Assembly (NCBI RefSeq): GCF_006345805.1
Contig: NW_021833141.1
Coordinates: 1-29,041 of the forward strand
DNA: 29,041 bases
Direction of reading: 5' to 3'
Origin: Octopus sinensis
Lineage: Eukaryota
The stretch's first letter is position 1. The number at the start of each line of letters is the position of its first letter. Position numbers and translations under genes: made by a program. Below, one piece after another: positions 1 to 29,041 of the stretch. The notes below the pieces were generated by a model. It did no database searches. It was given only the letters and a program-made list of their open reading frames with translations, and had not been told where the DNA came from.

Positions 1-736
1 TTGTGTGTGTTTGTGTGTATCTGTGTGTGTGTATGTGTGTTTGCGAGCGTGCGTTTGTGCATGATTTTAAGGAGACTTTGGCTGCTATTTCTTTGAAGGC
101 CAAAGGCCTCTTATAATTTCCTTCTCGGTGTCATTCATTCGTCGTCGTTACGGTTGTTGTTGTTGTTGCTGTTGTTGTTGTTCACACTTAACCATGTTAT
201 AGCAGAACATATCATCAAAGCTTATTCCATATGTGACCATCCCGTCTTTGTCCTATTTACAGAGAATACCAAAATAATACCCAACGCGTCCATTTTCAGT
301 TCGGTACGGAGTATGTAAACGTGTGTGTATATGTACATGTGTGTGTGTGTGTTTGCATGTGTATGTGTGAGCGTGTGTGTTTGTGTGCGCGCGCGTAAAG
401 ACAGAGATTTGACTGTTATCTCTAGCAGGCCGAATGTCCTTGTATTATAGACCCTGCTGTCTTAGTTCCGGCTCCGATGCGGCATTCTGAGAATACGTAA
501 TTCTTAAGTATTACCAGACAACTGTAACGGGAGCAGCACTAGTAAGATTAAATATGATCTTCTTTACTTCTTCGGAAGTGTTTTACGGAAATATTTCAAC
601 AAGTAATGGCGTTTATATTTGACGGAAATATCACCATCTCATAATTTGAAATTAAGCCAATGACATGAAAATGTGAGGAATTTCGCAAAATTTTTTAATT
701 AAGATTTTACTTCAATGTGATGTTTTATTTATTTAA

Positions 737-1452
737 AGGCGGTGAGCTGGCAGAAACTTTAGGACGCTGGGCGATATGCCTTGTGCCTAGTGTAGAAAAG
801 AATCGTTAGCACGCGAGGGGTGGAGGCGAAATGCTAAGCGGTATTTCGTCTGCCGCTACGTTCTGAGTTCAAATTCCGCCGAGGTCCACTTTGCCTTTCA
901 TCCTTTCGGGGTCGATAAATTAAGTACCAGTTACACACTGGTGTCGATGTAATCGACTTAATACCTATGTCTGTCCTTGTTTGTCCCCTCTGTGTTTAGC
1001 CCCTTGTGGGTAATAAAGAAATAGGTATTTCGTCTGCCGTTACGTTCTGAGTTCAAATTCCGCCGAGGTCGAATTTACATTTCATCCTTTCGGGGACGAT
1101 AAATTAAGTACCAGTTACGCACTGGGGTCGATGTAATCGACTTAATACCTATGTCTGTCCTTGTTTGTCCCCTCTGTGCTTAGCCCCTTGTGGGTAGTAA
1201 AGAAATAGGTATTTCGTCTGTCTTTACGTTCTGAGTTTAAATTCCGCCGAGGATGACTTTGCCTTTCATCCTTTCGGGGTCGATAAATTTAGTACCAGTT
1301 ACGCACTGGGGTCGATGTAATCGACTTAATACCTATGTCTGTCCTTGTTTGTCCCCTCTGTGTTTAGCCCCTTGTGGGTAGTAAAGAAATAGGTATTTCG
1401 TCTGCCGTTACGTTCTGAGTTCAAATTCCGCCGGGTCGACTTTACCTTTCGT
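737..1452 (+). mobile_element. SINE-B tandem array: duplicated head plus three 184-bp body/tail units and a partial fourth
   Basis: gtatttcgtctg recurs at 841, 1025, 1209, 1393; A-box-like agctggcagaa in the head and B-box gagttcaaattc in each unit. Confidence 0.85.
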
Positions 1453-1829
1453 ATTTTCGGCAAATTGACTCGTCGACAACTTGTCTTATCTACCATTTTG
1501 TCTTACCAACATTACGAAACGAATTCTTAGCTTTCTTTAAAAGCAAGATCCACTCCAGTTCACAACATCTTCATTTCTTGGAATTATCTCCCTTGCTTGC
1601 TGTTTTCAAATTTCAAATGCACACTAGATGGAGATTTCTTTTTCAGTGTTATGAACGCTGGCATTTCGACTGTCGATATTTTGACATGTATGACGAATGT
1701 CAACATTCGTCATTTTGTCCAAATACCACCCAGTAACCAGGTACATGCAAAAACCAAACAACCCTGTTAAACCCCGTCGCCATCTTGTGTTCCATCTGAT
1801 ACACAACCGTTTGTCCCTCGACACACAAA

Positions 1830-2603
1830 TCTCTCTCTATATATATATAGGCGGAGGAGTGGCTGTGTGGTAAGTAGCTTGCTTACGAACCACATGGTTC
1901 CGGGTTCAGTCCCACTGCGTGGCACCTTGGGCATGTGTCTTCTGAAAGAAGCCCGTCGTATATATGTATATATATATGTATGCGTGTATGTTTGTGTGTC
2001 TGTGTTTGTCCCTCTAGCATTGCTTGACAACCGATGCTGGTGTGTTTACGTCACCGTCACTTAGCGGTTCGGCAAAAAGAGACCGATAGAATAAGTACTG
2101 GGCTTACAAAAGAATAAGTCCCGGGGTCGAGTTGCTCGATTAAAAGGCGGTGCTCCAGCATGACCGCAGTGAAATGACTGAAACAAGTAAAAGAGTAAAA
2201 GAGTAAAGAGTATATAAAGCTGAAGTTGTCTGTGTTTGTGTGGCAGGTTTGGTAGTCTTCAACTAACACTATCTCCTCCGAGACCCTGTGGTGCAAGTTG
2301 ACCAAAATTGAAAGTATGATAGAAGAAGACTTGCTCTTCATTCCGTAGAAGAAAAAATTCAAATCGGACCATGTTAACACCAAAAATTATTTAGATCAAA
2401 AAGGTGCTTTTTTTTTTTTCTATGAAAATCCCTATATTTTACGATTTTTTGACTGCTGTGTCGCCATTTTTCGGTGTATTTCAACCAGAAAAATGTTCAC
2501 TTAAAGAGAATAACAAGCTACATAATGCAATTTTTTTACTTTTCAAAAATTTCAATTCTAAAGGGTCGAAACAAACCCGAGCAACGCCGGGCGATACTGC
2601 TAG
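1830..2603 (+). mobile_element. Non-autonomous Helitron (about 400 bp) interrupted by SINE-A
   Basis: A|TC at 1829/1830; hairpin cccg-agcaacgc-cggg at 2576-2591; CTAG|T at 2600-2604; homologous uninterrupted copy at 27282-27674. Confidence 0.85.
1850..2212 (+). mobile_element. tRNA-derived SINE-A with internal deletion
   Basis: A box tggctgtgtggtaag, B box ggttcagtccc, central (TA)n(TG)n tract, (aagagta)n tail; many copies in the window. Confidence 0.9.
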
Positions 2604-3333
2604 TAGAATATAAAACAAAATTTAAAAGAAGGAAAAGAAAACAGAAGAGCGAAACAACATTTGTTTTTGGGAGGTTATTTTGTTATTATTATTATTTTTT
2701 TTCATTTTGCTTTTTACATTTACAAGTCAACAACAACCGTATATATTTTCAGAGAACAAAAAATAGAAAGCTTTAACAGTTGTACCCCTTCCCGGGGGAG
2801 GATCAAGGTTGAGTGAAGAGATGAAGTTGCATCTTAGAATCATGTTTTCTTCAAGAGTTTGCAAGTTTGCCAATTCCTGTCTTTTTTTTTATTTTTGTTT
2901 TTGTTTTACTATGGTTATGTCAGTATTAACATATTTAATGCAGGGCGCATTTAGAGAAGCCAACTAGAAATAATTATGCAGGACAGAAAAGGAGAGTAAA
3001 ATACAGCATTGATCAATGTCTTTTTAATTTTTTTTTCCATCTTTTTCGTTCAGCAAGTATGGGAGACAACTTCAGTCATGTTTCGTTATTATTCTGATCT
3101 CATTAGCGATTTTGTTTGTTTCGTATTTTTTCTTACGGTTATGTTAAAGAAATTAAGGAAAGGTGCAATAGTAAATTATGTAAATATTTCTTTTTTCACT
3201 TTTTTATTTGTTTATCTTGAACTCTTTTGTTTGTTTGTTCTAGTTTTATTTTTTTATTTATTTATTTGTTACTTTTTTTCGATGGTGATGAAATTATTTA
3301 TTGGTTTATTGGTTTATCGATTTAGTTCATGTT

Positions 3334-3448
3334 CTAAATGCTGATCGAGTTTGGAATGTAAATCGGATCGAGATATGTGTAAGGTGGGTTCCTGGTGCTG
3401 TTTCGTTCTCGAATGATCACTCCGATCTGTTTTAAGTCGCTCCGAAAC
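3334..3448 (-). CDS. LOX last coding exon ending in NSISI* (C-terminal Ile Fe ligand)
   Basis: Acceptor tcttttag|; AA|G completes Lys; RERN...PYTYLDP...NSISI then TAG at 3336-3334. Confidence 0.95.
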
Positions 3449-4472
3449 CTAAAAGAAGAAGAGAAAAGCAATAGAAACGTCACTGGAATTAGAAGAAAAG
3501 GGAGAAGAAAAAAAACAAAAAAGAAAACGGCTGTGTGGTAAGTAGCTTGTTTACCAACCACATGGTTCCAGGTTCAGTCCCACTGCGTGGCACCTTGGGC
3601 AAGTGTCTTCTACTATAGCCTCGGGCCGACCAAAGCCTTGTGAGTGGATTTGGCAGACGGAAACTGAAAGAAGCCTGTCGTATATATGTATATATATATA
3701 TGTATATATATGTGTGTGTATATGTTTGTGTCTCTGTGATTGTCCCTCTAGCATTGCTTGACAACCGATGCTGGTGTGTTTACGTCCCCGTCACTTAGCG
3801 GTTCGGCAAAAGAGACCGATAGAATAAGTACTGGGCTTACAAAGAATAATTCCCGGGGTCGATTTGCTCGACTAAAGGCGGTGCTCCAGCATGGCCGCAG
3901 TTAAATGACTGAAACAAGTAAAAGAGTAAAGAGTAATGAAAGAAAGAAAGGAAGAAAGGAAGGAAGAAGATTAATAAAGAATGTGGATTTGCCTCATGAC
4001 TGATTTTAAAAAATCATGATTAACAAAAATAATTAAGTGACTGAGAAAAATGATTAATTGAAAAACGTGATTGTTGGAAAATAATGTTTGCAAAAAGTGA
4101 TTGGCTGCTGAGGATCATCGATTTGTAAAATGATTGATGATTATGATTTACTGAGAAAATTTAGTTGATTGGAGAGGAAACCTGAATAATCGAAGAAAAA
4201 ACCGCTTGGTTGATTAAACTGATTGATTAGCAAAAAAATAATCGATTGACAGAAATGAGATTTGAAATAATTGATTGACTGACAAAAAAAAAAAAATTGC
4301 AAGAAAATATGATCAACAAAAATTGTTCACTTGGAGAAAAAAAAACTTATGAATCGATAAAATAAAATTCAGAGATTCACAAAAATGATTGATTTACAAA
4401 AGTGATAAGTAATTATATATGAGATTTATTTTGGCTCCTTATTCTCAGATTTCGTGCGTGCACATACATATA

Positions 4473-4554
<82 letters not shown>

Positions 4555-4856
4555 TTTATGAAAGAATGGAGTTGAACGACTTGTTAACAAATTTCCTTTA
4601 TTTTCGACATATGTTTCGAAGGCTACATATTCCTAATTCCGAGGGAATAAGGAGTACATTATGCAGATTTCTCATCAGGAAAGGAACTTATGTCGACATC
4701 AAAATGCACAAAAAGCTTTTAGCTGACTTCTCCCAAGGAGCCCATGGCGATAATGAGTGTCTGTTTATAAGGAGTGACGTCAGATGTGAATTTGCTACCC
4801 AGGTATCGGTTATCTTTCGAATTATCCTTAAGATAATTCATTCAACTACTCAAATA

Positions 4857-4898
<42 letters not shown>

Positions 4899-5743
4899 TG
4901 TATTATTAAGCGTGATGTTTAAACAAGTATATTGTTCCGCTAATTTCAATTTCGGTTTATGTGCGGTTTCATGTCCTCTTATTTCCAGACAATTAGTCTG
5001 TCCTCTCTCCTAATGACATGCCAAATTTGGGAAGATCTTGATTCTTGATTTTGTCTCTCCTTCTCATATAGAGCTGCTCTCAGTTACTATTTGGGAATTG
5101 TGACACATTCTCTACAAGCTGAAATAATTTTATAAATCAACAATTTATGTTATAAAGAATAGTAAGACCGTATTTGTCTAGATTGTTCGAACGCACGCCG
5201 CTGGCCACTCAGACTTATTTCTCTTAGCACGTTTGTTTAATCTTTACATACATGTACGTATGTGTGTGCACATCTCTCTCTCTCTCTCATATATATATAT
5301 TATATATATATATATATATACTATATAGTATCTACCGGCGTTGCTCGGGTTTTGTAAGAGAAATAACTATAAAGCATTTTAGAGAGTTAAGCCAAAAATA
5401 GCAAAAAAATGCAGTAAAAATGGAAAAAAAATGATGGTAAATTTTTTTTTTAATCGTTGACTCATCGTAGACATTTTTAGAGAGTTACTTCCCTTATATA
5501 ATAGCGAAAAAAATTCATTAAAATGGAAAACAATTATGGTAAATTATTTTTTAAATCGTAGACTCATCGTAGACGCGCGCTAACACCCAGAAGGGCTCAA
5601 TATGAATCACGACTATAAGATACCCGGTTTTGGTTAAACTGCACCGCAAAATGTGGGAGTAGTTAAGAATCTAAATCGGAGTAGACAGACACACAACTTC
5701 ACTTTTATATATAAAGATATATATATATGCATGCACATACACA

Positions 5744-5787
<44 letters not shown>

Positions 5788-8700
5788 TAAGATTCTTGTT
5801 TTTCCTGTCCTTCCCTCATCGTCTCTTTCCATTCCTATGCTACCAAAACTTATCTGTTTATTGTCTTATCTGTTTCCTTCTCCAAAACAGATCCGATGAA
5901 AAACATAACAAATATTTGCAGATAAGCGCTAAGCAGACGAAAACATTTGGTTTTCATTTTGCTCTATTTACTTCCGGTTTACCGCCGCCATTCACCGTTC
6001 GCCTTCTTTATTTTCCCTTACGTGTGGACCTACCACACTGCAGAATAGGTTGCTGCACGCACGGGTTATTCATAAACATCGGGTTCCGGATTCGAGCTGC
6101 GCTGCTTGCTCGGAAATTGTATTTTCATGTTCGTCGGATAGGCTGTGGTTAATAGTAATTGAGAAGGGCTGGGTTAAAAAACACCAACAACATGGTTGAG
6201 GATATATATGAATATAGGCAGATAAGGCGGCGAGCTGGCAGAAACGTTAGCACGCCGGGCGAAATGCGTAGCCGTATTTCGTCTGCCGTTACGTTCTGAG
6301 TTCAAATTCCGCCGAGGTCGACTTTGCCTTTCATCCTTTCGGGGTCGATTAAATAAAGTACCAGTTACGCACTGGGGTCGATGTAATCGACTGAATCCCT
6401 TTGTCTGTCCTTGTTTGTCCTCTCTGTGTTTAGCTCCTTGTGTGTAGTAGAGAAATAGGTATTTCGTCTGTCGTTACGTTCTGAGTTCAAATTCCGCCGA
6501 GGTCGACTTTGTCTTTCATCCTTTCGGGATCGATTAAATAAGTACCAGTTTCGCACCGGAGTCGATATAATCGACTTAATCCCTTTGTCTGTCCTTGTTT
6601 GTCCTCTCTGTGTTTAGCCCCTTATGGGTAATAAAGAAATATATATATGAATATAGGCAGAGGCCTGACTGCATAATTAAGAAGTTTTCTTTGCAACCAC
6701 GTGCTTTCGGTTTCAATCCCGCTGCACGGTACACTGTTCAAGCGTCTTTAACTATAGCCATCGCGAACTTGGTAGTTGGAAACTGTGCGGAAACCCGACG
6801 TGTGTGGATGTATGTCTGTGTGTGTGTATACGTGCGTGCGTTGTGTGTGTGCGTGTGTTTCTGTTTGTCTGCCTGCACACATGTCTTTGGATTTCTCCCA
6901 AAGCAGTGCTGGTTTGTTTACGTCCTTGTGTCCTAGCTGTTTGGCAAAAAGTGATCGACAGAATAAGTACGAAGCTTTAGAAAAGAGTTCAGGGAACGAT
7001 TCGTTCGAGTAAACTCTCCAGGCATTGCCCCATTATGGCCGCTGTCACATGGTAGAAAGATAGAAGAATAAAAAAAAACATAAATAACGTGCTCAGCTTG
7101 GTGGGGATGGATTGGGGTGTACCCGAAAAAGGTGGGATTGTCACGAGTGGACTATCTTTGATAGCATTCGCACGATCAGGACTGAACGACGACGAATCGC
7201 TGTCTTTATCATTATTACCACCATCACCACCATCATTCAACAACTGCCCCGACCACCACTGACGCCACCATCGCCACCTTGCACGTTGCAATGTTTACAA
7301 GGTCGGTGTCCCATGTTTATTCCGAGCGATCATCACCGAATCAAAATGTTATCTCAATACACAAACTGGGAGTGGGGACACGGCTTGAGGGCAGATAACA
7401 TTGTGTGTGTGTATGTGTGTGTGTGTGTATGTGAGAGAGAGAGAGAGAGTGAATGTGTCTGTGCGTATATGCATGCTTGCATGTGTGCGTATATTATATA
7501 TATATACGTGAGTGTGTGTAAATATACATACATATAGATCGTTAGCCACTACACACATGTTTTCTCTCCTTGTTTTCGGTGTCCCTTTCTGTAGAAGAGC
7601 ATAGGCTCGAAACGTAAAAGACTTTTTCTATTCCTGAGCGTTATACTAATACATCTGTTTGTTTTGTACACCACCTGTCTTCATCTTTTGTTGTTTTTTT
7701 TTTGTAAACTCTCCCTCTATATATATATATTCTGATTATATCCATCATTTTCTAATTAGTCCAAAGTATATGTAGACATCATAAACAGTGTGACCTCGCT
7801 TCTATGGAGGTCCATTGCTGAGAGGGGGTTCTGTTTGGGGGATCAAATATATCTTGTTGTACTTACTTGTTCACTATCGGTATAGCTTTCGGATCAAATA
7901 TATACTGTATTTCGAAGTCTCCCAAAGAATTGGTTCCTTTCGAGCTGAGAATTTTGGTAACAGTCATGATGTCCAAAGTTGTTCTTTTGTCAGGTAACAA
8001 CTTCAATATGTCTTCTTCTGTACAGGGACTCTGGAAAATATCAGAGAGGAATTACATTTTTAGTCGATAATAAACAAATGACTGCAACGTAAATGCGTGT
8101 GTGTGTGGAAATACAAGTTGTTGGTTGTGTACAGTGAAATATAATAAGAATAGCAATGATAGAAAAGTTAGTCCGAGGTAATGGAGGTATCTTTTCTTTA
8201 TTAATTATAAGAGATTTAAAAAGTCTGAATTATTCCATTACGTTCCTCATCCACTCATTTCCCCCTGTCTTTGTTCCCTTTTCGTGACCACTCGCCTATA
8301 CTCTGGCACCTCCAGCATGCTGTTGATACCACCTGGTTGAATAACGTTGCCATAGGAATCGAAATTGTAAAGATTTCAATCGGCTACTGTTGAAGGACTT
8401 AGACTTTTGTATGTCCGTCTCTACTGCGTTGTTGTTTTTATTCTAAGTCTTCGTAGTTCCTCGTTTTTTTAACACGTGACATCTTCTCTCTCTCTCTCTC
8501 TCTCTCTTATTTTCTCTTCCTCTTTACCTCTTCTAACAAGAGACGGTAGCAGACCACCTCCACCAATATCTGCACACCTGTTTCTCCCGCTCTCATCACA
8601 ATCTCTCATCACTCATGTTCACCTTTAACTTCTGCTGATTTAATGCTTTCACACCAAAACGTGATAAAAATAACAAAAAAAAGAACTCTGAAAACTTCTT

Positions 8701-9661
8701 CCCTTCCACATTTTCTCTCGCCATGATCAACTTACAGATGTTTAATCTAAATATAAACCACATCATCTTCACCAGACGCAAAAATTTATGTAAGAATAAT
8801 TACTTCGAAGGTTTACGACTTCTTTACCTTTTAGTTGTAAATTCTAGTTTTTACCTGTGAGCAATCTTGCACTTAATTGTGTTGCTAAGTAATAAACTTT
8901 GACGCCAAAAAAATTAGATTATCACAAAAAGAGAAAAAAAAAAAAGCTTTTATTTGCGCCTTCTGGAATTCTGTTCTGTAAGCGAAACTGGGGAATAACG
9001 TAAAAGGAGATTTTAGTTTGTGTTTCCCTTCATTGGGACGGGAGTTCTAAAGTTTAAACAGAAATTCTATATAATTGTTGGTGGATAAATCTAAATAATC
9101 GAGGCGTAATGGAGAACGTATAAAAACAGGACGATTTGTTTGAAATGCCGAAACGAAATCAGAATATTGTTTTAAACTTTTATACGTTTTGGTCCAAGGA
9201 GAAAAAAAAATACTTTCGTATTAAAAGCACGGGTATTACGAGGAAAAGAAGGGAAAAGAAGAAACACTTCGGCAAGATTGTAACCATGTGGTTTCAGGTT
9301 CGGTCTCACTGTGCGGCACCTTGGCGAAATGTCTTCTACTTTAGCCCCGGGCCGATCAATGCCTTGTGAGAGACGGAAACTGTGTAGAAGCCCGTCGTGT
9401 GTATGTATATATATATATATATATATTATAGACGCGTGTGTGTGTGTTTTATATTGAGGCTGAGCCAAAGCGGAAATGGTAGCTTTTGTGACCTTTCGGC
9501 TCGGGCTCCGACTCTGGCTGGTTGGTTGGAGTGGCAGGGTAGGAAGGAATACGAAACCATAACTGACAGCAGATGGCGCAGCAGTAGGAAGCAGCGAAGC
9601 AAGATAATGAGTTATCTATCTTTAGACAGGAGATGATTGAGTCGAAATGCATGTGTGTATG

Positions 9662-9699
<38 letters not shown>

Positions 9700-9773
9700 C
9701 ACACACACACGTATACTTTTATATATAAATACAAACACACACACACACACACACACACACCAACACACCACAC

Positions 9774-9820
<47 letters not shown>

Positions 9821-11352
9821 ATCCTGGCACTCCATCGGTTGCGACGACGAGGGTTCCAGTTGATCCGATCAACGGAACAGCCCACTCGTGAAATTAACGT
9901 GCAAGTGGCTGAGTACTCCACAGACGCGTGTACCCTTAGCGTAGTACTCAGGAAGATTCAGCGTGAGAAAGAATGCACCAAGACTGACCCTTTGAATTAC
10001 AGATAAAATTCCTTTTTGCCTGCTGAGCGGAGTGGAGCCACGCGCCACTGTGGATCGAACTGACGATCGTGTGAACCGAATACCCTAACCACTAAAGTAC
10101 GCGCCTTCATGCACACACACTCGCGCGCGCGCATACATATATCTATAAACACCCTCTGCCCATAGACACACGATGGGTCCTCCGTCAGTTTTGACGCTGA
10201 GCAATCAATTTTCGACAAAAAGAATTACGAACTCATAAATTAATATCTAAGTGGTTGGGTATTCCGCAGACATGTATACTTTCAACGTAAATCTCCGGCA
10301 GAATCAGTATGGCTTAATGTGTAACAAAGCCGAACCTTTTAATTACAGCCACAAACCCATTAATCTGAATCAGTCGAGTTTCTGCAGTTTTCTCCTATTC
10401 GGAGACTGTCCACCACCAACTCTCTCTCTCTATCTCTATCTATCTCTCTCTCTTTCTGTCTCTCTCTCTCTATCTATCTATCTTTTACTCTCTCTTTCTC
10501 TCTCTCTATCTCTTTTTTATCTCTTTGTCTCTCTCTTTCTCTTTCTCTCTCTATCTGTCTTTCTCTCTCTCTCTCTCTTTTTCTCTTTCTCTCTCTTTTT
10601 CTCTCTCTATATCTCTCTCTCTCTCTCTCTATCGCTCTATTTTTTCTTTCTTTCTCTCTCTTTCTCTCTCTATCTCTCTCTCTCTCTCTCTTTACAGCCA
10701 TCATTTTGACAGTCTTCACAATGTTCAAGAGGAATATTAACCGCGTTCATCTGAGCCATCTCCCAGAATTGTGGACCATGAAATCACCATCAGCACGAAA
10801 CCAATACAAAACTAAAAACAGAAGAAAACAAAAATAATTGCAGAGACATCATAAAGAGGAAAACGGTTACCTTGTCTGTAGGGACCGGCCCCTTCAAAAA
10901 GGCCGGATAATTGGCGGGAAAACCGTACTCATCGTATTGGGGGAAGTTCGACGAGGCGTGGCCTACACTACACGTGAATATTATGGATGTCAAGATTAGA
11001 ACGAGGTCCTTGACCGTTTCTATGCAGCCTTTGCCGTCTTTCATTGGAATTCCCTGTTAATAAAGAGATTAAAGGATTAGTGGGAACAATATCTTGTAAA
11101 ACAACGGTGTATGTACGTATGTGTGGAGGGGGAGTTATATTATATATATCTCCCTAATCTCCCTATTATATATATATATATATATATATATACCCCTGTT
11201 TATTTCTGTATTCCTTTCTGTCGAAGAGCGTAGGCTCGAAACGTAAAAGACTTTCTTACTTTCCGGAGCGTTAAACTAATACATCTGTTTCTTTACACAC
11301 CCGTCTTCGTCTTTTGTTTTTGTAAATTCTCACTATATTATATTATATATAT

Positions 11353-11399
<47 letters not shown>

Positions 11400-12268
11400 C
11401 CCTTCATATTACGGATACCATATTTTATCTCAGTAGATGACCACAGCATCTTGTGTTTGGCTACACCGGGTGGGAAGGGCTGTTGACACAATCGTTTCAT
11501 TCACAAATTGAATTCGGTGATACCAGTTGCGGATTCTAGCTCGCTCTGATACTGATTGAGTTGGTGCCTTCTGGTATCTCAAAATTCAATATATAATCAT
11601 TTATGATTATAGTATTCTACGCTGAAGAGAAAAGAAGTTTCGGTAAGATAGATTATTTAATATTTAATATTTAATTCTTATGCTTTCCTTAAAACTTGAT
11701 TTCGAACGTACTCCGTGATAACTAAAAAAATGTATGATAGATTGCAGTCAATTCATTCTCTCTTACCTGTTTTGTGTCTGCCTTCCAAATGCTGTTTTTT
11801 ACTGATATCTCCCTTTTTAGTAGAAGAAATAGCTATAACCCTTTGACTGCTATTTCTAAATTCGGTATGTGGTAAGGCAACTCGTTGCTAACCCTTATTG
11901 CTTAGTATATATATATAATATATATATATGTATATATACACTATATAAAGAGTGAGTGACCCCTTCGGTCATGAATGACCATAGGATAGCACCTAGAAAG
12001 TTGCCCTCCGAGGCACAAGTCCGGGCAAGGATGCTTATGGAAGACCAGCAGTTGCCCATGCATACCAGCCACCCCATCCCCACGCCACCTATTTTATCCC
12101 AGGGAAAGGCAAAGGGGCCGATACAGCTTGGCACCTGTGATGTTGCAACTCATTTCTACAGCTGAGTGAACTGGAGCAACGTGAAATAAAATGTCTTGCT
12201 CAAGAACACAACAGGAACTCAACCTCACGATCATAAACTCGACGCTCTAACCACTGAGCCATGCGCCT

Positions 12269-12303
<35 letters not shown>

Positions 12304-13150
12304 AAAATTGGCCGTATCTGTGTATGCCCCTACCCTGTACTGCTTGACAACCGGTGCTGGTGTGTTTACGTCCTCGTAACTTAGCGGTTCGACAGAAGTA
12401 ACCGACAGAATAAGGACCAGGCTTCAGAAAGTATAGGGATCGAGCCGTTCGACTAAAAACTCTTCAAGGTGGTGCCCCAGCATGGCCGCAATCTGATGAC
12501 TGAAACAAGTAAAAAAGAAAAAGCTAAAAGATATCTATCTCTATGTGTGTGCGTGTGTATGTATTATATATATATACTCTTTTACTCTTTTACTTGTTTC
12601 AGTCATTTGACTGCGGCCATGCTGGAGCACTGCCTTTAATCGAGCAAATCGACCCCGGGACTTATTCTTTGTAAGCCCAGTACTTATTCTATCGGTCTCT
12701 TTTGCCGAACCGCTAAGTGACGGGGACGTAAACACACCAGCATCGGTTGTCAAGCAATGCTAGGGGGACAAACACACACATGCATATATATATTTATATA
12801 TATACACATATACGACAGGCTTCTATCAGTTTCCGTCTACCAAATCCACTCACAAGGCATTGGTCGGCCCGGGGCTTACACCGTTAAACACTGTTATTTA
12901 TAAGATGGATACAAGGTTATAAAATTTCATTCGGGGTACATTTGAGGAAATCTACCCTGGTACTTCACAAGTATTCTTAAATGATTCAAAGCTCATGCCT
13001 TACAAATCTTTCTATGAAAATGTGGAAAAAAAAACTACTTAACAGGAGTTATTTCCCTTGAAGATGTTAATCATCAACTTTTTCCAGTTCTTTTTTTTTA
13101 TTTTTTCGCTAAAATCATTAACTCTGCTGCTGCTCAAAGCCATACATTAC

Positions 13151-13230
<80 letters not shown>

Positions 13231-13896
13231 GTGACCTCGTGTGTACCGTTGGCGATTTTTTTTCCCTCTGTCTTCCCTTCTCTGGATCTTTCTTTCTCCT
13301 ATGTTTCCGACGAAGAGCTCCGCTCGAAACGTTAAACCCTCCTTCTTTCCTTAGCGTCCAATAATACTATATTTGTTCCACGTCCTCGCGTTGTTGTGTT
13401 TTTTTGTGCTTTCTTGTTTGGATTAACTAACTATATACCCAGGCCTATACCCCATTTTATGTAGGAGGGGTAGCCACAACAAGACACACACCAGGCATTC
13501 CATTCCCAACTCAAAGAGGCAAGCCCCATTCTATGTTCGAGTCAAGGCATAGAATGCAACCCCCAATATCAGCAGAGGGGCCCAACAGCATATGCTGGTT
13601 TACAACCCTCCCCCTGCCGCATCATGCTGGTTCCGTACCCCTTTGAGCAACATCGAATTCACTCATCCCTCCACAAACACTCTCCAAGCTTTCCTATCAT
13701 TTACAAACTCTCTTGCCTCTCTCTCTTTCACTCCAAACTCTTCTGACCACCAAAGCTTTCCTCACTCCATCCATCCACACAAACCGAGGTCTGCCTCTGG
13801 TTCTACTACCCACCACTTCTGCCTTCATCACCCCCTTACCATCGGCTCCTCATCTATCCACTCCATGTGGCCAAATATATGTGTGTGTGTGTATAC

Positions 13897-13930
<34 letters not shown>

Positions 13931-14485
13931 ATCTATATATGTGTGTATACATATATATATGTACTATATATATATACGTGTGTGTATATATATATATATA
14001 TATGTGTGCATCTATATATGTATATGTATACATTTATATATGTACGTATATATATATATACGTGTGTGGTGTGTATATATAATATACACTACTGTCAGAA
14101 ATTAATTAGCACCCTTGATTTGCTCTTCACTCAAGGTATGTGCTGTCACCTAGTGGCCATATCTCGAACTATTGCTTTGTTGCGAGTTCACTGTTGCGCA
14201 GAACGATGACGTAACTTGTTTGCAGAGCGTTTGAGAGTCTACAGCCTTATGATGTTGACATAGCAGTGCAACAACAACTTGGAGTGCGGATGCAGACAAA
14301 TCTTCCTTTGTTTAATAGATATAGGTAGCGCCTCGCAAGGACCGAAATCACACCATACTAAGTTTTCTCATCGCGTAAGACGTTTTGAACAGCTCATAGG
14401 TTAATTGATTTAACCTATTTAATGTAGAAATTTGAGAAGTGCTAATTAATTTCTGACGCAAGTGTATATATATATATTATATATA

Positions 14486-14523
<38 letters not shown>

Positions 14524-17500
14524 CTTTTATTCTTTTACTTGTATCATTTCACTGCGGCGATGTTGGGGCACCATTATAATATATATATAATATATATAAT
14601 AGAAAAAGATGGGATTTAAAAAAAAGGCGTAGTTGTGTGTTAAGGAGCTTGCTTCCCAAACGCATGATTCTATGTTCAATCCCAGTCGTGGTACCTTAAG
14701 CAAGTGTTTCTACTATAGGTACGGGCCGACCAAAGCTTTATGAGTGGATTTGGGAGACGGAAACTGAAAGAAGCACATCGTAATGTGTGTGTGTGTGTGT
14801 ATGAAACGAAAATATATGAAGAGAACTAATCCATCTTGGTCAGTGTCCTGTATTCGAACAGTGAGAACATAGAATATCGCAGCAAGTAAATTTAGGATTT
14901 TTTGAAATTCTATTGCTCACTGGTACGTTGTACTCCCTGACTTGAACAGGGGGAGATAATCTCATGAATCAAGAATTTTCCAACATCGTCATATCATTGA
15001 GGAAAAGAACATAGCCGCGAGCATGCTTCTGCCTTCATCTGCTGTCATCAGCACAGCAGGCAGGATATTTAGAAATATATAAAATGTCTAAGACACATTT
15101 ATTGTCTTTAAGTAATACATACACACACACTCTCACACACTCACACAGACACACACACACACCTGTATGTGTTTGTGTGTAAAGATTAGCAGATCTAGTT
15201 TTTGGTACGTAGGCGTCATCATGGAGTTTGGTTTGTGTTTTTATTTTTTATGTTAGGTTTTGGGGTTTGTTTTTGTTTTGTTATATTTAATGTTAATCTT
15301 TTGGTTTTTCTTTTTCTTTTTTGCGAGGGAATTTAGACAATTTCACAATCGCTATAGTTGTTGATGTTGTTGTTGGTGGTGGTCGTCGTCTCCGTTGTCG
15401 TCGTCATAGTGATGTTGAGAGGTACGTGAAGAAGTTTTAGTTTTAATGTTCTATAAATAGACAAGAATATCTGGCTTTTGTTCGGGAGAATGAAGTCGTT
15501 TCCATTCTATCCGCAACAGTACAAACACACACACACACACACACGCATTTATGACATAAACGTGTGTGTGCGTATGTGTTTCTCTTTGTATGTATGCAAG
15601 TATGTATGTGTATACACACACATCCTCTCACACACCTTTTCAAGAAAAAGGACTCTTGTTCATCTCACACAACAGACACTAGCCAGAGGGATAAAATGGC
15701 AGACATATTTTCCTCCTTTCACCCCTGGTGTGTAATACACTTTCTTTGTGCCTTTCATTACTCGTAATCACCACCACCACAACCTCCACCACCACCTCCA
15801 ACCACCACTCTTCGCTGGCGTCGCCTGACTTTCACATGGATTTATTTCATAGTTTATGACAGTGGTTCCCAGCCATTTTTTTTTGTTATCTATGCCTCCC
15901 CCACTTTTTTAAAATACTATTTTATTCTGACGAACCCCCGTAGACATTTGCTCTTTTAAAATCTAGCTTCACTGATACTTCTTTCAAAACACCGATTTTT
16001 TTCACCACACATTCGCTTGTTTGTGTCGGACTACGCAAGACATTAATTAGAGAGAGAAACCTACCTGTTACTTACAATGAATACATCGAACGCAAATGTT
16101 TTCATGGCTCCTTAAAATAAGACTGGAGACCCAATTTACCATTTTGCTTATATAGACCAAAAAGAAATTCTTATAAAGACACCCAGCAATTCTGTTCTAC
16201 TCAAGGCACAAGGCCCGAAATTTCAGAGGAGAATTCCAGTCTATTAGACCGACCCCAGTACGCAACTGGTAGTTAATTTATCGACCCAGTAAGGATGAAA
16301 GGCAAAGTCGACCTCGGCGGAATTTGAACTGAGAACGTAAAACCAGACGAAATACTTATTTCTTTACTGCCCACAAGGGGATAAACACAGAGAGGACAAA
16401 CAAGGACAGACAAACGGATTAAGTTGATTATATCGACCCCAGTGCGTAACTGGTACTTAATTTATCGACCCAGTAAGGATGAAAGGCAAAGTCGACCTCG
16501 GCGGAATTTGAACTCAGAACGTAACGGCAGACGAAATATCGCAAAGTATTTCGCCCGGCGTGCTAACGTTTCTGCCAGCCCGCCGCCTTCACTAAGACAC
16601 CCAGCAAATATATGGACCCCGGTCGAGAACTACTAGTTTATAATCTTCGTACTTAAGGGAAGGGCCATTGCAAGCCAACAGGGGAGCCCCTACAGGGCTA
16701 ACAACGGTACCTCTATGTATGTTTGCAAAGATGCTTGTACATAAACCAGCCACGAGATATATAGCTCAAAAAGAGTTCTCTTTGTGATGAAGCGTTTCTG
16801 TGTTCGGTACCACTACACAGCATTTTGGACAAAAGTCTTCTAACAAAACCATAAGTTAACCAATATTTTGGGAATAGAATTTGGTAGAAGGAAACTGTGC
16901 GATGATTCGTCGTGCGTATGCATGTACATATCTATATGAATGTTGTCGTCTGCTTTTAATTATTTGAACCCTTCTGCAGTTGGTTTCTGACAAAGATAAA
17001 AAGCTCCAATGGTTGGAATGCAGATAACAAAAACAAATTCAGATTTTAAACTTGAGAAATTTCTTCCTGTTCCACTTAGAGACAGTATTTGTAATGTGAA
17101 AGTTGGAGGCGCAATGGCCTAGTGGTTAGGGCAGTGGACTCGCGGTTTCGATTCCCAGACCGGGCGTTGTGAGTGTTTATTGAGCGAAAACACCTAAAGC
17201 TCCACGAGGCTCCGTCAGGGAATGGTGGTGATCCCTGCTGTACTCTTTCACCACAACTTTCTCTCACTCTTACTTCCTGTTTCTGTTGTACCTGTATTTC
17301 AAAGGGCCGGCCTTGTCACTCTCTGTGTCACGCTGAATATCCCCGAGAACTACGTTAAGGGTGCACGTGTCTGTGGAGTGCTCAGCCACTTACACGTTAA
17401 TTTCACGAGCAGGCTGTTCCGTTGATTCGGATCAACCGGAACCCTCGTCGTCGTAACCGACGGAGTGCTAAAGAAGAGAATGTGAAAGTTCGTTCGTTGA

Positions 17501-20500
17501 TTTCTTCCTCCGAAAACCCATGCGTACCAATTATTGTCGGTACAAATGTGATATTATAATCTGCATAGTGGCAGGCGCAGGAGTGGTTGTGTGGTAAGTA
17601 GCTTGCTAACCAGCCACATGGTTCCGGGTTCAGTCCCACTGCGTGGCACCTTGGGCAAGTGTCTTCTGCTATAGCCCCGGGCCGACCAATGCCTTGTGAG
17701 TGGATTTGGTAGACGGAAACTGAAAGAAGCCTGTCGTATATATGTATATATATATATATATATATATAAGTGTTGTGTATATGTTTGTGTGTCTGTGTTT
17801 GTCCCCCTAGCATTGCTTGACAACCGATGCTGGTGTGTTACTTCCCCGTCACTTAGCGCGTTCGGCAAAGAGACCGATAGAATAAGTACTGGGCTTACAA
17901 AGAATAAGTCCCGGGGTCGATTTGCTCGACTAAAGGCGGTGCTCCAGCATGGCCGCAGTCAAATGACTGAAACAAGTAAAAGAGTAAAGAGTATAGAGAA
18001 ACTGGAGGTTTCAAAGCAGTTGTCCATAGTTATCCTCTTTGACTTTCAAAGAGATATTCGCATCTGCAGGACAGCTGACCTCTATGATGGTACATCCTTT
18101 TTCTTATCTGTCCCAAACAACAGTATCTTATGGTAAAGTTCCACTAGTAATCCTTGCGTAGGTGCTTGCGTAGGAATTCAAAAACACCGGGATTCTCCAT
18201 ATTCCTTCCAGAACAAACGTATGCATGTTATTATTCGCTTTTATTTCAAGATTTCTTGCTAATAGAGAAAGAACCGGTTTCTAACCTAGATCCAATGCTC
18301 CTTCATTGGAATTTAAACATCAGCAACAGGGTAATTTTTGTATGTATGTATATATGTATGTTTTATTTTATGTCTGTATTCTCGTGCATATAGTTGTATA
18401 TCTAATCACGCTCGTATATATTTAAATGGTAAACTTCTGGAAAAGTTCAACAGATTTTTACAGTTCCAGTGATGGATTGGATTTGTAGTCTTCGAATTAG
18501 CTTCCTTCTTTCTGGTTTTCGGAAGCATGTACGCAGGTATGTATGTATGTATGTATGTATGTATGTACGTATGTACGTACGTCTGTATGTATGTATATAT
18601 GTATGTATGTACGTCTGTATGTATGTATATATGTACGTCTGTATGTATGTATGTATGTACGTCTGTATGTATGTACGTCCTGTAGGTATGTAGTATGTAT
18701 GTATGTATGTATGTTGTGGTATGTAGTCTGTATGTATGTATGTATGTCTGTATGTATGTATGTACGTCTGTATGTATGTATGTATGTCGTCTGTAGTATG
18801 TACGTCTGTATGTAGTATGTATGTAGTACGTCTCTGTTGTATGTATGTAAGTCTAGTATGTATACGTCTGTATGTAGTGTATGTATGTATGTACGTCGGT
18901 ATGTATGTATGTATGCTATGTATGTATGTACGTCTGTATGTATGTATGTATGTAGTATGTATGTATGTACGTCTGTATGTATGTGTATGTATGTACGTCT
19001 GTATGTATGTATGTGCTGTTGTATGTATGTCTGTATATCTGTATGTATGTACGTTGTATGTATGTATGTATGTATACTGTTTGTATGTAGTATGTACTCT
19101 GGATGTATATTACTATGTATGTATCTTTTCTGTATTGTATGGATGATGTTATGTATATGTATGTATGTATGTAAGGGGAGGAGGAAGAAGAAGGGGGGGG
19201 GAGGAGGAGGAGGATGATGATGTTGATTATAAGCAACAACATAATTTGACAGTTGAAATATGACTTTAAGCAGCGCAATGTTAATGCGTACGTTCACTCG
19301 TGAAATTAACTTGCAACATTCGTTCTGTAATACAGGGTTGGTGGTGTGTGTGTGGGGGAAGAAGGATTATACAATACAGACACGACAGAACGTCGGCAAA
19401 CGGGGATGATTGACGTGGGGCAGGAGCAAAGTTCTGAAGGAGTAAAAAGAGAAGAGGAGGAGGAAGGAGAAGGGGAGGAAGAGGGAGGAGGAGGAAAATG
19501 CATGCTGTGTGTTCTGGTACATAAAAAGCGGTGATTAATTTGTATTTCTCATTATTACGAGATGGAACGGAAGGCAGCAGCGAGCAGGCAGAATCGTTAC
19601 CGCGTCGGACTAAATGCTTAGTTGCATTTCGTCCGTCTTTACATTCTGCCGACGTACAAAACTTCCGCCGACGTCGACTTTGCCTTTCATACTTTCGCGG
19701 TCGATAAAATAAGTACCAGTTACGCACTGGGGTGGTGGGGGTGTGGAGGAATGGGTTTCAACGTAATTGATTATTCCCTCCCATCCCCCACCATCACCAC
19801 CGAAATTTGAAACCATTCTTAAGAAGTGAGGGCGGGGAAGCCGGTAAGCTGGCAGAATCGTTAGCGCGTCGAACAAAATGCTCAACGACATTTCGTCAGC
19901 CTCTACATTCTGAGTTGGAGTTCTGCTGACGTCGACTTCATCTTTTATCCTTTCAAGGTCGATAAAATAACTACCAGTAGAGCACTAGACTCGACGGAAT
20001 CGACTAAGCCATGAAATTCCAGGTCTTGTGCTAGAATTAGAAAGAATTTTTAAAGAACGGGGGATAGGCGCAGGAGTGGCTGTGTGGTAAGTAGCTTGCT
20101 TACCAACCACATGGTTCCGGGTTCAGTCCCACTGCGTGGCATCTTGGGCAAGTGTCTTCTGCTATAGTCCCGGGCCGACCAATACCTTGTGAGTAGATTT
20201 GGTAGACGGAAACTGAAAGAAGCCTGTCGTATATATGTATATATATATATAAGTGTGTGTGTATATGTTTGTGTGTGTGTGTTTGCCCCCTAGCATTGCT
20301 TGACAACCGATGCTGGTATGTTTACGTCACCGTTACTTAACGGTTCGGCAAAAGAGACCGATAAAATAAGTACTGGACTTACAAAGAATAAGTCCTGGGG
20401 TCGATTTACTCGACTAAAGGCGGTGCTCCAGCATGGCCGCAGTCAAATGACTGAAACAAGTAAAAGAGTAAAGAGTATATTACAAAATGCGTAATGGAAT

Positions 20501-21053
20501 AGGTCGTCACCAGTTCAACATATTTAATTTACCAAAACCAGGAATACCCGTCAGAATGGTACAGAACATGCAACACCAATTGTTGGAATACTTCAATTAT
20601 GACTTACCAAAATTCCGATGCCACCTTCCTCTTTGCTCCTTGCCAATTCTTCAGCCCAATTCTGGATTTCCCAATCTCCGGTTAATTTCTCTGGGGTTTC
20701 TTCGAGATTTGAATTGAAATGAGAGAAAACGGAACAAAACGAAAAGAAATAATCAATATATTTAAGCAAAGTCTGTGATTCTCATGCGAGACAAAAATGG
20801 AATATTGGTCGTGGGGTGGGAGAGGGGGGTATCTTCAAGCTGATGCTCCGGTAACACTACACATGCGCAAACACACACAAATATGTACCAGATGAGCACT
20901 GGGGTCAATGTAATCGAGTAGCCCCCCACCCCACCCCAACTCAAAAATCCAAGACTATTGTAAAAAAAAAAAATAATAATAATAATAATAAGAGAAATTA
21001 AGGCCAATAGGCCAGATATAGTTGTCAGAGATGATGAAGAATAATAATAATAA

Positions 21054-21112
<59 letters not shown>

Positions 21113-21599
21113 TAACAACAACAACTAGCGAGACCCGTGAGTATTTCACGGAATTAATGGTAAACTTATTAGATTGTTTCTGAAAACTTTATGCAAAAAC
21201 CTGAAAGCGCAGCCTGTGTTGAGTCTGTTTGGAAAGATGGTCACTCATCTGCTATTCATTGAAAAGTGAAGGAAATTGAAATACGATGAGCAGAAAAGAT
21301 ATCAACTTGACTTGTTTCAAATATTATCAAAGTTTCATCAGAGATTTATTAATCACTTTCTGTCCACTGGGAAAAAAAACGCAGCTTAAAACTATTTATA
21401 ATGTCCGCAAACCTGGACAGAACTAAATTTGTCTGATTTGCACAACCATTGATCCTACTGCCATACAGCGGTGAAATGTATCCATTCAACAACTGCACAG
21501 CTACACAAATTAGGAAGAAGACCAGGTTTTAGGCTGAGCGCCATTGTGTCATCAGTAAATTAAGCAACTGAGGCTACGATATTATGTGTGTGTAAATAT

Positions 21600-21640
<41 letters not shown>

Positions 21641-21839
21641 GGGGGGGGGAGAGTTCACGAACGAAAAAAACAAAAGACGAAGACAGGTGGCGTAGAAAAC
21701 AAACAGATGTATAGTATAACGCTCAGGAATAGAAAAAGTCTTTTACATTTCGAGCCTACGCTCTTCTACAGAAAGGGACACAGAAAAAAAAAACAAGGAG
21801 AGAAAAATGTGTGTAGTGACTACCGATCTATCATGGTGA

Positions 21840-21903
<64 letters not shown>

Positions 21904-21989
21904 GGGGGAGAGAGACAGACAGACAGAGTCAGACAGAGAGAGAGATGTATTTATGCAAATACATGTATATATGCATATGCATATATGTG

Positions 21990-22031
<42 letters not shown>

Positions 22032-22179
22032 CGTACATACATACATACATATACACAAACATACATATATACAAACATACATATATACAAACATACATAT
22101 ATACAAACATACATATATACAAACATACATATATACAAACATAACATATATACAAACATACACATATATATACACACAC

Positions 22180-22212
<33 letters not shown>

Positions 22213-22543
22213 CATATATATATATGTATGCAATATGCGTGCAGTGTCTGAGCGTATCATTACATTAACAGACAATGTTATCAAACGTTATTGCTATCAT
22301 AATTAGGTCCTAAATACTTTCAGGATGATTGCTGGCGGAGGTGGCGAAGGTGGCGAAGGTGGTGGTGGTGGCGAAGGTGGCGGTGGAAGTATTTGTGCCG
22401 GTTGCTGCGGTGATATCTGCAGTTCTCCTGCTGCTGCTGCTGGCGGTGGCGGCGATGGTGGCTGTTTTGGTGTTTTGGTGTTGTACATCTGGTTTTCATC
22501 TGTTTTGGATCAGATTTCACAGCTCTCCTCCTCAACTCCTCCC

Positions 22544-22610
<67 letters not shown>

Positions 22611-23244
22611 TCTTTTCGATATGTTTTCGCTGCTATTTGCAAAAGCAGTACCACCACCATCACTTCCATCATCATCATCACCATCATCGTCATCATCATC
22701 GTCTTCATCCTCATCACCATCATCATACTCTTCCTCCTTTACATTATCATCATACCACCACCATCGCCACAACCACTACACCATCATCATCATCATAACA
22801 ACATCATCACTACCGGCACCAGCATCATTGCCACTTCATCTCTATTGTCACTGCGTGTGCGCGCATGTATATACACATATATGAGGCGCAGGCGTGGTGG
22901 TGTAGTAAGAACTTTGCTTTCGAACCACGTGGTTCCAGGTTCAGTCCCACCGCGTGGAACATTGGGCAAGTATCTTCTACTATAGCCTCAGGTCTATCAA
23001 AGGCTTATGAGCGGATTTGGTAAAAGGAAACTGATGAAGGGTCGTTGTTTATGTTACTCGTCCTGTTTCCCATTTGTTTCTCTCGTTGTTTGCGTATTGA
23101 ACTCATTCGTTTTCGTATTTCATGTTGTTTACTGTTTTACTGCTTGTGACGTCCTGTACTCATATATGCACACACACACATATATATATATAATATAATA
23201 AATAAAATATGCATGATTATATACACATATATGTACATACTTAC

Positions 23245-23304
<60 letters not shown>

Positions 23305-23686
23305 AATATGTACATTACTCGGTAGTCAAGAAAACTCTGAGTTTCAGATGCCGAAGTGGAAATCCACAACAGAGTTTTATCTTGACTTCCGAGTAATGTA
23401 ATATATTATTGTATAGATAAATTTCCTCTATTTACATATTGAGGTCTCTTTCTTTCTTTGTTATCTTACCGTTTTATAATAAGGAGAGTTTACGAAAAAA
23501 AAAAAGACGAAGACAGGTGTGTGTACAAAAAACAAACAGGTATTAGTATAACGCTCAGGAATAGAAAAAAGTCTTTTACGTTTCGAGCCTACGCTCTTCT
23601 ACAGAAAGGGACACAGAAAAAAACAAGAGAGAAACAAGTAGAGGAAAAATGTGCGTAGTAGTTACCGATCTATCATGGCGATATAC

Positions 23687-23776
<90 letters not shown>

Positions 23777-25466
23777 CAACAACACCTCAACGTCTAACCT
23801 TGTTGCCACCACTGGGGAGATACATTAGGAATAGAAAATGGTAGAAGATCTTTCCTTACCGTAGTACAGCTTCACATAGCTTTCCACGTAGTCTTTGATG
23901 GCGTAATAGTAAAGTAAGGCATCGTCACGGAACGGGTAATTTGGAAGAATCGTTTGGTCTAACAACTGCAAAGGAAAAAGAGCTTTCTTTGATTATCTCT
24001 AACACTGCAAAGAATATTGTACAACGTATGGCCATTGTTATTATTATTATTATTGAGTGAGAGAGCAGTGCACGCCATCAAAGTGACACTGGGGTAAAAT
24101 ATACGAAGCCCTGTATATCCATCATATCTAACCGTCTGGTAAGGGTACACTAGGTACATGCATCACAGCCATATGCACGCAACATGGTGATCTCATATCA
24201 AAATAAACAGTACATGACCTTGCAGGTGGGCCCCAGTTAGAATTTTCTTGAGGTCGAGTAGCCCATCCCGCTCAAAAGGTCCCTGAATAAGAGTTGTTTA
24301 AGGATGTTGAACGAAACACCCATATTTCCAAAGGCGAATTATTCAAACCCCAAAGAATTCCTCTCAACACATGGCTATGATGCTCCCCCACTATTTCCGC
24401 TTGTGATCAGAGATGCACATATCGTCAGCCTCCAAGGGACATGCTCAACTGGTTATGGTCAAACAAGTGACAAGCAAATCTGTGGTATTGAGCAGAATAT
24501 TTGCTGTAGTCCATCTTTTATACCAATCAGTTAAGATGAGAACCCATGAAAGCCACTGCCTAGAACTACATCAGGGCATATTATTATCATTAATTATTAT
24601 TATTATTATTATTATTATTAAGGCGGTGAGCCGACACACTCATTAGCGCGCCGAACGAAATACTTAGCGGTATTTCGTCTGTCTTTACGTTCCGAGTTCA
24701 AATACCGCCAAGGTCGACTTTGCCGCTATTCCTTTCGGGGGTCGATAAATTAAGTACCAGTTGCGTACTGGGGTCGACGTAATTGACTAGTACCTCCCCC
24801 AAATTTCAGGCCTTGTGCTTCCAGTAGAAAAGATAATAATAATAATTTCATTTATTTGCCACAAGGGCGAAGGATCAGGGGAACAATACAGAAACAGTCA
24901 TAAAGTCTCTGTATTGTCTCCCTCATCCTTTGCTCTTGTGGCAAATAAATGAAATTATTATTATTATTGAGTGAGAGAGCAGTTCATACCATCAAAGTGA
25001 CACTGGGGTAAAATATACGAAGCCCAGTATACCCATCATGACTACCCGTCTGATAAAGGTACACCAGGCACATGCATCACAACCATATGTGCGTGACATG
25101 GTGATCTCATATCAAGATAAACAGCACATGACCTTGCAGGTGGGGCCCAGTTAGAATTTTCTTCAGGTTGAGTAGCCCATCCCGCTCAAAAGGTCCCTGA
25201 ATAAGGGTTGTTTAAGGATGTTGAAAAAACCACCCATGTTTCCAGAGGTGAATTATTCAAACCCCAAAGAATTCCTCTCGACACATGGCTATGATGCTCC
25301 CCCACTACTTCTGCTTGGGATCAGAGATGCACATATCGTCAGCCACTAAGGGACATGCTCAACTGGTTAAGGTCAAACAACTGACAAGCAAATCTGTGGT
25401 ATTGAGCAGAATATTTGCTGTAGTCCATCTTTTATACCAAGACAAAACAATGCACATGATAACACA

Positions 25467-25504
<38 letters not shown>

Positions 25505-25515
25505 TATTATTATTA

Positions 25516-25566
<51 letters not shown>

Positions 25567-25811
25567 GCTGTTACATGTTAATTGCATTAGCAGGAATGGT
25601 TTGTTTTTGTTTTTGTTTTTTTAAGTTTAGGTCACCTGAATCTCCTGAAATCTCAAGAATCTTTCTTAAGATTCTTGCAGAATGCAGGATTGCACTTTTC
25701 TGCGAGTCAACAATGCGAGTCTCAAATGATTCCAATCTCTTTCAGTCTCTTAGGCAGCAATTTTGGGTGACGTGCCAAGAGCACCAATTCCTACAAGAAT
25801 AATCATTGTTT

Positions 25812-25861
<50 letters not shown>

Positions 25862-28800
25862 GCTCTCTCTCGCTCTCTCTCGCTCTCTCTCGCTCTCTCT
25901 CTCTCTCTCGCTCGCTTTTGTCCCGATAATTCTCAGCTTTTTCAATATTTTATGAAGCGCTGTGGCTTAATGGTTAGTGCGTTAGGTTCATAAAATTAAA
26001 GAAGGGTTTCCCTTCTTCAACCAGGATGCAGATTGCGCTCTTCAGCAAGACTCTTTATTTCACGTCACTCCAGCCTACTCCGCTGAAAAGGAGTAACAGC
26101 TAAGTGCTGATGCATCTCTCTCTCTCTCTCTCTCTCTACTCCCCCCTCTCTCTCTCCCTTTACCTCTCTCTTTCTGCCCTTCAGTTACCCCATTCTGGAT
26201 GTTACTCTGGTTCACGGGTGGGAGAACCAACAAGACGTCGATGTCTGCTCGTGACTACACAGGCAGCAAAAACAATTTGCGAAGGCCTGGTACACGTTAC
26301 CCGAGTCATTGCTATACTTTTTAAACCCGCGAGCATGCTTTAACGGGTCACGATTTCATTCGACTCTACCCCTGGGTGGTTCAAAAGTAGGCGGGCCCCA
26401 CGCTTTTGTTTTCACGTTTCACTAATAAACCGAAACATCGTTATTTTCAGCCATAGAATCAAAACACCATGTGGAAGCCCGCTTTGGCGTCTTCCTAGCA
26501 GAAAGTCAAAAGAAACTGCGCACACTAAAGCGAACTCACAAGATGAAAGGGTTAATATATCTGTCTGTTCGTGACATTGTTTTTAACATGTTAAAAGTTG
26601 GGCCGCGTTAAACATTGGGGTTAATTCACTGGTGTTAGTTGAAGCTGTGTGTTGGCTTAGCATTTTCTAAACCATGTTTATAGGCCTCGCCCAGTATTAT
26701 TTATGGGATGCGTCCACGTCTACGCGCCTATACAAAGATGGTTTTGTATCATTCCAGCTGTTTCAATTAGGAAATGGTACGATGAAAGCATTCTTTAATT
26801 ACCATAATATCTTTAATTCACTAATTAACGCTATTTATTGATAACCCACTCTCAGTATTTATATTTTTCTGAGATGTAGCAACGTCTAACCGCCATTGCG
26901 GAAGTACACTAATTGCGCATGAGTATTAAGTGCTGTCCTTGAATGCCGTTTAATTCTTGCATCAAGGGCATGGATTGTTTTTTTTTTATCTCGATTCTGC
27001 GCAACGGTAAAGTCATGTGATATGATTATGTGGATAATTGGTCCACTAGTGTCGTTTTTGTAATGGAAAACGGTTTATTAAGTATTATTGATGATTACCA
27101 TTGAAGGCAATTACTAAATAATGGTTGGAATGTTATCAAGGTTTCGGAGCACTTTAGCAGTGGGGCAACGCGGTCATTAGGACGTCAATCCTGGTATTCG
27201 ATAAAGAGAGTTAGCGGAAGACGTGGATGATAATAAGCAAGGACCAGTTGATGAGAATATTGAGAACGATTTATTAAATAACTAGCAGTATCTCCCGCCG
27301 TTGTTCGGGTTTGTTTCGACCTTTAGAATTGGAATTTTTGAAAAGTAAAAATTTTGCATTATGTAGCTTGTTATTCTCTTTAAGTGAACATTTTTCTGGT
27401 TGAAATACACCGAAAAATGGCGACACAGCAGTAAAGAAAATCGTAAAAAATAAAGATTTTCATAGAAAAAAAAACACCTTTTTGATCCAAATAATTTTTG
27501 GTGTTAACATGGTCCGATTTGAATTTTTTTTTCTATGGAATAAAGAGCAAGCCTTCTTCTATCATACTTTCAATTTTGGTCAACTTGCTCTGCAGGGTCT
27601 CGGAGGAGATAGTGCTAGTTGAAGCCTACCAAACCTGCCACGCGCAGACAACTTCAGCTTTATATAGAGAGAGATAGGTCGGGAGGCTAACAGGGGTTCG
27701 TAGCACTCTAGCAGTAGGCTGATCTGCTGTGTCGCCATTTTTCGGTGTATTTCAACCAGAAAAATGTTCACTTAAAGAGAATAACAATCTACATAATGCA
27801 ACATTTTTACTTTTCAAAAATTCCAATTCTAAAGGGTCAAAACAAACCCGAGCAACGCCGGGCGATACTGCTAGTGATTGGTAAATCAAGTCGAGGAATT
27901 TAGATGAGTCTTTGGTGTAGGAACATTGGTGCGTGCCGAGCAACGGAGAGAATGGTTTGAAGTACTTCTTCATGTTCTGAGATCGAATCCCGCCGAGTTC
28001 GACTTTTCCTTTCATTCTTTTGGAGTAGATGTTTTTATTTGGATCCACACCGGAATGTATTTTTTTTTTTTTTTTGCCAAATCTTAAAAACAAATGCATG
28101 AACTAAGGGAAATAACTCAAAGGAACTATAGCAGGAAATTCAACAAATAGGTTACAGCGTGACATGTTGGACACAGTATGTAAAGAAAAAAAGTGTCAAC
28201 CTAGCGGTAAACGTATGAGTCCTTCAAAAAGACGGGAGATAATACATTTTTTTAAATATTTTTTTCGCAAACTAATCTCTCTGCTTCGAGAAAAGGCAAG
28301 CTGATCTTTGTTTGGAAGTCAAAGAGACAACTATGAACATATTTCAGCCTTTTAGACATCATCAGCATAGTGTTCTCTAAAGCAAGCTGGCAAATCATTT
28401 TTTTTTCTGTTATTTTTTATTGTATCCTCCATTATCCATTTATAGACGCAGGAGTGGCTGTGTGGTAAGTAGCTTGCTAACCAACCACATGGTTCCGGGT
28501 TCAGTCCCACTGCGTGGCATCTTGGGCAAGTGTCTTCTGCTATAGCCCCGGGCCGACCAATGCCTTGTGAGTGGATTTGGTAGACGGAAACTGAAAGAAC
28601 CTGTCGTATATATGTATATATATATGTGTGTGGTGTGTGTGTGTGTGTTTTGTGTTTGTCCCCCTAGCATTGCTGACAACCGATGCTGGTGTGTTTACGT
28701 CCCCGTCACTTAACGGTTCGGCAAAAGAGACCGATAAATAAGTACTGGCTTACAAAGAATAAGTCCCCGGGTCGATTTGCTCGACTAAAGGCGGTGCTCC

Positions 28801-28982
28801 AGCATGGCCGCAATCAAATGACTGAAACAAGTAAAAGAGTATCTGACTCTTTAATTAGTTGGACATATTTTGTGGTTGTTAGGAGTTTAATTGAAATGGT
28901 TGACATAAAAACTATACTCACTCCTTGCTGTTTGAAGAACTCTGGAAAGCAACCGTCGACGTCAATTCGCCACTCTTTTACT
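3334..28982 (-). CDS. Lipoxygenase (animal arachidonate-LOX / AOS-LOX-like catalytic domain), 3' six exons; 5' part lies beyond the window
   Basis: Six exons with GT-AG sites and matching phases (61+106+92+183+164+115 nt) give [242 protein letters not shown] hallmarks: YxxRDD, D-x-E-(L/I)-Q-x-W, IFTxSxxHAxxNxxQYD, RN...PYxYLxP...NSISI. Confidence 0.95.
3529..3935 (+). mobile_element. SINE-A, near full length
   Basis: Colinear with copies at 17574, 20067 and 28445. Confidence 0.9.
3975..4410. repeat. Degenerate A-rich minisatellite built on a TGATTGA core
   Basis: Repeated aaaa(t/g)tgattga(c/t)tga-like units with irregular spacing. Confidence 0.5.
4553..4859 (-). mobile_element. Penelope-like pLTR remnant carrying a hammerhead, flanked on both sides by (TA)n
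   Basis: On the minus strand TGACGTCA (4782-4775) and TATAAA (4769-4764) precede the HHR; (TA)n at about 4477-4552 and 4860-4893. The PLE assignment rests on the known PLE-HHR association; no RT/GIY-YIG ORF is present. Confidence 0.6.
4596..4684 (-). ncRNA. Type I hammerhead ribozyme, canonical core
   Basis: Minus strand: tttc-CTGATGA-[gaa..ctgcata..tcct.attcc-ctc-ggaat.agga..tatgtag..ttc]-GAAA-c-atat-g-TC^gaaa. Stem I tttc/gaaa, extended stem II, palindromic stem III ACATATGT, GUC triplet at 4608-4606. Confidence 0.8.
5321..5717 (-). mobile_element. Non-autonomous Helitron, second subfamily
   Basis: A|TC start at 5718/5717 (tctttatatataaaagtgaagttg); near-identical 3' hairpin aacccgagcaacgccgg; degenerate terminus (tatag); internal duplication of about 100 bp. 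Confidence 0.75.
6223..6640 (+). mobile_element. SINE-B dimer with 21-bp TSD
   Basis: atatatatgaatataggcaga at 6202-6222 and 6641-6661; body restarts at 6274 and 6459. Confidence 0.9.
6653..7070 (+). mobile_element. Old, diverged SINE-A-like copy
   Basis: Colinear similarity to SINE-A head, TG tract and tail. Confidence 0.6.
7535..7717 (+). mobile_element. Family C: about 190-bp Penelope-like / retrozyme-like element
   Basis: Homologous to 11193-11333, 21641-21839 and 23483-23681; TA-rich flanks; contains a minimal HHR. Confidence 0.7.
7585..7620 (+). ncRNA. Minimal hammerhead-like motif (CUGUAGA core)
   Basis: cttt-CTGTAGA-a-gagc-atag-gctc-GAAA-cg-TA^aaag. Confidence 0.6.
7867..8030 (-). 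CDS. LOX penultimate exon: [15 protein letters not shown]...[10 protein letters not shown]
   Basis: Acceptor tattttccag|, donor |gtaagt; 164 nt, phase 0 to 2. Confidence 0.92.
9270..9450 (+). mobile_element. SINE-A 5' half, diverged
   Basis: ggcaccttggcgaaatgtcttctactttagccccgggccga matches the SINE-A body. Confidence 0.7.
9826..10107 (-). mobile_element. SINE-E, internally deleted
   Basis: Reverse complement matches the head and the 3' half of 17106-17468. Confidence 0.7.
10406..10692. repeat. (CT)n/(CTAT) polypyrimidine microsatellite
   Basis: Direct inspection. Confidence 0.95.
10871..11053 (-). CDS. LOX exon with Fe-ligand His/Asn (HASSN)
   Basis: Acceptor ttattaacag|, donor |gtaacc; 183 nt, phase 0/0; [21 protein letters not shown] aligns with ALOX5 [21 protein letters not shown]. 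Confidence 0.95.
11193..11333 (+). mobile_element. Family C element, 5'-truncated, within (TA)n
   Basis: Minimal HHR at 11214-11249: cttt-CTGTCGA-a-gagc-gtag-gctc-GAAA-cg-TA^aaag. Confidence 0.7.
11950..12271 (-). mobile_element. tRNA-derived SINE-D
   Basis: Head gaaggcgcatggctcagtggttagagc (A box), then a central-domain-like tgttcttgagcaagacatttt; diverged copy at 25954-26103. Confidence 0.75.
12320..12530 (+). mobile_element. SINE-A 3' half, diverged
   Basis: tgcttgacaaccggtgctggtgtgtttacgtc...tgactgaaacaagtaaa. Confidence 0.75.
12575..12876 (-). mobile_element. SINE-A, 5'-truncated, young
   Basis: Reverse complement nearly identical to the SINE-A body and tail. Confidence 0.9.
13230..13430 (+). 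mobile_element. Family C-related element with minimal HHR (CCGACGA core)
   Basis: gttt-CCGACGA-a-gagc-tcc-gctc-GAAA-cg-TT^aaac at 13303-13337; long (TA)n on the left. Confidence 0.6.
13436..13872 (-). mobile_element. RTE-clade LINE 3' fragment (frameshifted)
   Basis: Minus-strand translation FGHMEW.DEE.MVR / [27 protein letters not shown] / [14 protein letters not shown] matches the RTE C-terminal WFGH...RGRPR.RW.D...DR..WR pattern. Confidence 0.8.
14087..14464. mobile_element. Tc1/mariner-type MITE
   Basis: 26-bp TIRs cact(act/tgc)gtcagaaattaattagcac; TA on both sides. Confidence 0.8.
14522..14572 (-). mobile_element. SINE-A tail fragment
   Basis: Reverse complement of ggtgctccagcatggccgcag...aagtaaaaga, diverged. 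Confidence 0.5.
14626..14800 (+). mobile_element. SINE-A 5' half, diverged
   Basis: Head plus gggccgaccaaagc...ggaaactgaaagaag. Confidence 0.7.
15860..16635. mobile_element. hAT/Charlie-like MITE containing a SINE-B dimer
   Basis: Imperfect TIRs cagtggttcccagcc / ggtcgagaactacta; 8-bp TSD gtttatga / gtttataa (7 of 8 match). Confidence 0.65.
16190..16593 (-). mobile_element. SINE-B heterodimer with 14-bp TSD
   Basis: aagacacccagcaa at 16176-16189 and 16594-16607; two bodies with different tails. Confidence 0.88.
17106..17468 (+). mobile_element. tRNA-derived SINE-E
   Basis: A box tggcctagtggttag, B box ggtttcgattccc; second copy at 9826-10107. Confidence 0.8.
17495..18133 (-). mobile_element. 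RLE-type (R2/R4/NeSL-group) non-LTR retrotransposon C-terminal fragment split by SINE-A
   Basis: [33 protein letters not shown] | [17 protein letters not shown] fits the C-terminal restriction-like endonuclease region. Confidence 0.7.
17574..17993 (+). mobile_element. SINE-A, full length
   Basis: ggcgcaggag head to aagagta tail. Confidence 0.92.
18537..19173. repeat. (TATG)n microsatellite with recurrent TACGTCTG interruptions
   Basis: Direct inspection. Confidence 0.95.
19575..19735 (+). mobile_element. SINE-B, diverged
   Basis: gtcgactttgcctttcat...taagtaccagttacgcactggggt. Confidence 0.7.
19835..20045 (+). mobile_element. SINE-B (B2 tail), diverged
   Basis: agctggcagaatcgttagc head; ggtcttgtgctagaattagaaag tail. 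Confidence 0.65.
20067..20477 (+). mobile_element. SINE-A, full length
   Basis: Colinear with the other copies. Confidence 0.92.
20608..20699 (-). CDS. LOX exon: (E)[30 protein letters not shown]
   Basis: First AG after a long pyrimidine tract (cgaag|), donor |gtaagt; phase 1 to 0; keeps the YY-x8-D spacing of ALOX5 (YYEGDQVVEED). Confidence 0.9.
21049..21118. repeat. (AAT)n microsatellite
   Basis: Direct inspection. Confidence 0.9.
21641..21839 (-). mobile_element. Family C element with minimal HHR (21740-21775; stem III C to T change)
   Basis: Reverse complement: cttt-CTGTAGA-a-gagc-gtag-gctc-GAAA-tg-TA^aaag; (TA)n on the left, (CT)n(TA)n on the right. Confidence 0.7.
22048..22160. repeat. 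16-bp minisatellite ATATATACAAACATAC
   Basis: About five to six tandem units. Confidence 0.8.
22330..22830. repeat. Trinucleotide low-complexity blocks (GGY/GCT, then CAT/CAC) around a (CT)n tract
   Basis: Direct inspection. Confidence 0.8.
22885..23045 (+). mobile_element. SINE-A 5' half
   Basis: ggcgcagg head, ggttcagtccc B box. Confidence 0.75.
23301..23411. mobile_element. 111-bp foldback MITE at a TA site
   Basis: Arms 23301-23339 and 23370-23411 are near-perfect inverted repeats; TA on both sides. Confidence 0.65.
23483..23681 (-). mobile_element. Family C element with intact minimal HHR (23573-23608)
   Basis: Reverse complement: cttt-CTGTAGA-a-gagc-gtag-gctc-GAAA-cg-TA^aaag. Confidence 0.72.
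23860..23965 (-). CDS. LOX exon: [35 protein letters not shown]
   Basis: Acceptor ttcctttgcag|, donor |gtaagg; YPFRDD motif; phase 0 to 1. Confidence 0.93.
24055..24579. mobile_element. Unclassified about 500-bp repeat F, copy 1, between (ATT)n tracts
   Basis: Colinear with 24969-25440; no ORF or tRNA head recognised. Confidence 0.7.
24621..24832 (+). mobile_element. SINE-B monomer (B2 tail)
   Basis: aggcggtgagc head; ggccttgtgcttccagtagaaaag tail followed by (ATA)n. Confidence 0.8.
24833..24968. repeat. Long inverted repeat (about 60-bp arms, 15-nt loop)
   Basis: Arms 24833-24892 and 24908-24967 differ at five positions. Confidence 0.9.
24969..25465. mobile_element. Repeat F, copy 2
   Basis: Homologous to 24055-24525; followed by a long (ATT)n. 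Confidence 0.7.
25566..25810 (-). mobile_element. R4/Dong-like non-LTR 3' end adjoining (TAA)n
   Basis: Minus-strand ...GIGALGT / [25 protein letters not shown] matches the R4-clade C-terminus; the 3' UTR runs into (TAA)n at 25467-25565. Confidence 0.7.
25954..26103 (+). mobile_element. SINE-D-like, diverged
   Basis: tggcttaatggttagtgc head; cagcaagactctttatttcacg domain. Confidence 0.55.
27282..27674 (-). mobile_element. Non-autonomous Helitron, full length (393 bp)
   Basis: A|TC at 27675/27674; hairpin; CTAG|T at 27282/27281. Confidence 0.88.
27724..27874 (+). mobile_element. Helitron 3' 151 bp, inverted relative to its neighbour
   Basis: Hairpin plus CTAG (27871-27874) followed by T. 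Confidence 0.85.
28445..28841 (+). mobile_element. SINE-A, full length
   Basis: Colinear with the other copies. Confidence 0.92.
28922..28982 (-). CDS. LOX exon (first in window): [20 protein letters not shown]
   Basis: Acceptor ttctgtag|, donor |gtgagt; phase 2 to phase 0; position matches the LOX segment preceding LPNY. Confidence 0.85.
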
Positions 28983-29041
28983 CTACAGAAATTTATGAAC
29001 GAAATGATAGACAACATATAACACAAAATATTATATAACAC

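What the first reader, a model, noticed from the sequence alone, without database searches (positions are those of the whole stretch)
4596..4684. Canonical type I hammerhead ribozyme in sense within the last intron of the LOX pre-mRNA
Seen (minus strand): complete core CUGAUGA...GAAA...GUC, stem I uuuc/gaaa with a distal uuccuu/aaggaa option, and an unusually long multi-segment stem II of about 54 nt (gaa/uuc, cugcaua/uauguag, uccu/agga, auucc/ggaau). Stem III is only 2 bp closed by AUAU, and ACAUAUGU is a perfect palindrome. Established: PLE-associated HHRs with short palindromic stem III cleave as dimers (work from the de la Pena and Breaker labs). Inference: it could cut nascent LOX RNA about 1.15 kb upstream of the final acceptor, possibly in a concentration-dependent (dimer) manner.
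Basis: partly seen in the sequence, partly recalled or inferred. Interest (0 to 1): 0.8.

Follow-up and report, generated by a model that had tools for sequence, protein, structure and literature searches.

The report
Retrotransposon hammerhead copy in lipoxygenase intron
The hammerhead ribozyme motif is real and lies in sense in an intron of a lipoxygenase gene, but it is one slightly damaged copy among at least 658 of the tail of a Penelope-like jumping gene, not a regulator made for this gene.

Summary
Observation confirmed. On the minus strand, 4686->4593, there is a complete type I hammerhead: CUGAUGA, a 54-nt stem II, GAAA, a 2-bp stem III inside the palindrome ACAUAUGU, and GUC^G cut between 4606 and 4605. 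It lies 1,157 nt upstream of the acceptor of the last lipoxygenase exon. Rfam Hammerhead_1 matches over its full length but below threshold (22.7 vs 34 bits).

The motif belongs to a 237-nt stretch (4784->4548). That stretch is the 5'-truncated end region of a Hydra-clade Penelope-like retrotransposon inserted head-to-head into a (TA)n microsatellite. The 2.7-Gb octopod genome holds at least 658 near-identical copies. Longer copies run upstream into an RT plus GIY-YIG frame with the Hydra-clade diagnostic motifs. Distant relatives carry differently sequenced hammerheads at the same place.

The window copy is solitary, with no tandem partner. It has a private 5-nt deletion in stem I, and the catalytic fold is predicted to lie 6.2 kcal/mol above its best fold, against 2.2 for a typical copy. 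Published single Penelope hammerheads do not cleave detectably. No read evidence could be obtained.

Verdict: an ordinary transposon fragment, so low interest. Other agents of this scan reached the same Hydra-clade reading on other DNA of this genome.

The parts
4593..4686 (-). Type I hammerhead motif. Stem I 5' strand 4686-4679, CUGAUGA 4678-4672, stem II 4671-4618, GAAA 4617-4614, stem III palindrome 4614-4607, C17 4606, predicted cut 4606/4605, stem I 3' strand 4605-4593.
   Evidence: Sequence; descriptor scan; Rfam RF00163 at 22.7 bits, E=0.0011 in the narrow scan.
4548..4784 (-). A 237-nt, 5'-truncated end region of a Hydra-clade Penelope-like retrotransposon ('unit A'). It contains the hammerhead.
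   Evidence: 93-96% identical copies across the genome with variable 5' ends and a constant 3' end. It is collinear with the region downstream of the RT/GIY-YIG frame in longer copies.
4785..4860 (+). Inverted, 5'-truncated fragment of the same element's terminal tail module ('X', about its last 80 nt), joined head-to-head to unit A.
   Evidence: Window 4780-4903 matches X positions 78-206. X follows unit A in the same orientation in most longer and diverged copies.
4465..4547 (.). (TA)n microsatellite flanking the insertion on one side (the target).
   Evidence: Sequence. The Hydra clade inserts into (TA)n (PMC8557442).
4861..4895 (.). (TA)n microsatellite flanking the insertion on the other side.
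   Evidence: Sequence.
3334..3448 (-). Last coding exon of a lipoxygenase gene (..[26 protein letters not shown], then stop). The acceptor AG is at 3450-3449.
   Evidence: phmmer to 5-lipoxygenase residues 654-691, E=7e-5; sequence.
10862..11023 (-). Upstream lipoxygenase exon (Pfam PF00305 positions 521-574).
   Evidence: 32.2 bits, above the cut-off.
7866..8006 (-). Candidate penultimate lipoxygenase exon (LPDxR..LS..LG..F pattern). Not verified.
   Evidence: Pattern read by eye in the translation. No Pfam or PDB hit on its own.
4689..4695 (-). Upstream segment CGACAUA. In the predicted lowest-energy fold of the 106-nt context it pairs with UAUGUCG (4611-4605) across the cleavage site.
   Evidence: Minimum-free-energy fold. 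The segment is conserved, with wobble-compatible changes, in the family alignment.

Best explanation
The hammerhead is a passenger. A Hydra-clade Penelope-like retrotransposon (PLE) integrated into a (TA)n microsatellite inside the intron before the last exon of a lipoxygenase gene, presumably by target-primed reverse transcription. It left a 5'-truncated 237-nt end piece (4784->4548, same strand as the gene). An inverted ~76-nt piece of the element's tail (4785-4860) sits head-to-head with it. In this element family a type I hammerhead with a long stem II and a 2-bp palindromic helix III sits between the RT/GIY-YIG reading frame and the 3' end. It is kept by the active elements, probably to process multimeric or tandem element transcripts as a two-copy (dimeric) ribozyme. 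The window copy is a dead, solitary fragment. It has no partner for the dimer, and it carries a private 5-nt deletion in stem I that is predicted to misfold the junction. It is therefore expected to cleave LOX pre-mRNA poorly or not at all. Shown here: repeat membership, truncation pattern, (TA)n target, inverted partner, coding partner with Hydra-clade motifs, conservation of the hammerhead within and between families, and the private lesions. Inferred: the retrotransposition mechanism, the role of the hammerhead for the element, and the low activity of this copy.
For: There are 1,536 first-look candidates for 4560-4720, and the 40 scored copies are 93-96% identical, often as adjacent inverted pairs. 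A 29-nt core plus stem II pattern gives 658 matches at up to 2 mismatches, against 0 for the reversed control. Copies start at variable unit positions (1, 8, 22, 29, 36, 59-66, 93, 99), and all reach unit position 236-237. Downstream of that point they continue into (TA)n or into the tail module X. Longer copies share at least 2 kb upstream, and one genomic copy has an uninterrupted 787-aa frame. That frame has 39 homologues, the best from Argonauta hians at 37% identity. Their alignment shows RWK, DKT, YRDD, FLDV, a CxCX5C linker, VVY..YIG with no cysteines between them, and CxxC..E..N..CxH. These are the features that define the Hydra clade, together with short single-ORF elements, (TA)n targets and canonical hammerheads (PMC8557442). 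Among 39 copies, including subfamilies at 73-90% identity, 33 keep all 13 core positions. The minor-allele fraction is 0.010 in the core, 0.040 across the hammerhead and 0.103 in the flanks. Relatives in four other element families have hammerheads between the ORF stop and (TA)n, each with different helix sequences and a short helix III. That helix III is palindromic in three of them (ACUGCAGU, AUAAAUUUAU, ACAAUUGU). The catalytic fold lies 2.2 kcal/mol above the best fold in a typical copy and 6.2 in the window copy. The probability of the stem I closing pair is 0.50 versus 0.003. The predicted homodimer of the typical copy forms the double hammerhead, and that of the window copy does not. 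In published tests a single PLE hammerhead showed no detectable cleavage, and dimers and trimers showed low cleavage (PMC4209133).
Against: Cleavage was not tested, and no RNA reads could be laid, so residual activity of this copy in vivo is not excluded. All 13 core nucleotides of this copy are intact. Folding energies do not capture tertiary contacts or help from proteins. Pfam and PDB searches did not recognise the RT/EN frame, except for a sub-threshold GIY-YIG hit at 20.5 bits. The clade assignment therefore rests on motif inspection, on language-model neighbours that carry RVT_1, GIY-YIG and HTH_animal, and on the published description. Within the genome no compensatory double changes were seen, only conservation.
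Confidence: 0.88

Rival explanations
1. One reading: the intronic hammerhead cleaves nascent LOX pre-mRNA, as a monomer or as a concentration-dependent dimer, and so modulates the gene's output.
For: It is on the sense strand, inside the intron, 1,157 nt upstream of the last acceptor. All core nucleotides are intact. The genome transcribes or holds hundreds of copies with the same palindromic helix III, which could in principle pair in trans.
Against: It is one of at least 658 copies of a transposon tail and is not locus-specific. No second copy exists in the window. The private 5-nt stem I deletion is predicted to misfold it both as monomer and as dimer. The 8-bp palindrome gives about -7 kcal/mol, roughly 10 uM. 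Single PLE hammerheads are inactive in vitro (PMC4209133). A vertebrate survey reports hammerhead retrozymes depleted from introns, which suggests such insertions are selected against rather than co-opted (bioRxiv 10.64898/2026.07.22.740005, abstract).
Confidence: 0.05
2. It is a copy of a non-autonomous hammerhead element (a non-LTR retrozyme or a PLE-mobilised SINE) rather than a truncated autonomous PLE.
For: The fragment is short and non-coding. Octopus genomes hold abundant short hammerhead-bearing repeats, according to earlier notes of this scan. Animal retrozymes are argued to derive from PLE terminal regions.
Against: The 237-nt unit is collinear with the region downstream of the RT/EN frame in longer copies, and its 5' ends are scattered as expected for truncation. 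It is not in a tandem array, and there is only one hammerhead in the window.
Confidence: 0.06
3. It is a chance match to the hammerhead consensus in AT-rich intron DNA.
For: Rfam gives no hit at gathering score, and no hit at E<=10 in the 500-nt scan.
Against: There is a full-length Rfam alignment at E=0.0011 in the narrow scan. The core is conserved in 33 of 39 copies, including diverged subfamilies. Hammerheads with different helices sit at the same position in distant relatives.
Confidence: 0.01

Closest known systems
Hammerhead ribozymes of Hydra-clade Penelope-like elements (Craig, Yushenova, Rodriguez, Arkhipova 2021, PMC8557442)
   Same: Short single-ORF element with a C-terminal GIY-YIG endonuclease. 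It has the RWK, DKT and CxCX5C motifs and no CCHH. It inserts into (TA)n, forms 5'-truncated inverted partners, and carries a hammerhead near the 3' end.
   Different: This is an octopod family. I could not check whether it is among the few mollusc families the paper mentions. Its stem II is unusually long (54 nt). The window holds only a 237-nt dead end piece.
Minimal / dimer-type type I hammerheads of metazoan PLEs and satellite repeats (Cervera & de la Pena 2014, PMC4209133)
   Same: Type I topology, a helix III of 1-2 bp with a small palindromic loop, location in PLE terminal regions, and an architecture that needs two copies to build a stable helix III.
   Different: The paper describes helix II of 4-8 bp. 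Here stem II is a 54-nt multi-segment hairpin, and family stem I is 4 bp plus a 3x3 internal loop plus 6 bp. The window copy lacks a tandem partner.
Conserved intronic hammerheads of amniotes (Rfam HH9 RF02275 and HH10 RF02277; from my own knowledge, not tested beyond the Rfam scan)
   Same: A type I hammerhead in sense inside an intron of a protein-coding gene.
   Different: Those are single-copy, orthologously conserved loci. This one is a recent multi-copy transposon fragment. Neither Rfam model matched.
Animal non-LTR retrozymes (Cervera & de la Pena 2020, PMC7229834; Li, Clavereau, Pollet 2026 preprint)
   Same: Type I hammerheads related to PLE terminal regions.
   Different: Retrozymes are tandem arrays that yield small circular RNAs. 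Here there is a single truncated unit, collinear with an autonomous element.

Membership tests
Hammerhead ribozyme, type I (Rfam RF00163) | Conserved core: C3 U4 G5 A6 N7 G8 A9, G12 A13 A14, A15.1-U16.1, H17 | tested here: met
   CUGAUGA, GAAA and ..GUC are present in the right order.
Hammerhead ribozyme, type I (Rfam RF00163) | Three helices around the core, open at helix I | tested here: inconclusive
   The helices can be drawn. In this copy, however, the catalytic fold lies 6.2 kcal/mol above the best fold and the stem I closing pair has probability 0.003. A typical family copy gives 2.2 kcal/mol and 0.50.
Hammerhead ribozyme, type I (Rfam RF00163) | Score at or above Rfam's gathering threshold (34 bits) | tested here: not met
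   22.7 bits, with a 50-nt insertion in stem II. No hit at gathering score.
Hammerhead ribozyme, type I (Rfam RF00163) | Site-specific self-cleavage after H17 | not testable with these tools
   It needs an in vitro or in vivo assay.
Dimer-type metazoan / PLE hammerhead (Cervera & de la Pena 2014) | Helix III of 1-2 bp capped by a small palindromic loop | tested here: met
   ACAUAUGU is a 2-bp stem with an AUAU loop and a perfect palindrome. The definition is in PMC4209133.
Dimer-type metazoan / PLE hammerhead (Cervera & de la Pena 2014) | A second copy nearby (tandem) to form the active dimer | tested here: not met
   There is only one hammerhead and one unit copy in the 29-kb window.
Dimer-type metazoan / PLE hammerhead (Cervera & de la Pena 2014) | Residence in the terminal region of a Penelope-like element | tested here: met
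   The unit is collinear with the region downstream of the RT/GIY-YIG frame.
Hydra clade of Penelope-like elements (PMC8557442) | RWK motif present and DKG changed to DKT | tested here: met
   The alignment A1 consensus shows RxRWKAF and ADKT, with D29 and K30 invariant. The octopus copies read RIRWL.
Hydra clade of Penelope-like elements (PMC8557442) | Linker CxCX5C upstream of a C-terminal GIY-YIG, no CCHH inside the GIY-YIG core, and CxxC / CxH flanking the conserved E and N | tested here: met
   C569, C571 and C577 form the linker. NVVYQA..YIG has no cysteines. RCxLCLxEK..LNKR..CRH follows. Pfam GIY-YIG scores 20.5 bits, just under the cut-off.
Hydra clade of Penelope-like elements (PMC8557442) | Short element (<3 kb) with a single ORF, insertion into (TA)n, and a hammerhead present | tested here: met
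   About 2.4 kb of open frame is followed by about 0.7 kb of tail. (TA)n lies at the 3' junction in most copies examined here and in relatives. Hammerheads are seen.
Hydra clade of Penelope-like elements (PMC8557442) | Placement inside the Hydra clade in an RT phylogeny with reference PLEs | not tested
Conserved intronic hammerheads (HH9/HH10 type) | Single-copy locus conserved at the orthologous intron across species | tested here: not met
   The genome holds at least 658 copies. No HH9 or HH10 hit was found. No orthologue comparison was possible.
Non-LTR retrozyme | Tandem repeats that each carry a hammerhead | tested here: not met
   A single unit, with an inverted tail fragment beside it.

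The most novel reading that the evidence does not exclude
Despite its lesions, this sense-strand intronic copy, and the many similar copies that must lie in other octopus introns, may be cleaved in vivo. Cleavage could be helped by host factors or by pairing of the palindromic helix III with abundant element transcripts. Penelope-like insertions would then act as weak, expression-dependent attenuators of host pre-mRNAs.
Probability: 0.04. Interest if true: 0.55.

Novelty: new member of a known kind. Interest (0 to 1): 0.15.

Why it matters
Mostly it does not: this is a routine transposon fragment in an intron. It has two modest values. First, it links one abundant octopod hammerhead repeat to its autonomous partner, a Hydra-clade PLE with an RT/GIY-YIG frame. 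It also shows that this clade keeps a hammerhead at the same position with quite different helices, which argues that the ribozyme serves the element. Second, it gives a natural pair of sequences, a typical copy and the window copy with a stem I deletion. These could be used to test how stem I geometry matters for dimer-type hammerheads.

Tried and rejected
- **Rfam, wider scans.** The scan at gathering score on the whole window, and the scan at E<=10 on 4400-4900, found no hammerhead. Only the 116-nt scan did. A scan of four relatives' loci (28.6 kb) also found none at E<=1, so I used a descriptor script.
- **RT/EN frame.** Pfam found nothing above threshold and PDB sequence searches found nothing.
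- **Empty site or paralogous intron.** The left flank 4100-4455 is unique in the genome. The right flank 4905-5250 is an old ~74% repeat. No comparison was therefore possible.
- **RNA evidence.** One local script read the whole window file as a BLAST subject for two queries taken from elsewhere.
- **Truncated copies that begin at the predicted cleavage site.** I looked for these as a possible trace of in vivo cleavage. None of the 5' ends seen falls there, but the sample is small.
- **Penultimate exon.** The candidate at 7866-8006(-) got no Pfam or PDB support on its own.
- **Other lipoxygenase exons.** Pfam on nine larger ORFs of the window found none.
- **Lysyl oxidase reading of 'LOX'.** Rejected: PF01186 matches only contig C2, not this window.

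Full report
**1. The observation**

The minus strand of 4593-4686 reads as follows: uucc-uuuc, CUGAUGA, a 54-nt stem II, GAAA, CAUAUG, UC^GAAA-auaaa-ggaa. In coordinates:
- CUGAUGA is 4678-4672.
- Stem II is 4671-4618.
- GAAA is 4617-4614.
- The palindrome ACAUAUGU (helix III, a 2-bp stem with an AUAU loop) is 4614-4607.
- C17 is 4606, and the predicted cut falls between 4606 and 4605.

A simple hammerhead descriptor run over both strands of the 29-kb window returns this site and no other.

Rfam finds nothing at gathering score in the whole window. It also finds nothing at E<=10 in 4400-4900. When only 4585-4700 is scanned, Hammerhead_1 (RF00163) aligns over its whole model at 4600-4684(-). 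The alignment has a 50-nt insertion in stem II, scores 22.7 bits against a gathering score of 34, and has E=0.0011. The motif is therefore real, but sub-threshold for the curated family because of the long stem II.

**2. Gene context**

'LOX' here is a lipoxygenase, not lysyl oxidase.
- PF01186 (lysyl oxidase) matches only another contig.
- PF00305 (lipoxygenase) matches window 10862-11023(-), profile positions 521-574.
- Window 3337-3450(-) aligns end to end with the last 38 residues of arachidonate 5-lipoxygenase (3v98_A residues 654-691, E=7e-5).
- A pyrimidine tract plus AG ends at 3449, so the last exon starts at 3448. That is 1,157 nt downstream of the predicted cut.

The hammerhead is therefore in sense in the intron before the last exon. 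A candidate penultimate exon at 7866-8006(-) fits the lipoxygenase pattern by eye, but it has no Pfam or PDB support on its own. The 5' end of the intron is not verified.

**3. What the sequence belongs to**

The genome is 2.72 Gb with chromosome-scale contigs numbered to at least C30. The window is a whole 29-kb unplaced contig.

Copy number and ends:
- Searching 4560-4720 against the genome gives 1,536 first-look candidates. All 40 scored are 93-96% identical, and many form adjacent inverted pairs.
- A 29-nt pattern covering the core and the 5' strand of stem II has 658 matches at up to 2 mismatches. The reversed control has 0.
- The repeat in the window spans 4548-4784.
- In other loci the copies begin at scattered unit positions (1, 8, 22, 29, 36, 37, 59-66, 93, 99). 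All of them reach unit position 236-237.
- Beyond that point they continue either straight into (TA)n or into a ~165-nt tail module 'X' that itself ends at (TA)n.

Layout in the window, read on the plus strand:
- (TA)n at 4465-4547;
- unit A reversed at 4548-4784;
- the last ~76 nt of X at 4785-4860;
- (TA)n at 4861-4895.

This is a head-to-head pair of 5'-truncated pieces inside a TA microsatellite.

**4. The coding partner**

- Several loci share at least 0.7-2 kb upstream of the unit.
- One locus shows a 2.05-kb copy with an inverted 173-bp end piece attached upstream.
- A segment of the upstream region has 634 candidates in the genome, at 87-98% identity. One natural copy has an uninterrupted 787-aa frame.
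- Pfam and PDB sequence searches do not recognise the frame, apart from a sub-threshold GIY-YIG hit at 20.5 bits.
- The large protein search returns 39 homologues. The best are from the octopod Argonauta hians at 37% identity.
- Language-model neighbours carry RVT_1, GIY-YIG, HTH_animal and DUF8422.

The alignment of 24 of these proteins (A1) shows RxRWKAF, ADKT, KDHKPNF..RLINP, FDI..FYPSI, FDVTMGS, GLYRDDGL and NFLDVTL..KPN..SNHP. It also shows a CxCX5C linker, NVVYQA..YIG.T with no cysteines between the two halves, and RCxLCLxEK..LNKR..CRH.

Craig et al. 2021 (PMC8557442, section 11) define the Hydra clade of Penelope-like elements by these same features:
- RWK is present.
- DKG is changed to DKT.
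- The linker is CxCX5C.
- CCHH is absent.
- CxxC and CxH flank the conserved E and N.
- The elements are under 3 kb with a single ORF.
- Almost all families insert into (TA)n.
- Canonical hammerheads are readily detected.

The same paper describes inverted 5'-truncated copies and one-sided tails as typical of PLE insertions. The window fragment is therefore the dead 3' end of a Hydra-clade PLE.

**5. Is the hammerhead a conserved part of the element?**

Within the genome, I aligned 39 copies, including subfamilies at 73-90% identity (A2).
- 33 of the 39 keep all 13 core positions.
- The mean minor-allele fraction is 0.010 for the core, 0.040 for the hammerhead columns and 0.103 for the flanks.
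- There are no compensatory double changes. Some distal stem II pairs are broken in whole subfamilies. The within-genome evidence is therefore conservation, not covariation.

Between families the evidence is stronger. Elements whose proteins are only about 35% identical carry a type I hammerhead between the ORF stop and the (TA)n junction, with entirely different helices:
- Argonauta hians (L063): CUGAGGA, a 95-nt stem II with 11 closing pairs after an A.C mismatch, helix III ACUGCAGU, cut after GUA.
- Sample ERZ21867824 (L064-L066): CUGAUGA, a 55-nt stem II with about 10 closing pairs, helix III AUAAAUUUAU.
- Sample ERZ25067862 (L068, L069): compact versions.
- A second Argonauta locus (L067): a degenerate version with helix III ACAAUUGU.

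A short helix III is the common theme. It is palindromic in L063, L064-L066 and L067, but not clearly so in the compact L068 and L069 versions. This matches the published description of metazoan and PLE hammerheads, which need two copies to form a stable helix III (PMC4209133).

**6. State of the window copy**

Against the family, this copy has three private changes:
- a 5-nt deletion in the 5' strand of stem I (family GUUCCUUGCCUUUC, window GUUCC-----UUUC);
- a C-to-U change that turns one stem II pair into G.U;
- a U-to-C change in the terminal loop.

In the family, stem I is 4 bp, a 3x3 internal loop, then 6 bp. The deletion lets UUCCUUU pair continuously with AAAGGAA in a shifted register.

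| Measure | Typical copy | Window copy |
|---|---|---|
| Catalytic fold above best fold (kcal/mol) | 2.2 | 6.2 |
| Probability of stem I closing pair | 0.50 | 0.003 |
| Probability of helix III | about 0.03 | about 0.03 |

The low helix III probability in both is what a dimer-type ribozyme should show.

The predicted homodimer of the typical copy forms the double hammerhead, with an 8-bp intermolecular helix III. The homodimer of the window copy does not. The palindrome alone is worth about -7 kcal/mol, roughly 10 uM, so pairing in trans on a nascent intron is implausible. There is no second copy in the window.

In the 106-nt context, the lowest-energy fold pairs an upstream CGACAUA (4695-4689) with UAUGUCG (4611-4605), across the cut site.

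In the published tests, a single PLE hammerhead gave no detectable cleavage, and dimers and trimers gave only low cleavage (PMC4209133).

**7. What could not be done**

No expression or RNA-end evidence was obtained. The run search listed only assembled contigs, none on record as RNA. I worked beside those places afterwards. No empty site or paralogous intron exists in the assembly for comparison.

**8. Verdict**

It is not supported as a LOX-specific device. The hammerhead is a passenger on a truncated Hydra-clade Penelope-like element, it is solitary, and it is structurally impaired.

Earlier notes of this scan on other pieces of the same genome reached the same Hydra-clade, (TA)n, truncated-copy reading. 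I read them after reaching mine, and they are not independent evidence. Another note names the species Octopus sinensis, which I did not check.

Interest is low.

Noticed in passing
window 4689-4695 with 4605-4611 (minus strand): An upstream CGACAUA can pair with UAUGUCG across the cleavage site. This pairing is part of the lowest-energy fold of the 106-nt context. The segment is conserved in the family, with wobble-compatible changes. It could be an 'off' conformation of the element's ribozyme.
   Followed up: partly
G000 loci L005, L006, L007, L012 and L045-L062 versus L002, L013, L019, L020: The element has two kinds of 3' end. Unit A may run straight into (TA)n, or unit A may be followed by a ~165-nt tail module X that ends at (TA)n. 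The junction is at a TA-rich spot (..AACTTATAT|TTTTAAAATA..).
   Followed up: partly
L028:686-3046 and one search hits: The RT/GIY-YIG region of the family has 634 candidate copies at 87-98% identity, and one natural copy has an uninterrupted 787-aa frame. The family therefore looks young. Pfam does not recognise the protein at all.
   Followed up: partly
window 4905-5250: The right flank of the insertion is itself an older dispersed repeat, with 322 first-look candidates at about 71-78% identity.
   Followed up: no
window 825-1460; 1838-2215; 3529-3925; 28433-28840: Other repeat families are shared with the unrelated loci fetched. 825-1460 looks like a tandem array with a period of about 184 bp. 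3529-3925 and 28433-28840 are two copies of one family next to CA/TA microsatellites, and 1838-2215 is a more diverged copy.
   Followed up: no
L065:1550-1667 (ENA ERZ21867824 contig): A 5S rRNA-like match (34.5 bits, just under the gathering score of 38) lies about 830 nt upstream of the PLE reading frame of a relative. It could be a 5S-derived module or a neighbouring SINE.
   Followed up: no
L063:5892-5986 (Argonauta hians): A near-perfect 95-nt hairpin lies just beyond the (TA)n at the 3' end of the Argonauta element. Rfam matched it on both strands only as a spurious miRNA-like hit.
   Followed up: no
G000 contigs C9 and C18: Many lipoxygenase exon matches cluster on C9 (at least six places) and C18 (three places). 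This suggests a tandemly expanded lipoxygenase family. The window is an unplaced 29-kb contig carrying one more copy.
   Followed up: no
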